IMG/VR virus record: IMGVR_UViG_3300008120_000239
Span: 1 to 62,086 of that record
Direction: 5' to 3' (one strand)
DNA from: a virus
Lineage: Duplodnaviria; Caudoviricetes
Length of the DNA stretch: 62,086 bases
Below are positions 1 through 62,086 of this stretch, piece after piece. Within the stretch, counting starts at the first letter, position 1, and each line of letters starts with the position of its first letter. The notes beneath the pieces were generated by a model. It saw nothing but the letters and a program-made list of their open reading frames with translations. It was not told the origin of the DNA and searched no databases. The translations under genes were made by a program, and so were the position numbers.

Positions 1-626
1 TCTACTCCGTCAACTCCTGAAGTTCCGTCTGTACCTGAAATGCCGTCTGTTCCTGAAGTACCGTCTATTCCGTCAATTCCTGAAGTTCCGTCTGTACCTG
101 AAATGCCGTCTGTTCCTGATGTACCGTCAACCCCATCAAGTCCTGAAGTTCCATCAATCCCATCAAGTCCTGAAGTTCCATCTACTCCGTCAACTCCTGA
201 AGTTCCGTCTGTACCTGAAATGCCGTCTGTTCCTGAAGTGCCATCTGTTCCTGAAATGCCGTCTGTTCCTGAAGTACCATCTACTCCGTCAATTCCTGAA
301 GTACCATCAACCCCATCAAGTCCTGATGTTCCGTTTATCCCTGAAGATCCAGATGTGCCTCTTGTTCCTGAAGATCCCGATGTGCCTGAAGATCCCGATG
401 TTCCGTTTATCCCTGAAGATCCCGATGTGCCCCTTGTTCCAGAAGATCCTGATGTGCCTGAAGATCCAGATGTGCCTCTTGTTCCAGAAGATCCTGATGT
501 GCCTGATGTTCCCGATGTGCCTCTTGTTCCAGAAGATCCAGATGTGCCTGAAGACCCTGATGTGCCATTTGTAGCTGATGTTCCTGATGTACCGCTGGTT
601 CCTGTGTCACCAGATGTTCCAGTACC
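1..626 (-). repeat. 9-bp-periodic tandem repeats encoding Gly-X-Y triplets
   Basis: Recurring units such as cctgatgtg/cctgaagat/tccgtctgt on the plus strand, which read GTS/GSS/GTD on the minus strand. Confidence 0.9.
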
Positions 627-917
627 CATCTGTGTCCAAATTGTTCCATCGGATTTATAGATATAATTGTCTGTTGTGTTGTAGTATATTCCGCCTAAAA
701 CGGGGGTGGGATCTGTTGTATATTTCGGTATTACCAATTGTTCGTCTATTATTACCCCATAAGACTCAATTGTTCCCGATACGGTTAGATTTTCTACAAT
801 AGATCCAGTACCATCTAACAGTGTTCTGTCGTCTACTGGATCTGTTTGTAGTAATCTATAAAATGATTCGGATACTGATAATTCAGATAAATTTCTGGTT
901 ATTTTTGGATCTGCCAA
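1..917 (-). CDS. Collagen-like (Gly-X-Y, Ser/Thr-rich) fibre/virion protein, running off the window edge
   Basis: Manual translation from TTG at 917: [27 protein letters not shown]...[38 protein letters not shown]..., then continuous [12 protein letters not shown] triplets to position 1. It is not in the ORF track because there is no stop codon in the window. Confidence 0.85.
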
Positions 918-1050
918 TTTTTTTCTCTCACTATATCAAAAAATGTATTGTAATGGAACATTTATTGAAATTTAGAAATGTTTTGTTAAGCTACAGTACT
1001 TGCAGAGTATATCTCAGAAATAAATATCATTTAAAAAAATATTATGTCAA

Positions 1051-2199
1051 TCAACTAACAACTTTTTTTTCTAATATGGGTTTAACCATATCAAATGTGA
1101 TAGATTTGGTACATTCAAATTGTTTTTCAGTTCCTTTGTGGTCAGGACACCAATTCCAATCACCCGCATCTAATCTGTGTCTGTTAAAACAACTATTACA
1201 AACACTATCATTAAATACACGGTCAACCGAATCGTCAATAAATTCTGATATTGGATTACTAAATCCTGATATTAATACTATTGGCAAATCTAATGTCCAT
1301 GCCAACCAAGTTAATCCTGAACCTATTCCGATGAAAAACTCACAGGTTAGCATTTCTTTAATAAGATCTGTTATAGATCCTGCTGGAAATTTTGTTGCTC
1401 CTATTGGGTGATTATTACCCATGTAACCATCCCCTTCCTTTGATAATATTACGGGTTCATATCCATGTTCCAATAAGTAATCGGTCACTTGTTGCCACCC
1501 CGTTGGATTATTCCAATATTTTGCTTGTGCAGTGGAATGTATTCCAAACCCAACTTTCTTTTTCTTTTGAACTTGCGGTAGATTTAATTTAGCTTTAACA
1601 TGTTTAAATTCCAATCCTAAAATATCCGAAGCTGTTTGTTGTAAAGATATTTGTCTAAAATCTTTTGGATTTCTTGAATAATCAAAAACACCATTCTCAT
1701 TATAATACCAACCCAATGTGTACATGGCATACAAATCTTTAACAGGTGTTCCAGGCTCAACAAATTCTATATCAGGGTATTGATCCTTGAATAGGTAATT
1801 CCAAAAAGTTGAACATACTACTTTACATCCCCATTTTTCTCCAAACTCTTGAGCATAAGGAAACCAAGCTAATGTATCACCCAATGATTTTGATTCTAAT
1901 GCAATATAAACACGTTTTCCACGAGCATCATATTTGTGTTCGTGGATTAGTGTATCACCATCGTATACCTTACAGGTATATTGGTCAAAATATTTTTTAG
2001 TTGTTCTCGCCCAAGAATTTGAATTTATAATAGTTCTATATTCACATTGTCCATTATTGTTCCAAAATTCAACTCTATATTGTTTATCGAAAACGGATTT
2101 TATTTCAACAGTAGCACCACGAACAAAATTAACTATAACCTCAGTGGCTATTGTATTGTTTACCAAATTATCATTTTTATTTATATTATCGTATATCAT
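1051..2199 (-). CDS. Aah/TibC-like protein O-heptosyltransferase (GT9-like)
   Basis: SKSLGDTLAWFPY, STAQAKYWNNP, FFIGIGSGLTWLAW, and the Cys cluster CNSCFN...WNWCP...FECTKSIT typical of this family. Confidence 0.8.
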   Translation of the reverse strand: MIYDNINKNDNLVNNTIATEVIVNFVRGATVEIKSVFDKQYRVEFWNNNGQCEYRTIINSNSWARTTKKYFDQYTCKVYDGDTLIHEHKYDARGKRVYIALESKSLGDTLAWFPYAQEFGEKWGCKVVCSTFWNYLFKDQYPDIEFVEPGTPVKDLYAMYTLGWYYNENGVFDYSRNPKDFRQISLQQTASDILGLEFKHVKAKLNLPQVQKKKKVGFGIHSTAQAKYWNNPTGWQQVTDYLLEHGYEPVILSKEGDGYMGNNHPIGATKFPAGSITDLIKEMLTCEFFIGIGSGLTWLAWTLDLPIVLISGFSNPISEFIDDSVDRVFNDSVCNSCFNRHRLDAGDWNWCPDHKGTEKQFECTKSITFDMVKPILEKKVVS

Positions 2200-2209
2200 A
2201 GTTCACCTA

Positions 2210-4507
2210 TTATAATAAATGTTTGAATCTGTATTCCTCGCTTCTAATCTCGTCTTTAGTATATTTTTCAATAACGATACAATTTGGATAATATGATATT
2301 GATTTTATATGTAAATCGTTTGTATGGTTACTGTAGTTATTATTTACAGAATGGTTTAATTTTACGAAATGATCTATTATATTTTCTTCACCAACCACAT
2401 ATCCATAGATAGTACTGTTTGGATTCCAATAGCTACATTCAATATCTTCTATCACATAAACACCACCCCAATCCAACATATTCTCAAACAAATAATAAAA
2501 CGATTTTAATTGATGGTCTATGACATGACTACCATCATCTATTATTATTTCACATTTTCCTATTTGATTTTTAATACGTGTCAAATCATCTAAGTTACTC
2601 TGATCAGCTTTAAATACTTCACCACGTTCATATTTCAATTCAACACCTATATCCATACCGTATATTTTTGCCTTTGGTAGAAAATTTTCCCAAACTTTCA
2701 ATGATTTTCCGGCATCTATACCAATTTCAAATATAGTACATGTCTTATCTCTGAATTTTTTAAGGTAGGTGTCGTATGGGTATTCATACCTATGATCTAT
2801 AGATTTATCACAACCAAATGCCTTTGATATTGTAGCGAAATCAGCACCTTCAAGATTATCTGCTGTTTCAAACTGTGAAGTACCCTCTCTATCCAATACA
2901 TTTTCTGCCTTTAATGTTTCATATATCTCATAATTAATTTTTATACCATCCGTTTTCAAATAATGTCTATGTAATTTTCCCTCTAAGATTGCAAACCCTT
3001 CACTGTTACCACCTGAATAGTATTCGTCCTTACTTTTATATTTTTGAAAAAAATCATTGATAGCTTCTATTTTTCCGGATATTATACCTGAACTGACACT
3101 ATCTTCCATATAATTTGTAGTGGTGTGTTTATAGAGAATCAAATCTGACTCTTTTAATGTTTCGTAATTTTTAGCAAAAACGCTATCATTAATTAGGTAA
3201 TCGTAATTAATAATGTGTGTAATTTTTTTACCTAAACTCTGTGCATACCGAAGTGCATTTTGTATTAACGTGTACACAGCATATCCATGTTCATAATCAA
3301 ATAGTTTTGAGTGTCTAACACCATTATCATCTGTTTTAAAAGCATAGTAAGCAACATCATATTTTTTAAACTCATCACTATACAAAATTGGATTGTTCTT
3401 TGTGTAAAGAACATGGTCACATAACTTTTCAACCGATTCATCTACAAAATAGTTAGTAGATAGTAAAACTTCTCTATTGATATTTTCTAAACACTCCATC
3501 AATAATCTTTTTTTATATGGAGTATTTGGGTGTGATAAAACAATTACTATTTCATCATCATTTTTTTTAGTTTCCATTTTTTGCCTTAAATTTTGTATGT
3601 TTAATCGTTTGTTATCTGTTATGTATGTTACCACACCATCATAAGCATTTTTGTATGTATCCAATTTTTTTATAAAAGTTGGCAACCCATAACTTAAAGC
3701 CTCTTTTACCACCAATGGATTTAATTCAAAATTTGAAGTGAAATAAAATACATCAGCTGCCTTATAGAATTTATCAACATCATTTCTTTCACCGTGCCAA
3801 ATACAATTATTTGGAAACTCCTTCATAATAGGTTCCCAATAATGTTTAAAATTTATAGCTTGATTACCAACGAAATGAAATAATACTTTTTCATCTTTAA
3901 ATTCTTTTGCTAATTCTATTAACTCACCCTGATTTTTTCCAGGTGTAAATAAACCAACATTGAGTACGTGTTTGTAATTCGAGTCAAATCCCAATTCTTT
4001 TTTCGCCAAATCTTTATCATACTCAATGTTATCGATGGGATATTCCCAAACATCACATATAGACTCGTCAAATACTTCAGTAAATCTATCTTTACTCCAT
4101 TCAGATACTAAAATATATTTATCAGCACCGAAAACTATTTGTGATGGATTGGTCATTGAACCGTGTGTTGTAACTACAATTGAATACTTTCTGTTATTGT
4201 GATATATTTTTTCTAATAGATCCGCCTTCACAAAAGATTCAGGTATTTCTTGGAAGTGTATAACATCGGGATTTACTTCTTCTATTATTTCTAATATTTT
4301 AGTCTTGTCATCTAATAGACTATAAAACTTTTCACCCAATATATTAACCACTTGATTTCGTTGTACAACAAATACCCCACCTGTATGATTTGAGTATTCT
4401 ATACAATACACTTCATTTTCTTTACTGAATTCCTGTATCATCTTTAGTGTGTACTGTGGCAATCCACCTGTTGAGAGATGTGGTACTATATGTAATATTT
4501 TTTTCAT
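2210..4507 (-). CDS. Multidomain glycosyltransferase: GT4 + GT-A-like domain + C-terminal SAM methyltransferase
   Basis: PHLSTGGLPQY, VGLFTPGKNQ and ELNPLVVKEALSYG (GT4); FEIGIDAGKSL, IIIDDGSH and GGVYVIEDI (class I methyltransferase). Confidence 0.8.
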   Translation of the reverse strand: MKKILHIVPHLSTGGLPQYTLKMIQEFSKENEVYCIEYSNHTGGVFVVQRNQVVNILGEKFYSLLDDKTKILEIIEEVNPDVIHFQEIPESFVKADLLEKIYHNNRKYSIVVTTHGSMTNPSQIVFGADKYILVSEWSKDRFTEVFDESICDVWEYPIDNIEYDKDLAKKELGFDSNYKHVLNVGLFTPGKNQGELIELAKEFKDEKVLFHFVGNQAINFKHYWEPIMKEFPNNCIWHGERNDVDKFYKAADVFYFTSNFELNPLVVKEALSYGLPTFIKKLDTYKNAYDGVVTYITDNKRLNIQNLRQKMETKKNDDEIVIVLSHPNTPYKKRLLMECLENINREVLLSTNYFVDESVEKLCDHVLYTKNNPILYSDEFKKYDVAYYAFKTDDNGVRHSKLFDYEHGYAVYTLIQNALRYAQSLGKKITHIINYDYLINDSVFAKNYETLKESDLILYKHTTTNYMEDSVSSGIISGKIEAINDFFQKYKSKDEYYSGGNSEGFAILEGKLHRHYLKTDGIKINYEIYETLKAENVLDREGTSQFETADNLEGADFATISKAFGCDKSIDHRYEYPYDTYLKKFRDKTCTIFEIGIDAGKSLKVWENFLPKAKIYGMDIGVELKYERGEVFKADQSNLDDLTRIKNQIGKCEIIIDDGSHVIDHQLKSFYYLFENMLDWGGVYVIEDIECSYWNPNSTIYGYVVGEENIIDHFVKLNHSVNNNYSNHTNDLHIKSISYYPNCIVIEKYTKDEIRSEEYRFKHLL

Positions 4508-4519
4508 ATCATCCTCATT

Positions 4520-7500
4520 TTAAAAATTTATAGAAGAAAATCCCTTTTCCTTCTTTATATCTATTTGACTATCTACAATATCACGGACTACATCTATGTG
4601 TGATATTAGTATAATAAATTCCATTTGTGTTTTTAAGTAATCTAAAAACAAAGAGAAATTATTCAATACTGTTGCATCTAAAGAACCTAATCCTTCATCT
4701 ATTACCATAAAGTTTGGTCTTGGTAATGATGATATGTTTATAAGTGCAGTTCTTATTGCAAGCGATGAAATAAACTTTTCCATTCCACTTGATAACTCTA
4801 AAGCCCAAAAATGTTCATCGTCATAAACTATGTATGTGTTTATACTCTTACCATCGGTATCGAACAATACTTGAAAATCTACGATATTGGATAAAATATT
4901 ATTTGTTTCAGCTTGTACTTTTGGTAGAGCTTGTGCTATTAATTCATATGGTACACCGTTTCTATTTACAGCCTTTAAGTAGTAATCATAAGCATGAAAT
5001 TCGGTTTCCAATTCTTTTAATTTATTTATGGATTCATTGCACTCATTTATAATCTGTTGATATACTTTTACTTCACCACTACATTCTATTATTTTATTTT
5101 CTAATTCCTTTAAACGTAATGTTGAAAGATTATACTTTTCTTTTTCTATCTCTTTCAATTGTTTAAGTACCGTTTCATTTTTTAAAATTGCGTCTTGATT
5201 CTCATGGTATCTCTGTATTAGCTCATCTATTTTTGTTATAGATTCTATCAATTCTTTTTTGGAATCATTCTTTGAATACAAAGTTTTTTCTAAATTATGT
5301 ATTTGTTTTTGAACGTCAAATAGTGCATTTTCAATATGATATAACTTATCTAATTCACTATAAACAGATATGCCGATTTTTAGTTCTGTTTCTATTTCAT
5401 TAACTTTGTTTTGTGTTAATTTCAAATCTTCCATGAAACCAATCAAATCATTTTCTGCCTTTTTAGCATCTTTAACAAAAACATTATTTACACAGAATTT
5501 ACAATTAGGATCATATTCATGTGATTTCAGATTATCAATTTTTGATTCACAATGATTTACACTTGATTTTATTGCACGAACATCAGATTCATACTTTGCC
5601 AATTCTGTTTTGAGAGAATCTATTTTATCTCGTTTATCAATTAATGCTTTTCTATCTATATTTGATAGACCAACCTGATAATCATTAACCTTATTGTTTA
5701 GGGATTTTATTTCTGATTCCAATTCTTGAATTTCAGTCTTTACGGATTTTCCTTTTTTTACGAGGGTATCTCTTTTTTCTTCCAAATCTTCCAAAGATTT
5801 ATTTTCCAAATTGACATCTATTTGTATTAGTTTTTTATTCAGTTTAATAACTTCTTCACTCAAATCTTCGATTGTTTTGTTTGTCAAATCTCTATCATCA
5901 ATTAACTCATCTAATTGTGTAGAGTATTGTTTAAACTTTACTTTTGATTCCGCTATTTTTGATGAGTAGTCTTTTTTACTAAATTCCTTTATAAGGGTTT
6001 GAACACTTTTTATATCATCAGAAGCAATGGCATTTAATTCTTCAAACAAATCTAAGTCTAAAAATTGAGCTAACAAGTCTTTACGTTCTCTTTGTGCCTT
6101 ATCAACAAAATTAGTATTATTACCTTGAAGTGACATGGTTGTTATGATGAAATCATCATATGTACCCAAGTATTTTCTAATTATAAAATTGGTAGAATCT
6201 CTATCTTGGCCATTGAGACTTGTTTTCACACCATCTTCTTCTGACCAAAAATCAACATTGACTTTTACATTTCCTTTTTTATCTTTAACACCGTTTCTTT
6301 CAATCCAATATGATTTACCAGCAAGCATGAAGTTAAATTTACATCTAAAGGTTTCTTTGCTGTTATTCAAAACTTGGGAAGCTTTGTATGTCCTTGAACA
6401 TTTATCGAATATACAGAACATTATTGCGTCCATTATTGATGACTTCCCACTTGCATTGGCAGCAAATAATCCATATACACCATTCATTTTTGAGAAATCA
6501 ACGATGTTACCTTCACCATACGAAAACATATTCTCAAATTCAAAATACATTGGTTGCCAAATAAGGTTTCTTACTATGTCTGATTCGGACAACTTAGTAT
6601 TTATGTTTCTGTTTATATTAGCAATTTTTTCCAATATGTCATCTGTTACATTATAACGAGAACGTATGAAATCTTTTATCAAAGAGTTTTGATGTTCAAC
6701 ATCACGCACGTCTCCAATTGGATTTGTATTTATTTGTAATTGACTCGTCAATTTATTACTTATACGTTGTACACGAATATCAACTATGTTTGCTTTAGAT
6801 TTTAATTCGGTAACAATATTGAATATATCTGAATTATTGGTGTTGTTGGATTTTATTCTAACACAATTAAATTTTGAATATTCTGTTGGGTATTCCTTTA
6901 CTACCCCGTTGTCAACTTCAACAGTATGATATGTCCAATCGTTTCTTATTCTTAAAAATTTTGATTTGTCATTCTTTATATCCCACTCTATTATACCGTG
7001 AATAAGACCTTCACCAAAATTTTGTTGAATCAAAGATCCAGCATAAGCAAATTTACACGTAGGTTCTAAGTATTGAAATTTATGAATATCACCGAACATA
7101 CCATAATCAAAGCCATCAAATTTTTCTATAGTTATGCTTTTATTTTTCATAGTGTTTCCACTATCAGTAGAAGACATATCTATTGCACCATGAAACAACA
7201 CTATTTTCTTGTTATCACTTTGTACATCTTTTGCTAATATAAAGTTTTCAGGATCTTCATATACAGAATTTAACACAAAATCTATATCACCAATTGTGTA
7301 AACACCCGTTTCTTTTAGGTAAAATAGTTGATTAAAGTCACTATCAATCAATGATACTATTGGAGACAGTGCATCCATTCTACTCATATTATTTAAATTG
7401 CAATCGTGGTTTCCTGCTATCAAAATTGTTGGTGCTATCTTTGAAAGTGTATCCAAGAAATTAGTAACCATACTAATTAATTCGGGTGTCATATCCGTTT

Positions 7501-7699
7501 TTGCATGTACAATATCACCTGCAAGATATATTATTGTATTTTTATTTTCGGATACCTTTTCTCTACACAATTCATATAGAGATTCAAACACACTATTGTA
7601 TTCATCGTGTCTTTTAAAATTACGAATGTGAACATCGGCAATGTGTAAGATTTTTTCTACCTTACTCATTCCCGATAAGTGTACATATTCTTTAAGCAT
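4520..7699 (-). CDS. Fused Mre11/SbcD nuclease - Rad50/SbcC ATPase (T4 gp47-gp46-like)
   Basis: N-terminal HIADVH, AGDIVH, AGNHD, FHG and GDIH phosphoesterase motifs; Walker A NASGKSS; coiled coil with CKFC hook; SSGMEK signature; IDEGLGSLD; ISH. Confidence 0.9.
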   Translation of the reverse strand: MLKEYVHLSGMSKVEKILHIADVHIRNFKRHDEYNSVFESLYELCREKVSENKNTIIYLAGDIVHAKTDMTPELISMVTNFLDTLSKIAPTILIAGNHDCNLNNMSRMDALSPIVSLIDSDFNQLFYLKETGVYTIGDIDFVLNSVYEDPENFILAKDVQSDNKKIVLFHGAIDMSSTDSGNTMKNKSITIEKFDGFDYGMFGDIHKFQYLEPTCKFAYAGSLIQQNFGEGLIHGIIEWDIKNDKSKFLRIRNDWTYHTVEVDNGVVKEYPTEYSKFNCVRIKSNNTNNSDIFNIVTELKSKANIVDIRVQRISNKLTSQLQINTNPIGDVRDVEHQNSLIKDFIRSRYNVTDDILEKIANINRNINTKLSESDIVRNLIWQPMYFEFENMFSYGEGNIVDFSKMNGVYGLFAANASGKSSIMDAIMFCIFDKCSRTYKASQVLNNSKETFRCKFNFMLAGKSYWIERNGVKDKKGNVKVNVDFWSEEDGVKTSLNGQDRDSTNFIIRKYLGTYDDFIITTMSLQGNNTNFVDKAQRERKDLLAQFLDLDLFEELNAIASDDIKSVQTLIKEFSKKDYSSKIAESKVKFKQYSTQLDELIDDRDLTNKTIEDLSEEVIKLNKKLIQIDVNLENKSLEDLEEKRDTLVKKGKSVKTEIQELESEIKSLNNKVNDYQVGLSNIDRKALIDKRDKIDSLKTELAKYESDVRAIKSSVNHCESKIDNLKSHEYDPNCKFCVNNVFVKDAKKAENDLIGFMEDLKLTQNKVNEIETELKIGISVYSELDKLYHIENALFDVQKQIHNLEKTLYSKNDSKKELIESITKIDELIQRYHENQDAILKNETVLKQLKEIEKEKYNLSTLRLKELENKIIECSGEVKVYQQIINECNESINKLKELETEFHAYDYYLKAVNRNGVPYELIAQALPKVQAETNNILSNIVDFQVLFDTDGKSINTYIVYDDEHFWALELSSGMEKFISSLAIRTALINISSLPRPNFMVIDEGLGSLDATVLNNFSLFLDYLKTQMEFIILISHIDVVRDIVDSQIDIKKEKGFSSINF

Positions 7700-8648
7700 A
7701 TAATATCCTTTGTTTGATTATATCGTAACTGTCTGTTTTGGGTGTTTGTTTTTTTATTACGGAAAAATTATTGAAACCTAATTCATTTACATCTTTTGCT
7801 TGCATGTTTAATATTGAAACATCAATACCATTTGACAATAAATAATTTGAAATTCTAAAGGCATCTACTTTAGCATCATTATCCAATGCAACAATAACTT
7901 TCGGTGGTCTTCTTAATATTATCTTTTCTTTTAACTTATTTGATAGAGTTTTACCAAAAAGTGGTATTGCATTGAACCGTGCTGTTATTGCATCAAAAGC
8001 ACCTTCAACCAAAGTTATTGGTTCATCCCAATTTATAAAGGACTCAAACCCTATAACATCTTTACTTACTTTTGGATTTTTATGTTTGTATAGTTCATCT
8101 TCAAAAACGGTTCTTGATACAAAATAGTTTAATTCGTAGTTTGCATCGTAGGATGGTATTATTATCCTACCGAAGTATTTTCCTGAAGGACAGTATCCTA
8201 TATCATAACGTAGAATATCTGTTTTTGTTAAACCACGTTTTTTTAGATATTCTATTGCACGTTTTAATTCTAATCTTAGTAACTTGTCGGTTTGTTTTGA
8301 GTAGTCTGCTAAACGTATAAATTCATTAGGTAATGACAATTCTTCGTGTTCATTTTTATTAGAATCATCAGCATATAAAACTCTTGTTCCTAATATTTTA
8401 TTTAAATCATCATAAAATGAACGGTTTACTTTCATACTCTTAAACAGAGCCTTTATATTTCTACCCTTCGCATTAGAAACCCAACAATGCCACGGATTGT
8501 CACTATTGTTATTCACCGTTAAATTTATTTCTAATTTAGGTTTGTAATGAGTTATAAATGGTGAGAAGAAAGCGTAGTTGTTTCCCGATGTTCGTCTTCC
8601 TTTACCCAAAACCTTTTCTAACAGATTCAATAAATCGTAATTTATCAT
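7692..8648 (-). CDS. DNA primase (TOPRIM, DnaG/gp61-like)
   Basis: YLKKRGL, RIIIPSYD, LVEGAFDA, ALDNDA motifs. Confidence 0.85.
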   Translation of the reverse strand: MINYDLLNLLEKVLGKGRRTSGNNYAFFSPFITHYKPKLEINLTVNNNSDNPWHCWVSNAKGRNIKALFKSMKVNRSFYDDLNKILGTRVLYADDSNKNEHEELSLPNEFIRLADYSKQTDKLLRLELKRAIEYLKKRGLTKTDILRYDIGYCPSGKYFGRIIIPSYDANYELNYFVSRTVFEDELYKHKNPKVSKDVIGFESFINWDEPITLVEGAFDAITARFNAIPLFGKTLSNKLKEKIILRRPPKVIVALDNDAKVDAFRISNYLLSNGIDVSILNMQAKDVNELGFNNFSVIKKQTPKTDSYDIIKQRILYA

Positions 8649-8677
8649 AAATACACGTATGTAAATAATACTTTTTT

Positions 8678-8712
8678 ATAAATATACGAAATTTATATCA
8701 TATTTACAAGCA
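8678..8712 (-). promoter_or_regulatory. Conserved promoter (TGCTTG-N20-TATATTTAT variant) upstream of primase
   Basis: Same boxes and 20-nt spacer as 12 other copies in the window. Confidence 0.65.
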
Positions 8713-9111
8713 GTTTTTTAACCATTCGTTAGGTATTTCTTTTTTTGCCCAAAGCCAACCTTTCTTATCACAATACTCTGCGTAAGTTGTTTTACTTCCT
8801 TTGTATAATTTTGCATTAGGATTTTGAAAAACGAATCGAATATCTATTCCTGGATATTGGTTGAATATCAAATCAAACTTTAATCGATCAGTTTTTACCC
8901 AACGGCCTTTGGATTCTATGTACATTTTTGTACCATCTTTTTTTGTTAGTATAAAGTCTGGTGTGTAGTTGTGTTTAGTTTCTGGTTGGATATACGATAT
9001 TTTTTCAGATTCATAACCAAATTGTTTTTTTGATTTGTTCAGTGATTCGTTTATAGTTTCTTCTAAACCACTTCTAAATCCGTGTTTTAACGCAACTTTA
9101 TTTCTTTTCAT
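8704..9111 (-). CDS. T7 endonuclease I-like Holliday junction resolvase
   Basis: GFRSGLEE, YTPDF, IESKGR, DIRFVFQN, KGSKTTYAEYC. Start placed at ATG 9111. Confidence 0.9.
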   Translation of the reverse strand: MKRNKVALKHGFRSGLEETINESLNKSKKQFGYESEKISYIQPETKHNYTPDFILTKKDGTKMYIESKGRWVKTDRLKFDLIFNQYPGIDIRFVFQNPNAKLYKGSKTTYAEYCDKKGWLWAKKEIPNEWLKNCL

Positions 9112-9866
9112 TTCAATCTTCCAAAAACCCAATTATTCAAAAGATATTCATTTATTTTAGATTTCATAACTTGTGATTCTATTATAGTATTATTCATCCA
9201 TTTAGAACCAATATGTGATTCACTCATTTTTTTTATAGATTCTTTTGATGGACTTTTGCCTATAAGTTTTGATGGTTTTCCCAATTTTGCATTTCTCATT
9301 TTTTCTTTAGATTCTTTTGAAACTATTTTTCCAGAATGAGCCATTCCAATTTTACTACGTGTTTCTGCCGATACAATACGACCCTTATTGCCAATACCTA
9401 TGTTTTTTCTATGTTCAATTGATAATTTTTTCCCACGGTTAGCTTCTGACAATTTTTTTTTAGTTTCTTCTGTTCTTGGCTTGCCATATAGCGGATGTTT
9501 GTCCCCAGCTTGTATACCTATATGTGATTTTCTTAAATTTTCTCTGTATTTTTCTGTGTAAATTTTACCAATTACACCTTCTCCGCCATCTGTCATATTT
9601 ACTAATTTACCTTCACCCAAATCCATTCGTCCATATTTTTTTATAAATTCTATTTCTTTTTTACCCGCTAAAACCCAAGCTTCCTCTTTTGTCATATTTG
9701 CATTAGATTCCCATAATATTTCCACTCTATATCCATATTTGTTGACTATATTATGCCAATATTTATTTCGATTAGTACGAGATACTGGTCTTTTATAGTC
9801 AATACCACGACCTATGTAAAAAATATCGTTAGTATCTAATCGTATATGTGCATAAATAATTGCCAT
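9108..9866 (-). CDS. GIY-YIG-like homing endonuclease with NUMOD3 repeats
   Basis: IIYAH...FYIGRG...EIEFIKKYGR...LVNMTDGGEG followed by repeated EETKKKLS-type motifs. Confidence 0.8.
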   Translation of the reverse strand: MAIIYAHIRLDTNDIFYIGRGIDYKRPVSRTNRNKYWHNIVNKYGYRVEILWESNANMTKEEAWVLAGKKEIEFIKKYGRMDLGEGKLVNMTDGGEGVIGKIYTEKYRENLRKSHIGIQAGDKHPLYGKPRTEETKKKLSEANRGKKLSIEHRKNIGIGNKGRIVSAETRSKIGMAHSGKIVSKESKEKMRNAKLGKPSKLIGKSPSKESIKKMSESHIGSKWMNNTIIESQVMKSKINEYLLNNWVFGRLK

Positions 9867-9867
9867 T

Positions 9868-11700
9868 TTAGCAATCAAACCTTATAACAATATTAATGTC
9901 CACATCTTTTCTTTTTTTAATTGGTGTTGCTAATTTTGCAACCGCTAATAAATTACCAAAATCGTCATATAGACCTATCGTTGTAAAATACGGTCTAAAT
10001 TCTCTATTAGATAAATATTGTTTTGGTTTCTGTTTTCTATCATATTTTATAATAGTTGAAGCATTTTGTGTGATATTAAAATCAGTTTTTGGTATTCTAC
10101 AAACTACCTCGTGTTCATAAAATCGTGTAGAAGTTTTAAATTGAGCATTAAATCCATATTCGTTATTTTCATAGTCTAATATTCCAGTCTTACCCAATAA
10201 AGCATTAGAATATTTAGGCCTAAAATCCGATATGATCAATATGCCTTGATCATATAATATAGATCCTATTTTATTAGATTGATAAGCATAGCCATGGCTA
10301 TAGCTGTTGTCACTTAATTTATTAATTTCATTAGAGTTTAAAGCTTTACTAAAGACTTTTATTTCATCTAATGATCCTGAGAAGTGATTAGATCTACCAT
10401 CACTGCCTATTAAGAAATGTCTGTTATTCTGTACATTATCTGAAATCACAAAGCTTTGACTAACGTCTAATGTCCCATTAATCCAAATTTCATATTGGCT
10501 TCCACTCTTTTGACACAAAACATGAGTCCATTCATTCGGTGTTAGTCCCGATGAAATTAAATCAACTCGTTCTATATTTGAACTTTGTGCAAAAACAATT
10601 GAATATGGGTTTGCATCCGTTCTATTTGTTATGCTTATATTGAATGGGAATTGTTCAATATCCGAATATTCTCGTAAAGATACTATTCCTGTTTTAGAAG
10701 AAAACTTATCTTGCATATTGATAGATTTTTTATTAAATAACGGATTCACACTTACATATTCAACTGATTGTGTTTCAGGTGTTTTTACCCAAAAACTGAA
10801 AGCAAAGTCTAACTCTCCTGAAAAATTGAAAGCAACATCATCTGTTACTTCTAAGTAAGCACCATCAAAATTTGCGCATACACCAGTTGACTGTTCCGTT
10901 CCATTTACGTTTATGCCAGGTGAGTATGATATACCTCTAACATTATTGACAACAACTGAATTTAATCTATTTGATGTATCTATTACGTATGGTTTCTTTT
11001 TATTTACAAACCCGTATTCTCTGTATTTTTCATTGAAACCGATTGAAAGGATTTGAGCTCTGTAATCAACAAACTCTGATTGGTTAAAAGATGTATCCAA
11101 TATATTACCTTTACCGTCATCAATTATTTTATATTCCATTGATGTTTCGGGATTTACCATTGTCATATTAAATGTTCCTGGTCTTATTCCTTCGCCATAA
11201 AGGTTTCTCGGTAAAACTAAAATCGATCCTGTGTCAGCCAATAGGTTACTTTGATCATCATCAATAGCTGTTGATGCAAACTTATCAGGGAAATAATCTT
11301 TGTAAAAATTATGGTCTAAATAATACCATAATATTTTTGGGTCTATTGGTTGGTGTGGATAATCATTTGAATACAATGATGATGATATATTAATAACATT
11401 ACCAAAATATTTGTGGTTTTCTGGATAGAAGAATCTATAAGCGTTTATATGTATATCATCAACTGAGTTTAATTTTTGTATGGTTACGTTTTGCGTTCCT
11501 AAATTTAATATCCAACGCTTTACCATATCTATCCAACTTGTATTTATATTTCCCCAAACTAATTCGTCTCCCGAAGCAGAACGTCTCATGTCTATATTAT
11601 TTGACGAAAAGTTCCATGTCTTATTAGCACTAAATGGGCGTACAGAGTAGTCACCGTTTCTAAGATTTTTGAAAAATATATTTATAGTATTAGATTGCAT
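9868..11700 (-). CDS. Baseplate/tail structural protein with LamG (ConA-like) domain; paralogue family member
   Basis: FSFWVK...WTHV...IWING...FSGSLDEIKVFSKAL; C-terminal TTIGLYDDFGNLLAVAKLATPIKK. Confidence 0.7.
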   Translation of the reverse strand: MQSNTINIFFKNLRNGDYSVRPFSANKTWNFSSNNIDMRRSASGDELVWGNINTSWIDMVKRWILNLGTQNVTIQKLNSVDDIHINAYRFFYPENHKYFGNVINISSSLYSNDYPHQPIDPKILWYYLDHNFYKDYFPDKFASTAIDDDQSNLLADTGSILVLPRNLYGEGIRPGTFNMTMVNPETSMEYKIIDDGKGNILDTSFNQSEFVDYRAQILSIGFNEKYREYGFVNKKKPYVIDTSNRLNSVVVNNVRGISYSPGINVNGTEQSTGVCANFDGAYLEVTDDVAFNFSGELDFAFSFWVKTPETQSVEYVSVNPLFNKKSINMQDKFSSKTGIVSLREYSDIEQFPFNISITNRTDANPYSIVFAQSSNIERVDLISSGLTPNEWTHVLCQKSGSQYEIWINGTLDVSQSFVISDNVQNNRHFLIGSDGRSNHFSGSLDEIKVFSKALNSNEINKLSDNSYSHGYAYQSNKIGSILYDQGILIISDFRPKYSNALLGKTGILDYENNEYGFNAQFKTSTRFYEHEVVCRIPKTDFNITQNASTIIKYDRKQKPKQYLSNREFRPYFTTIGLYDDFGNLLAVAKLATPIKKRKDVDINIVIRFDC

Positions 11701-11706
11701 TTAGTA

Positions 11707-14241
11707 TTAAATCCTTCTTAACTTTACATTAACAACGTATTCATAACTACTGTCTTTGAGTAAAGGTTTTTTAAATTTACCAACCGCTAATAGATTATTT
11801 GAATCATCATACAAACCGATGCCTGTGACATAAGTTTTTGTTGTATTATTTACTTTATCGGTAAAAACCTTCATTGTAGAACCCGATGTATATGTATAAT
11901 TATTTGAGTAGTTAAATTCATTTCTATTTATTCTACAAAAATAATTTTCGTCAGCATACATTTCAGCAGAACGCATATACCAATATTCATGTTCCGTTCT
12001 TGAATTATTTGGTGAACAAGATCCACTTATTGACAAGAATAATTTTTTTGCATTGTCACCATCAATTGAAGCTGTTACCGTATTGAAGTTACAATACTTA
12101 TTCAGCATATCTGCATCAAATAGTATAATACCTTTATTCGGAAACACATAACCCCAACCGTCCGCTACTTCATAGTCTATTGGACCGTCTTGTAAAGTAC
12201 CTTCTACTATATTATAATATTCATCAAGTGCCCTTGGTTGATCTGAGTATATCGTTGATACCAAACTATCATCTATTAATTTAAATATAGTATCGTTTTC
12301 CTGATCAAATTCAAAGTTACTTCCAGTATTTATCAACTGATTTGAACTTGATGATATTGGAGCTAATGATATTTGAAAATGTCCATTATTTATTTTATCT
12401 TTAAACAATTCCCGATTAAATTGTAAGATATAAAAATGATCACTTCTCTTACCATTCTTAAATACTATGGAGTCATCTCCAGAAAAACATTCTGCCATGT
12501 ATTTTTTATACAATCCTTTTGATGGGTATTGGTCTATGTCATATCCTAAATCACTAACGATATAAGATGAACCCGAACCTGATATATGTGCATAAGCTAT
12601 GCTGAAAACGGATTCAGCAGAAACGCTTTGGTTGGTATCTGTTTTAACATTCAAATAGTATTTTGATTGTGGAAACTGTGGGTATTCCAAATAAAATACA
12701 GAATTTCTATCACTACCATTTGAAAATAATGGTTTTGTTTTGTAGAATAAATCTGATATTGCAAAATCACTGTTGTAGTCTAATCTCTTGTAAGCAAATT
12801 GCGGTAAATCGAAATTTGCAAATATAGATACAGGATTTAAAGGGGTTTCAGTTTGTGGTGGTGTTGTGGGCGTTACTGTTGTTGGTGTAACAGTAACATT
12901 AGTAAGAGTAAATGGTGACTCAAAATTTATTATACCATAACTTCCACTAACAGTTGATATATCATTTAGACTTGGGTAATTATTTTCTGCCTGAAATTGT
13001 GTGTATTTTTGTAGTAAATTATAAATTTTTTGATTTACCACATCTATTGCAGAAGAACTATTTGGCGTATTAATTTCAAATGCATTGTTTATTGAAGATG
13101 CTGTTTCACTTATTACATCTAATTCATCACCTATATCAACATCTTCAGTTCCATCATTTTGTATATTTGAAACAATTGATTCTATATTAAATATGTCTTG
13201 AACCTCTGTAAATATTTCAGAGACAATCATATCTTGAACTAATTGTAAATCTGTTATGTCAGATTTAGCCGTGTATAGTTTCTTGGTAGATATTGTGTTT
13301 ATAACCGATTCTGCATTTGGTCTATTTATTGGTTCGGTTACAAAAGATATTAGTCTTTTAAAGTTAGGTTCTTCAACTCTTGGTGGTATAGTTGTTAACG
13401 GGTTATGTACTATAGAATTTTGAAATACTGTTCTTTTTTCTATGTTAGAAGAAAAATAATCCTTTATTACCTTTAGCATATGGTCTGAAACTAAAAATAC
13501 AAAGTTAGCATATACGGCACCATCCATTTTATAGTAATCCGAATATACTAAATTGTTAGCATCATTTTCATCTATTGAAAAACCGTCCCACTCATAGCTT
13601 AATTTTATTTTACTGAAGTCTATATCATTTGGGTATTCACTATCGAACAGGAATAGTACATCAAATCTTTTTAAGAAGTCAGCTGATACTCCGGTATCCT
13701 CTTGTATTTGCATCAAATGATTGTGTGATAATTTACCCAATCTATAATATTTTTTTGAAAACCCAATATCGTATGGTATCTTTCTACTGAGATCCTCCAA
13801 CATATTGTTGGTTTGTAGTGGTGTTGGCCATTGCAATTTGTTGTTAGATGTGAAGAATATAGACTTTTCACAAGACATATACTCTTTTGGAAAATTACTT
13901 GGGTTATATGTGAAGTCTGAAATTCCGTATGTATCGGTAACGCAAAATTCTGTGCTTGTTGCATTTGTTATTTTAACAGTTTGACCTATAGTTTTTATAA
14001 CCAAGTCGGTAGTTGGAGCAGTTGGCTTTGTTCCGTTGAATTGAACGAATTGAGGATCGTTTTTATCACCCATAGATATACGGCTTTCCAATATACCTGT
14101 GAGTGGATTTATTACCCATATATTATTGTCGGGAACACCTAGGGTTATACTTTTTTTTATATCATCGCCGTCATTATCGGCCCTTTCTTCTATAAAAGAT
14201 CCTAAGTAACCAACATCGAGTGCCTCAAATTCTTTAGCCAT
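11707..14241 (-). CDS. Baseplate/tail structural protein; paralogue family member
   Basis: C-terminal TGIGLYDDSNNLLAVGKFKKPLLK, shared FSIAY and LIDDS blocks, Thr/Pro linker. Confidence 0.7.
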   Translation of the reverse strand: MAKEFEALDVGYLGSFIEERADNDGDDIKKSITLGVPDNNIWVINPLTGILESRISMGDKNDPQFVQFNGTKPTAPTTDLVIKTIGQTVKITNATSTEFCVTDTYGISDFTYNPSNFPKEYMSCEKSIFFTSNNKLQWPTPLQTNNMLEDLSRKIPYDIGFSKKYYRLGKLSHNHLMQIQEDTGVSADFLKRFDVLFLFDSEYPNDIDFSKIKLSYEWDGFSIDENDANNLVYSDYYKMDGAVYANFVFLVSDHMLKVIKDYFSSNIEKRTVFQNSIVHNPLTTIPPRVEEPNFKRLISFVTEPINRPNAESVINTISTKKLYTAKSDITDLQLVQDMIVSEIFTEVQDIFNIESIVSNIQNDGTEDVDIGDELDVISETASSINNAFEINTPNSSSAIDVVNQKIYNLLQKYTQFQAENNYPSLNDISTVSGSYGIINFESPFTLTNVTVTPTTVTPTTPPQTETPLNPVSIFANFDLPQFAYKRLDYNSDFAISDLFYKTKPLFSNGSDRNSVFYLEYPQFPQSKYYLNVKTDTNQSVSAESVFSIAYAHISGSGSSYIVSDLGYDIDQYPSKGLYKKYMAECFSGDDSIVFKNGKRSDHFYILQFNRELFKDKINNGHFQISLAPISSSSNQLINTGSNFEFDQENDTIFKLIDDSLVSTIYSDQPRALDEYYNIVEGTLQDGPIDYEVADGWGYVFPNKGIILFDADMLNKYCNFNTVTASIDGDNAKKLFLSISGSCSPNNSRTEHEYWYMRSAEMYADENYFCRINRNEFNYSNNYTYTSGSTMKVFTDKVNNTTKTYVTGIGLYDDSNNLLAVGKFKKPLLKDSSYEYVVNVKLRRI

Positions 14242-14242
14242 A

Positions 14243-17197
14243 TTACCAATTCAATCTTATTTTTATTAAAATATCTTTGTCTGGAGTTTTCATTATTGGT
14301 TTACTTACTTTAGCAACAGCCAACAATTCATTAGCATCGTTATACAAACCAACAGTCGTTATGTATGTTGTTGGTCTTAATTTAAAATATTCATTTTTTA
14401 TAAAGTTACCGTCAGTCGTGGGTTTATTATCCATCAATTGTAAAATCAAATCCACCTTGTCTTCACAATCATCCAAATTTTTAATTTCATCCAAACTTCT
14501 TACAAAATTTGGAGGATTAACCATAGTTGGATTATTTGTATAATTTGAAGCATTCGTATTTACACGTATGTAATAATAATTCGATTTCTTAGTTGTTGAA
14601 TTTCTTGCCTTCATTGGATAACCCAAAGCAGCTGCTCCACTTATAGCTGTAAACAGTTTATAAGCATTATCACCATCTACATTACTTGCACGATTAGTAT
14701 TAAATCCCAATTCGTCATCCAACTTTTTCGCATCAAAAATTATTATACCTAATGTCGGATATACCTTACCATATGATGTAAAGGTTGTATTTGTTGATAT
14801 ATCTCCAGATCCGGATGGATGTGCTCCTTTAGTCAAACTTCCACTTACAATATCGAATGAAGTATATTGATAATCCGTTGAAAATTCTGTTTCTAACAAA
14901 TCATTTGAATTATCTATAAACGTCATAATATCTGAATTTGTGAAATCTTTCAGTGATATTTCAAAGTTTCCTGGATCTATCCTGTCTATTAGTGAATCAC
15001 GATTAAACGATATTATGTAAACATCTTTTTCGTTTGATGATAATATACCGTTATTGTATACTTGAAATTCTGTTTCAAATGGTTCTAACGTTAATAATCT
15101 ATGTTGTGAATATATTGCACGTGTCGGTGAATCATTTAATTCGTAACCCTCATATAATGATCCAGAACCAGCCTTAGATCCATATGCAACTGAGAAATAT
15201 GAAATTGGTAGTCCGTTTATTACTCGTGTTTCATCAACAATATCGTAGTGATATTTTTTAGTTTCAACAGACTGAATAGAACTTGTACTGTATGAAAGAA
15301 GTGATTGGGTGAAATTGAATAGACCTCGTGTTTCTATTGAATCTCTTCCAGCAATTATATCTCTACCAACAGCAAGTGGATGATATACTTTTATTGGAGT
15401 ATCTATGCAATCAGCTCTTTGTATTTTTCTATTGAGCTTAATTCCAGGACCCAATCCACTATAATCTTGTGTTGTTAATACTTCAGGTCCTTTTATGTAA
15501 TCATCCATACCTTGTATTTTATAATCAGGGTATTTGTGGAAAATCTTTGATGTGTGTAATTGATAACATCCTCTAATATCAGAAGCTTCAATATAAGGAT
15601 CCTGTTCCTTAGCAACTTCTTTTGGATTACATACATCATTAAATCCGATTTCTGTTCCAGCAAATTCTACGTCTTCCCATACTTCAAAATGAGTTCCATT
15701 TGCTTCAAATAACGCATCATCTATACGCCATTCATACTCAGGGTATAAATCACCTAAACAATTTAATTGCACTTCCCAATATTGTTCCCACACAGTACCG
15801 CTTATGTATTTTGTTCTATATCCACGATAGCAGGGATCACTTGGTATTTGTTCTGGTAATGGTGATCTACCATTTTTTGCCAATTTAACTATAATGTCAC
15901 CAACAGGACGTGTTTGATTTGGTATTGCTGTCTGCGATACTATAAAACATCCTGATTTCGGTGATAGACACTCCAATCTACCATAACCTCCGTTTGAAAA
16001 ATAAGCATAGTTTATAGTTCTTTCCGGAAATCCTGATATTGGTGATACCAAATCAGGTCTATTTCTATTGGTTATTGTAGTTGAACGTGTTTGTCTTTGG
16101 TCATTTCTACCATCATATACTTTAACCATAGATTTGCCATAGAAAGTAGGCCGGTCTTTATCATTGTCTTTATTGTTTAAAAGTTCTGTAATATATTTGT
16201 TGGTATTACCATCAAATTTTTCACAAGGTGATGTATTCTTACCCCAAAACGCATTACCGTCTTCTATTTCATCAGCAACAGCTTTCAGTTTATTTATGAC
16301 AGTACGTGCGTCTTCTCTTCCAGCTAATATAGCATCCGCTACTGCATTTGGATTGTCTAAGGTGTTAATGCCTACATTTTGATTTATTCCCGTGGCATCT
16401 ACCATATTGGTATTTGCCTTCCAAGTTCTAATATCAATTATTTTGGATAAATCATAGTAGTATTGGTATACTGGTAATAATCCACCTATAAAATCTTGAC
16501 AGTTTTCATACCAAAAAGAACCGATGCCTTCACCTATAACAACATTTTCCAACACCTTTTTTTGTGTTGTTGTTGTTTTATTTGGTTCTGTATAACATTG
16601 GTAAATATCTGCAACTAATTTTACATTATTTTTAGTTGGTCTTGCATCAAAAAATTGTGAATTTATTTGTGGATTATTTCTTGATTCCATGATGCTTTCA
16701 CGGAGATTTTTTAAAACAAAAGTACGAGTACTACCTGTTTTTTTCTTACCCAATACAATTGAACCATCTCCTGGATCTTGTGGTTGTGTACCTATACCAA
16801 CCAAATTCACAATATTAGCCCCATTTGTGGCCGTTACATTGGTATAGAATTCTAAAGGAAATGTGTAAAGTTGATCGGACTGTGGTATGAATTTGATTGG
16901 TAATGGTAATTTATCGCCGGCCTTCAACACATACGGATTAGTAACAGTCATTGTTGGCCAAGTACCAATTGGTATAAATGACGCATTAGTTAATTGTGTG
17001 TATTGATATATTTTTAAGTCAGCAGATCCATTATTTTCTATTTCTATAACACCATCTGCAAAACCATTGGTAGGCACGGAGCCAAAATCTAATGTATTCA
17101 CACCATTATTAATACGTATGCCTGGTTGTGGGGTAATCGGACCACCACCCGTTTGAACACAATTTTCTGCAACACTTGCTTGTTGCAAGATACCCAA
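14243..17197 (-). CDS. Baseplate/tail structural protein with N-terminal Ig-like (ASH/choice-of-anchor D-like) domain; start uncertain
   Basis: LDFGSVP...IEIENNGSADLKI; C-terminal TTVGLYNDANELLAVAKVSKP. The frame stays open upstream to about 17260 without an ATG. Confidence 0.65.
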   Translation of the reverse strand: MGILQQASVAENCVQTGGGPITPQPGIRINNGVNTLDFGSVPTNGFADGVIEIENNGSADLKIYQYTQLTNASFIPIGTWPTMTVTNPYVLKAGDKLPLPIKFIPQSDQLYTFPLEFYTNVTATNGANIVNLVGIGTQPQDPGDGSIVLGKKKTGSTRTFVLKNLRESIMESRNNPQINSQFFDARPTKNNVKLVADIYQCYTEPNKTTTTQKKVLENVVIGEGIGSFWYENCQDFIGGLLPVYQYYYDLSKIIDIRTWKANTNMVDATGINQNVGINTLDNPNAVADAILAGREDARTVINKLKAVADEIEDGNAFWGKNTSPCEKFDGNTNKYITELLNNKDNDKDRPTFYGKSMVKVYDGRNDQRQTRSTTITNRNRPDLVSPISGFPERTINYAYFSNGGYGRLECLSPKSGCFIVSQTAIPNQTRPVGDIIVKLAKNGRSPLPEQIPSDPCYRGYRTKYISGTVWEQYWEVQLNCLGDLYPEYEWRIDDALFEANGTHFEVWEDVEFAGTEIGFNDVCNPKEVAKEQDPYIEASDIRGCYQLHTSKIFHKYPDYKIQGMDDYIKGPEVLTTQDYSGLGPGIKLNRKIQRADCIDTPIKVYHPLAVGRDIIAGRDSIETRGLFNFTQSLLSYSTSSIQSVETKKYHYDIVDETRVINGLPISYFSVAYGSKAGSGSLYEGYELNDSPTRAIYSQHRLLTLEPFETEFQVYNNGILSSNEKDVYIISFNRDSLIDRIDPGNFEISLKDFTNSDIMTFIDNSNDLLETEFSTDYQYTSFDIVSGSLTKGAHPSGSGDISTNTTFTSYGKVYPTLGIIIFDAKKLDDELGFNTNRASNVDGDNAYKLFTAISGAAALGYPMKARNSTTKKSNYYYIRVNTNASNYTNNPTMVNPPNFVRSLDEIKNLDDCEDKVDLILQLMDNKPTTDGNFIKNEYFKLRPTTYITTVGLYNDANELLAVAKVSKPIMKTPDKDILIKIRLNW

Positions 17198-17258
17198 ATC
17201 GGCTTCAAGGTCTTGTAGTTCATTTCTTAGAAATTCAGTAGGAATTCCTAAAGCATTA

Positions 17259-18398
17259 TTAATCTAATTTAATTTTAATAATCATTTCGGAGTTAGATGT
17301 TTTTCTAACTGGTTTACTCAACTTAGCAACTGCCAATAAATCATTTTGGTCATTATACAAACCAACCATAGTTGTGTATGTAACATTTCTAAATGTATCG
17401 TTTGCTGTTCCCGATAAACGTAAATTATCTTTTATTCTATAGGAATCCGTTGCACTTGATGTATAGTAACTTATATTATTACTATAATTAAACTCACCAT
17501 TACCAACTCTTGCGAAATATATCGTAGAATTTATACTTTCCAACGTTCTACCTTGAAAAGCATATGTTGGTGAAGATGCCATAGAAGCACTTATAGAATT
17601 AAATAATCTTAAAGAATTATATGAACTTTCATTAATAGCCTCAGACCTATCAGTATTCATTGAACCTGAAGCATCTAATGCCTTACCATTTAAAACTATT
17701 ATTCCAGCATCGGGATATACTACCCCATATGGTGTTGCTGAATTTGGACCGGTATAAAGACCTGATGTTAAACTGCCACTATAAACAAAGTAGTATTGAC
17801 CACCTGGTCCAGTTCTCACATAATTAGTATCTGTTAAGTAAACTTGATCTAAAGTTTCATCAACTAAAGTTATTATATCACTGCCGATTGGTTGTCCTGA
17901 AGAATCCATTTGGTGTAATGATAATTGCCAAGAACCTGGTGCTAATTTTTCTTTATATCTATTTCTATTAACGGATACAGTGTAAATGTATTCGGATGTT
18001 TCGGTATATTGAGAAACCAATTCGTTATCATTATTATAACCGTTAAATTTTGAAACAAATTCAAATAAATTTTGTTCAGGTTCTAATAACAGTTGTTTAA
18101 ATTGTGAATACATAGCCTTAGATTCTAATGCTAAACTATTAACACCATTGTAAACAGTACCACCCGAAGATCCACTATTTAAAAAATCACAGTAAGTTAT
18201 TGAAAACTGCTTCTCAGACTTTGAACCCATACTATCATATACGTCTAAGTAGTATAGTTTTTGCAAATCGGATTGCACAGAACTTGTGTAAACAGTTTCT
18301 AATGACGCACTATTTTTTGACCACAGTGCTCTTGATATAAAATCACGTCTATCAAATGCAATAGAACCTGGTTCAAATCTTTTATAGATATTAGCCAT
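17259..18398 (-). CDS. Baseplate structural protein; paralogue family member
   Basis: C-terminal TMVGLYNDQNDLLAVAKLSKPVRK. Confidence 0.7.
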   Translation of the reverse strand: MANIYKRFEPGSIAFDRRDFISRALWSKNSASLETVYTSSVQSDLQKLYYLDVYDSMGSKSEKQFSITYCDFLNSGSSGGTVYNGVNSLALESKAMYSQFKQLLLEPEQNLFEFVSKFNGYNNDNELVSQYTETSEYIYTVSVNRNRYKEKLAPGSWQLSLHQMDSSGQPIGSDIITLVDETLDQVYLTDTNYVRTGPGGQYYFVYSGSLTSGLYTGPNSATPYGVVYPDAGIIVLNGKALDASGSMNTDRSEAINESSYNSLRLFNSISASMASSPTYAFQGRTLESINSTIYFARVGNGEFNYSNNISYYTSSATDSYRIKDNLRLSGTANDTFRNVTYTTMVGLYNDQNDLLAVAKLSKPVRKTSNSEMIIKIKLD

Positions 18399-18401
18399 AT
18401 T

Positions 18402-19553
18402 TTAGTACTCTAATTTTACAGTTATGGATAATTCACTGTTAAATGATTTCTGTAATGGTTTACTTAATTTAGCAACTGCCAATAATTCATTAGCATCATT
18501 GTACAAACCTATGGTGGTAACGTATGTATATGGATTGTATACAAAGCTATCAAATATTAATTTACCACCTTTATCGTAGTCATTTGTAATAATGGTTGGA
18601 TTATTACTATAATTCATTTCTGTACTGTTAACCCTTACAAATATAGTTTGTTGACTTTTAACCTCAACTGCTCTCGCTGTAAAACCGTTGTTCGTCTCAG
18701 CGGCTGAACCACTGATTGACTTGAATAGTTTCTCAACATTTTGTCCATCTATATTACTTCCTGTTACCGTATTAAATGAAGCGGATGCATTAAGCATAGC
18801 TGCATCTACGATCACAACACCTTGTTCAGGATATACCAAACCATAATAGTGTGGATTTGTTGGGTTATAAATACCATTTTCCAAACTACCACTCACTAAA
18901 TTACGAACAACCGATGGTTTAATTGAATATTCAAATTTATCCATTGAATCTTGTGAATCATCTATCAAAGATATTGTTTCATTTGAACCATCTAATTGAA
19001 CATTACTTCCAGTAAATAAATTATTAGCGAAACTACCACCATTTAATTTAGCTAAATTTATTTCAAAATTACCTGGATCTAACTTATCACCAAATTTATT
19101 TCTATTTAAACTTATTGCATAGAAATGTGTAATCAAATCACCTTTGTCAGTGTTAAAGTTGCCCATTTTATGATAGAAGGTTTTCGTTGAAAAATCAACG
19201 GACATGTTTTCATCTAAACATGATAAAGCATATTGGGAATAAATAGCCCTTGAAGGAGTATCATCTAACTGACCATATATTTCAGTAGCTTCATCTAAGA
19301 ATTTAGATCCATGACCAAAAACATTACCATAAGCAATAGAAAACATTTCATTATCAGGTGTGTCTTTCGATGCAGACATCCAAACTGTTGTATAATATTT
19401 TTTAGAGCTGTCTGTTTGTGCAGAACTCGTATGGAATGTTTTTAAAGTACCCACACCAGGTGCCCATAAACCTCTCGTATAAAGAGACGTAAAAATATCA
19501 CTTGCTAATAGATTGTCTTCATTCTTAAAGACTGGTTTAAATACGTTTGACAT
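18402..19553 (-). CDS. Baseplate structural protein; paralogue family member
   Basis: C-terminal TTIGLYNDANELLAVAKLSKPLQK. Confidence 0.7.
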   Translation of the reverse strand: MSNVFKPVFKNEDNLLASDIFTSLYTRGLWAPGVGTLKTFHTSSAQTDSSKKYYTTVWMSASKDTPDNEMFSIAYGNVFGHGSKFLDEATEIYGQLDDTPSRAIYSQYALSCLDENMSVDFSTKTFYHKMGNFNTDKGDLITHFYAISLNRNKFGDKLDPGNFEINLAKLNGGSFANNLFTGSNVQLDGSNETISLIDDSQDSMDKFEYSIKPSVVRNLVSGSLENGIYNPTNPHYYGLVYPEQGVVIVDAAMLNASASFNTVTGSNIDGQNVEKLFKSISGSAAETNNGFTARAVEVKSQQTIFVRVNSTEMNYSNNPTIITNDYDKGGKLIFDSFVYNPYTYVTTIGLYNDANELLAVAKLSKPLQKSFNSELSITVKLEY

Positions 19554-19583
19554 AAGTTAATCCACAGATAATTTGTTAGAATA

Positions 19584-20246
19584 TTACACTGTTCTTTGTG
19601 TTACGGTAACAGGTATTACGAAACGAGCACCTGTTTGATCACCCGTAATTATAAGTTTTGTTGTTGCAGTTGTTCCTTGTGGTAATTGTTCACCTGTTGC
19701 AACTAATATGACACCAACGGAATTTGATATTCCTGATTTTGCAATTGATCTACCTTTTGGACGTGACATCTCATCTGAAAATGTAGCGTATGTATTATCC
19801 AAAATATGATATGAATATGTTAAATTAACATCTTCTGCTGCCGCTGTACCTGTATTGTTTAGATGTATGGTTTTTGGCATTATCTGTCTTCCAGACTGTG
19901 GTGATGTTTCATTTGTTTTCAAATCAATAACACCTGATCCTAAACCCGTTGAATCTGGATTGATATATGGAACATGGGTAGTTCCAGGAGGAAGTGTAAT
20001 GAGTTTATATTTCAATGATTGTGTTTCATCAGGAACAGCCTGAAGTATTGGTAGGTTTTCGATTGTTGAACCATAATAGTCAGTTCCACCTGGGTGTGAT
20101 GGATTCCATAAATCGTAATCAATTTCATCGTCTGCTAAAGCAAACTTTGTTATGTTAAAAGCACTTCTACCTTGTGCTAATAACTCACGACCTTTTTTTG
20201 TAAGTATCGCATCAACAGTTATTGTAGCGTTATTCAAATAAGACAT
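19584..20246 (-). CDS. Baseplate/tail-fibre attachment protein
   Basis: DAILTKKGRELLAQG...ITKFALADDEIDY resembles the N-terminal part of tail-collar/baseplate attachment domains; AAGGAG RBS upstream. Confidence 0.6.
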   Translation of the reverse strand: MSYLNNATITVDAILTKKGRELLAQGRSAFNITKFALADDEIDYDLWNPSHPGGTDYYGSTIENLPILQAVPDETQSLKYKLITLPPGTTHVPYINPDSTGLGSGVIDLKTNETSPQSGRQIMPKTIHLNNTGTAAAEDVNLTYSYHILDNTYATFSDEMSRPKGRSIAKSGISNSVGVILVATGEQLPQGTTATTKLIITGDQTGARFVIPVTVTQRTV

Positions 20247-20351
20247 AAGATACTCCTTCTTGAAAAAATTATCTAAACTAATAAATTTGTAATTAAAATC
20301 AGTTCATAGATATAAATATGAACATAAATAAAATTACATTAAATTGTGAAA

Positions 20352-23300
20352 TTATTTTTGTATTTGTGGGTTTCTTGGATCAGTTGCTGATATAGCAGAA
20401 CCTATTATCGCTTGTGATGTTGTGAAACCTAAGTCAGGTCCTAAATTTGGTACATTTGCATTTGAGCCTGACCAAGCTAAAACCCAAGGAAAAGACCTAA
20501 TAAACTGTGATGAAACAGGGTAATTTAAATACTTGTTTGTACCCGTTATTTTACCTTCTTGTAAATATTTAGGTGAAAATAATTTTCTATTGGCCATATA
20601 TGGTGCAGCTGTATCCAATTTTATAATTCTTGGTGCAGTGTCTTTCATACCATACATATTTTTTGACATTGCATCTGGTTGAGCTATAGAGCCAGTTAAA
20701 AAGTTATTTCTAATAAATGTTTTGTAATATTCACTTTCAGGGAAAACTCCATTGTATTTCAAATAATTTAAATCATTGTATTCATATGTTGGATCTTCGT
20801 AATTTTCATGTATCTTTTGATATTCAGAATCACTTGTGTTTGAATTATAAAAAGATATGGCCATATTATTAACTTTTTTGTATGGATATGGGTAATCATT
20901 ACATCCTACAAATTCACGATTTCTTTTTGCACTTTCAAATGCGGTTGGTGGTTTATAAAAAGCACCTTCTTTGGTATTGACTAATACCTTATCTGCAAAT
21001 TTTGGATTTGCATATTTTATTACAGTGTTGTAATAATAATCAGTTTCGTAGTTTGACACTTGATTATACGTAGTATCTTCTATAAATGCCCCATTATTAC
21101 CTCTGTCAAATTTTGTATTTAATTCTGGGAAATTTCCAAATAGTATAGTTTTTGATTTTATAGATTTATTTTTATTAGCATTTATATTTGCATCATACAT
21201 AGATGATTTCATTTTCAACCCATCTTTTGATAATTCAGACTTTACCAAAGTTGTATATGACCTATAATACATCTTGGTATCTCTCGGTGCAACTGCTTTC
21301 AATTTCATATTTTTTGACGTAAATTTAGCAGATGAATCGGGTAAAGCGTTTATATCACCTATTTTTATTTTTTCATCCGTATCTGTCTGTATTTGTGGTT
21401 CTATATCAGTCTCACCCCCATACATATTTACTTCTAACGCATCACCTTCTTCAAAACCTATAAACAATACAGTATTTTTTGAATTATATTGTGCATTTGT
21501 TTTAGGCATAGTATCTATGACATCGGTTTCGGAAACATAATCTTTCGTTTCAGCTGTCATACCTTTTACTGAAAGGACTTTTGATCTTTCCAATATATTT
21601 GGTTCTATTACCAATCCCAATAATTCATTGACCCTTGCTGGAAGAGTCTGTGCTATTTGCTCAAATACACTTAAATCGAATTGTGATACTATGCTTATGT
21701 ATGCATTGAAATCGTTTTTATTATCATATTTTTTCCAATATTCCTCAGCGAATCGATTTAATTCAACATATTCATCTGATTCTATTGTGGAATAATCTCC
21801 AATATATTCACTTAAATCAACATCACCAATTGCTTCATATATGTCTTCATTTATTATATTTTGTGGGGAAAAGGCAACCATCAATTTATTTGAATCCGAA
21901 GCATTCATCTGTAAGGATGTCTGCTCATATGAACTGTTCATACTTAGAGCACCACTTAAAGTTGAATTATCTATCCTAACTTTTTGTGAATAATCCGTAT
22001 TGGCACCCAAATTTGCAGTGTCCATATTGTAAACTTCAGTTATAGATTCAAACGAATTTATTGTAAATCCACTTAAATTAGCATCCTTTGGTGAGTTATA
22101 GAACGTATTTTCTTTTTGATTTGGATGTGAGCTTGATATAATCTGTGTTTTCTGTAAATCTATAGGCTGCCAAAATTTCCATTGTGCTTGTAAGTCATAG
22201 AATGAAGACGTTGGTGTATTACCATTATAAGCTCTTGCAGCTAAAACATGGTTGTTAAATGATTCTTCACTTAATTGATTACTCCAATATCGCAATTCAA
22301 ATACAGATCCAAATAAATTATTACTTGTTTCTACGTTTGAACCATTTCCTATGTATAATTTACCATCAGATGACCATGACTGATTATAGTTTGATTCCGA
22401 TGAACCACTTATGAATATACTTGCACTTCTTTCTACGGATAATTTTCCATATTTTTCAGTCTTTACTATGAAGTCATATTGTTGATTTAATGATATATTA
22501 TCATTTGTAGAACTTCTTCTTATCATTAAATTTATAGGAACATCATCATAAAAGTATTCATCGTATATTGAGGCTGATTTATACGTTGTGCCATCACCCA
22601 AATAAAATGTTAAACTCCCTTTTCCAACATCAGTTCCATTTTTATTTACAGTTACAAACCAATCTACGTTTGAATCGGATTCTTTTTGTAGTAATGTTTG
22701 ATTTTCGTATCCAGCATAACTGTATAGTTTTTCTGGATTCATTTTAAATCTGAATGTTAGTGTGTCGGGATAAACCCATGATTCATTGTATTTAACTTTT
22801 TCCCAAGGAGTTTCTATGAATTGAGTAGCAGTTAAATCGGTATATCCTAAAAAGTTTAGATAATATGTTGCCTTTTCATAAACGTTTTTGCCTAATTCCA
22901 AAGAATTAGGATTGTATGCACCACCATATTCTCTTATGGATATTAATGTTTGTGGTATGCCATATGCTGCCAAAAGAGCCTTTATACCACGAGAAGTTCC
23001 TTTTGTTTTTTGAATATATGGTAGATTATTTAATATTCTACGCCAAACTTCTTTGGTTCTTTCTTCCTCTGTCTTATTGTATTTTTGACCTAAGATATTA
23101 AAAGAAGGATCATATTCAGAAGTTACCCCCAAAGCGTATGACCACAAATCTTTATCTTGTATATTACTTGATAATTTCCAACCAAAATTATTTGTGACAG
23201 CTTGAACTAAATCTTGTGACATTTCATTTTTGGGGTTTTCATCCCGTATATTTTTCTTTAAAATATGATTTATGTATGTATAAATTACATCAAAATGATG

Positions 23301-24659
23301 TCCAATCATATTTACAAAAGTTTGAAATTGCTCGTTTTGAGCATCAGATTTTACGTGCTCAGGTAATACAGCATACAACGAACTTCTATTGTTTCTATCA
23401 TAATCTTCAGCTAAAGTTGATAGTTTGTTATACCATTCAATCGTAATAGCATCTGTTGTTTTAGCTAACCTAAATTTACCAGCCTTTGATGTAAAATCTG
23501 CTAAATCAAATACTGATGTCTTTGGGTATGGATTTATGAAAGTTTCAATGTCTGTATATTCTTCGTAATATAACCACTTTTCCCAATCATCAAAACCACC
23601 TAATAACTTATCACGTAAATTTGTTATGGTTATAACATTGGTTTCTAATTCTTGAGCAGAACCTATTATTCCAGCTAAACTATCCAATTGTTCTTTATAT
23701 TTTTCCAACAATTGCATTTTATAGAAAAAGTTTTCTACTCGTTCTTTAGCTGAAGAATAAAATACAAAGTTTTGGAACGCTGTATAGTCTATGTTCAATC
23801 TTACTGAAGCATTATCACCATATATGTATTTATTTAGAATTTCCTGTGAGGTGTTTACATTTTCGGATAGTAGTTCATTCCAAGATTTTAGTTCTGTATC
23901 GGATGTTATATTGTAAGTACTTTCAACTCTATAATTAGGACCCCTAAGTTTATTTGGATTTTCACCCATGTCTAACGGTACATCAACCAATTCAAGTTGG
24001 TCAATGTATGGTTTTAGTATTTGTGATTGTACCCAACATTCCGATCTTAGGTCTAAATAATCAGGTAATCGAGTAAATAATTTAACGTAAAAATAATTTA
24101 AACTACCATCGGATGTTACGTTTATTATGTCTATTAATCTATTTTGACCAAAATTCAATACAGTACTTGGCAGATATTTTTTTGGTCTCATATAGTCCAA
24201 TACAAATTCTGCTAAGTTGGTTTGTTGTAAGCTGTCATTTGGATTAGTTAAAGACAAAACCAATTCTTGTCTATTTCTAGATATTTCTGCTATGAATAAT
24301 TTAGTATCCGCTGTTCTTGACGATACCAAATTTCTCAAGAAATTATAAGCAAATCTATAAGATCCAATGGGTAAATTAAAAGGTTTTATATCGTTAATTA
24401 CATCTAAGTATATTTCGGATGGATCATTAAGATTATCAACATTCCATGTTTTAATATCATACAGAGAACCTATGTAAGCTGTATTTCTATAATACATGTG
24501 AAGTTCTAATGAATCCTTTTCTACTAAATTTATTGGATCATCGAAAGTATAGAGTAACGGTACTATAACTCTACGTGATTTATTTATAGAATAACGAGAA
24601 CCACGTATTCCACCCGTAGATGCGAGTATATCATTTATATTTTGATACAAAAAACTCAT
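20352..24659 (-). CDS. Large baseplate wedge protein (P2 gpI/T4 gp7-like core)
   Basis: ILNNLPYIQKTKGTSRGIKALLAAYGIP...IREY motif; lies in the baseplate cluster. Confidence 0.7.
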   Translation of the reverse strand: MSFLYQNINDILASTGGIRGSRYSINKSRRVIVPLLYTFDDPINLVEKDSLELHMYYRNTAYIGSLYDIKTWNVDNLNDPSEIYLDVINDIKPFNLPIGSYRFAYNFLRNLVSSRTADTKLFIAEISRNRQELVLSLTNPNDSLQQTNLAEFVLDYMRPKKYLPSTVLNFGQNRLIDIINVTSDGSLNYFYVKLFTRLPDYLDLRSECWVQSQILKPYIDQLELVDVPLDMGENPNKLRGPNYRVESTYNITSDTELKSWNELLSENVNTSQEILNKYIYGDNASVRLNIDYTAFQNFVFYSSAKERVENFFYKMQLLEKYKEQLDSLAGIIGSAQELETNVITITNLRDKLLGGFDDWEKWLYYEEYTDIETFINPYPKTSVFDLADFTSKAGKFRLAKTTDAITIEWYNKLSTLAEDYDRNNRSSLYAVLPEHVKSDAQNEQFQTFVNMIGHHFDVIYTYINHILKKNIRDENPKNEMSQDLVQAVTNNFGWKLSSNIQDKDLWSYALGVTSEYDPSFNILGQKYNKTEEERTKEVWRRILNNLPYIQKTKGTSRGIKALLAAYGIPQTLISIREYGGAYNPNSLELGKNVYEKATYYLNFLGYTDLTATQFIETPWEKVKYNESWVYPDTLTFRFKMNPEKLYSYAGYENQTLLQKESDSNVDWFVTVNKNGTDVGKGSLTFYLGDGTTYKSASIYDEYFYDDVPINLMIRRSSTNDNISLNQQYDFIVKTEKYGKLSVERSASIFISGSSESNYNQSWSSDGKLYIGNGSNVETSNNLFGSVFELRYWSNQLSEESFNNHVLAARAYNGNTPTSSFYDLQAQWKFWQPIDLQKTQIISSSHPNQKENTFYNSPKDANLSGFTINSFESITEVYNMDTANLGANTDYSQKVRIDNSTLSGALSMNSSYEQTSLQMNASDSNKLMVAFSPQNIINEDIYEAIGDVDLSEYIGDYSTIESDEYVELNRFAEEYWKKYDNKNDFNAYISIVSQFDLSVFEQIAQTLPARVNELLGLVIEPNILERSKVLSVKGMTAETKDYVSETDVIDTMPKTNAQYNSKNTVLFIGFEEGDALEVNMYGGETDIEPQIQTDTDEKIKIGDINALPDSSAKFTSKNMKLKAVAPRDTKMYYRSYTTLVKSELSKDGLKMKSSMYDANINANKNKSIKSKTILFGNFPELNTKFDRGNNGAFIEDTTYNQVSNYETDYYYNTVIKYANPKFADKVLVNTKEGAFYKPPTAFESAKRNREFVGCNDYPYPYKKVNNMAISFYNSNTSDSEYQKIHENYEDPTYEYNDLNYLKYNGVFPESEYYKTFIRNNFLTGSIAQPDAMSKNMYGMKDTAPRIIKLDTAAPYMANRKLFSPKYLQEGKITGTNKYLNYPVSSQFIRSFPWVLAWSGSNANVPNLGPDLGFTTSQAIIGSAISATDPRNPQIQK

Positions 24660-25264
24660 CAGATATTGCTTCCAGTATTATTTGTTATTATATTCATAGT
24701 GTTCACTAATTGAGCGGTTTGTTGTCTTGTTAATTCTTCTAATTGTCTCATACTAGAAGTTGTTGCTGTTGCCAAAGATTGCAATGATTGTCTTAATTGT
24801 TGTATTTCTGCATCTTTTTGTGCTATTAAGGAGTCTTTCAATTCCATTTCAATAAATTGTTCATCTATCTGTGCATCACGTTCTCTTCCAGCTGAATCGT
24901 AGAATTCATTTTCTTCTGTTAATCTTTGTATTTGAGAACGCAATCCTGCTAATGAATTTTGATTTTGATTTATTAGATTATTCAAACTACTAAAAAATGA
25001 GTTTGCAGTTATACTTGCTACCTCTTCTTCGGATACATCATTTTCTGTTCTTGTAGCATCTAATGAATTAGCATATGCTCTCAATACATAATCCTCAGCG
25101 GCTGTGGCTGATGGTAAATCTTTGAATCCAATATCAACAACATATGAAAAATCATCCATAGTATAACGTTCATCGAAGACTGGTAACTTTACATTACCTG
25201 TTACTGTTTCGGTTTTATTTATTACAACTCTACCTAACTTATTACGTCCTAATTTATCATTCAT
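24659..25264 (-). CDS. Hypothetical coiled-coil protein in baseplate operon
   Basis: Translationally coupled ORF with heptad-like C-terminal half. Confidence 0.6.
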   Translation of the reverse strand: MNDKLGRNKLGRVVINKTETVTGNVKLPVFDERYTMDDFSYVVDIGFKDLPSATAAEDYVLRAYANSLDATRTENDVSEEEVASITANSFFSSLNNLINQNQNSLAGLRSQIQRLTEENEFYDSAGRERDAQIDEQFIEMELKDSLIAQKDAEIQQLRQSLQSLATATTSSMRQLEELTRQQTAQLVNTMNIITNNTGSNI

Positions 25265-26367
25265 CGTGTAACCTTAAAGTAGTGGTTGTTATCAAATATT
25301 TGTACGTTGTCACCATTATCAGATTCTACTTTAACAACCACTCTATAAAATCTCTCAGGTTGAAAAGAATTCATCCAAATATTAAAGTAACTACTATTAC
25401 CATCACAACTTATCTTAGTGCCTTCTTTTGAAAATGGCACATATATCTCATCTGTGTGAGCATCTCTTATTTCATAGTAAGATGTTTCTGGAAGGTAGTA
25501 ATTAACCGTGTAGTATGATTCTGTTGTATATGTTTTTAATGGATAACGTGTGTTTGCATATATTCTTATTTTAGCCTTTTCATTTATTGAATAATACTTC
25601 TTTAATTTAACGTTTAAATTCATATTATCCAAATTAACTACACTTAAACTACCCGTATCGAAGTTGGAATCATCCCAAACAACATGTAGTTTTGGAACAT
25701 ATATCGTATTACTATCTGTACTAAAGAATTTTATGGTTGACGTGTCCTCCAATAAATCTTCAATATCTTCACTGAATTTTACCAAAAATCCTTCATTTGG
25801 TATCGTTGATGAACCACTAATCCATGAATTAACTATATTTGTGACATCCATATAAACATCGGAAGTTTGATATGAAAATGATTCTGAAGCTACGAGATTT
25901 TGTGTGTTCCACCATGTGCCACCACCATACTTTGAATCATATTCCCCTATCACATCGGGATTCAAACTTTGTGTAACATTCCATTGTAATCCGATTTGCT
26001 TTGATGATCTGTATTTCCACGATACACCATCCGTTGTTGTCCTTCTGTTTGCCTTATGTCCAGTCCCATTTGTCCATGATTCGCTAACAGGATAAGCATA
26101 TATCTCATATTCTTGTGGTATATCTTGAACATCCACAGTTTTTAATTCCAAATAATATTTTGTTGAATTATATGGTATTTTTCCAGAATCCAAATATTCT
26201 TTTAATTTTTTGAAATCAAATTCTATGAGCAATCTACTATTGTATATTGGGGAATTTAATCCAGCTGATTCATGTGACAACTCTAATACTGCATCTATAC
26301 CAGTATTCATTGTTTCTGTTTTTTCATAGATGGTTGCATCTCTATTAGCATACATTGTATAAATCAT
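25261..26367 (-). CDS. DNRLRE-domain structural protein
   Basis: DATIYE...NTGIDAVLEL...SRLLIEFD...YPVSESW.NGTG...MDVTNIVNSW...NEGFLVK...PKLHVVW. Confidence 0.7.
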   Translation of the reverse strand: MIYTMYANRDATIYEKTETMNTGIDAVLELSHESAGLNSPIYNSRLLIEFDFKKLKEYLDSGKIPYNSTKYYLELKTVDVQDIPQEYEIYAYPVSESWTNGTGHKANRRTTTDGVSWKYRSSKQIGLQWNVTQSLNPDVIGEYDSKYGGGTWWNTQNLVASESFSYQTSDVYMDVTNIVNSWISGSSTIPNEGFLVKFSEDIEDLLEDTSTIKFFSTDSNTIYVPKLHVVWDDSNFDTGSLSVVNLDNMNLNVKLKKYYSINEKAKIRIYANTRYPLKTYTTESYYTVNYYLPETSYYEIRDAHTDEIYVPFSKEGTKISCDGNSSYFNIWMNSFQPERFYRVVVKVESDNGDNVQIFDNNHYFKVTR

Positions 26368-28262
26368 TAGAATGACCTCGATTTTCCAATTATATCATTA
26401 TCGGGAAATTTTATTTCAAAAATTGATGGATCTAATGATGGGAATATTATTCCGTCTTTAGTTGCTGTTTGAATATCATATACGTGTTTTGAATATCCCA
26501 AAGATTCATCATGTTTATTTATTACTCTAACATTTACAACAGTCTGTACACCTTCTACCCTATCTAATTCCGTATAGACATTACTCAAAACTATAGGTTG
26601 GTTTATTTGCCATTTTTTAATATCAAAATATTCTTTAAGTTTGTTTATACATCTCAGAACAACTTGATTGCCGTTTTGATTTGGTAATGTTACTATTTCA
26701 AACTCAATTCCAATGTTTATAATATATCCATCTTTTATGGATATACCATCTGTCATTATTCTGAACTGATCTAAGTATGTTTTTAAGTTTTCCTTCGTTG
26801 TATCACTAACGGGAATCAAATTTTGATTACCATTATAACCTAAAATGTAAAAACTAATACCTAATTGGTTTGGCATAACGTCACCATTACCATTCGTATT
26901 ATATCTTATATCATCATCTTTTGTAACATAAGCTTTAGAAATTGAACCATATCTTGCTGGAAGAGTGTAAGCCCTAAGTATGTAGTCCTCTTTTGTAACT
27001 GCTCTATTTTGAGAAGCAAAATGTGCTAATGCATTTTGACGTATTTCCTCTAACTCATCCCCAATTTTACCGCCAGTTGATGGAGATGGATTAGTTACAG
27101 CTATACTATTGACAACCTGAGAATATAATGTTGAGTCTAATCCAGTTTCATCTATTAATAGTGATTTTGTGATTACACGAGTTACTGTATCCGCTCCAAC
27201 ATTATCTTGTGGTCCACCACCTACGGTATATCGTATTGTTATTGTTGTATTACTAGGTGCCAGTCCATAAGTTTTTGTGTATAAAAAATTAGCGGGGTTA
27301 ATATCGTTTGATAAATTATTGCCTATATTATTTAGACCACCACTTATTAAATCTGGATTTGGTATAAGTATTTCATCATCTAAGTTGCTGACACCTGAAC
27401 CAAACTGTATCTCAAAAGCACCTTCAGCAGTTTGTCTTGACGTAAATCGTCTTGGTACTTTTCTTAATTTAAGTAAATATGGTGCTTGGTCTCTATCTTT
27501 ACTTAAAAACTTATCGTTTCTTGGTATATTTGGTACAGGTTCAAAAATAGTATCTTGTGCCAAATATGGGACATGATACCATATATTTCCATCGGTATCA
27601 GTTCCATCCAATATTTCTATTAAATTTGGCTCATTTATCACTACTTTGGTATATGGTTGTGGACTTGAAAATGTAAATCTTTTTGATGCAACAACACCTG
27701 ATATTGCATTTACAGATTTTTTTAACAACCAAAAATCTACAGTTCCATTAACGTCATTAACTTCAAATGGTGTTATTTCTGTTGGATCTAAACTACTACT
27801 ATATCTAAAATCAAGATAATCAACAGTTCGGAATCTAACTGTTGTTGCATTTACATCGGAAGCAACTATCATTCCTTCCTCTATAGCAACTGCATAATTC
27901 CAATCTGGGACTAATATACCATCTTCATCTTCTATTGATGGTATTACTTGAAATACATCCAATTTAACAACAGCTGCTACTCTATTTTTTGGTTTATAAC
28001 CCATTGATTGGGCTATGTTTATAACATTTTGACGTTCTATTGCATTTGTTATTAAAGATTCTTGTAATGTTACATCAGTATAATATGACAGAACATCACC
28101 AACATAAGATGCCATCTCTAAAAAAAGCATTCCAGGAGAAGCTTCGTTAAAATCTTGGTATGTATTAGGGAAATATGTTTTACTAAAATCTATCAAATTT
28201 GCTTTAATAGAGTTAAAATCTTTTCCCAAATATCTAACATCTTTTTTTATTAAATCAGCCAT
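26367..28262 (-). CDS. Baseplate wedge subunit (T4 gp6/baseplate J-like)
   Basis: YLGKDFNSIKANLI, DFNEASPGMLFLEMASYVGDVLSYY, QNRAVTKEDY. Confidence 0.85.
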   Translation of the reverse strand: MADLIKKDVRYLGKDFNSIKANLIDFSKTYFPNTYQDFNEASPGMLFLEMASYVGDVLSYYTDVTLQESLITNAIERQNVINIAQSMGYKPKNRVAAVVKLDVFQVIPSIEDEDGILVPDWNYAVAIEEGMIVASDVNATTVRFRTVDYLDFRYSSSLDPTEITPFEVNDVNGTVDFWLLKKSVNAISGVVASKRFTFSSPQPYTKVVINEPNLIEILDGTDTDGNIWYHVPYLAQDTIFEPVPNIPRNDKFLSKDRDQAPYLLKLRKVPRRFTSRQTAEGAFEIQFGSGVSNLDDEILIPNPDLISGGLNNIGNNLSNDINPANFLYTKTYGLAPSNTTITIRYTVGGGPQDNVGADTVTRVITKSLLIDETGLDSTLYSQVVNSIAVTNPSPSTGGKIGDELEEIRQNALAHFASQNRAVTKEDYILRAYTLPARYGSISKAYVTKDDDIRYNTNGNGDVMPNQLGISFYILGYNGNQNLIPVSDTTKENLKTYLDQFRIMTDGISIKDGYIINIGIEFEIVTLPNQNGNQVVLRCINKLKEYFDIKKWQINQPIVLSNVYTELDRVEGVQTVVNVRVINKHDESLGYSKHVYDIQTATKDGIIFPSLDPSIFEIKFPDNDIIGKSRSF

Positions 28263-28275
28263 ATTAGTGTGTTCT

Positions 28276-28758
28276 CTATGTTATTGTTAAGGTTCCAGTA
28301 TCCGATATAAGTATCCTAACTGGCAAATATATGTTAGTTCCTGTTATAAATAGTGTTAAACTGATAGCAACAGCATGGTGTGGTTCACTCACTCTGCCAT
28401 CGTCTGCAACATTCACTTCCATATCAACTTCACTTATAGCAACATAAGGCATCCACATGGTTAATGCGGTTCTTATTTCACCCAACAGTGACTCTTTGAA
28501 AGTTAATTCATCTGTTATTTGTTCAAATAGATAATATTCCAAGTCTGTTCCAAAATCGGGTTGCATTATTCTTTCACCCTTTTTTGTCATTAATAGATTT
28601 TTAAGATTCGATAATACTTGTTCAACGTTTGTATAACTCAAATTAAACACACCATTCTGATTATTGAACGGTAATGTTACACCAATAGGTTTAGTGTCTT
28701 TTATATTTACCGCAGTATCAGTTACGGTTGAGTATATTTTACGTCTATTTTTTATCAA
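28276..28758 (-). CDS. Baseplate wedge protein gp25-like
   Basis: NLKNLLMTKKGERIMQPDFGTDLEYYLFE...WMPYV. Confidence 0.9.
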   Translation of the reverse strand: MIKNRRKIYSTVTDTAVNIKDTKPIGVTLPFNNQNGVFNLSYTNVEQVLSNLKNLLMTKKGERIMQPDFGTDLEYYLFEQITDELTFKESLLGEIRTALTMWMPYVAISEVDMEVNVADDGRVSEPHHAVAISLTLFITGTNIYLPVRILISDTGTLTIT

Positions 28759-28761
28759 CTA

Positions 28762-29202
28762 TCATCTCCCTTTCTTTTCATCTATTTTCTTCATAAGATC
28801 AGAGTAGTTACGAGTCAAAGCGTTCATAATATCCTGTGGTACGTCATTTGGTGAAACACCATTTGGTACAGCAGCTGAAGTTCTACTGTTTACGAAAGAG
28901 TCTACTGAATTTGAATCCATGTATATCGTATCGTCATCCATCATGTAATTTTCAGATAAAGATCTTCTTGTTTCTTCCAATAAATCATTTATATTTGAAT
29001 ACTTTTGATTAGTTACTTTTGGCGATTTATTTTTTGAATTTACTACACTCTTAGCACGTTCAATTAACTCAGCGTCACGTGATTTTTTTTCCGTCACAAC
29101 ATCGTTTTTTGTATTAGAGTTTGCCAATTTTTTATCGAGAGCATAATCTATTTCTTCTCGTATTATCTCTCGTATTTTTCCAAAAAACTTTTTTGAATCC
29201 AT
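28762..29202 (-). CDS. Hypothetical protein, possibly virion-associated
   Basis: N-terminal IREIIREE; ATATTTAT motif upstream. Confidence 0.55.
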   Translation of the reverse strand: MDSKKFFGKIREIIREEIDYALDKKLANSNTKNDVVTEKKSRDAELIERAKSVVNSKNKSPKVTNQKYSNINDLLEETRRSLSENYMMDDDTIYMDSNSVDSFVNSRTSAAVPNGVSPNDVPQDIMNALTRNYSDLMKKIDEKKGR

Positions 29203-29256
29203 TTTTTATGCCTTTATAGTTTACGATACTAATAAATATAATTTTTTGAGTTTTTA

Positions 29257-30183
29257 TTACCAACAATACACAAAATGCCAATCTTCACCTTTCGCATCAC
29301 CCCAAAACCAACCCCACTTATGCCCATTATTTGTTACCCATTTTTTCTGTTTACTTGCACTTGCACCATATCCAATATCCATAGCTCTACCCCAACCGTG
29401 ATTTGAATGTCCTGGTCTTCCTACTCTTTGAGGATTTTTTCCGTATTTATTCCAAAGATAAAGTTGATAGTTGTAATCTCTATAACAGGAATACGGTACT
29501 AAATTTACACCCTCTTTTTTAGCAGCTTCACGCATTTTTATCCAAGAATTAACACAGTCAACGTGTAACTTGTTATTTTTACCAACTGCTCCAGGTGCTA
29601 CTGCTAAAACTCTATTTGGTAAATCTGCATTTTTTTCGCCTGGTTTAGGTCTACCCATCACTTTTGCTAAACGAGTATCTATATTTTTAATGTTTTCAGT
29701 TCCAGGCAGTATTGCGTATGTCCAACCATGAGGATGGCCTTGATTTGTAAACGTATAATTTCCCGATTTTTGTACAAAGGTTGATGGTGTTCCATACGCT
29801 GAATTATCAACGGGTTTATTAGATTGATCTAATGAACCATCTTCAGCAGTTACAACATAGGTTGATGATATTTTAGATTTTCCACTATAACTTTTTCTAT
29901 AATCCGATGGTTGTACAGTATAAACCTGTCTTTTATATTCATTTTTTTCTTTTTTTGGTCTTGCTAAAACAACTTCCTCTTGTTCCCAAGGATATGGGCT
30001 TCTACGTTTGTCTGATTCTTTTCTTATTTTTTTTATGCGTTGTTCGTAAATTCCTTCAGTATATGATGTTGTTCTATCGTCTATCACTTCAGGTTTGAAT
30101 GACGCCAATGGTGCATAATCTAACAAAGCTTTTGCATTTTGGTCAGAAATTTCGGAGTTTTCTCTTTTTATATCTCTATCCAT
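29257..30183 (-). CDS. M15-family (VanY-like) D,D-carboxypeptidase with N-terminal leader shared with the upstream gene
   Basis: SCYRDYNYQ, PGHSNHGWGRAMDI, EDWHF. Confidence 0.85.
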   Translation of the reverse strand: MDRDIKRENSEISDQNAKALLDYAPLASFKPEVIDDRTTSYTEGIYEQRIKKIRKESDKRRSPYPWEQEEVVLARPKKEKNEYKRQVYTVQPSDYRKSYSGKSKISSTYVVTAEDGSLDQSNKPVDNSAYGTPSTFVQKSGNYTFTNQGHPHGWTYAILPGTENIKNIDTRLAKVMGRPKPGEKNADLPNRVLAVAPGAVGKNNKLHVDCVNSWIKMREAAKKEGVNLVPYSCYRDYNYQLYLWNKYGKNPQRVGRPGHSNHGWGRAMDIGYGASASKQKKWVTNNGHKWGWFWGDAKGEDWHFVYCW

Positions 30184-30187
30184 TGTT

Positions 30188-31336
30188 TTATCCTCTTAAT
30201 CCTGGTAGTTGAAATATAACAGGTTCTTTTCTCCAAATTCCATTCGGATATTTTTTTATCCATGAATTGTCGGATACACCATACCATTTTCTAACAACAC
30301 TCAGTGTCATTTCTCCTCCTGTTGCCAATCCATCATTATTTAAATCCCAAAGTGGATTTTGTCTAAAAACTTTTGGTTTTTTTGATTTTGTGTATATCAC
30401 TTTGTTTGGATCTGATGTATTTCCTCCCGCAACCATAGTATAAGCTGCTACTAAATTACGTACACCGTTTTTTTTCCAACCACTTCTGCCTTGATAATAT
30501 TTCCTAACAAATGGCAATTGTTGAAACGCATCCGCTTGTTTTGGACTTGCAAAACCATGTTTTCTAAATAAACCCCATCCACCCGGAATCCATTGTATTA
30601 GTCCCTGTGCATTTGATACTCTATTTGTTGCAGTAGGCGAAAGTCCAGACTCAAATCCCATAACAAATATTATATGCCAAAATACAGCTCTCATTTGTAC
30701 ACACTCATCATACAGAGCACTCAACCAACGGTCTCCACCATTTTTAGCAACCTGTTTATGCCATCTTCCATTGCCAGCATACTGATACCCAGGATCTGCT
30801 TTTAATTCAGCAATTTCTCTTGACTTTTGTTGCGGGTTAGCTGGAGGAGCAGCCGCTAATGGTGATAAATTACCCAAAGTGTATGAACCCGCATCAGCTG
30901 CATTTACAAATGTGGTTTTACCACCCTTTAGTTTACCAATCACTCGTATTATATTTTTATTTCTTGTTACAACTCTTTTTCGTATAGTTTTATTACCATC
31001 CGTTCCTTCAACTGTTTCTACGATAGTTTCTGTTGATGGATCTGAGCTAAAAAATCCGTTTACATAATATGTTTTTCTAACATATGGTTGTGGATCTTGT
31101 GTGGATTTAGCTACGATATATGGACGTTCTTCTTCTTCCCAAGGATACGGTTGTCTATTTGATAATCTTTCCTCTCTATATTTTTTAGCACGAGTAACTA
31201 CATCATCAATTCCATCCAATGAAACACGTTCATCTACTATATCAGGTTTTTGTGTGCCTGTCGGTTTATATTCCAACAGTGCATCATAATCACTTTGTTT
31301 CATTGGTGTAGAAGATTTTTTTATATCACGATCCAT
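30188..31336 (-). CDS. Lysozyme/lytic transglycosylase-fold tail hydrolase
   Basis: FESGLSPTATN...AQGLIQW...QQLPFVRKYY...QNPLWDLNNDG. Confidence 0.75.
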   Translation of the reverse strand: MDRDIKKSSTPMKQSDYDALLEYKPTGTQKPDIVDERVSLDGIDDVVTRAKKYREERLSNRQPYPWEEEERPYIVAKSTQDPQPYVRKTYYVNGFFSSDPSTETIVETVEGTDGNKTIRKRVVTRNKNIIRVIGKLKGGKTTFVNAADAGSYTLGNLSPLAAAPPANPQQKSREIAELKADPGYQYAGNGRWHKQVAKNGGDRWLSALYDECVQMRAVFWHIIFVMGFESGLSPTATNRVSNAQGLIQWIPGGWGLFRKHGFASPKQADAFQQLPFVRKYYQGRSGWKKNGVRNLVAAYTMVAGGNTSDPNKVIYTKSKKPKVFRQNPLWDLNNDGLATGGEMTLSVVRKWYGVSDNSWIKKYPNGIWRKEPVIFQLPGLRG

Positions 31337-31347
31337 ATTGTCTCTCG

Positions 31348-32408
31348 TTATGAAGTTGGTTTTTTATTAAGAAACACTAATTGTGATTTTAATTCATCTA
31401 ATCTTGAAGATAATCCACTTATTCTACTACTTATTGCACTAAAAGCTGCAGAATTTATAGGTGTCAATGATGGACCAACTCCTGTTGGAACTGTTAATAT
31501 TGTTATTTCACGAAGTACATCATTTAGTGCAGAACATAAATCAGTTAACCATGCCACCGCAGTGTCACCTAATATTGCAGGTTCTACTGCATTTACACCT
31601 AAATTTATTCTTGCACCTTCCATTTCTATACCCGAAGCACCGTCTATTGCGATTGCCTTATCCGATGATAACCCAATACCTTCTTTTGCAAATGCTATAA
31701 TTTCCTGTTTTTTTGAATTTAGTACTATTCTATCGGATGATAATAGTATTTGATTACCACTATAATTATTTGCTTTGAACAAATCAACATTTTTATTTGA
31801 TATTGCCTTTGTAAACATTGATGCTTGTGTGAATTTAACATATTGTCCTGATGTTAACCATATAGATGAGTCATCATTATCAATATCTTCTATTATAAAC
31901 TCATTATAACGTGTATTGTTATAGTCAGGATTGGTTCCATTTGATATTATTATTATAGGATTGCCCGTATCACTCAAACCCTTTTTCCAATTTGGTTTTA
32001 CGGGATAATCCATCATAGTTTCTTCAACTGTAGATCCGTTAAAACGGTTGATGGTAATGCACCTGATCCAGGGAGACCATTGTGGTGTACTGAACTGTGT
32101 ATTGATATTGGGTGGGTATAGTAATATTCTTTATTAGGTATAAAGGCATTTGAGTTGGCAGATGGTGCCTTTGTTATCATAACAATTTCACCGGCAATAG
32201 GTACATTCTTTATATTAGCATCCATAGCTCTTGCATGTACCAAGTCCCCTCCGGACACAGAGCCTATTGCTCCAAGTATCTTACATGTTATAGTGTATAG
32301 TCTTGATTTATTAGTCCCTTGATAGTCAACTTCAACAACTTCAGCTGGGACAAACTCATATTCAACCCCATTCAGTAGGGTTTTCTGAGGATCGGTTCTT
32401 ATCGTCAT
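31348..32408 (-). pseudogene. gp5-like baseplate hub/spike, broken into two frames near 32040 (probable assembly deletion)
   Basis: The 5' part has the OB-fold-like PIAGEIV...YY..P...SVHHNGLP; the 3' part has GSTV...GNPIIIISNG...DDSSIWLTSGQ...SDRIVLNSK...PTGVGPS. The halves join out of frame. Confidence 0.65.
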
Positions 32409-32769
32409 CTGTCTTAATCTCCTCTTGTTCTTTAGATATTTCTTCTATACCACGTAGTAGTTCTTGCTTTTCCTCATCCGTTAGGAATGATGTTGACTCG
32501 TCAGAACCCTTTGTATTTATAGACCTTTGAACAACAGCTGCCAATTTAACCAACTGCTCATCATTTCTTATACCGATTTCCATGAAATCTTTTATAACAG
32601 GAACAATTGTAGCTGCATCTTGTATATTTTGAATATGTGGTTTTAAATCAGCAATCAATAAATTTATTTGACGGTCTTTTTTCTTTTGATTCTCATAAAT
32701 ATCTTTGAGTAAATCTGAGAATTTTTTGCTTCCAAAGAGTTCTATATCGAAGTCCATAGTAAAAATCAC
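32362..32769 (-). CDS. Conserved hypothetical phage protein
   Basis: Coupled ORF between the sigma factor and the hub gene. Confidence 0.6.
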   Translation of the reverse strand: MIFTMDFDIELFGSKKFSDLLKDIYENQKKKDRQINLLIADLKPHIQNIQDAATIVPVIKDFMEIGIRNDEQLVKLAAVVQRSINTKGSDESTSFLTDEEKQELLRGIEEISKEQEEIKTDDDKNRSSENPTEWG

Positions 32770-33497
32770 TAATTGTTAATAATATCTTGAAGTTCGTACC
32801 AACTTAAATCTTCTATACTTATATTTTCTCGGTATTCTTTGTATAAAGATCCATAAATTGCTTTTATTTTACTTATTACACCCGTAATATTTTGAGAGTT
32901 TGCACCCGTTCTTTCTCTTACTAAGATATAAATAGCCTTTTTATTATAATTTTCTATATGTTCTCTATTCTTAAATAGGTACAATACAGTATCAGCAACC
33001 TGTATATCACGTTGTTTTGGAAAAACTAATGCCAAATGTTTTTCTAATAAATTTACAAAAATATCAATGAAGTCATTTCGTTCTTCGTTCATATCGGTTC
33101 TTACTTTTTCATTTATGACTATCCGTTCCGTATCTATTGCATCTATATCTTGGGAGCGTTTGTAGTGATAATAATTTTTATTATTTTCTGCTATTAAGTA
33201 GTTTTTTGCAACTATTGAAAAGTAAGAGAATGCTTTACCACTATCATGTTTATATTTGTGTATTTTTTCGTGTAGGTGTGTTATTACTTCGTGTTTTACA
33301 TCTTCATGGGGTACATCAAAATTGTAGAATTTAAATCTATGAATCATTATTTCTGCCAATTTATAAAACGCATTGTGTATTTTTGCGGTGTATATTTTAT
33401 TTTTTTCAAATTCATCTTGACAATTTATGTATTCTACTATCGCATCTTCCGTATCCTGTGTGAAGTATACATTTTGTTTTTTAGGTTTTCTTCCCAT
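32769..33497 (-). CDS. T4 gp55-like late sigma factor
   Basis: YF...AIVEY...FYKLAE...FKFYN...EKIHKY...KAFSYFSIVAKNYLI pattern (region 2-like). Confidence 0.7.
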   Translation of the reverse strand: MGRKPKKQNVYFTQDTEDAIVEYINCQDEFEKNKIYTAKIHNAFYKLAEIMIHRFKFYNFDVPHEDVKHEVITHLHEKIHKYKHDSGKAFSYFSIVAKNYLIAENNKNYYHYKRSQDIDAIDTERIVINEKVRTDMNEERNDFIDIFVNLLEKHLALVFPKQRDIQVADTVLYLFKNREHIENYNKKAIYILVRERTGANSQNITGVISKIKAIYGSLYKEYRENISIEDLSWYELQDIINN

Positions 33498-33515
33498 ATT
33501 TCCTCTCTAAATTGT

Positions 33516-33884
33516 TTATAGATAGTAGTCTTTTTCAAATTTTGCCTCGAAGTTTGGTTTATCGAGTACACTTTTCTTTTGATCATCTTCCAAATTTTCT
33601 CCAAAATGACTTGATATATCATTTACAACTGACTTTAATTCTTTGAAAAAATATCCCGTTTCATCGTCTGCTTCAAACGCACCAATCCTATCTAAGTTCT
33701 TTAGATAGGATTGTTGAGATAATAGTCTATTTTTTAATGATGTTAAAAACCTTTCATTTTCAATAAGTGTATCAACACTTTCTTGTGCCATTTCTTCTAT
33801 TTTTTCGTATTTTTTTGTTAGGTTTATGTTAACATAAATTGAAGCTATTAGTAATAAGGATAAAATTATTATTGTTATAATCAT
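33516..33884 (-). CDS. Membrane-anchored coiled-coil protein
   Basis: Hydrophobic N-terminus followed by a helical region. Confidence 0.6.
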   Translation of the reverse strand: MIITIIILSLLLIASIYVNINLTKKYEKIEEMAQESVDTLIENERFLTSLKNRLLSQQSYLKNLDRIGAFEADDETGYFFKELKSVVNDISSHFGENLEDDQKKSVLDKPNFEAKFEKDYYL

Positions 33885-33885
33885 A

Positions 33886-34318
33886 TTACCCCCTCTTATG
33901 TTTTGGTTGTATTATAGTGTCTATGACACCCAACTCTAATGCCTCTTCTGGTGTTATGTAAAAATCTTTTATAGTACTACCTTTCCAAAAATCAACAGAT
34001 TCTTTTGAATTTGTACTACAATGCTTCGTAAACAGATCCACCATCTGAGTTGATAATCATGTTGACTGGATCATCTTTTTTTGATGATGGTCTCATATGT
34101 AGGATAGCACGTATACGTGTTGTTATATCATATAACGTTCCTTCCATTATTTCACCAAACATTATGATTGATGATGTTTCTACATCAATACCATAATCAA
34201 TTTGTGTGGTGGCTTCTTTCCATTTAACCGGAATGTCATTGTCAGAATCTTTTGCCTTCACAACATAGGTTTCTTCTTTAAACGTTTCATTATTATCGTC
34301 ATTATAAAAATCTTCCAT
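33886..34318 (-). pseudogene. clpP: ClpP-like protease lacking its catalytic middle (probable assembly deletion near 34017)
   Basis: N-terminal part IIMFGEI...PVNMIINSDGGSVYEAL, then TAG; another frame continues STNSKESVDFWKGSTIKDFYITPEEALELGVIDTII (ClpP C-terminus). The catalytic Ser/His segment is absent. Confidence 0.8.
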
Positions 34319-34342
34319 AAAACACTCCAGTAAATAAATTTA

Positions 34343-35376
34343 TTATATTTTTACACCTCTGCGGTATTCAAACCCTGGTTTAACAGCTTCTCCGTAGAAA
34401 TTTTCTGTTAATGCGGGTTCTTCAACTATTATATCATCTACCTCATTTGGTAGTTCTTTTAATATAACATTTTTTTGCGTAATTTCCAAATCTTTTTTAG
34501 CATTTATTTCATTTTTCTTTTCTTTTGGTAAAAATCTATTTTTTAGTTTTTTTTTATCTCTATAGAGTTTTTTCGTTGATTCTTGTATTTTTTTAAAAAA
34601 TGAATTTGGTTCTTCTATCGGTTCATCTTTTATTACTTCTTCAACTTGGGGGGTTATTTGTGGAGTTACTTCACGAATTATTTTACGTTTAGATCTTGGT
34701 TGTTTTGGTACAATTTTATTATTATTTTCATCATCTTTCATATTAGCCTTTTCAATATTTTTAAGATGATTTGCAGCTATAACCAAACTAACTGCCAATG
34801 GATCGAAAACAATAACGAGTACTATTATAAACCAATTAACAACTAAATCCATAGAAAGTCCTGTTATTCTACTCAAATAGAGTAGTGGACCTAATTCTGA
34901 TGTGAACGTTGTGTTTGATATGTTTAACTTTAAAGACGTAGCTTATCATATGAGTTAATTCTATCTGTTTTTTGCTTTATAATCGTGTCTAATTTATTTC
35001 TTTGTTCGGTGAATATTATTTTCTTCTGATCTAATAATGTAATTTTATTTTGTGCCTCATAGATGTGTTTTGCAGTTTCTTGATAAGAATTTGTAAGGTA
35101 TCCATAAACTCCAATGGATGTAATTAGCATTAATACAGTAGCAGCTGAAGTTAAGTATATTTTAAAACTTGTTCTAAGGTCCTTGTAATGATCATGCAGA
35201 AATGTTATAACTACTAACTTAGAAAATTCCAACATAGCAGCCATGCCAACAACTGTCCAAGCTCCACCTGAGAATAATTTTGATATTCCGAATACAGAAT
35301 AATATCCAGAAAATACTGCTAATCCTATTGCACAAAACCAAATTAAGTTTTTAAGTGAAAATAGTTTATTCTTCAT
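34343..35376 (-). pseudogene. Multi-TM membrane/coiled-coil protein broken near 34930
   Basis: The 5' ORF ends YDKLRL*; a shifted frame continues KLNISNTTFTSELGPLLYLSRITGLSMDLVVNWFII...FDPLA, which reads as one continuous protein. Confidence 0.6.
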
Positions 35377-36076
35377 TTTGTTTGTCTCCAGGAACTAATG
35401 CTTTATTTTGAACATCGTAACCTGTTACTTTACCAACTTCTCTATAATCGAACCCATCTAAAACTGCTATTTTTTGTTCGGGAAAAGATCCATACTCTAC
35501 TGCATAGCAAGCCTGTCCAACTATTTCTGTAAATAGCGCAGGTAAAGCATCGGGTGGTGCCAATTTTGCATGTAGGTTGTATGATGCTATTTCACCTTTG
35601 TCTCCAAATGGATGATTACCCAATATATGTACAATAAAATCATGTACACATCTGAATATAACATTTTCTTCAACCGAAAATATGGGATGATCTGAGTAAT
35701 CTATGCTTATTTTAACTTGTTTATTCTGTTTCCAATCCTGACTCATTTCAGCTTGACTTGAGTACGGCTCACCGTCAACTTTTTGAATCTTGTATTGGTT
35801 TCCACCCAAATTCATTGTGGTTCCATCTTTAGATGCTTCTTCTGATACTAATATTATTTCTGTTTTTGATAACAGTCTTTTGAATAGTGTTTGATTTGAT
35901 CTGTTTAATGAAGTCCAATGTTTTACCGCAGTTGAATCTTTTGATGGTGCGTCTTTGTATGCTTCAGCAACCAACTTTCTATACTTACCCCAATCCTTTA
36001 GCATCATCTTTTCTGAAAGTTTTTTACCATTCTTATCATTTAATGTTTCTTTCAATATGTCTTTTAGTAATATCAA
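35366..36076 (-). CDS. Putative head-packaged protein with HDxxxH (zincin-like) domain
   Basis: MILLKDILKE leader; NVIFRCVHDFIVH...F...GE..SY..H...ALFTEIVGQ. Confidence 0.55.
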   Translation of the reverse strand: MILLKDILKETLNDKNGKKLSEKMMLKDWGKYRKLVAEAYKDAPSKDSTAVKHWTSLNRSNQTLFKRLLSKTEIILVSEEASKDGTTMNLGGNQYKIQKVDGEPYSSQAEMSQDWKQNKQVKISIDYSDHPIFSVEENVIFRCVHDFIVHILGNHPFGDKGEIASYNLHAKLAPPDALPALFTEIVGQACYAVEYGSFPEQKIAVLDGFDYREVGKVTGYDVQNKALVPGDKQNEE

Positions 36077-36087
36077 AATAGACTCCG

Positions 36088-36471
36088 TTAGTTAAATTTA
36101 GCCATTACTATTATTCTATCCATAAATTTATCACCCGTTGAATTAAATCTACTATCGGGTACTTCCGTTGCCTTCTTTTTACCTGAAACATTCCAATTTC
36201 TTATACGATCTAATCTAAACAATTTCCATTCAGGAACCTGTGTAAGTGTTTTTCCAGCAGTTTGCCATGCCCTAACGTATTTAAAAGTACCTTTTGATGT
36301 ATTTTTTGTACCGAAACATACGGGTATAACTCCGGTTCTCCATCCGGGTGCGGTTTCCTGATCTCCCATATAATATAATGCCACGTACTTATTATTATTT
36401 ATAGCATCAATTACAAGGGAATCGGATGGTCCAGACACCTCATTTATCAATATTTCGTATAATCTAATCAT
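36088..36471 (-). CDS. WYL-domain protein
   Basis: AINNNKYVALYY...R.GVIPVCFG...YVRAWQ...WKLFRLDRI. Start placed at ATG 36471 (MIRLYEILINE). Confidence 0.8.
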   Translation of the reverse strand: MIRLYEILINEVSGPSDSLVIDAINNNKYVALYYMGDQETAPGWRTGVIPVCFGTKNTSKGTFKYVRAWQTAGKTLTQVPEWKLFRLDRIRNWNVSGKKKATEVPDSRFNSTGDKFMDRIIVMAKFN

Positions 36472-36492
36472 GCAAATAAATATGAGAAAAAT

Positions 36493-36536
36493 AAAAAACC
36501 CCACAAAATTGACTTGATTTAGTCAACAGTGGGGTT
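36493..36536 (-). terminator. Rho-independent terminator after the lipoprotein gene
   Basis: aaccccac...ttgact/agtcaa...gtggggtt inverted repeat with a T tract on the minus strand. Confidence 0.65.
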
Positions 36537-36560
36537 GTACCCATTCCGAACAATAGGTGA

Positions 36561-37088
36561 TTATGGTTTAACTCTATCACATGGTATTTTTCCAGTAGCT
36601 TTCCATATATTCCAAAGAGTTAATTGGTCAGCTCTCAAAACAGTTTCTATTGATGTGTATAGGTTTTTTTTACATATTTCCATATTTTTACGATATTCAC
36701 GTTCCAAGTCTCTTTGTGTTTGACGAAATTCAAAAGTAAGAATTTCTATTTCTTTTTTGATTTGATCGGTTTTTTTAACACCACGATATTTTTGTAGTTT
36801 TGCATTATATTCTTCACGTAGAGTTTTAATTGCATCATTAAATTCTTTTTTACATTCAATAGTGCAAATTTTTTCTTCACGAATTATACTATCAATCACT
36901 AATCTTTGTTCTCTTGTTAAGTTAAGGCATTCCAAAACTCTTCCAAATGGAACACGATTTTTTACACTATCACGGTTTGTAATAGGTGTTCTCTTTTCAA
37001 ACATTAAAGTATCTTGTGGTTGATTGATTGTTTCATTACAACCAATTAAAAATAAGGATACAAATAATAAACCAATAAATCTTTTCAT
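36561..37088 (-). CDS. Lipoprotein, Spy/CpxP-like helical
   Basis: Lipobox LIGC; LNLTREQ and LRADQ (LTxxQ-like) motifs. Confidence 0.6.
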   Translation of the reverse strand: MKRFIGLLFVSLFLIGCNETINQPQDTLMFEKRTPITNRDSVKNRVPFGRVLECLNLTREQRLVIDSIIREEKICTIECKKEFNDAIKTLREEYNAKLQKYRGVKKTDQIKKEIEILTFEFRQTQRDLEREYRKNMEICKKNLYTSIETVLRADQLTLWNIWKATGKIPCDRVKP

Positions 37089-37112
37089 CGAGTACTCCGA
37101 ATACTGTGTGTG

Positions 37113-37433
37113 TTATTTTTTAGTAACTTTTTTAGTTTTAGTTGCCTTTTTTTCAACTTTTGGTGCAGTTTTAGCAACCTTTTTAAGTTCCTTTTTCATC
37201 TTATCGGATGATGCGGTTTTCTTTGTTTTAGTGGTTTTGATTGGTTTAACTTCACCGACAGAACTAATTTCTTTTTCAATTTTGGAGGCGTGTTCTGCCA
37301 ACTCATTGATTACGATTTTTTTATCCAAAAGTTCTTCGGATAACTGATTTACTTTCTTTTTGTTGTAGAAGTAATATACCGCAAGAACAACCAAACCTAC
37401 AACTAATGCCAATTGGATATGTAACATTTCCAT
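37113..37433 (-). CDS. Membrane-anchored Lys-rich (histone H1-like tail) protein
   Basis: N-terminal TM segment; KKATKTKKVTKK tail. Confidence 0.55.
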   Translation of the reverse strand: MEMLHIQLALVVGLVVLAVYYFYNKKKVNQLSEELLDKKIVINELAEHASKIEKEISSVGEVKPIKTTKTKKTASSDKMKKELKKVAKTAPKVEKKATKTKKVTKK

Positions 37434-37443
37434 ACCTAAATCC

Positions 37444-38031
37444 TTAATGTGTTATACAAAAAATATAATTATTTTTCTTTATTTTTTTAATCGTAACATG
37501 GTTATAGGCATTCATTAGTATGTTCATAACATAAATAATACTATAACTGTGTTTTGAATAATTATCACTATTAATGCTAAATATAACCTTATCTGAAAAA
37601 AACATGCACCTTTCTATTAAAGTTGAAATAAATAGGTAATGTTTTTCGCCATATATTGGTTTGTCAAATAAGCCTGTTAATATTGTATATTCAAAAATAT
37701 CACCACTTGTGTATTCCGATAATTCTTCATCAATAAAATCTTGAACGGGTTTTTTTATGAAGTTGTAGTTTGGTGTATTTTCATATTTTGATTTTAATTC
37801 GATTATTTCATCTTTTACATCAACACCCAAATAAAATGCCTCTATGCCCATTTTTTCTAATTTATCAATTAAATTAATTTGTTTATCACAACAACCCACG
37901 TGTAATATTCTGTCTTGTTGAGATATTCCAAATTCAATTATTTCACTTGATAAATCCACTTCGACATCCAAACTAAAATTTCTTTCCCGATGTTCTTTTA
38001 CAAAAGCTTTGCTAAAAAAATTATGTTCCAT
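37444..38031 (-). CDS. Class I SAM methyltransferase-like protein
   Basis: ILHVGC...YLGVDV...YTILTGLF. Start placed at MEHNFF. Confidence 0.6.
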   Translation of the reverse strand: MEHNFFSKAFVKEHRERNFSLDVEVDLSSEIIEFGISQQDRILHVGCCDKQINLIDKLEKMGIEAFYLGVDVKDEIIELKSKYENTPNYNFIKKPVQDFIDEELSEYTSGDIFEYTILTGLFDKPIYGEKHYLFISTLIERCMFFSDKVIFSINSDNYSKHSYSIIYVMNILMNAYNHVTIKKIKKNNYIFCITH

Positions 38032-38683
38032 GATTATTTCTCCAACCCAATGCTTCAGAAATATTTGGAAATTGATTATTAAATATTGACTTAATATCAT
38101 CCGCAATTTGTCTGTGTTCTAATTGTGTATCGGGTGAACAACGTAATTCAAGGTAATGAATCCAACTACGGACTGAGCCTTTCATATACATGGTACTTTC
38201 TGTAGCTAATGGTAATACATCCCTTGCAGTTTCCCTTGAAACACCAGCAGTTATTAATTTATCATATAACATTTTTGAATTTGAAAAGTGTTGTTCAACG
38301 TCTCTCTCAAGTGTAAAATCTTCTATAACGTCTTCACTACTCTGTCTATTTGTTTTTGCTTGTTTTCTCAATTGAACAGGTGCAATATTTGAGACGGTTG
38401 AGTATCTTTGCGAGAACTCCTGAAATGCGAATGATTTATGGCGTAAAATTTGAGCTGCTATACTTCTACGAGTAACTATCTCTACTGTCATGTCAACGAA
38501 TTCAAATGGAGACCAATGTTTATGTTTAATTAAATAATTTATAAGCTTAGGAGCAGTTTCCATATTATTCTGATTTGATGGATTACTAACTCTTGCAATA
38601 TAAACTATTAATTCTTCGGGGGTTAATGATTTGTCTACAACTAATTGTGGGTTTGTAACTGAAACTAATTTTACCGCATACAT
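38021..38683 (-). CDS. thyX: Flavin-dependent thymidylate synthase
   Basis: HWSPFE, QILRHKSFAFQEFSQRY, ETARDVLP, QLEH. Confidence 0.95.
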   Translation of the reverse strand: MYAVKLVSVTNPQLVVDKSLTPEELIVYIARVSNPSNQNNMETAPKLINYLIKHKHWSPFEFVDMTVEIVTRRSIAAQILRHKSFAFQEFSQRYSTVSNIAPVQLRKQAKTNRQSSEDVIEDFTLERDVEQHFSNSKMLYDKLITAGVSRETARDVLPLATESTMYMKGSVRSWIHYLELRCSPDTQLEHRQIADDIKSIFNNQFPNISEALGWRNNHGT

Positions 38684-38686
38684 AAC

Positions 38687-39175
38687 TTATTTTTTTCCTT
38701 TATTTAACCTTACTAATTTTATGTGAATTGTTTTACCATCATCATTTACTATAACCGTATACTCACCTGTGAAAAGTATGAACGTTAACCATTTTATAAA
38801 ATTATTTATATCGGTTAGTATTTTATCATCGTAGGTTTCATTTGAAGGTTTTTCTGCTGATTCTTCTGGTTTATCTATGAAAAAATCCTTTTCTTCAAAA
38901 TCGTCATAATCTTCCATTTCTTCATTATCATCAAATGCTTTCAATGGATCATCTTCTTTTGACTCATTATCTTCAGGATCATCTTTTTTCCCCTTATTTC
39001 CTTCTTTTATTTTTTTTATAATGTCCTCTAACATGTAGTAGTCTAAACGCTGATTGAAACGGTCTAAAAAACGGTTAAGATCCTTTTTAGACATCTTTTC
39101 ATCTTTCTTTGTCTTAGCTACATCTACTTCATAATAGTTGAGCATGGACACTAATTTTTTTTCGTATTTCGTCAT
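38687..39175 (-). CDS. Hypothetical acidic protein
   Basis: ORF in the operon upstream of thyX. Confidence 0.55.
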   Translation of the reverse strand: MTKYEKKLVSMLNYYEVDVAKTKKDEKMSKKDLNRFLDRFNQRLDYYMLEDIIKKIKEGNKGKKDDPEDNESKEDDPLKAFDDNEEMEDYDDFEEKDFFIDKPEESAEKPSNETYDDKILTDINNFIKWLTFILFTGEYTVIVNDDGKTIHIKLVRLNKGKK

Positions 39176-39420
39176 TATTTTACCTTTTTTATCGTATCTA
39201 TGACTTCAACATATTCATAATTACCTTTTTTTATCTGAGATAATGAGTACTTCGTTAATTCCTTAGATATTTTTTTATTGTCACCATACAATTTAGCTAT
39301 GTCAACCATTGATTGTTTATACTGACATCGTGTTGGATTTAATATACTGAATTTAAACATCAACCAAATCCCCACAAACCCTATTAGAAATGATACTATA
39401 AAATCCAATGTAGTCTCCAT
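39175..39420 (-). CDS. Small membrane protein (holin candidate)
   Basis: Single TM segment; lies directly downstream of the lysozyme-like gene. Confidence 0.4.
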   Translation of the reverse strand: METTLDFIVSFLIGFVGIWLMFKFSILNPTRCQYKQSMVDIAKLYGDNKKISKELTKYSLSQIKKGNYEYVEVIDTIKKVK

Positions 39421-39512
39421 TTTACTGATAAAATAACTCTGAGCTAAATATCATATAAAAAAATATATCAGGAAAAAATGGTCGGTATTTAATGCGATTA
39501 ATTTTATTTAAG

Positions 39513-40019
39513 TTAACTCATGTATCCTTGTTCTTTTAAGTCTTGATAGACAAACTTAGATACTTTTTTCCAATAGTGCTTAGTAGCACGTTTTTTATGT
39601 CCATTAGGACCCCCATTCCACTTTCGTGCAATGATTTCCATATCACTCATTGTGATGGTTTCCCAGTTAATGTTGGGGTTGTAGAAATTCTGAAAAATCC
39701 AAAACATTTCTTCAGATTTATCAGGATTCAGTCTATCTTGTAAAGTAAAAGATTTATTAATTCCTTTCATTTTACAGATTCGATTCACTTCCTTTACCAT
39801 TACGGGTAAAATTTGTACTATTCCAAGTGAACCATCCTTTGATCGTGCGGTTGCATTGCCTTTTGACTCAACCCAAACGATAGATGAATATAGTATTTCC
39901 TTGACTACGTGAGCTTTTTTAACTTCGTTAGTATTCACAGCTGTCACATTCATTACAGGAATGAACATAAAAACTGTAAGAAGGGTGGTTACTATAACCC
40001 GTTTACATTTGTTAGTCAT
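39513..40019 (-). CDS. Secreted lysozyme-like/SLT muramidase (endolysin candidate)
   Basis: Signal peptide; IVWVESKGN...LGIVQI...ARKWNGGPNG...YWKKV. Confidence 0.75.
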   Translation of the reverse strand: MTNKCKRVIVTTLLTVFMFIPVMNVTAVNTNEVKKAHVVKEILYSSIVWVESKGNATARSKDGSLGIVQILPVMVKEVNRICKMKGINKSFTLQDRLNPDKSEEMFWIFQNFYNPNINWETITMSDMEIIARKWNGGPNGHKKRATKHYWKKVSKFVYQDLKEQGYMS

Positions 40020-40054
40020 ACTTACTGCCTCATTTATGGATAATATATTTAACG

Positions 40055-40084
40055 AACCATTCTGTTGAAATCAACGAAATGGTT
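40055..40084. other. Hairpin in the 5' leader of the lysozyme-like gene
   Basis: AACCATT-CT-GTTGA-AA-TCAAC-GA-AATGGTT inverted repeat. Confidence 0.5.
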
Positions 40085-40187
40085 AAAACATATACCGACC
40101 ATGTTTTCAAAGAACTCTATCCCATTAATAATAGGAATGTATAATATACGAAAAATATAAATATAAAACAAATTTTTTTTTTCTTTC

Positions 40188-40326
40188 AGCTATAGCCATA
40201 ATAGCTGCTATTAAATTATTGATCTAACTTATTAGCTTATTTTGATCTAAATTTATATTAGATCTATTAAGATCTTATTAAGCTTAGAGATCTATTAAGA
40301 TCTTAGATCTATTGATCTTATAGATC
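40188..40326. repeat. GATC/AGCT palindrome-dense non-coding array; putative replication origin
   Basis: Nine GATC sites (40221, 40244, 40261, 40271, 40289, 40299, 40306, 40314, 40323) and four AGCT sites in an ORF-free AT-rich tract near the strand switch. Confidence 0.6.
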
Positions 40327-40346
40327 ATAGTGTCTCTGTTGTCCCA

Positions 40347-40381
40347 ACTAATATACGAAATTTTTGTATACGATGCAAGCA
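40347..40381 (-). promoter_or_regulatory. Promoter TGCTTG-N20-TATATTAGT firing into the GATC array
   Basis: Exact motif copy on the minus strand. Confidence 0.75.
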
Positions 40382-40388
40382 TTTTTTT

Positions 40389-41036
40389 TCACCAAGTTAA
40401 AATATTTGGATATGAACGTAATTTTTTCTGACGATACACATAAACACTATCTCTATAAAGGAATGTTGAACCACCACCGTCTAAATTCATAGCATTCTTG
40501 AATCCTAAATTTTTAAGTCTTTTTGGCATATCTATAATTCTAATGGCTGAGGAAACATAAATTAAAATTGAGTCATTATTGTTATTACAGATTACAGTTC
40601 TCGGTCTTTTAGCTAAAGTAAATCCATTTCTTTTTATGGGTTGCTCGACACCATCCTTCAAAATAAGTGGAGTACCCGAAGCTATAAATCTTGAATTTTT
40701 ATTTGGTACACTCAGATCATTATAAAATATTATTCCTAATGAATCGTTACCATCTTCAGTACAGAAAGTATCTATTGAGATAAATGGCCATTTTTTAGGA
40801 TTTCTAAGATCATAATTTAAGCTGTCTTTATATGGACCGATGTAGTTATGATTAAAAAAACTTAAATTGGTCATATTGACCACGTTAAATTTGGATATGA
40901 ACCATTTTGGTGACTTCAACCCCTTTGTACTCACCATTTTTACATCCTTTATTGGAATACTTATCACCCATTCCCTTGCAGTTGAAATATCAACCGTAGT
41001 TAATAATACAGTGATAAGAAATAAAAGTGTTTTCAT
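40389..41036 (-). CDS. Secreted phosphodiester glycosidase (NAGPA/DUF2233-like)
   Basis: Signal peptide; RPRTVI...AMNLDGGGST. Confidence 0.8.
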   Translation of the reverse strand: MKTLLFLITVLLTTVDISTAREWVISIPIKDVKMVSTKGLKSPKWFISKFNVVNMTNLSFFNHNYIGPYKDSLNYDLRNPKKWPFISIDTFCTEDGNDSLGIIFYNDLSVPNKNSRFIASGTPLILKDGVEQPIKRNGFTLAKRPRTVICNNNNDSILIYVSSAIRIIDMPKRLKNLGFKNAMNLDGGGSTFLYRDSVYVYRQKKLRSYPNILTW

Positions 41037-41086
41037 TATAGCCCTCTATAAGTTATAAAAAAATAATTATTCAGTTTTGAAAAAAG

Positions 41087-41121
41087 TGCTTGCATATATT
41101 GAAATTTTTACGTATATTAGT
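41087..41121 (+). promoter_or_regulatory. Promoter TGCTTG-N20-TATATTAGT
   Basis: Exact motif copy heading the plus-strand block. Confidence 0.75.
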
Positions 41122-41161
41122 ACTGTAAATTTTGTTACATTATTATTCAAAGGAAGCCGTT

Positions 41162-41368
41162 ATGGCATTTTATCTTAGTAAAGTCCAATTTGAAATTACA
41201 AATGAAAATGGACGTGTGAAAAAACAAACAAGACAGTATATGGTTGATGCCGTATCTGTAACAGACGCAGAAGTTCAGATTAACAAGTATCTGAAGAACA
41301 GTACAGAACCATTTGAAGTAAAAACTATTTCAGAATCAAAAATCGTGGATTACATCAATGAACAATGA
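41162..41368 (+). CDS. DUF4494-like small protein
   Basis: FYLSKVQFE...ENGRVKK...YMVDAVSVTDAE...FEVKTISESKIVD; AAGGA RBS. Confidence 0.75.
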   Translation: MAFYLSKVQFEITNENGRVKKQTRQYMVDAVSVTDAEVQINKYLKNSTEPFEVKTISESKIVDYINEQ

Positions 41369-41780
41369 TTTGAAACCTCTGTTTAGAAAACTCGATAATT
41401 CATTCAAGTTGGTAAGTGAATCAGAAGACTTGAATGATTTGAAAGACCTTTATACTCAATTTGAGTTAGTCCGTGATGAAATCATTGAATGGATTGAAAA
41501 AAGATATTCAAGTGATGATGACATTTACAATCAACATATCAACGAAATGAGTAGAGTTGAAGGCCAAATATTCCAAAAATATGGTGGTGTACCAATCTTC
41601 GATGAAACACTTTCAGATGAAGAACTTGAAAATCTTTTTGAAGATTACTCAGCATATTTTCAAAGATATGGGTGTTTAGATTACACTGATATTATTTCTT
41701 GGGATAGTAGAAATGTTCTAATAGAGGATGAAATCGGTACAATGGAAATAGTTATGAGACCAGATCTTTTGATGAAGTAA
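41358..41780 (+). CDS. Hypothetical acidic protein
   Basis: Coupled ORF followed by a terminator. Confidence 0.6.
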   Translation: MNNDLKPLFRKLDNSFKLVSESEDLNDLKDLYTQFELVRDEIIEWIEKRYSSDDDIYNQHINEMSRVEGQIFQKYGGVPIFDETLSDEELENLFEDYSAYFQRYGCLDYTDIISWDSRNVLIEDEIGTMEIVMRPDLLMK

Positions 41781-41794
41781 TTTGGTCTCAATTG

Positions 41795-41837
41795 GATAAA
41801 CCTAAAAAATAAGGGGTTTAGGTTTATCTATATTTTT
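41795..41837 (+). terminator. Terminator hairpin
   Basis: gataaacctaaa...tttaggtttatc perfect inverted repeat followed by a T-rich tract. Confidence 0.6.
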
Positions 41838-41851
41838 ATTATTTTAATGAA

Positions 41852-42274
41852 ATGGTTTTTAAAATGAAAGTTTCAAGTAAATCAAAACTCCTTACGTGTG
41901 AAGGTAATAATCCAACAAGTAAGTATTATCCGGGTGCTCCCTGTCAAGTTAGGTTAGAGGTATCAGATAACGTTGTATCCGCAGTTTGTTGGCGTTGTTT
42001 AGCACGATTGGTACCAGCACCCGAAGAAAAGAAAAACCAATCTTCAATTGGATTCCCAAGAGGTTGGCAGTTTATGAATCAGTTTGTTCATTCGGATGGA
42101 AAAGTTTATCAAAAGGGTGTTGAACAACCTGAACTATTCGGTAAATTTGAACCGACCAAAATTAAAGAGTCAGAACCTAAACGTAGAAAGAAAGAAACAT
42201 TAGATGATAAAATTCAAAAACAATATTATCAAAAATTGAAAAAGAAGAAAACAACTAATAAGTCAAAAAAATGA
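41852..42274 (+). CDS. Hypothetical Cys-containing basic protein
   Basis: C...C...CWRC motif; GFPRGWQFM; Lys-rich tail. Confidence 0.55.
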   Translation: MVFKMKVSSKSKLLTCEGNNPTSKYYPGAPCQVRLEVSDNVVSAVCWRCLARLVPAPEEKKNQSSIGFPRGWQFMNQFVHSDGKVYQKGVEQPELFGKFEPTKIKESEPKRRKKETLDDKIQKQYYQKLKKKKTTNKSKK

Positions 42275-43149
42275 GTGATGATCAATATTGGAAAAAATCG
42301 ATAGTGTTCAGTAAACCAACATTTATACGTTCCAAAAATCAAAACAAAAATAATTTGGATAAGTACATAAGTCCAAGAGTGTTGGGAAGATTGGGAAATC
42401 AAATGTTTGAAATAGCAACTGCATATTCATTAGCAGCGGATAATAACTCAAACGTTGTTGTGTCATTAAAAAATGGAATCTACAATTCTATTGATGGTAA
42501 ATCCTCACCACCAACTCATTATGATAAAAATATATTTAGACACATCAAATTTGTGGAAAATATTGAAAATTATGATACTTGGAACGAAAAAACATTCAAA
42601 TATGAACCAATTGTCCATGATTTCAATAAAAATTTGTTACTAAATGGGTACTTTCAAAGTGAAAAGTACTTTAAACATAACAGAGACCTCATATTAAATT
42701 TGTTTAAACCGACAGACAATATAAAGGATTATATCGAAAAAAAGTACGGAAATATACTAAAAAAGTCTGTTAGTGTGCATATAAGACGTGGTGATAGGTT
42801 AAAATTAACAGAAATAATGCCACTTTGCAATCTTGACTATTACAAAAAAGCACTTTTACAATTTCCTGATGTAGACAATATTGTAGTCTTAACTGATGAT
42901 GCGGAATGGACTAAAAGAGTGTTTAGAGGCTCTAAATTCCACATAGTAGAAAATGAAACCGATTATGTTGACTTTTACATAATGTCCATGTGTGATAATA
43001 ATATAATTGCAAACAGTACGTTTAGTTGGTGGGCTGCTTGGTTAAATAAAAATAAAGATAAGATGGTTGTTGCACCGAGACAATGGTACAACGAAGAAGT
43101 TGAACATGATATAAATGAATTAATACCTAAAGGATGGTTGATGTTATGA
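42271..43149 (+). CDS. GT11 alpha-1,2-fucosyltransferase-like protein
   Basis: GRLGNQMF, GYFQSEKYF, HIRRGD, NSTFSWWAAWL. Confidence 0.9.
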   Translation: MSDDQYWKKSIVFSKPTFIRSKNQNKNNLDKYISPRVLGRLGNQMFEIATAYSLAADNNSNVVVSLKNGIYNSIDGKSSPPTHYDKNIFRHIKFVENIENYDTWNEKTFKYEPIVHDFNKNLLLNGYFQSEKYFKHNRDLILNLFKPTDNIKDYIEKKYGNILKKSVSVHIRRGDRLKLTEIMPLCNLDYYKKALLQFPDVDNIVVLTDDAEWTKRVFRGSKFHIVENETDYVDFYIMSMCDNNIIANSTFSWWAAWLNKNKDKMVVAPRQWYNEEVEHDINELIPKGWLML

Positions 43150-43331
43150 GTAGAAAATTTATAGAGTTAGTATCAGAATTCGATACGAAGTATGTTATCC
43201 CAATCGATTCTATCACAACCGTATACCAATCAGAACCAAATTCTCCGATAACTGAAGTGTATTATGGAAAAGAAGATTTTGTGAGAACAAAAACACCTTA
43301 CGATGTAATTGTTAATAAATTGTTTGAATAG
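43146..43331 (+). CDS. Small hypothetical protein (resembles 49926..50150)
   Basis: MSRKFIELV...IPIDSITTV...TEVYY. Confidence 0.5.
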   Translation: MSRKFIELVSEFDTKYVIPIDSITTVYQSEPNSPITEVYYGKEDFVRTKTPYDVIVNKLFE

Positions 43332-43332
43332 T

Positions 43333-43599
43333 ATGAACTGTAATAGAAGAACAAAGTTGGTAAAAAAATGGTCTAAACAACTTTACAAAGTGATAGTTAA
43401 GGACGTTATCCTTCAAGATATAATATTTGAAAGAAAGGATATGTCACATGAAGAAGCTACTTCTGTATTCATTGGATTAAAGGATCATTTTGGTATAGAG
43501 GGTGAAACGATGATTCAATTGAGAAAAATAGGAATGTTTTCAATTGGTAATGACTACAGTATATCACTAAAGAAACAGAATAGGAAACGATTAATATAA
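43333..43599 (+). CDS. Hypothetical protein
   Basis: ORF in an operon; start placed at MNCNRR. Confidence 0.5.
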   Translation: MNCNRRTKLVKKWSKQLYKVIVKDVILQDIIFERKDMSHEEATSVFIGLKDHFGIEGETMIQLRKIGMFSIGNDYSISLKKQNRKRLI

Positions 43600-43635
43600 T
43601 TATAGCATTTATTCAAATATCAAATACGATTAATA

Positions 43636-43890
43636 ATGAAAGACATCAAAATTGACTACACAGGAATAGGAATAGTCGTATTATCATTAGCAACATTGAT
43701 TATGATTGCAACTATTTCTTGGTTTATGTTTGAACAAACAACTTTAGAAAATGAAACTAAAAGAAAAATGTTTGAATATGAATTGAAAGAAAAACAATTA
43801 AAGATTCAAAATGATTCTCTAAATTTAGAATCATTAAAAAAATGGAATAATATGCCCTCTCAATATTGGGAAGGTAAAGGTGAAGAATAA
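43636..43890 (+). CDS. Small membrane protein
   Basis: One TM segment plus coiled coil. Confidence 0.55.
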   Translation: MKDIKIDYTGIGIVVLSLATLIMIATISWFMFEQTTLENETKRKMFEYELKEKQLKIQNDSLNLESLKKWNNMPSQYWEGKGEE

Positions 43891-43896
43891 AATAGT

Positions 43897-43968
43897 GATC
43901 CTATCGACTAACGGTTAGGTCACTACCCTTTCAAGGTAGCAGTACGGGTTCAAATCCCGTTAGGATTA
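43897..43968 (+). tRNA. tRNA-Glu (TTC)
   Basis: Acceptor GATCCTA/TAGGATT; anticodon arm CTACC-CTTTCAA-GGTAG; T arm ACGGG-TTCAAAT-CCCGT; no encoded CCA. Confidence 0.92.
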
Positions 43969-43975
43969 CAAAAAT

Positions 43976-44049
43976 GGGCCTATAGCTCAATTGGTTAGAG
44001 CAAACGACTCATAATCGTTAGGTTGGGGGTTCAAGTCCCTCTGGGCCCA
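43976..44049 (+). tRNA. tRNA with CAT anticodon, most likely Ile2 (lysidine type)
   Basis: GGGCCTA/TGGGCCC acceptor; AACGA-CTCATAA-TCGTT anticodon arm. It lacks the three G-C pairs of initiator tRNA, and the acceptor resembles Ile2 tRNAs. Confidence 0.85.
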
Positions 44050-44067
44050 CTCATATAAGGAACATAT

Positions 44068-44685
44068 ATGACAGAAACAGAAGTCATGGAATGGCTTAAA
44101 CAAAATAGGCCAGACATTTACTACATAAAGGTTGCTTCAGACAATTTCTTGGAAAAAGGAAATGTCCGTGAATTAGGAAAAATATTCTCAGAAGCAAACG
44201 AATATGTTCAACGAGATTGGATTCACGATAACACAGAACTTCGAGTTGTTAGAAATGATGATTACACCCTAAGTAATAATGGGTTGAATTATGACCTAAT
44301 AACAGCGGATGGTTTATTAAAAATACAATGTAAGTTGAGATTTTCAAAATTACACATAGAACAGACAAGAAGACCTACAAAAAACAATTCCTTAAACAAC
44401 AGGGCATCATCGGGTTACGTTAGATATGCTGTAGGTGAATCGGATATTTACTTATTCTCAAGACCAAAATCTATACAAAAATATAGCGATGTTAAATCTT
44501 GGGATATAGTTGCAATACCCGAATATGAGTTATGGGACAATGATAAACCCGGATTATTAAAGGTTTCCGTATCTGAACGAATTTTCAAGGAATATTTGGG
44601 TAGAACAAAGGAAACATTAGAAAGACAGTATTTTTTAAAAAAGGTTTTACACTACAGAAACGGGGTTAGTTATGAAAAAAACTGA
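44068..44685 (+). CDS. PD-(D/E)xK-like nuclease
   Basis: E...NGLNYDLITADGLLKIQCK pattern; directly follows the tRNAs. Confidence 0.55.
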   Translation: MTETEVMEWLKQNRPDIYYIKVASDNFLEKGNVRELGKIFSEANEYVQRDWIHDNTELRVVRNDDYTLSNNGLNYDLITADGLLKIQCKLRFSKLHIEQTRRPTKNNSLNNRASSGYVRYAVGESDIYLFSRPKSIQKYSDVKSWDIVAIPEYELWDNDKPGLLKVSVSERIFKEYLGRTKETLERQYFLKKVLHYRNGVSYEKN

Positions 44686-45151
44686 TATTGAACAGTTAGA
44701 AGAAATGATAGCTGTTGGAAAAATTCTATTAGAAGAACGTCCTGACGATTCGTGGTTGAGACGAGGAATTGGTGTGATGCAAGCAGAAGTAAATAAATTA
44801 AAAGGCATTCCAAATAAAGTGGAAACAAAAATGAAAAATAAAAAACAAAAATGGACACTTAACTTCAAAGATTGGGATTTATACGTAACAAATGTATTCC
44901 TTATTTTTCCATTTATTCCAATCTACTGTATTCTTTCAGTATTACTACCGATACATTCTGATAACACAGCATTTTATGCTTCGGGTATACTTTTTATGGT
45001 AGCAACTATTTTATTGCCCGTTGAAAAAATAATGCAGAAGTATTTTAGTAATAACAAAATTTTACCAAATATGCCAATTATACATGGATCTACCATTATA
45101 TTGTCACTATTATCTTTTGCATATTGGATGTTGACACTTACAAATTGGTAA
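44672..45151 (+). CDS. Membrane protein (3 TM)
   Basis: Hydrophobic C-terminal half. Confidence 0.55.
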   Translation: MKKTDIEQLEEMIAVGKILLEERPDDSWLRRGIGVMQAEVNKLKGIPNKVETKMKNKKQKWTLNFKDWDLYVTNVFLIFPFIPIYCILSVLLPIHSDNTAFYASGILFMVATILLPVEKIMQKYFSNNKILPNMPIIHGSTIILSLLSFAYWMLTLTNW

Positions 45152-45212
45152 TTTTTTACAAATGCTTATATTTATTACAAATAGATTTTTGTAAATGATT
45201 GGTGGAATCCAA

Positions 45213-46676
45213 ATGAAAGATTTGGTTAAAGAGGGAAGAGAACTTCAAGATAGGGTTTTAGAAAACCTAAAAGAACAATCTTTTAGTGGTGATGCTGAGT
45301 CCGTAAAGGAATCTTCAACATATGAGGTAGTTATACCAAATTCATTTGATGCGTTTAAAAAAATAACAGGTATGAGTAGAATAGATTTGAGTAAGGTAAA
45401 ACCAAAAGTTGCCTTTCAAATCTTTTGTGCTTTAGCAAAAAAGGGTTCAACCGAAAGTGATGTAGATAAATTTAAAACATTCGTTGTAGTGTCAACTGAA
45501 GATGGTGACACCTTTGCTTTTGATGGTAAAGGTAAAACCATCAACACAGCAAACGTTTTTCGTTCAACACAACTTTCGAGTTCAACATTCAAGTTCGGTG
45601 CAAATAGGGGTAAAGTTATTTTGTCAAAACCCGAAGAACGTGGAATTGGAAATACCATAGATACACTGTATAAGCAATCTGCAAAAGATTTTGCGGATTT
45701 TAAAAAACGAACAAAAGAAAAAATAGGATTAGGTAAAAAGAAATTAGGATTGGGTGGGGAGACTGTTGTAAAAGATACAAATGAATTAACGGTAATAATG
45801 CCTAATTCATTAGAATCTTTGAAAAGTATAACAGACAAAGATGATTTCAATTATAAAATAACAAAGTCCGATGGGCAAGTCGCATACCAAATTTTTGTCG
45901 TTGTGCATAAAGATAGTTCAAAAAACTTTAATAGTAAAGAATATAAAACTATAACTGTTTATGCAAACGGTGATGGTACACATCAAATATTTGACCACCG
46001 TGATAAAAAAATTACAATAGATGAATTGATGAAGGTAACGGGTTTACCTCGTTCACTGTTTAGATATGGTGCAAATGAGGGTGAAATATTCCAATTAGAA
46101 ACCGAATTTAAACCAAAAAATACATTAGACTTATTAAAACACATCTTTACAAACAGTCAAAAGGACGGTGATAACAAAGCTCCATTCTTTAAAAAACAAC
46201 AGACTCAAAAGAAAGACGGTATGCTTAAACAAATTGCAAAGGGTGTTATAAATAAAATAAAGTCTAAGCGTGAAATAAAAGAAGAAGATGGTGAAGAAAC
46301 ACCACAGACAAAACAAATTCCAACTACAAATGCGGATTCACGTGTCGTACTTGATAATAAGGATGTAAAAATATCAATCCCAAGAAGTGTAGAATTTATA
46401 AGGGATGTTAGTAAGGATACGAAATGGATGGTGACGGGTGGAACATTCGGCGGATCAGAATTTGACAAGTATAAAAAAGAAAAATATACTATTTATATCA
46501 TAGAAGTGAAAAAAGAATCACCGACTTACAGCAATAGATTGATGCGAAAAGTGGCAGTTTTAGTTAATGCTTCCAATCAAATTACTTGCTATGATGTGAT
46601 GGATAACTTGGTCGATTTACAAAAAGTTTTAAAAATAGCAAATACAAATAGATCCTTTTTCAAAAAAATGATGTAA
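45213..46676 (+). CDS. Protein with three tandem related domains, possibly head-packaged
   Basis: Three repeats V.IP.S......YQIF/YTIY...K...V......D..D..I...V.......S.F; ATATTTAT at 45168; start placed at MKDLVKE. Confidence 0.65.
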   Translation: MKDLVKEGRELQDRVLENLKEQSFSGDAESVKESSTYEVVIPNSFDAFKKITGMSRIDLSKVKPKVAFQIFCALAKKGSTESDVDKFKTFVVVSTEDGDTFAFDGKGKTINTANVFRSTQLSSSTFKFGANRGKVILSKPEERGIGNTIDTLYKQSAKDFADFKKRTKEKIGLGKKKLGLGGETVVKDTNELTVIMPNSLESLKSITDKDDFNYKITKSDGQVAYQIFVVVHKDSSKNFNSKEYKTITVYANGDGTHQIFDHRDKKITIDELMKVTGLPRSLFRYGANEGEIFQLETEFKPKNTLDLLKHIFTNSQKDGDNKAPFFKKQQTQKKDGMLKQIAKGVINKIKSKREIKEEDGEETPQTKQIPTTNADSRVVLDNKDVKISIPRSVEFIRDVSKDTKWMVTGGTFGGSEFDKYKKEKYTIYIIEVKKESPTYSNRLMRKVAVLVNASNQITCYDVMDNLVDLQKVLKIANTNRSFFKKMM

Positions 46677-46687
46677 CGGAGAAAACG

Positions 46688-46927
46688 ATGAAATTAAAAG
46701 ATCTTGTCTCAAAAAATAAGAATCTAAATGAAACGTCACATGAACCCGAAGAAGAAATAAAAGAGTATTCTTTAGATTTACGTGAAGAAGAAGATGGCGG
46801 TGGTGAAGGTCTCAATAGAATCATAAATTTGAGAATTTCAGACGGTCAATTCAAAAAAATAAAAAATAAAGCAACAGATGAAAAAACATCAGTTTCAGAC
46901 TTCATTAGAGGAAAGTTATTTAAATGA
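46688..46927 (+). CDS. Small protein with C-terminal ribbon-helix-helix
   Basis: IINLRISDGQFKKIKNKA....SVSDFIR; GGAG RBS. Confidence 0.65.
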   Translation: MKLKDLVSKNKNLNETSHEPEEEIKEYSLDLREEEDGGGEGLNRIINLRISDGQFKKIKNKATDEKTSVSDFIRGKLFK

Positions 46928-47223
46928 TTGATATTTCATTTAAAGATGATGTTATGTATTATTCGGGAATACCATTCAATTTGTATGGTATTATCGGTAT
47001 TTTTAAAATGTTCAATTATTCATTTAACCCGTCTGTTTGGTCATCGGGATTAAATGAAATGGGAGTTGAATATATTATTGATTATTCCGTTAAACTTAGT
47101 AATGGTGATAACAGTTATCTTTTTGATAAAAACGATTTATTTGTAATAAAAGGTTGGTTAAAAGAGAATCATAAAGAGTGGTATGACCTATTACCAACGA
47201 TTGATTCCCAAATAAAGGAATAA
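46924..47223 (+). CDS. Hypothetical protein
   Basis: Coupled ORF. Confidence 0.5.
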   Translation: MIDISFKDDVMYYSGIPFNLYGIIGIFKMFNYSFNPSVWSSGLNEMGVEYIIDYSVKLSNGDNSYLFDKNDLFVIKGWLKENHKEWYDLLPTIDSQIKE

Positions 47224-47226
47224 TTT

Positions 47227-47820
47227 ATGGCTTTTAGTGTGGTGGATAGGTTTTTAAACGGTTTAGTTTTATTAAAACCCGATGTTTATATGGATGATCG
47301 CGGCTTTTTTATGGAAAGTTATCGTAGCGATATGTTCAAAGATTTGGGTTTGCCCACCGAATTTGCTCAAGAAAATCACTCAAAATCTGCAATAAATGTG
47401 CTTAGAGGACTACATTTTCAATGGAATAGTCCTATGGGCAAGTTAATTCGAGTTGTTTCGGGTAAAGCTGTCTTTGCTGAAGTTGATATTAGATATAATT
47501 CTCCTACTTTATATCAACACGCCATGTTTGAATTAGATGCAAAAGATAAATTATTACTATGGGTTCCTGCGGGATTTGCAAATGGATTCCTCTCACTTGC
47601 AGAAGGAACTGAAATAATTTATAAATGCACTACTACATATAATCCTACGGGTGAAAGTGGTATCTCATGGAACGATCCGAAACTGAATATAAATTGGTCT
47701 AAGTATCTTATGAACACCAAACCCATTCTTTCGTATAAGGATGATAATGCACAAACCCTGAGAGAGTGGTTGGGTAAGGACGAGTCGAAGTCGTTTAGTA
47801 TTAATGTTCAATCTGCATAG
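47227..47820 (+). CDS. rmlC: dTDP-4-dehydrorhamnose 3,5-epimerase
   Basis: DDRGFFMESY, QENHSKS..NVLRGLHFQ, VDIR..SPT, WVPAGFANGF, YKCT. Confidence 0.93.
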   Translation: MAFSVVDRFLNGLVLLKPDVYMDDRGFFMESYRSDMFKDLGLPTEFAQENHSKSAINVLRGLHFQWNSPMGKLIRVVSGKAVFAEVDIRYNSPTLYQHAMFELDAKDKLLLWVPAGFANGFLSLAEGTEIIYKCTTTYNPTGESGISWNDPKLNINWSKYLMNTKPILSYKDDNAQTLREWLGKDESKSFSINVQSA

Positions 47821-47828
47821 GTAATAAT

Positions 47829-48002
47829 ATGAAGTTTTTAAAAAGTCACGATGGAATTGCATTAACAGTACTTGTCGTTGCAATTTTATTTACGGTACTA
47901 ACGAGAAATATTTTTGTTAAAACCGAAAAGGTCGAAAAAACACATGTTTCTTGCATGGAGTATACAGACATTGATTCACAGTGTATGCCGATGAGGCAAT
48001 GA
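47829..48002 (+). CDS. Small membrane protein (57 aa)
   Basis: Manual ORF MKFLKSHDGIALTVLVVAILFTVLTRN...; AGG upstream. Confidence 0.5.
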   Translation: MKFLKSHDGIALTVLVVAILFTVLTRNIFVKTEKVEKTHVSCMEYTDIDSQCMPMRQ

Positions 48003-48087
48003 TGAATTATGTATGAGTATGTAACGATGTTAAAATTAATTCGATTGTAACAATTGTTCTATTATTTGGGGCTACTTGAGTAACAGA

Positions 48088-48313
48088 GACTTTTTTGATG
48101 CTAAGGTGTACCACCTTACCATCTTCAAAAGTCCATCAATTGTCCCTAATGGTTAGGGGGTTTGTAATAGTTTCGGTGATTTTTAAATCTCGTTATGCAA
48201 CTACACAATATTAATTTCATAAATTGTGTCATAGAATCCTCGCTAAGAGACGAAAATGTTTTATGACTATAATTTATGGTGTTTATAAAAAACGATTGAT
48301 AGCGAAGACGCTA
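48088..48313 (+). ncRNA. Candidate multi-stem structured RNA (strand inferred)
   Basis: ORF-free region with five or six nested or adjacent stems; G.U pairs favour the plus strand. Confidence 0.5.
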
Positions 48314-48335
48314 CACGGGTAAAACGGAGTAAATA

Positions 48336-48776
48336 ATGGCATATAAGACCTTAAATAAGAGTGGTAACACTAAAAATGCTTATATTTGGGTAGAAAAGTT
48401 GTTAGAAAAGTTATTTTACGAGTCTAACGGTAAGAGAAATGATGATATAGATGCAACAAAAATAAAAGGTCTATCATCCGCTTCTAAACAATATTTGGCA
48501 CATCTTTATGACCATTTAGAGTCAAATCGTGCAATTTACTTGACAGCGTTCAAGGATCGCTTCAAAAAAACACCCGAAACCGTTGAAGAAAAGATTTTTA
48601 CCATTGCCTCTAACCATTTTGGTGGGTTTGGACGTAATGGATGGGCACAATCTAAAATCACTACACTACCGTTGCCCACCAACGATGTAATAAATGATTT
48701 GATTCGTGTAATGATGGATGGACAACGTAAACAAGAATTAGTAGACTTGGCAAAGAAATTAGGCCTATCGGAGTGA
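48336..48776 (+). CDS. Hypothetical protein
   Basis: GGAG RBS; 146 aa. Confidence 0.65.
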   Translation: MAYKTLNKSGNTKNAYIWVEKLLEKLFYESNGKRNDDIDATKIKGLSSASKQYLAHLYDHLESNRAIYLTAFKDRFKKTPETVEEKIFTIASNHFGGFGRNGWAQSKITTLPLPTNDVINDLIRVMMDGQRKQELVDLAKKLGLSE

Positions 48777-48779
48777 ATA

Positions 48780-48989
48780 ATGGAAGATAACAAGGATATG
48801 ATTACCAAGCATATAATGGTTAACGAGAATATATTTAAAGCACTATACGAACATATTAAAGAATTGGAAGGCATTGGCATTCAAAATCCAATAGAAAATA
48901 TAAAGGGTATGCTTGATTCAATCAAAATAGCAACGCAACTATCAATCGATGATGATGACGACCATCACGGCGATAATGTAGATTTTTAA
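48780..48989 (+). CDS. Hypothetical protein
   Basis: GGAG RBS. Confidence 0.55.
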   Translation: MEDNKDMITKHIMVNENIFKALYEHIKELEGIGIQNPIENIKGMLDSIKIATQLSIDDDDDHHGDNVDF

Positions 48990-49000
48990 TTAGGTGACAC

Positions 49001-49357
49001 ATGAGCAGACCAAAAACAATTATATTAGACATAGATGGCACATTAGTAGAACATGCACCACCAAACGTGGCACAAGGTTATACACACAAAATGGTGTTGT
49101 TGGAAGGTACAATAGAAAAATTAATAGAGTGGGACAGATTAGGTTATAATATAATTCTCCTAACGGGAAGACGTGAAAGCCTAAGACGACAAACAGAACG
49201 TCAATTAGAAGAAGTTGGCATATTCTACGACCAATTGATTATGGGTGTAGGTGGTGGTTGTCGTATCCTTATCAATGATAAGAAACCAACAGGTGAGATA
49301 ACCTCAATAGCGTTTAATCCTGAACGTAATGAAGGTATAAAAGACATTAATGTATAA
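49001..49357 (+). CDS. HAD-superfamily phosphatase-like protein
   Basis: LDIDGTL, LLTGRRE, YDQLIMG, INDK. Confidence 0.85.
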   Translation: MSRPKTIILDIDGTLVEHAPPNVAQGYTHKMVLLEGTIEKLIEWDRLGYNIILLTGRRESLRRQTERQLEEVGIFYDQLIMGVGGGCRILINDKKPTGEITSIAFNPERNEGIKDINV

Positions 49358-49363
49358 TATAAT

Positions 49364-49567
49364 ATGGTGAGAGTTATGGACGAAACAATTATGACAGTGG
49401 AAGAACGATTAGATATATTAGAAAGAAAGCTAAAAATATATGAAGATATGATTAATCACATGAATAATGTTATACGTGATAATCTCATTCAAAAGATAGA
49501 ACAGGTTACAAGAGATATGGTTTCTGAGGGATATGAGAGTACCGCAAAAAATAATGATGGTTTGTAA
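49364..49567 (+). CDS. Small coiled-coil protein
   Basis: MTVEERLDILERKL. Confidence 0.5.
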   Translation: MVRVMDETIMTVEERLDILERKLKIYEDMINHMNNVIRDNLIQKIEQVTRDMVSEGYESTAKNNDGL

Positions 49568-49571
49568 AAAG

Positions 49572-49606
49572 TGCTTGGATCGTATTCCAAAATTCCTTAT
49601 ATTAGT
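49572..49606 (+). promoter_or_regulatory. Promoter TGCTTG-N20-TATATTAGT directly upstream of a hairpin sRNA
   Basis: Exact motif copy. Confidence 0.75.
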
Positions 49607-49611
49607 ACTAT

Positions 49612-49700
49612 AAATTGATAAATGATGAATTCGGCAGATTTGGTAGGACCGCTCCTCCACAACCAACTATCCACCCTACCATTTCTGTCGGTGTTTTTTT
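49612..49700 (+). ncRNA. Candidate hairpin sRNA with C-rich anti-SD loop
   Basis: Stem 49631-49647/49675-49691, 27-nt loop containing CTCCTCC, T7 tract, own promoter. Confidence 0.6.
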
Positions 49701-49716
49701 AAGGTAAAGCTACACT

Positions 49717-49929
49717 ATGAAATTATTTGTAATATTAGAATGGAAGTGGGAAGTAGAAACTACGGTTGAAAGCGACTTCAAAGTATTAGGAATTTTTTCA
49801 GACATAGAGGATGCCCAATTTAATTTGGATAAACTTCAAAGGGACGCCTTAATACGAGAAACACGGGGTTGTTTCTTTTGGATTGAAGAACATAACTTAA
49901 ACGAACTAAAAGAGGGTGTGTCACGATGA
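49717..49929 (+). CDS. Small hypothetical phage protein
   Basis: VLGIFSDIEDA...FWIEEHNL pattern common in small phage ORFs. Confidence 0.55.
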   Translation: MKLFVILEWKWEVETTVESDFKVLGIFSDIEDAQFNLDKLQRDALIRETRGCFFWIEEHNLNELKEGVSR

Positions 49930-50150
49930 ACACAGACTTACTACATCTATACAAAATATACCCAATAGAAGATGAAAAAGATATTATCTTCCTAAATACA
50001 GCAACAATTACAAATATATCAGTAAGTGACACGAATACAAATTGGTCGGAGATTCAAACTACTATCAGAACTAAACCATACGTTGTTGATATGCAGATTG
50101 ATGATTTAGTATCAGATATAAATTTCAAACGTGCAAGGATGGTTAGGTAA
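49926..50150 (+). CDS. Small hypothetical protein
   Basis: Coupled ORF. Confidence 0.55.
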   Translation: MNTDLLHLYKIYPIEDEKDIIFLNTATITNISVSDTNTNWSEIQTTIRTKPYVVDMQIDDLVSDINFKRARMVR

Positions 50151-51019
50151 TGAGTACAAAAGGAATTATTTTAGCAGGAGGACGTGGAACACGTCTCTAT
50201 CCACTCACATCAGTAGTATGCAAGCAATTACTCCCCGTTTATGACAAACCAATGATTTATTATCCCTTAGCTACCCTAATGTTGGGTGGAATTAGAGAAA
50301 TTCTCATTATTTCAACGTCAGAAGACATCCCATTGTTCAAAAAACTGTTAGGAAACGGTGAGCAATTCGGAATTTCTATAGAATATGCCGTTCAAGATGA
50401 ACCAAATGGTATCGCAGAAGCGTTTACAATAGGTAAAGATTTTATTGGAAATAACCAAGTTTGCCTTATTTTAGGTGATAATTTGTTCCATGGCAAGTTA
50501 GATTTCTTACGAAATGCACTACAAACTAACGTTGGTGGTACTGTTTTTGGATATAAAGTGCAAGATCCTGAGAGATATGGTGTAGTTGAGTTCGACGCAC
50601 AAGGTAAAGTTATTTCAATTGAAGAAAAACCTACCAATCCTAAGTCGAGATATGCAATTCCGGGACTTTATATCTTCGATTCCAATGTTTCTTATATTGC
50701 TGAGAATGTTGAACCGAGTGAACGAGGTGAAAAAGAAATAACATCCGTTCAAAATGCTTACCTAAATAGTGGCAAACTACGTGTAGATCTCGGTGGTCGC
50801 CGTATCATTAAAAAAAAAACGGGAACACCCGAATCACTCTTAGAGGCGGGACAGTTCATTAGTGTCATTGAAAGAAGACAGAACATGAAAGTTGCCTGTC
50901 TCGAAGAAATTGCCCTACAAGTTGGTTTTATTTCATTAGAAGAATTTGAGAAGTCTGTGGATATGCTTCCGAATTCATTATACAAAGAATATTGTAAAAA
51001 AATCTTATTAGAAAAGTAA
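50150..51019 (+). CDS. rmlA: Glucose-1-phosphate thymidylyltransferase (contains an adapter artefact)
   Basis: GIILAGGRGTRLYPLT...KQLLPVYDKPMIYYPL, LILGDN, EEKP, RGE.EIT. Confidence 0.95.
   Translation: MSTKGIILAGGRGTRLYPLTSVVCKQLLPVYDKPMIYYPLATLMLGGIREILIISTSEDIPLFKKLLGNGEQFGISIEYAVQDEPNGIAEAFTIGKDFIGNNQVCLILGDNLFHGKLDFLRNALQTNVGGTVFGYKVQDPERYGVVEFDAQGKVISIEEKPTNPKSRYAIPGLYIFDSNVSYIAENVEPSERGEKEITSVQNAYLNSGKLRVDLGGRRIIKKKTGTPESLLEAGQFISVIERRQNMKVACLEEIALQVGFISLEEFEKSVDMLPNSLYKEYCKKILLEK
50781..50819 (+). other. Illumina P5 adapter (reverse complement) plus poly-A; sequencing/assembly artefact
   Basis: GTGTAGATCTCGGTGGTCGCCGTATCATT followed by A10 is the exact reverse complement of AATGATACGGCGACCACCGAGATCTACAC. 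Confidence 0.97.
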
Positions 51020-51031
51020 AGGAGCGGTCAT

Positions 51032-51400
51032 ATGTTTACAGGTGATTTTAGACGTGCCATCGTGCAGTCAGAGTCAAACTCACGTGCAGTGAAAACATAC
51101 TATGGTGAAATCTTTATAATATCCGTTATACTCGGTTTATTATTGGAGAGTTGGTTAGTAGCTGGCCTTTCATTCTTTTTACTTGCAGTAGGAATCAATA
51201 TACCAATCCTAAGTACACTTATTATTCTCGGAATGTGTATTGTATGGGGATTAGGTGGATTTATATTGGGAAGTATCCTAACACCAATGGCGGGTGTGGT
51301 TCTTGGTATAATTTTCTTTCTATGGTCTTTGGCAGTCCATAGGTCTGCAAGAGAATATACTAATGACTTGACAGACCTAAGAGACCGTAGTAGGTTTTAA
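51032..51400 (+). CDS. Multi-TM membrane protein; candidate sRNA target
   Basis: Hydrophobic core; RBS AAGGAGCGGTC. Confidence 0.7.
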   Translation: MFTGDFRRAIVQSESNSRAVKTYYGEIFIISVILGLLLESWLVAGLSFFLLAVGINIPILSTLIILGMCIVWGLGGFILGSILTPMAGVVLGIIFFLWSLAVHRSAREYTNDLTDLRDRSRF

Positions 51401-52632
51401 TCGGTTGTTCCCGTGAAGGGTTCACCAATTTTCCAATTGGAAATAATACTGTCTAACTGTGTAATGTCTTTGATTTCAATGCCACGAAGTTGTGCTATAA
51501 AATCTCTTTCTGACTTGTATAAGTAGAGTGGAATCCCTGCCGTTACTGTGTCTTTTAAAGCATTGTATAACATCTTACGTACTCCACGAACTTGTACGTC
51601 TTCACCATCTAAAGTAACATCAACACGTGTTATGTATGATTTTGCCTTCGGTATGTACATATCACTATGATATATGCGGTCTTCAAACTCGTCATATCTA
51701 TTTTTCTTTATTGCATTACCTTGAAGAGCTGCGAAGTAATCAAATGGTTTTCCTTTGTAATTAGAACTTAACTTGTTACCATCTAATTGAAAACGTACAT
51801 TGAGTGGTCTCATATAATCTTCACGTGATATTCTTGAATAACCTTGAACACGTGTACGTGCAACAGACATGAAGTGTGAATACTTATCGGGATTCACTGC
51901 ATAAGGTTCTAATACGGGATCGGGTAATGGGTTGTCCGCCAATTTAAATTTATCACTTCTCATTATATTTTCAAAGGCAGGTATATTTGTAAAGTGATAT
52001 GCAATAGAAGATATACGTTCATTTATTTTACCTTCTGTTTTGCTAATATCACCCAATCCTTCCATGAATTTATTGAGAATTTCATCCTTATTTTCTTTTG
52101 TAACAACAACTCCACCTGATTCACCGTAATATTTTTGCTTAGTTTCAAAATAACGTAGTTGTATTCCCATTTTAAGACATGCATCCATTATTTCATCAAG
52201 TGGCCATTTTGTCTTTGCAACACACTTATTCGGCCAAAAATCAATAGTTTTTATGTAATCTTTTGCATTTTTAATGTATTGGTCGTCTGAAAATAGTCGG
52301 TCTTCAAACTCATCACGGTCACGTGTGTTTGTGAAGTAAGCAGTTGCACCCCCTTTATACCGTTGTGATAGTCTTACACCGTCTATTTCAACACGTGCAG
52401 ATATACAACGTGCAGACCTTTCGGGAAATCCACCACTACGTATACGAGATAGTGACATATAATATTTTTTGTAGTTAGGTTTATCTTTTGCGGGTGATTC
52501 GTTCTTTGATAACTCAAAGGCATTCTTGTCTAATATACCCCAAAGAGATACTAATGAAGTAAAGTGCCATACTTTATCACTTATACGTTCATTTATTTTC
52601 ATTTCTTTTAATAACTGTGTTAATTTAATCAT
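51397..52632 (-). CDS. Tandem-duplicated ADP-ribosyltransferase-like protein, putatively head-packaged
   Basis: Two repeats, each with HFT...MS.(S/A)R...(I/L)DG..L...YKG...YF...DEFEDR; MIKLTQLLKE leader. Confidence 0.6.
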   Translation of the reverse strand: MIKLTQLLKEMKINERISDKVWHFTSLVSLWGILDKNAFELSKNESPAKDKPNYKKYYMSLSRIRSGGFPERSARCISARVEIDGVRLSQRYKGGATAYFTNTRDRDEFEDRLFSDDQYIKNAKDYIKTIDFWPNKCVAKTKWPLDEIMDACLKMGIQLRYFETKQKYYGESGGVVVTKENKDEILNKFMEGLGDISKTEGKINERISSIAYHFTNIPAFENIMRSDKFKLADNPLPDPVLEPYAVNPDKYSHFMSVARTRVQGYSRISREDYMRPLNVRFQLDGNKLSSNYKGKPFDYFAALQGNAIKKNRYDEFEDRIYHSDMYIPKAKSYITRVDVTLDGEDVQVRGVRKMLYNALKDTVTAGIPLYLYKSERDFIAQLRGIEIKDITQLDSIISNWKIGEPFTGTTD

Positions 52633-53098
52633 TGTTTTCCACCTTAGCTACAATAACTTTAGGCTCTATGCCCAATTGAAATGCGATGTCCATACGTGTG
52701 TTGCCTGAAAAAACAGACAGTTTGCCATCGGGTAATTCTAATACAATAGGATATTCCATCGGTTTTCCCTCCTTAAACCCATCGTAGATGGCCATAAGTG
52801 TCTCCTTGTTACGAAACTCAGGGTATGAACGATAACCACGTATGAGACGGAATAGCGAGTCAAAATCGGATGTTCTTGAACGTCTTTGGATGGTTCTGTC
52901 GATTGAGTCGGTAACTGTTATAATTTTACCACCTTTAACGGCGTTAATGAAGGAATTTTCATCATCAAACAGATGTAAACCTTTCAATTCATGTTCTACC
53001 TTAAACTCACGTTTAAGAATATCATTAGTAGGCATAACCCAATTGGTAAAATTAATCTTACCTTCTGCTTCCATTAATATGTTCAATAACTTTATCAT
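52625..53098 (-). CDS. ParB/sulfiredoxin-like domain protein
   Basis: PIVLELPDGKLSVFSGNTRMDIAFQLG; MIKLLNILME leader. Confidence 0.7.
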   Translation of the reverse strand: MIKLLNILMEAEGKINFTNWVMPTNDILKREFKVEHELKGLHLFDDENSFINAVKGGKIITVTDSIDRTIQRRSRTSDFDSLFRLIRGYRSYPEFRNKETLMAIYDGFKEGKPMEYPIVLELPDGKLSVFSGNTRMDIAFQLGIEPKVIVAKVENND

Positions 53099-53128
53099 AA
53101 ACATAAATATGGTGGAAAATTGAAAAAC

Positions 53129-53163
53129 TGCTTGCATATGTCCTAAAAAATGTTTATATTAGT
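53129..53163 (+). promoter_or_regulatory. Promoter TGCTTG-N20-TATATTAGT
   Basis: Exact copy; the ATG follows within a few nucleotides. Confidence 0.75.
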
Positions 53164-53166
53164 ACC

Positions 53167-54135
53167 ATGAGTGATTTAGTGTGTATAACAGCATATTGCC
53201 CTACAATTGAACAAGAAATTTCATTGGAAAGGTGTGTAGATTCTATATTAAAGTGTGGATTACATATTGCACTAATATCACATACGCATGTACCGATTCA
53301 TATTCAAAAAAAATGCAACTATTACATATACGACCACGAAAATGACATATCAGACGATGTTAGTTTAATGGGATACAGTCACTTTAAACGTGAAGCTTTT
53401 GAAGTAATCTCTAAATATTTTAGTAAATATTTTTATGGATTTGCAATTTATAGAATGTTTGTGATGGCAAGTCAAATTGCTATAAACTTTGGATACAAAA
53501 GATTGCATCACATAGAGTACGACTGTGAATTATTAGATCCAGAAATATTGTTTGAACATGCAAGGTTGTTAGATGAATACGATTCAATTGTATACACTGA
53601 TAATGGAAAAGATGATGGGTTTTTATTTGGCTCATTAAAATCTTTCAAGGTCGAGTCTTTGCCAGAAAAATTTAAATCGTATGACAGGGAATTTATAAAA
53701 GAGGAAATGGTTAAACTCGATAAAAAATATTTAGAATTTTTAACAAAAAAACTTTTTATGAATTCGGGTAAGGTTCTTTTCAAGAACGAAATTGAGTTGT
53801 CCGAAGATAAATTTAAGAAGGGGACACGTTTCTACAATCGAAATCTACATTATACATTGTTTTATGATAACAACAAATCAACATTAAATATTTTCTATAA
53901 ATCGATAAAAGATCATCCAGAAAAAATAAATGTAATCGTTAATGAAAATACTGTTATAACAATAAATACAGAACCAAATCTTTGGTACATTAGAAATTTA
54001 GGTAAATTTGAAGAAATAAATAGTGTACGCATAGATGATTCTAAAAATATTATGTTTGAAACAGTTTTTGATAAAAATAAAAGAAATGAATATAAATTAA
54101 CTTCTTACATAGTGTATTATGAAAAAAATAATTAA
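53167..54135 (+). CDS. GT-A-like glycosyltransferase, paralogue of the middle domain of 2210..4507
   Basis: Shared C..YIY..EN...G(F/Y)A(I/V)Y...A...G.K..H(H/I)..YD pattern. Confidence 0.6.
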   Translation: MSDLVCITAYCPTIEQEISLERCVDSILKCGLHIALISHTHVPIHIQKKCNYYIYDHENDISDDVSLMGYSHFKREAFEVISKYFSKYFYGFAIYRMFVMASQIAINFGYKRLHHIEYDCELLDPEILFEHARLLDEYDSIVYTDNGKDDGFLFGSLKSFKVESLPEKFKSYDREFIKEEMVKLDKKYLEFLTKKLFMNSGKVLFKNEIELSEDKFKKGTRFYNRNLHYTLFYDNNKSTLNIFYKSIKDHPEKINVIVNENTVITINTEPNLWYIRNLGKFEEINSVRIDDSKNIMFETVFDKNKRNEYKLTSYIVYYEKNN

Positions 54136-54946
54136 CTTTACACCAACAGGTACTCAACCAACACGAGAAAATTCATTTGCTCCGTTGTTACCAAATGAGA
54201 TAATCGAGTCAGTACATGAAGCAAATGAAATTGGTATATCAATAGTACATATACATGCAAGAGAAGAATTAACTTTAAAGAACACGTATAAGAAAGAAGT
54301 ATATCAAACTATAATAGAAGGTATAAAAAAATATTGCCCTGAACTATTGATATGCGTTTCATTGACTGGCAGAAATTTCTCAGAATTAGGGAAAAGAACG
54401 GAAGTTCTACAACTATATCCCGATATGGGTTCACTAACGATGTCATCACTAAACTTTCCAACAGGTGCATCAGTAAACCAACCTGAAATGATTTTGTCGT
54501 TAATAAGTGAAATGGATAAATACGGTGTACAACCCGAAATAGAATGCTTTGATACAGGTATGTTAAACTATACAAACTATCTTATATCTAAAGGTATATT
54601 ACATCCACCTTATCATATCAACGTTATTTTAGGTAACATATACAATGGACAGTGTAATTTAGATACACTATCATCAATTAAGCACAATTTACCATCAAAT
54701 TCATATACTTGTTTGGGTGGAATCGGATCACAACAATTAAAAAGCAATACATATGGTTTATTAGATTTTGATGGCATAAGAATAGGCCTTGAAGATAATC
54801 TATACTATAGAAACAAAGAAAAAACAACAAACATTGAGTTATTAAAAAGAGCACATAGAATACTCAATGAATTTGAATTTTCACATTATACATCCACTGA
54901 ATTGAGACATATTGGTTATGGCAACAAGATTATTAATAGTCGGTAA
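54119..54946 (+). CDS. kce: Beta-keto acid cleavage enzyme family (BKACE/DUF849)
   Basis: PTG...P..PNEI...GISIVHIHAR, PDMGSLTMSSLNF, PEIECFDTG, IRIGLEDNLY. Confidence 0.85.
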   Translation: MKKIINFTPTGTQPTRENSFAPLLPNEIIESVHEANEIGISIVHIHAREELTLKNTYKKEVYQTIIEGIKKYCPELLICVSLTGRNFSELGKRTEVLQLYPDMGSLTMSSLNFPTGASVNQPEMILSLISEMDKYGVQPEIECFDTGMLNYTNYLISKGILHPPYHINVILGNIYNGQCNLDTLSSIKHNLPSNSYTCLGGIGSQQLKSNTYGLLDFDGIRIGLEDNLYYRNKEKTTNIELLKRAHRILNEFEFSHYTSTELRHIGYGNKIINSR

Positions 54947-55556
54947 AGGCGATAATGTCATAACAATGATATTAGACAACCTGTACTCACAGAGTAAATT
55001 ATTAGATATACAGGTATACAATAATTTAAATTTACCAACTTTAAATAAATTCAACCATGATTGGTATAATATAACAGTATCAAATGATATTGATTTAAAT
55101 GAATACTCTCAATTAACTTTGGGTGTGTATCAGCCATCATACAAGGTTAAAATATTAAAGTCGTTAAATTTGGATGTAAACAAGTTCATTAATATTATAC
55201 ACAGTAGTTTAGATATTTCAAAAATGAGCACATTGGGTAGGGGTGTTCTAATAAACTCGAATGTGACAATTGCAGCTCACACATTAATCGGTGACTTTGT
55301 TAGTATAAATAGGCAAGTATCAATCGGACACCATACTACAATAGGTGATTACTGTTCAATAAACCCAGGAACAAACATTGCAGGTAATGTAACCATTGGC
55401 GAAAATTCTTTGATAGGTATGGGTGCAAATATAATAGATGGAATACAAATCGGTAGTAATACCATAATAGGTGCAGGGTCTTTAGTCGTTAAAGATATAC
55501 CAAGTAATGTTGTTGCATATGGGAATCCATGTAAAGTAATTAGAGATAACAAATAA
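54918..55556 (+). CDS. NeuD/PglD-like sugar O/N-acetyltransferase (hexapeptide repeat)
   Basis: NIIH...IGHHTTIGD...IGAGSLVVKDIP...YGNPCK. Confidence 0.88.
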   Translation: MATRLLIVGKGDNVITMILDNLYSQSKLLDIQVYNNLNLPTLNKFNHDWYNITVSNDIDLNEYSQLTLGVYQPSYKVKILKSLNLDVNKFINIIHSSLDISKMSTLGRGVLINSNVTIAAHTLIGDFVSINRQVSIGHHTTIGDYCSINPGTNIAGNVTIGENSLIGMGANIIDGIQIGSNTIIGAGSLVVKDIPSNVVAYGNPCKVIRDNK

Positions 55557-55558
55557 AT

Positions 55559-55593
55559 TGCTTGCATATATGGTATAAATTTATTATATTAGT
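55559..55593 (+). promoter_or_regulatory. Promoter TGCTTG-N20-TATATTAGT
   Basis: Exact copy. Confidence 0.75.
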
Positions 55594-55616
55594 ACTATAA
55601 TTAAAGGAATTATGAC

Positions 55617-55871
55617 ATGAGTTTTCAACAAGAAGTATATGAAAGGGTTTACAATTACCCAACACGACATGAAATGGGATTCATCCGTCAAGAATATATG
55701 AAACTGTTAGAAGAATATCCTAATATCAATATGGAAAGATTTTGGGATTTACTCAATGGCATTACTTCTATGAACGTTAATGGGGAAACCGTTATTTTTC
55801 ACCGTGATATTTTTATTGCAATTGTTCATGGTGTAGAAGATAGACTTCCGAATAGTTGGGATTGGGATTGA
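55617..55871 (+). CDS. Hypothetical protein
   Basis: AAGGA RBS downstream of the promoter. Confidence 0.65.
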   Translation: MSFQQEVYERVYNYPTRHEMGFIRQEYMKLLEEYPNINMERFWDLLNGITSMNVNGETVIFHRDIFIAIVHGVEDRLPNSWDWD

Positions 55872-55874
55872 ATT

Positions 55875-56180
55875 ATGGAAAAAACAATAAAAGACGAGTG
55901 TGTTATAAAGACAGAACCAAGAATGGTAAGAGAGGATTTCCAACCCCGTTTGCCTTCATGGATGCCAAAACCTACGGCAATGGACAACTTGATTTTACTG
56001 ATAAAGTTACCCAAAGGCAGTTCATACGAAGATGCCAATTATAGTTCTCACTCACTCTATGATGATATTATACATTATGTTACCATTGGTAATAATGATT
56101 ATACGGAAGTAGAAGTGCTAAGCAAACCACCAAATGAAATGAGCATCCTATGGGGCTTATTCAAGTGGACATATAGATAA
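55875..56180 (+). CDS. Hypothetical protein
   Basis: Operon ORF. Confidence 0.55.
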   Translation: MEKTIKDECVIKTEPRMVREDFQPRLPSWMPKPTAMDNLILLIKLPKGSSYEDANYSSHSLYDDIIHYVTIGNNDYTEVEVLSKPPNEMSILWGLFKWTYR

Positions 56181-56206
56181 TTTATAGTTACCGTTGGAAT
56201 TAAGTT

Positions 56207-56347
56207 ATGAAAAAAATAATAGAAGAAATTGATTTTTTGTGGAAAGGCGATAAATATATGTTAATCACTATGTGGATGTGTATATTATTAGCACTCGGTG
56301 TTTTAACAGAGCTTGGGTTTAACATTTACTTCACATTTTTTAATTAA
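56207..56347 (+). CDS. Small TM peptide (46 aa)
   Basis: Manual ORF MKKIIEEIDFLWKGDKYMLITMWMCILLALGVL...; leader TACCGTTGGA. Confidence 0.5.
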   Translation: MKKIIEEIDFLWKGDKYMLITMWMCILLALGVLTELGFNIYFTFFN

Positions 56348-56351
56348 AGTT

Positions 56352-56549
56352 ATGAAAAGTGATGACACTGCAATTATAGTTCATACACCAAAGGGTGTTG
56401 GTAACTTTCACCATGGCTTTTGCCATGATGAATCAGCAAATTTGAAAGAAAGATACACAGATGAACAATTACAGAAAATGTGGGAAGAGGCATACCCAAA
56501 ATCATCAAAAATAAGTGGTAAAGTTATTATTACAGGAATCCCTAAATAG
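56352..56549 (+). CDS. Hypothetical protein
   Basis: Start placed at MKSDDT. Confidence 0.45.
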   Translation: MKSDDTAIIVHTPKGVGNFHHGFCHDESANLKERYTDEQLQKMWEEAYPKSSKISGKVIITGIPK

Positions 56550-56867
56550 TTACCGTAAGGATAGGTGGTTTGTCCACTTTTTTAACTAAAAAACAAGACA
56601 ATAACGTGAATCAAGAAATTGAAAAACAACAAGATACGGAGAAACACCTAGTGGGCAAATTGCCCACTTGTTACACATAATACTATGGGATACGAAAGAA
56701 TATGATTGTTATTTATATGTTTATTTTTGCCCTTATACTTTGGGCCCCTACATTTCTTGTAGGTGTGTTGTTTGATTATCAAAATCTTTTTATTGAAGGG
56801 TTTTTTAGTGGAATCGGTTTTTTTATGGGATATGATGTGTATTACTACAAAAAAGGAAAGAATCGAA

Positions 56868-57146
56868 ATGGAACCGACTAAATTAGACAATAATGAATTT
56901 GAGCCCCTTATGAGGTGGCGTAAGTTTGACCCAAGGAACATACCGATTGGTGATACATTTTGGCGTATAGATGATTTGAAATCAAGTGTTAGTTATCATC
57001 ACGGTTATTATTGGTATAAGGAAGGAATATACAGTTACTTAATACTTTCATCGTATGATGATGAAGTAGAACACCTTTCACCGAGTATGCTTGTAGAAAG
57101 AAATGCTCATTGGATTTCCCCATATGATATAGGATTACCTGAATGA
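56868..57146 (+). CDS. Hypothetical protein (tandem paralogue 1)
   Basis: MRWRKFDPRNIP.G..FWR.D...GY...NAHW; AAGGA RBS. Confidence 0.6.
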   Translation: MEPTKLDNNEFEPLMRWRKFDPRNIPIGDTFWRIDDLKSSVSYHHGYYWYKEGIYSYLILSSYDDEVEHLSPSMLVERNAHWISPYDIGLPE

Positions 57147-57361
57147 AATGGACTAAATTTGACCCAAAGAAACCACCAAGTGGTCTTGTGTTGTGGAGAT
57201 TCGATTGGATGGAGGATTACGGTCACGAAGTCATCTACGTCCTTGGTTATGTCGATAAAAATAAGAAATTCCACATGGACCGTTCACCGATACCACTAAA
57301 CACTAAAAAACTATTAAAATTAAATGCACATTGGTTTAACCAAACAGAGTTATTATTTTAA
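57143..57361 (+). CDS. Hypothetical protein (tandem paralogue 2)
   Basis: MKWTKFDPKKPP.G..LWRFD...GY...NAHW. Confidence 0.6.
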   Translation: MKWTKFDPKKPPSGLVLWRFDWMEDYGHEVIYVLGYVDKNKKFHMDRSPIPLNTKKLLKLNAHWFNQTELLF

Positions 57362-57973
57362 ATGAATTATAAGCGAATATACAATAATCTTATGAAGTCT
57401 CGTCTTAAACTAAAGAAGGTGAGAATCGAAGAAAAACGTTCAGGTAGTTACTTTGAATGTCATCACATAGTACCGAAGTCTATGGGTGGTGAGGGAAGAC
57501 TCAAATCATACAAAGACTTAGAACATAAAAATATTGTAGTGCTAACTGCCCGTGAACATTATATTGCACATGCCCTATTGTGGAAGATACACAGAACACG
57601 TGAAATGGCGATGGCCTTTCGTGCCATGTGCAACATTGCAAAGGGCGGTAAGAAAAGAAACTATGAACAGAAGTATGTTGTGTCTTCACGGTTATACGAT
57701 GACCTCAGAAGTGATTTAAAACGTGTGGGGGTTTCAGACGAAGTTAAGGAACGTCTTAGACAACATAATCTCGGTAAAAAACTTTCACCCGAACATGTAG
57801 AGAAGATTAGACGTGCAAGATTGGGACGAAAGATGTCAGAAGAGGCAAAAGAAAAATTACGTGTTTATAGGACGGGAAGGAAGATGCCACCCGAAGCAAT
57901 CGAAAAAACCCGTCAGGCAAACATTTTAAGAAATAAATTATTACGTGAACAGAGGTTAAACAATGAGCAATAA
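57362..57973 (+). CDS. HNH homing endonuclease with NUMOD3 repeats
   Basis: MNYKRIY...ECHHIVPKSMGG...NIVVLTAREHYIAHALL. Confidence 0.88.
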   Translation: MNYKRIYNNLMKSRLKLKKVRIEEKRSGSYFECHHIVPKSMGGEGRLKSYKDLEHKNIVVLTAREHYIAHALLWKIHRTREMAMAFRAMCNIAKGGKKRNYEQKYVVSSRLYDDLRSDLKRVGVSDEVKERLRQHNLGKKLSPEHVEKIRRARLGRKMSEEAKEKLRVYRTGRKMPPEAIEKTRQANILRNKLLREQRLNNEQ

Positions 57974-58736
57974 CAATAATAATAATCGGTCATTTCCGTT
58001 AACACAGAGTGAAAGAAGTAAATTATTATGGGAAAACCGTAGAAAAAATGGTTGGGTGTCATCACGTACAGGAACGAAACATACCGAAGAAACTAAGAAA
58101 AAAATGAAAGAGGCATGGGAACGTAGACGTGAACGTAATTGGTCATATAGACATACACCTGAACAATTAGAAAGACTAAAAAATAATATAAAAAATTCAC
58201 CCCTTGCACAAGAAGCTCTTAAAAGACTTCACGAAAGCAATCGTGGAAAAAAAAGAACTCCTGAACAAAGGATACAACTATCAAAAACACTTAAAACATT
58301 TTATGCTGAGAACCCTGATAAAATAAGAAGGGGATATAAAACGGGACGTAAGATTCCTGAAGGATGTACCTTTAAAGGTAGGCGTCATACTGAAGAGGCA
58401 CTACAAAAACTGAGAGAGGCGAGTACAGGTAGAAAGATGTCAGATGCGGTAAAGGCAAAGATGAGAGAAACAAGACGTAAAAAAATGGAACTGAAGATTA
58501 TTGAAATGAGAGAATTGGGGTTTGAACGCACTTCATATGGTTGGAGAAAAATAAAAGTACCTAAAATCAAACCACCTGTAATTAAGAAAAAACGTGCGGT
58601 AAAGGAAGTGGTTAATCAGAAACCATCAACTAAGAGAGAAATTGTACTTAACGAGGTAAAATGGATGGATGTCAATAGAATATTTGATAAGATTTCAAAG
58701 TTAAGTGGAAATACAAATGGTGTTCAAGGTGGGTAA
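57963..58736 (+). CDS. NUMOD3-repeat DNA-binding protein without a recognisable nuclease domain
   Basis: GTKHTEETKKKM, GKKRTPEQR, GRRHTEEALQKL, GRKMSDAVKAKM. Confidence 0.7.
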   Translation: MSNNNNNNRSFPLTQSERSKLLWENRRKNGWVSSRTGTKHTEETKKKMKEAWERRRERNWSYRHTPEQLERLKNNIKNSPLAQEALKRLHESNRGKKRTPEQRIQLSKTLKTFYAENPDKIRRGYKTGRKIPEGCTFKGRRHTEEALQKLREASTGRKMSDAVKAKMRETRRKKMELKIIEMRELGFERTSYGWRKIKVPKIKPPVIKKKRAVKEVVNQKPSTKREIVLNEVKWMDVNRIFDKISKLSGNTNGVQGG

Positions 58737-58744
58737 AAAAGAAA

Positions 58745-59030
58745 TAACCCCCACAGGGGGTGTTCAAACAAAGGTTTCTCTAGTCAAAAAATTCTGGGGC
58801 CGATAGAAAAAGACACCCCCCGGCACTGCGTAGCCCTACCTAGGGGCGGGGGTTTACAGTTAATAGCCCCACCCCCCCCTCCGGGTCTCAATTACAGTAC
58901 AAATATACACAATTTCCACCACATAAACAAGCACTATTTTTGGGGTGATCAAAATAAAGTGCTTGGAAATTAGGGGTAAATTCCGTATCTTCCCGAACCC
59001 CCCGCGGGGGTATGGGGTGTATGGGAAATA
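58745..59030. other. GC-rich palindromic island; putative genome terminus/packaging or origin-associated site
   Basis: G/C runs and palindromes (CCCCCACAGGGGG, CCCCCGCGGGGG) in an otherwise very AT-rich sequence, next to divergent promoters. Confidence 0.45.
58899..58933 (-). promoter_or_regulatory. Leftward promoter TGCTTG-N20-TATATTTGT
   Basis: Exact copy; no ORF downstream. Confidence 0.75.
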
Positions 59031-59041
59031 AAAAAAATAAT

Positions 59042-59273
59042 TGCTTGGATCTGTTCTCAAAATTGACTATATTTGTACTGTTCTTTGATACAATGACACG
59101 GAATGACAACGGAAACAAGAAAGTTTCCACCAAGTAAAAAAAGTGCTTGGCTATGTGCTCAAAATTACTTATATTTGTTCTATGTTTGAGACATGAGGAA
59201 ACAAGACAGTTTCCACCGAGTAAAAAAAAATAAAAAAGTGCTTGCGTATGTGGTTTGAATTCCGTATATTTGT
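59042..59273 (+). promoter_or_regulatory. Three tandem early promoters (59042-59076, 59144-59178, 59239-59273)
   Basis: Each is TGCTTG-N20-TATATTTGT with an upstream A tract; spacing is about 100 bp. Confidence 0.8.
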
Positions 59274-59309
59274 ATAAGAAAGTTTGACACAACAACATTG
59301 GAGAATGTT

Positions 59310-59420
59310 ATGAGACGAACCTATGAGAGACCCATGCGGTCAAGTGGAGACGGTGCTTTTATGGCCTTTATGTTCTTTGCAATATGGATTGCGGTAGTAG
59401 TAGTATCATACTCACTATAA
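59310..59420 (+). CDS. Small basic-N/TM peptide (36 aa)
   Basis: MRRTYERPMRSSGDGAFMAFMFFAIWIAVVVVSYSL; TTGGAGAATGTT leader. Confidence 0.6.
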   Translation: MRRTYERPMRSSGDGAFMAFMFFAIWIAVVVVSYSL

Positions 59421-59445
59421 TAAAAATACCATAGGAGAATGGGCT

Positions 59446-59823
59446 ATGCTTAAGAAGAACCCAAGATGGATCGAGTTGGATGCCGATAAGGAATTCTTAT
59501 TGAGGATGCTATCCACAAGACAGAGAGACGGTGCTATTATTGCTGAGTTGAATGCTGTTACTGCTGAGTTGGCCAATACACCAATGATGATAGATAGTAA
59601 AAAAGTTAAACCTATCAAGGTTGCTAAGGATAGGACTGTAAAAACACCTAAGGCAGATAAACCGCCGAAAGTGTGGGTGCCGAAGACTATCAAGGATATA
59701 CGGCCACCAAGACCCATGAGGAACTACAAGGCTGTGCTTACGGATGCTAACGATATACAATATAAATTGATTATATCAAGGTTGCGTGGTTGTCCTACAC
59801 ATAGACACTTTCAAGAAATATAA
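59446..59823 (+). CDS. Early hypothetical protein
   Basis: GGAGAATG RBS. Confidence 0.65.
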   Translation: MLKKNPRWIELDADKEFLLRMLSTRQRDGAIIAELNAVTAELANTPMMIDSKKVKPIKVAKDRTVKTPKADKPPKVWVPKTIKDIRPPRPMRNYKAVLTDANDIQYKLIISRLRGCPTHRHFQEI

Positions 59824-59845
59824 TAATACCATAGGAGAATGGCGT

Positions 59846-60010
59846 ATGTATGAAGATGATTTGTATGACATTATGCGGGATGATAGGCGTTGGAATGAGT
59901 CCCTTGATAAGACCTATGATTGCCGTTGTATGTTCGATGATTTTGACGGTATTACAGATATTGAATACCTTGTCAATAACACACGACTTGGCACGAATGT
60001 AAAAAAATAA
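59846..60010 (+). CDS. Small acidic early protein
   Basis: GGAGAATG RBS; MYEDDLYDIM... Confidence 0.6.
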   Translation: MYEDDLYDIMRDDRRWNESLDKTYDCRCMFDDFDGITDIEYLVNNTRLGTNVKK

Positions 60011-60015
60011 TATAG

Positions 60016-60050
60016 TGCTTGCTTAGTATTACAAAAATGATTATATTTGT
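60016..60050 (+). promoter_or_regulatory. Early promoter TGCTTG-N20-TATATTTGT
   Basis: Exact copy. Confidence 0.78.
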
Positions 60051-60071
60051 ACTATCATAACGGAGAATGAT

Positions 60072-60239
60072 ATGGATATATTTGATGCCATCATGGACAT
60101 AGAGTGTAATGATGTAACACAAGAGAGATACATTGAATGCTACCAAACACTAATAGATAGTGGTGTGGTATGGGAACTACAAGGTTCACATGGTAGAACT
60201 GCATCAATGCTAATAGAGGAGGGCTACTGCCATGAGTAA
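60072..60239 (+). CDS. Small early phage protein (55 aa, W.LQG..GR.A..LIE.G family)
   Basis: Manual ORF MDIFDAIMDIE...QTLIDSGVVWELQGSHGRTASMLIEEGYCHE; CGGAGAATGA RBS. Confidence 0.75.
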   Translation: MDIFDAIMDIECNDVTQERYIECYQTLIDSGVVWELQGSHGRTASMLIEEGYCHE

Positions 60240-60420
60240 GGAATGGATTGATAACAATGCCCCATACCTATCACAACGATTGTATGACTTGGCACAAACA
60301 AATAGAAAGTTGAAAGACTACGAAACTGCTTCGCTATTGGCTACACTTGCTACTGACTTATGGGTTGGTAACATGACTGAATACAAATATCAACTACTAT
60401 CTGAATGGTTATCACAATGA
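60232..60420 (+). CDS. Small early protein
   Basis: Coupled ORF; GAGGAGG upstream. Confidence 0.6.
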   Translation: MSKEWIDNNAPYLSQRLYDLAQTNRKLKDYETASLLATLATDLWVGNMTEYKYQLLSEWLSQ

Positions 60421-60524
60421 GAAGAAGATATGTTAGGAGAAGTGGGTTCATTGATAGGACATTGAGTGGGCTGATTCAAGTGGTTATGCTACTGATACTC
60501 ATTAAATGGTTGATAGGCTACTGA
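60417..60524 (+). CDS. Small basic-N/TM peptide (35 aa)
   Basis: MRRRYVRRSGFIDRTLSGLIQVVMLLILIKWLIGY; ATGA coupling to the upstream ORF. Confidence 0.55.
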   Translation: MRRRYVRRSGFIDRTLSGLIQVVMLLILIKWLIGY

Positions 60525-60529
60525 CAATT

Positions 60530-60606
60530 TCATTCTCCGATGAAGGCATGGGCGTACATTGTATTCCCACCCACATTCTCCAACGGTGTGCGTCCATGTC
60601 ATTTTT
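60530..60606 (+). ncRNA. Candidate hairpin sRNA antisense to the GGAGAATG early-gene leader
   Basis: 18-bp stem (60545-60562/60583-60600) with five G.U pairs; 20-nt loop containing ACATTCTCCA; second CATTCTCC at 60531; T tract. Confidence 0.68.
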
Positions 60607-61042
60607 GTATCACAATAGGATATGCTGTGTGCTATATGGAAACAAAACACAACGAAACGGCATTCAGACCATTGGCAGATATTGATACTATTACACATAG
60701 GCTACTATTACTGTGTCTATTCACTATCTCAATATGTGCGGTTATCTACCATTATAGTAAAGATAAAAATGTATTACCTACTGCTAAGGCATTGAATGGC
60801 AATTATTATGTTAATAGTTATTTCAGTAGTAACGAAGTATCATTATGCCCTAAAAGAATTAAGAAAGGGCGTTGGCAGAGATTGAGAATGTATCACGCTT
60901 AATATAGGATATACTATGTTTGATGTAGATGATGATGATATTATATGGGCAATTGTTATACTTGGTAGTGTTATGTTTGCCATTATGAATCCCTTTAGAT
61001 AACTTATAGTATTATTATTATAGATACCGTCAAGGAATTATT

Positions 61043-61192
61043 ATGAAACCGTTTTCAAGAACCGATAGAGGCAGAACCCTAAAGAAGATGTATGACACTT
61101 GGGTATATCTTGGTAAATTTGATTTGGCAAGGCAGACTATGGATGTTATGACAAAGGAATCAAAACAATACTTTGCCTTGCATAAAAAATAA
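61043..61192 (+). CDS. Small early protein (49 aa)
   Basis: Manual ORF MKPFSRTDRGRTLKKMYDTW...; AAGGA RBS. Confidence 0.55.
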   Translation: MKPFSRTDRGRTLKKMYDTWVYLGKFDLARQTMDVMTKESKQYFALHKK

Positions 61193-61227
61193 TGCTTGGC
61201 TATTAGGATTAAATTCATTATATTTGT
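61193..61227 (+). promoter_or_regulatory. Early promoter TGCTTG-N20-TATATTTGT
   Basis: Exact copy; part of a duplicated promoter-leader cassette. Confidence 0.78.
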
Positions 61228-61250
61228 TTAGTATTACATTGGAGAATGTT

Positions 61251-61502
61251 ATGAACGATATTACACTTACCCCACAAACCCCTATTTGCGAGATTGCAGA
61301 GATTATCCGTGAGGATTGGCACCATATTAGTTATAGTGCTGCTCCCTATCTTGATGCAATGGATGAATTATACACTCTTGATGATGTGTATGGTTATGAT
61401 GATGCAAAATCTATTATCCTTTATTTCCTATCAAATGCAGGCCATTGGAAAGGTGCCCTTGCAAGAGAAGTAAAGGCACACCTGAAATCACTTGTAAAAT
61501 AA
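61251..61502 (+). CDS. Conserved early phage protein (IA..I..DW...A.PYL.AM...YFLSNA..W.G family)
   Basis: Recognisable motif; TTGGAGAATGTT leader. Confidence 0.75.
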   Translation: MNDITLTPQTPICEIAEIIREDWHHISYSAAPYLDAMDELYTLDDVYGYDDAKSIILYFLSNAGHWKGALAREVKAHLKSLVK

Positions 61503-61522
61503 TTTTACATACCGCGATTATT

Positions 61523-61557
61523 TGCTTGGCTATTACATCTAAATTCCTTATATTTGT
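61523..61557 (+). promoter_or_regulatory. Early promoter TGCTTG-N20-TATATTTGT
   Basis: Exact copy. Confidence 0.78.
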
Positions 61558-61580
61558 TTCGTATTACATTGGAGAATGTT

Positions 61581-61880
61581 ATGAGAAAGATTACAGAATT
61601 GGCAGCCCGTGCCTTTATCAATAGAAAACCATTTCGCCGTGCTAACACATGGACAGATGGAACCACTCTTTATCTACATGGCAATGTCATTGCCCGTTGG
61701 GATGTTGGTATATTGCAGATTCGTTCTGCGGGTTGGGAATCCAATACCACAAAGGAAAGATTGAATGGCGTCCTATCTTTATTAAACCTACCCCGTATTA
61801 CACAAAGAAACTATCAATGGTATATTGGTGATAGGCCTTGGATAAATTCATCCCTTTTTATTCTACCACAACTACAATAA
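61581..61880 (+). CDS. Conserved early phage protein (MRKI...LHGN.IA...GW.S.TTK.RLN family)
   Basis: Recognisable motif; TTGGAGAATGTT leader. Confidence 0.75.
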   Translation: MRKITELAARAFINRKPFRRANTWTDGTTLYLHGNVIARWDVGILQIRSAGWESNTTKERLNGVLSLLNLPRITQRNYQWYIGDRPWINSSLFILPQLQ

Positions 61881-61910
61881 ATTTATTATACTTACCGTGA
61901 GGATTTTGTT

Positions 61911-62086
61911 ATGTCTATACGATATATTCCACTTGGCTACAACAGCATTGAAGAATATAGAGAAAGAACTCGTAAGAGTAAGGAAGCATATTGGAACAAA
62001 TATACCGAGAGATTGAGTAGTGTGGTTGATACTACACGGGCACATACTCTGCAAGATATGACTGCTGACTTGGAGATACTTGCTAC
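61911..62086 (+). CDS. Hypothetical protein, truncated by the window end
   Basis: GAGGA RBS; MSIRYIPLGYNSIEEYRE... open to the end. Confidence 0.55.
   Translation, partial: MSIRYIPLGYNSIEEYRERTRKSKEAYWNKYTERLSSVVDTTRAHTLQDMTADLEILA

Follow-up and report, generated by a model that had tools for sequence, protein, structure and literature searches.

What is made from an early phage promoter that is followed by a hairpin and not by a gene? The question is raised by a locus at 49572-49700 on the plus strand of a 62,086-bp linear IMG/VR viral contig (32% G+C, estimated completeness 35%), the whole of which was analysed and is referred to here as the window. The phage carrying this locus is an uncultured freshwater myophage; its baseplate-wedge protein shares 67% identity with the one from Microcystis phage Mel-JY01 (190 kb) and about 44% with the proteins of Flavobacterium phages. 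Structural genes occupy the minus strand from 1 to 41 kb, and the hairpin locus sits within a plus-strand block of small early-type genes, including rmlC (47227) and rmlA (50150). One of the motifs GGAG, GAGG or AGGA precedes the start codon in 40 of 80 phage genes, which, even with gene calls as crude as these, indicates that the phage system uses SD pairing.

Near-identical DNA to 48300-51500 (at least half of sampled words) is present in 19 of the 24 sequencing runs listed, one of which may be the source of the window itself. These runs come from 10 studies, labelled freshwater, lake, plankton, aquatic, aquaculture and, in two cases, fungus metagenome; one metatranscriptome row in the run search had a 0.17 share of words and was counted as no evidence. 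At the very start of the contig (1-660) dense 9- and 27-nt periodic repeats lie within a long minus-strand frame, and their sequence suggests a three-residue repeat, possibly of a collagen-like fibre protein.

The promoter at 49572 and its hairpin

The original prediction had placed a consensus promoter at 49572-606, and one is indeed present, an early-type promoter of the form TGCTTG-N20-TATATT (49572-49603, plus strand) in which a -35-like element, TTGGAT (49575-80), is separated by 17 nt from the -10, TATATT (49598-603); an A-run (49566-70) lies just 5' of it. The promoter is moreover one of a repeated family: the window has 13 exact matches where 0.05 would be expected, a count that 0 of 100 shuffles reach, and a relaxed pattern finds 14 copies, every one of them intergenic. 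The motif (TTGGAT, 17 nt, TATATT) is consistent with a sigma-70 layout, and the family also has a conserved T/A-G past the -10, which we take to resemble the Bacteroidota -7 element TAnnTTTG; the assignment to a sigma-70 or a Bacteroidota type is thus ambiguous. A start codon lies 6-43 nt past the -10 in eight of the 14 relaxed copies. In the copy at 53129 (53129-53169) the ATG of a 322-aa gene is found 6 nt past the -10, suggesting that this mRNA is leaderless and that transcription begins about 7 nt past the -10, which would put the start from the 49572 copy near 49610. The 49572 copy, by contrast, has 113 nt, including the hairpin, after its -10.

A hairpin in place of an ORF behind this promoter had been predicted, and the longest frame over it is indeed only 30 aa, with a TTG start and no SD, so the element is counted as non-coding. 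A 78-aa frame on the opposite strand overlaps a 67-aa gene on the plus strand. The hairpin (H1, 49631-49691, 61 nt) would be preceded in the transcript by an A/U-rich, C-free 5' tail of about 20 nt (49610-49630, its start being set by the distance from the -10). Eight base pairs, two of them G.U, make up the outer stem (49631-38/49684-91), which is followed by a 2x2 internal loop and an inner stem of 7 bp (49641-47/49675-81) closing an apical loop of 27 nt (49648-49674). This loop is G-poor and C/A-rich (14 C, 8 A, 4 T, 1 G), contains CUCCUCC, and has an unpaired probability of 0.97-1.0 at every position. A U7 tract (49694-49700) lies past the stem by 2 nt (UG). Stems, G.U pairs, loop and T-tract are all as the first reading of the sequence had them. 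The fold of 49626-49700 has an energy of -22.5 kcal/mol (z -3.37) and 1 of 200 shuffles is as stable, while on a longer stretch of 101 nt z is only -1.87.

With its 15-bp interrupted stem, 2-nt spacer and U7, H1 has the form of an intrinsic terminator, and together with the U7 it lies 63 nt past the stop codon (49565-67) of the upstream operon. A consensus terminator scan allowing apical loops of 3-8 nt did not list it, its loop being 27 nt. Such a loop is atypical of efficient terminators, which lowers our confidence in efficient termination here, termination as such being still possible. The size of the loop also sets H1 apart in the window. When the 80 nt before each T-run of at least five were folded on both strands, 208 hairpins were obtained, 12 of which had an energy of -15 kcal/mol or below; among these 12 only H1 and one other, part of an element that we call H2 (60545-60600), have loops longer than 11 nt, those of the other strong T-run hairpins being 3-11 nt.

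Its own promoter and the hairpin with U7 delimit, by sequence only, a predicted H1 RNA of about 86-90 nt. Rfam covariance models find no match at gathering score in the window, and only chance-level scores in 49400-49800 (E at least 3.4), riboswitches being among the families without a match to H1. The loop resembles what we take to be a conserved cyanobacterial sRNA motif, a likeness that is without Rfam support.

Complementarity of the H1 loop to gene 51032

Two segments of the loop are complementary to one and the same downstream mRNA. Site A, GACCGCTCCT (49647-56), consists of loop nucleotides and the last base of the inner stem, and it is, as had been claimed, the exact 10-nt reverse complement of 51020-51029 (A'). 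This stretch is the SD region of gene 51032, 3-12 nt upstream of the ATG and directly past the rmlA stop codon. Site B, AACCAACTATCCA (49661-73), lies wholly in the loop and is a 12/13 complement of 51144-51156 (B'), codons 38-42 of gene 51032, on the same mRNA and 114 nt downstream of the SD site. The original prediction had noted this second match and held it to be the weaker one because similar partial matches were thought to occur elsewhere; the match stands but the reservation does not, as B' is the sole 12/13 complement of any H1-loop 13-mer on both strands of the 62-kb window, bar the hairpin's own antisense.

Across RBS windows spanning -25 to +6 of 117 candidate starts, the 10-mer at 51032 is the best complement of the H1 loop in the window. 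RBS complements of at least 10 nt are, however, also found for 77 of 2000 shuffled loops (87 of 2000 if CTCCT stays fixed) and for 7 of the window's 83 natural 29-mers that are C-rich and G-poor, a set that includes H1. Taken alone, the anti-SD match is therefore marginal (p about 0.04-0.08) in the comparison with shuffled loops that the original prediction had set for its own refutation and in that with natural controls. The two sites were also scored together, by summing the exact RBS-window run and the best further segment, free of overlap with it, between -30 and +150 of the same gene. On this combined score H1 reaches 22, above all 1000 shuffles (maximum 18) and above the next-best of the 83 natural C-rich 29-mers (19). 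The score was devised after the data had been seen and is therefore strong but not clean evidence; with both sites counted, and on this post hoc statistic, a complementarity of the H1 loop to the 51032 initiation region beyond chance is supported. Common descent offers no explanation for it, since a decayed inverted duplication would give the order B then A, and the order in the loop is A then B.

The predicted A-A' duplex has an energy of -19.0 kcal/mol, or a net -11.2 kcal/mol after the opening costs of both RNAs, and the B-B' duplex has -14.5 kcal/mol, or a net -7.3 kcal/mol. For the 10-bp A-A' helix to form, G49647 has to be freed from the inner stem, which costs 3.4 kcal/mol, and in a closed 27-nt loop the full 23 bp cannot wind unless the stem melts. 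A ranking by whole-loop duplexes, which favoured genes 57143 and 50150, was rejected, the duplexes being long, loop-ridden and physically implausible for a closed loop.

The putative target gene (51032-51400, plus strand) encodes a protein of 122 aa with about three hydrophobic segments, as read from the sequence, and a charged C-terminal tail. It matches phrog_15014 (E 1.6e-12), a family of unknown function, has no Pfam hit and no named family among its Atlas neighbours, and has nine homologues (9 clusters) of 65-100% identity. That the product is holin-like or an otherwise dose-sensitive membrane protein is our guess. Type I toxins are small hydrophobic proteins, usually under 60 aa, and are repressed by antisense RNAs encoded next to them or overlapping them. 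Compared with type I toxin-antitoxin systems the 122-aa target is larger than typical toxins, and the H1 RNA neither overlaps it nor is divergent from it.

Gene 51032 is the last of an operon at 49717-51400 comprising ORF 49717, ORF 49926, rmlA and 51032. Neither the exact nor the relaxed pattern finds a family promoter between 49700 and 51400, and the operon therefore seems dependent on read-through from the 49572 promoter or from further upstream. The SD of 51032 adjoins the rmlA stop codon, so that translational coupling could bypass a block at this site. Within rmlA an A10 homopolymer (50810-50819), encoding IIKKK, could be a slippage-prone site or an assembly error; its position is presumably that of a conserved motif of cellular RmlA proteins.

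The sister hairpin at 60.5 kb and other promoter-linked stretches

H2 (60529-60606, plus strand) consists of a small hairpin with a CUCC loop (60529-44), a large hairpin (60545-60600) with an 18-bp stem and a 20-nt G-free loop (60563-82), and a T5 tract (60602-06). Its fold has an energy of -29.9 kcal/mol (z -4.04), and 0 of 200 shuffles are as stable. The upstream ORF ends at 60524. A 120-aa frame overlaps H2, but all seven of its homologues are 88 aa long, which places the start of this downstream gene at 60636 and leaves H2 non-coding; the homologues of the 88-aa gene form 7 clusters with 63-100% identity. No Rfam match is found around H2 or in the hub at 58.6-60.7 kb. The original prediction had ascribed the same architecture to both hairpins, and the large loop and T-run are indeed common to them, whereas the promoter directly in front of H1 has no counterpart at H2.

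The 8-mer GGAGAATG has six plus-strand copies (59300, 59434, 59834, 60062, 61241 and 61571, spanning 59300-61578), each forming the SD of an early gene (59310, 59446, 59846, 60072, 61251 and 61581, respectively) 4-5 nt before its start codon, and these six are putative targets of H2. Its complement has two plus-strand copies in the window, both within H2, one (60531-38) in the small hairpin 5' of the main stem and the other (60574-81) in the 20-nt loop. Over both strands this makes 8 matches against 1.27 expected, and 8 were reached by 0 of 100 shuffles. The 5' tail copy is complementary over 10 nt to the leader of 60072, the gene with which the operon of H2 begins, and the loop copy over 11 nt to the leaders of 59310, 61251 and 61581, so that the flanks of each copy fit different leaders beyond the shared core. 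The H2 loop match alone is marginal, being reached by 95 of 2000 shuffles; the confinement of both complements to H2, judged on the sequence of the window, is not marginal.

Scanning the window for such hairpins and mapping their loops to start regions, the check proposed in the original prediction, thus returns two large-loop terminator hairpins, H1 and H2, each of which is complementary to SD regions of phage genes close by. The broader suggestion made there, of a family of loop-programmed anti-SD sRNAs, gains independent support from the confinement of the GGAGAATG complements to H2.

Further members of the promoter family are followed by non-coding DNA. On the minus strand at 58780-58933 a promoter copy (58933-58902) precedes about 100 nt of structured, G/C-rich sequence (-36.5 kcal/mol over 100 nt) and a T6, with no ORF, and this is a further candidate non-coding RNA, again with no Rfam match. 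Four promoter copies (58960, 59042, 59144 and 59239) are packed within 350 bp at 58953-59300, and behind two of them there is no ORF, only a GGAAAC-N6-GTTTCC hairpin, then ACCRAGT and an A-run. Over 8 nt, UUUCCACC in this region (58953-59300) is complementary to the SD region of the minus-strand 411-aa gene at 52632, a match that chance can explain. Also on the minus strand, at 40020-40381, some 330 nt without an ORF, full of AGATCT-containing repeats and palindromes, separate a promoter copy (40381) from a 168-aa gene.

Proposed function, rival explanations and known systems

We propose that H1 forms a terminator RNA close to its promoter and that the loop of this RNA represses 51032 by antisense pairing with the SD, either in trans or inside the read-through mRNA. 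We give this reading of the sequence an even chance of being right. The antisense relation between the H1 loop and the 51032 initiation region is, on the complementarity described above, the probable part of it. According to this proposal the early-type promoter (49572-49603) would start an RNA near 49610, in which the 20-nt A/U tail is followed by the 15-bp interrupted hairpin and U7 acting as an intrinsic terminator. Initiations ending at the U7 would yield the short RNA of about 86-90 nt, and those reading through H1 would yield the mRNA of the 49717-51400 operon. In vivo, the 5' part of the loop would pair with the SD region of 51032 and the 3' part with codons 38-42 of the same mRNA, and ribosome loading at 51032 would thereby be blocked, whether by the terminated RNA in trans, by the loop of the read-through transcript in cis, or by both.

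The same features could be those of a plain intrinsic terminator of the upstream operon, which incidentally truncates initiations from the embedded promoter and whose matches to 51032 are due to chance. Its position, 63 nt past the upstream stop codon, fits such a role, a single anti-SD match occurs in 4% of shuffles and 8% of natural C-rich controls, and the two-site statistic is post hoc. Against this, a plain terminator would be expected to resemble the other strong T-run hairpins with their loops of 3-11 nt, and chance would have to account for a unique second site on the same mRNA (a combined score reached by 0 of 1000 shuffles) as well as for H2, of the same design, carrying both complements of the early SD motif. 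We consider a plain terminator somewhat unlikely. The view that H1 is a purely cis-acting leader or attenuator of the 49717-51400 operon, with factor-regulated read-through, the short RNA as a by-product and the loop perhaps serving as a protein platform or in sequestering the SD of the same molecule, would leave the two-site complementarity to an assumed cis pairing over 1.3 kb. No antiterminator pairing is obvious by inspection (as distinct from a systematic search) in the 20-nt C-free 5' tail, nor does H1 match any Rfam family, riboswitches included. This cis-acting role, which we judge unlikely, has in its favour the apparent dependence of the operon on read-through, with no other family promoter in 49700-51400, and the conditional 5'UTR termination described in lytic phages (PMC10914365).

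It is also conceivable that H1 is directed at the host, as an anti-SD RNA or sponge whose CUCCUCC loop binds strong host SDs or mimics the 16S 3' end. The presence of CUCCUCC in the loop and of SD-like motifs in 40 of 80 crudely called phage genes would accord with this, but no match found is better than those to gene 51032 of the phage itself. Nor do the data point to a particular host, as relatives of the RmlA protein, at 54-60% identity, are spread over many phyla and so give no clue to it, and the promoter type is ambiguous. A host-directed role is very improbable.

Returning to repression of the phage's own genes, the proposal for H1 can be extended to H2, such that terminator-hairpin loops would be programmable anti-SD modules, with H1 directed to 51032 and H2 to the six GGAGAAUG-led early genes, including the first gene of its own operon, bringing about an RNA-only early shut-off that would be a functional analogue of T4 RegB. 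One structure would then both terminate transcription and silence translation, with the stoichiometry of repressor to target set by the ratio of terminated to read-through RNA. We hold this extension tentatively, as possible rather than probable on the sequence features of the two elements. Were it confirmed, a virulent-type phage would time its own translation by antisense loops built into terminators, a compact and re-programmable design with possible use in synthetic biology, and uncultured phage genomes could be searched by a rule, namely for a large G-free terminator loop complementary to nearby SD regions.

C-rich anti-SD motifs occur in RNAIII and the UCCC-loop sRNAs of Staphylococcus aureus. 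In the same species the UCCCCUG motif of the icaR 3'UTR is unpaired and C-rich, pairs with the SD and acts in cis or in trans (PMC3868564). H1 would be comparable in presenting an unpaired C-rich motif to an SD region, predicted to block ribosome loading, with action in cis or in trans possible; H2 has an icaR-like layout in that it lies at an operon's 3' end and matches the SD of the gene with which that operon starts. They differ from icaR in being phage-encoded, in their longer, gene-specific matches of 10-13 nt and in placing the motif in a terminator-like apical loop, and they are known as sequences alone. Pairing at two sites has a precedent in OxyS and fhlA. There the sRNA meets its target at a leader/RBS site and a coding-region site (PMC2946933, whose references include Argaman and Altuvia 2000), and the two-site pairing predicted for H1 would likewise involve RBS and coding region. 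The contacts of OxyS are made from two stem-loops, however, whereas those of H1 would be made from one 27-nt loop, in which the sites are 4 nt apart, to target sites 114 nt apart. In its predicted action H1 would work like these known RBS-occluding C-rich RNAs, yet it belongs to no Rfam family.

Among phages, lambda OOP and P22 Sar are short RNAs, each with a promoter and a terminator of its own, and they repress phage genes as cis-antisense RNAs. OOP and Sar are transcribed opposite their targets, whereas H1 and H2 are on the same strand as theirs, 0.5-1.4 kb away. T4 RegB is a protein nuclease that shuts off early mRNAs at GGAG in the SD, and it would be the functional analogue of H2 in that early messages are inactivated via the SD, by a protein in the one case and by an RNA in the other. 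Closest in architecture are the virulent Pseudomonas phages (phiKZ and others), in which a terminator right after a promoter gives a dominant short RNA and a minority of read-through mRNA, 42 such 5'UTR terminators being described, including that of a 71-nt RNA upstream of PHIKZ221 (PMC10914365). H1 has the architecture of a 5'UTR-terminated short RNA of this phiKZ type, without a sequence relationship. The phiKZ short RNAs are transcript-mapped, with no target or mechanism stated in the parts of that paper available here, whereas the target of H1 is a prediction. Phage short RNAs arising from promoter-proximal termination have thus been mapped before without an assigned function, as far as those parts go, and here the sequence proposes both a function and a target. 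Among the papers listed on phage-encoded sRNAs and anti-SD pairing, none was found to describe such a terminator-loop design.

Relatives of the locus were sought with the exact loop 23-mer and with the proteins of ORF 49717, the 411-aa ORF and 51032, singly and as an alignment. In IMG/VR and JGI metagenome contigs only one weak locus (L114) matched, and an H1 homologue is absent from the closest sequenced relatives, Mel-JY01 and three IMG/VR contigs (G001-G003); four further IMG/VR records have no 51032 homologue. That relatives with the locus exist is nevertheless evident from the protein homologues of 51032 and of the 88-aa gene. Mel-JY01 has 0 matches to the promoter motif and no large-loop C-rich terminator hairpins. 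The promoter family is common to the window and G001-G003, and G001 also shares structural proteins with the window at about 34-78% identity. A scan of IMG/VR with the promoter pattern gave 90 stretches with a single match, mostly at chance level.

Two of these relatives, G002 (L110; 1692-1920) and G001 (903-970), both on the minus strand, share a conserved non-coding stretch of about 220 nt that ends in a 68-nt hairpin and a T-run and lies downstream of an 88-aa gene behind a promoter of the same family. This hairpin has no anti-SD complement and no Rfam match. On the minus strand of Mel-JY01 (PP395634.1), at 130.4-131.4 kb, three related CTGAAAC...GTTTCAG hairpins with T-runs lie in the intergenic hub from which gene blocks diverge, and they are not unlike the window's GGAAAC...GTTTCC units at 59.1 kb.

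Follow-up and report, generated by a model that had tools for sequence, protein, structure and literature searches.

When the loop of a hairpin in the early region of a phage spells the exact complement of the ribosome-binding leaders of nearby genes, is that hairpin a regulator of those genes, a terminator that happens to carry a copy of their leaders, or both at once? The question is raised by a hairpin, H2, in a 62,086-nt linear IMG/VR virus record (32% G+C, completeness estimate 35%), the whole of which was analyzed and is called the window below. The original prediction was of a plus-strand hairpin RNA that acts in trans, from a gene of its own, on a whole set of early genes; the plus-strand RNA and its complementarity to the leaders have stood up, while the stand-alone gene and the early-to-late switch or multi-target antitoxin that it was to serve have not.

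Baseplate wedge and hub proteins encoded in the window suggest that the virus is a T4-like myovirus. Among isolates, Microcystis phage Mel-JY01 comes nearest, with a baseplate wedge protein that is 67% identical, and Flavobacterium phages come next at 43.5%. Twelve studies of lake and fresh water contribute 20 public runs in which near-identical DNA is present. Early promoters with the consensus TGCTTG-N20-TATATTTG are found on the plus strand at 59044, 59146, 59241, 60018, 61195 and 61525 and on the minus strand at 58931, and a promoter variant, TATATTAG, is found at 41089, 49574, 53131 and 55561 on the plus strand and at 40379 on the minus strand. The consensus is of the -33/-7 type, with the final G at -5, that is described for Bacteroidetes in the accessible part of PMC6847099, and this promoter type points to a member of the Bacteroidetes as the putative host. 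The features on which the argument turns are collected in Table 1.

Table 1. Features of the H2 locus and of the second hairpin, H1, by position in the window.
Feature	Position	Strand	Description
H1 element	49574-49700	+	promoter 49574-49605, hairpin 49631-49691, T run 49694-49700
Early promoter CTTG-N20-TATATTTG	59241-59272	+	upstream of gene 59310
Leader TTGGAGAATGT	59298-59308	+	gene 59310 (36-aa membrane-type protein)
Leader core GGAGAATG	59434-59441	+	before gene 59446
Leader core GGAGAATG	59834-59841	+	before gene 59846
Early promoter	60018-60049	+	unit 60072-60524; putative start near 60054
Leader CGGAGAATGA	60061-60070	+	gene 60072, first gene of the unit ending at H2
Anti-leader box 1, TCATTCTCCG	60530-60539	+	weakly structured, just 5' of H2; exact complement of CGGAGAATGA
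H2 RNA hairpin	60545-60600	+	5' arm 60545-60562, G-free 20-nt loop 60563-60582, 3' arm 60583-60600
Anti-leader box 2, ACATTCTCCAA	60573-60583	+	H2 loop and first stem base; exact complement of the TTGGAGAATGT leaders
T run (U tract), TTTTT	60602-60606	+	one base past the H2 stem; in terminator scan with H2
88-aa gene	60636-60902	+	directly downstream of H2, without a promoter of its own
Leader TTGGAGAATGT	61239-61249	+	gene 61251
Leader TTGGAGAATGT	61569-61579	+	gene 61581 (Kyano_Gp96 family)

Structure, coding status and transcription of H2

The hairpin lies where it was predicted, with a stem of 18 bp that includes five G.U pairs (60546-99, 60552-93, 60555-90, 60559-86 and 60560-85) and a T tract behind it. 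Its folding supports the view that it is an RNA-level structure of the plus strand: the 91 nt from 60525 to 60615 reach an MFE of -29.9 kcal/mol on the plus strand (z -4.72, with 0/200 shuffles as stable), compared with -21.1 on the minus strand (z -0.91, with 39/200 shuffles equally good). Among 12,404 70-nt windows taken from both strands (mean -8.3, sd 3.8), H2 ranks third in stability, and its value of -27.1 against -14.4 on the opposite strand is the biggest strand gap among the 26 most stable sites listed. The non-Watson-Crick pairs are all G.U on the plus strand and none is A.C, which argues for selection on the plus-strand RNA. Rfam holds no match to H2 at the gathering threshold or at E <= 1, the c4 family included.

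H2 is also non-coding, because the loop has a 1-nt insertion in its 5' half in two related strains known from RNA runs, and because the homologues of the downstream protein (7/7) are 88 aa long and start at the equivalent of 60636. The open reading frame 60540-60902, which would place the hairpin inside a protein, was rejected on these two grounds; searches for proteins translated across H2 returned only the 88-aa forms for this 120-aa frame, no match among shorter proteins for its first 40 residues, and no match for a 69-aa frame on the minus strand.

Where, then, does the RNA come from? H2 comes last in the units that begin at the promoters at 59241 and 60018, behind the small genes 60072, 60232 and 60417. 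Between 60018 and 61195 the extended promoter consensus of the phage has no match, so that H2 would be the 3' end of early operon transcripts and not a small RNA gene standing alone. Genes 60636-61192 would need read-through of H2 because they lack a promoter of their own. H2 is the only plus-strand terminator-like hairpin in 59000-62086, and it has what an intrinsic terminator has, a stable stem on the transcribed strand and then a U tract. A 20-nt loop is atypical of intrinsic terminators, and a consensus terminator scan with loops of 3-8 nt omits H2. It has the marks of a 3'-end-derived small RNA as well, in that it shares its terminator with the upstream mRNA and has no promoter to itself.

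Metatranscriptome contigs, which cannot show RNA ends, hint only weakly that the region is transcribed, that the promoter at 60018 is active and that termination leaks: one contig (60092-60588) has a depth of 20.7, as compared to 3 for the contig upstream, and stops within the 3' arm of H2, and an RNA contig from another run of the same study spans the hairpin (59563-60944). Given this contig through H2, termination, if real, is leaky, or else the material is DNA. In run X19 there is no RNA-contig cover at 58700-59151 and 60960-61525. Taken first of all as a terminator or attenuator of immediate-early units, H2 is probably read correctly.

Early leaders and their complements

The 8-nt core GGAGAATG occurs six times in the window, each time 6-8 nt before an early start codon (59300-61578), whereas the reverse complement is present in just two places, 60531 and 60574, which are 43 nt apart. 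On both strands together this makes 8 matches where 1.67 +/- 1.27 are expected, a number that 0/100 shuffles reach. The two reverse complements are the anti-leader boxes, which also hold the only CATTCTCC copies in the window; each box (CAUUCUCC) complements the Shine-Dalgarno-plus-spacer leader common to the six early genes, and boxes 1 and 2 match different leader classes. The original prediction had correctly recognized the loop as the exact reverse complement of three leaders (59298, 61239 and 61569), and the core before 59446, 59846 and 60072, while overlooking the second complement at 60531.

All 8 copies lie within 2.3 kb, and four of them sit 20-30 nt downstream of early promoters, which is how one would expect TTGGAGAATGT to be placed were it a DNA operator for a double-strand DNA-binding regulator of the early promoters, with the inverted copies serving as extra sites. 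However, the six forward copies keep a fixed distance of 6-8 nt from the start codon, even at 59434 and 59834 where there is no promoter, a spacing that suits a ribosome site and not an operator, and the G.U pairs of the hairpin speak for a role at the RNA level, leaving the operator hardly credible.

The ranking foreseen in the original prediction does place these genes at the top. Over the -25..+10 segments of 72 putative start regions, the six GGAGAATG genes take ranks 1, 2, 3, 4, 5 and 8 for the H2 loop and ranks 1-6 for box 1. Compared to 400 composition-preserving shuffled boxes, the loop is unremarkable in its best energy, which 75/400 shuffles match, but not in its fifth-best (0/400), while for box 1 the best and the fifth-best energies both lie above all shuffles (0/400 each). 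The complementarity between H2 and the leaders is non-random and far above chance. When the 81-nt RNA 60526-60606 is cofolded with start regions, the six leaders give -7.8 to -9.9 kcal/mol and 11 other start regions 0 to -4.3. In a duplex scan over all plus-strand positions the leaders only reach ranks 15, 23, 25, 26, 31 and 50 for the loop, whose better partners are G-rich sites that include 45727, 58996 and 60436.

A longer fold, of 60052-60612, brings the presumed transcript of the promoter at 60018 back upon itself: in the MFE and centroid structures alike, 60055-58 and 60061-70 pair with 60530-43 in a helix of 14 bp that takes in the ribosome site of gene 60072, while H2 stays intact. The loop and box 1 are exposed in the predicted fold of H2, and on these models the RNA would offer an exposed seed with a preference for its target start regions. 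Such exposure, together with the top ranks of the leaders, is what a stand-alone trans-acting small RNA gene would also display, one that makes a discrete 60-80 nt RNA and works as an early-to-late switch or a multi-target antitoxin. But the phage's consensus promoter is missing upstream of H2, its RNA is made together with the targets from the same early promoters, which is at odds with a switch, the target genes give no sign of a toxin for it to counter, and the feature is not conserved in the one syntenic contig (L023, discussed below), so that I consider a gene of this kind highly improbable.

A second hairpin and a possible feedback

A scan for stability also turned up H1, which has an interrupted 15-bp stem about 25 nt past its promoter and a T7 run before gene 49717. 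Its loop is 27 nt long, G-poor and C-rich. Positions 49647-49656 exactly complement AGGAGCGGTC, which serves as the ribosome site (51020-51029) of gene 51032 in the same unit; this gene comes first of the 72 start regions for the H1 loop, at -22.3 vs -16.3 for the next, an energy that 6/400 shuffled loops reach. A search for similar shapes (a stem of at least 11 bp, a T tract and a loop of 12-40 nt that is poor in G and rich in C) over the window and the fetched loci, about 0.78 Mb on both strands, gave 9 hairpins, of which H1 and H2 are the strongest two. Homology between H1 and H2 is not significant (136/500 shuffles), and since the two are not detectably homologous, H1 counts as an independent, modest replicate of the rule that a large loop complements a nearby ribosome site.

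The same pair of hairpins could be explained in terms of a protein. The genes directly behind each hairpin (from 49717 and from 60636 on) lack a promoter of their own, H1 sits in the 5' leader right after a promoter, the large-loop shape that they have in common is rare, and an RNA contig reads through H2; they may on these grounds be conditional attenuators that gate delayed-early genes, their G-free C-rich loops bound by an antiterminator or another RNA-binding protein and their complementarity a side effect. Against this, the composition of the loops is insufficient by itself to give the observed energies (0/400 shuffles for the fifth-best of H2, 6/400 for H1), box 1 lies outside the loop, the two loops have no significant sequence in common, and no candidate factor was identified, all of which makes factor-read attenuation improbable. 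That the phage has a whole layer of translational control by RNA, built of large C-rich-loop terminator hairpins, is unlikely; in such a layer H2 would shut down the six early genes, both in cis and in trans, as early RNA builds up, and H1, as an RNA of about 85 nt driven by its promoter, would do so for gene 51032.

To return to H2 as a terminator whose boxes pair with leaders, the boxes would be functional on a reading that I regard as tentative, with chances falling a little short of even. In this mechanism the H2 stem-loop and its U tract would form the 3' end of the transcripts from 59241 and 60018. It would work there as an intrinsic terminator or as a leaky attenuator that may also gate the promoter-less genes 60636-61192, and the boxes would base-pair with the GGAGAAUG leaders so that translation of the early genes goes down as early RNA builds up. 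In cis, box 1 would close onto the leader of its own transcript and so hide the site at which ribosomes bind for gene 60072; the other leaders may be reached in trans, probably as a nuclease-resistant, hairpin-protected 3' end fragment of the operon mRNA. Termination, the stability of this fragment, pairing in vivo and an effect on translation are what I infer from the arrangement, and because H2 and its targets are transcribed from one set of promoters, the outcome would be a feedback and not a timer. If the boxes work in this way, a single 3' end would coordinate six early genes by base-pairing, a compact feedback device and also a ready-made, designable part for use with reporters.

Known systems offer several partial likenesses. 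The c4 RNA of phages P1 and P7, which is processed from a precursor, is the closest known case, by likeness of mechanism only. According to the accessible part of PMC12197685, its loops block translation by complementing the ribosome-binding region of genes that the operon encodes elsewhere. The layout of H1 is especially c4-like: its predicted target lies downstream of the small hairpin RNA, within one unit. In contrast to c4, which acts on one antirepressor operon in the immunity of temperate phages, H2 sits at the 3' end, would double as a terminator and act on six genes, and belongs to a lytic T4-like phage.

Bacterial small RNAs derived from 3' ends, such as CpxQ and SroC, similarly have no promoter of their own, use the terminator of the parent mRNA and base-pair in trans; they are host RNAs that need Hfq or RNase E, and their seed is usually single-stranded and lies 5' of the terminator. 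H2 has a similar position, with box 1 likewise 5' of the terminator and box 2, unlike those seeds, inside its loop. In loop chemistry H2 resembles the RsaE/RoxS type, whose G-free C-rich loops pair with the G-rich Shine-Dalgarno regions of several mRNAs; those are conserved chromosomal small RNAs of Firmicutes with promoters of their own, and H2 has no sequence relation to them and no Rfam match.

Among T4-type phages, the shut-off of early genes also makes use of translational repressors. Early or long transcripts are silenced by pairing of the Shine-Dalgarno sequence, as in the local helices that sequester the ribosome sites of the T4 genes e, soc, 49 and I-TevI, and the RegB nuclease inactivates early mRNAs through their GGAG leaders (both in the accessible part of PMC3014915). 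The T4 helices are local, whereas the partner of H2 is about 470 nt away at the 3' end, or is another RNA. GGAGAAT does agree with positions 1 to 7 of the consensus given there (PMC3014915) for strong RegB sites; RegB, however, is a protein nuclease, and no RegB homologue was found in the window, or roughly 35% of the genome. The same part of PMC3014915 counts no trans-acting regulatory RNA as characterized in T4 as of 2010, and the literature searched, which does not extend to the small RNAs without a function tabulated in PMC12197685 and so leaves absence unproven, yielded none for T4-type phages. If the proposal is true, H2 would give the lytic T4-type phages their first trans-acting RNA directed against the ribosome sites of several genes, and one in which the loop of the terminator itself serves as the seed.

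Origin of the boxes and their relatives

How could the complement of a leader come to lie beside a terminator? The reverse complement of 60520-60610 aligns with the promoter-leader cassettes at 59270-59430 and 61545-61660 (0/300 and 1/300 shuffles), the aligned parts being the leaders and first codons of genes 59310 and 61581, and the flank by itself, without the 11-mer, also matches the beginning of gene 61581 (2/500 shuffles). Five other flank comparisons are not significant (38 and 132/500 downstream; 87, 254 and 455/500 upstream). These cassette alignments make an inverted partial duplication a plausible origin, and the boxes could then have been inherited and not selected. Cassette shuffling is documented for T4-type early regions, as are PeSLs, repeated regulatory cassettes with stem-loops between hyperplastic early genes (accessible part of PMC4122927), and cassettes of the PeSL type are the likely source of the duplicated leaders. 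H2 itself is unlike a PeSL, in which a short stem-loop is joined directly to an early promoter (as far as PMC4122927 is accessible), since it has an 18-bp stem, a 20-nt loop and its next promoter at 61195, about 590 nt away; it belongs to none of the families compared here, whether c4, 3'-end-derived small RNAs, C-rich-loop small RNAs or PeSLs.

The only syntenic locus, among 79 loci from metagenome contigs and among 100 loci overall, is L023, a 3.9-kb metagenome contig in which 6/12 early proteins match and a neighbouring 62-aa protein is 80% identical. Its leaders are GGAGACTG or other GGAGA variants, TCTCC is found nowhere on the strand searched for leader complements, and there is no anti-leader. 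An intergenic long imperfect hairpin is present in L023, but it lacks a U tract, gives its better fold on the opposite strand and does not favour the local leaders. Since the anti-leader is absent there, the feature is not ancestral at that distance, and the conservation or covariation of the loop with its leaders that was anticipated for relatives did not materialize at the distance of L023, where GGAGACTG leaders have no complement.

It is at this point that the main rival must be weighed, namely that H2 is a plain terminator or attenuator and that the boxes are inert leftovers of an inverted partial duplication, by recombination among promoter-leader cassettes. This is the outcome that the original prediction had named as its own refutation, and its duplication-derived loop gains some support from the cassette alignments of the reverse complement and from the match of the 61581 flank without the 11-mer; the shuffling documented in T4-type phages (PMC4122927, in the part accessible) and the absence of an anti-leader from L023 and the other related loci agree with it. 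Yet the 11-mer and the 10-mer have stayed perfect between flanks that have diverged strongly, which neutral decay would not predict; the flank similarity is not significant for the remaining cassettes; there are two separate boxes, each for a different leader class; H1 shows the same relation of loop to ribosome site in an unrelated sequence; and non-canonical pairs that are G.U only suggest that the plus-strand RNA came under selection after any duplication, which would have reshaped the stem into a strand-specific helix. Inert leftovers thus seem possible but on the unlikely side, and an origin by duplication does not settle whether the boxes that now accompany the terminator are functional. 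Were they inert, the locus would still be instructive, as a case of cassette shuffling that seeds antisense complementarity beside a terminator.

Beyond L023, relatives are found at several distances. Strains at 5-9% DNA divergence are present in the RNA runs, and relatives with 63-84% identity in the 88-aa protein exist, two of them on contigs of 60 kb and 101 kb. A search of phage database DNA with 59000-62086 gave no match, nor were relatives found among genome contigs. Viral contigs in IMG/VR, queried with an exact 23-mer, four neighbouring proteins, two alignments and the promoter-leader pattern, gave no close relative and only distant Gp96-like loci (L002-L009), the 99-aa protein of gene 61581 being a member of Pfam Kyano_Gp96; 13 further loci (L010-L022), drawn in by the promoter-leader pattern, were discarded as chance matches. 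In Mel-JY01 the leaders are different, the 62-aa protein has no homologue, and the 45 kb examined contain no hairpins of this kind. In the other related loci with repeated leader 8-mers there is no leader-specific reverse complement on the same strand, the exceptions being the A-rich, low-complexity AAAAAGGA in two loci (L005 and L032) and one site in Mel-JY01 (L115), which is read as the leader of a gene on the opposite strand.

Candidate hairpin RNAs and predicted partners of the H2 loop

The element that we call H1, a second hairpin with a large loop (see table), lies immediately upstream of the gene starting at 49717, which begins just 3' of its T7 run, and 10 nt of complementarity to the H1 loop are found in the ribosome site (51020-51029) of the gene at 51032. 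H1 is a candidate, either for a small RNA of about 85 nt or else for a 5' attenuator. No other 70-nt window in the record folds as stably (-31.6) as one in a promoter-led stretch on the minus strand, and since no ORF is evident there, this stretch may encode a structured RNA of roughly 80 nt.

The loop of H2, the hairpin that closes the early operon, also has complementary stretches other than the early leaders. It is predicted to pair, with one bulge, with GGAGAAGTGGGT (-20.6), a segment that shares its transcript with H2 and could be an alternative cis partner for the loop. Among the best predicted partners is also a hairpin on the plus strand (pairing -20.9) that ranks fourth in stability among the windows scanned (-26.5).

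Features of the window and of L023, a 3.9-kb metagenome contig and the only syntenic relative obtained
Feature	Record	Coordinates	Strand	Description
H1	window	49574-49700		consensus promoter, 15-bp hairpin with 27-nt C-rich loop, T7 run
GGAGAAGTGGGT	window	60435-60446		inside small ORF 60417-60524
G+C-rich hairpin	window	58961-59030	+	overlaps degenerate promoter copy
Structured RNA candidate	window	58808-58933	minus	consensus promoter (CTTG at 58931), G+C-rich two-hairpin stretch, T run
Tandem early promoters	window	59044-59240		no ORF behind them
Tandem early promoters	L023	127-830		no ORF behind them
TTTTACATACCGTGAGGATTTT-like motif	window	61881-61910, 61500-61520
TTTTACATACCGTGAGGATTTT-like motif	L023	2505, 2881, 3421, 3841
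GATCT-containing repeats	window	40261-40330		direct and inverted, densely packed
Two neighbouring basic proteins	window	57362-58736		one with NUMOD3 motif; immediately ahead of early control region
tRNA-Glu(TTC), tRNA-Met(CAT)	window	43897-44050

Promoters and leader motifs

Each of the tandem early promoters that lack an ORF (two in the window and about seven in L023) is followed by a short conserved GTTCTTTGATAC-like stretch and an A run, and these units could represent short RNAs, promoter decoys or recombination cassettes. The TTTTACATACCGTGAGGATTTT-like motif recurs immediately 5' of several genes in both sequences and may be a middle/late promoter or a translation-initiation cassette. 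Across the whole record of the closest isolate, Mel-JY01 (PP395634.1), the Bacteroidetes-type pattern CTTG-N19-23-TATATTTG occurs 10 times and the control pattern 0 times; yet the recorded host is Microcystis, an assignment that may be worth re-examining.

For T4, PMC3014915 gives GGAGRAYARAA as the consensus of strong RegB cleavage sites, and the GGAGAAT core of the early leaders (59300-61578) matches positions 1-7 of it; no RegB homologue was found in the window, which is an estimated 35% of the genome.

Neighbouring genes and repeats

The NUMOD3 motif in one of the two basic proteins points to genes of a homing-endonuclease-like kind. The GATCT repeats adjoin a minus-strand promoter at 40379, where the structural block meets the early block.
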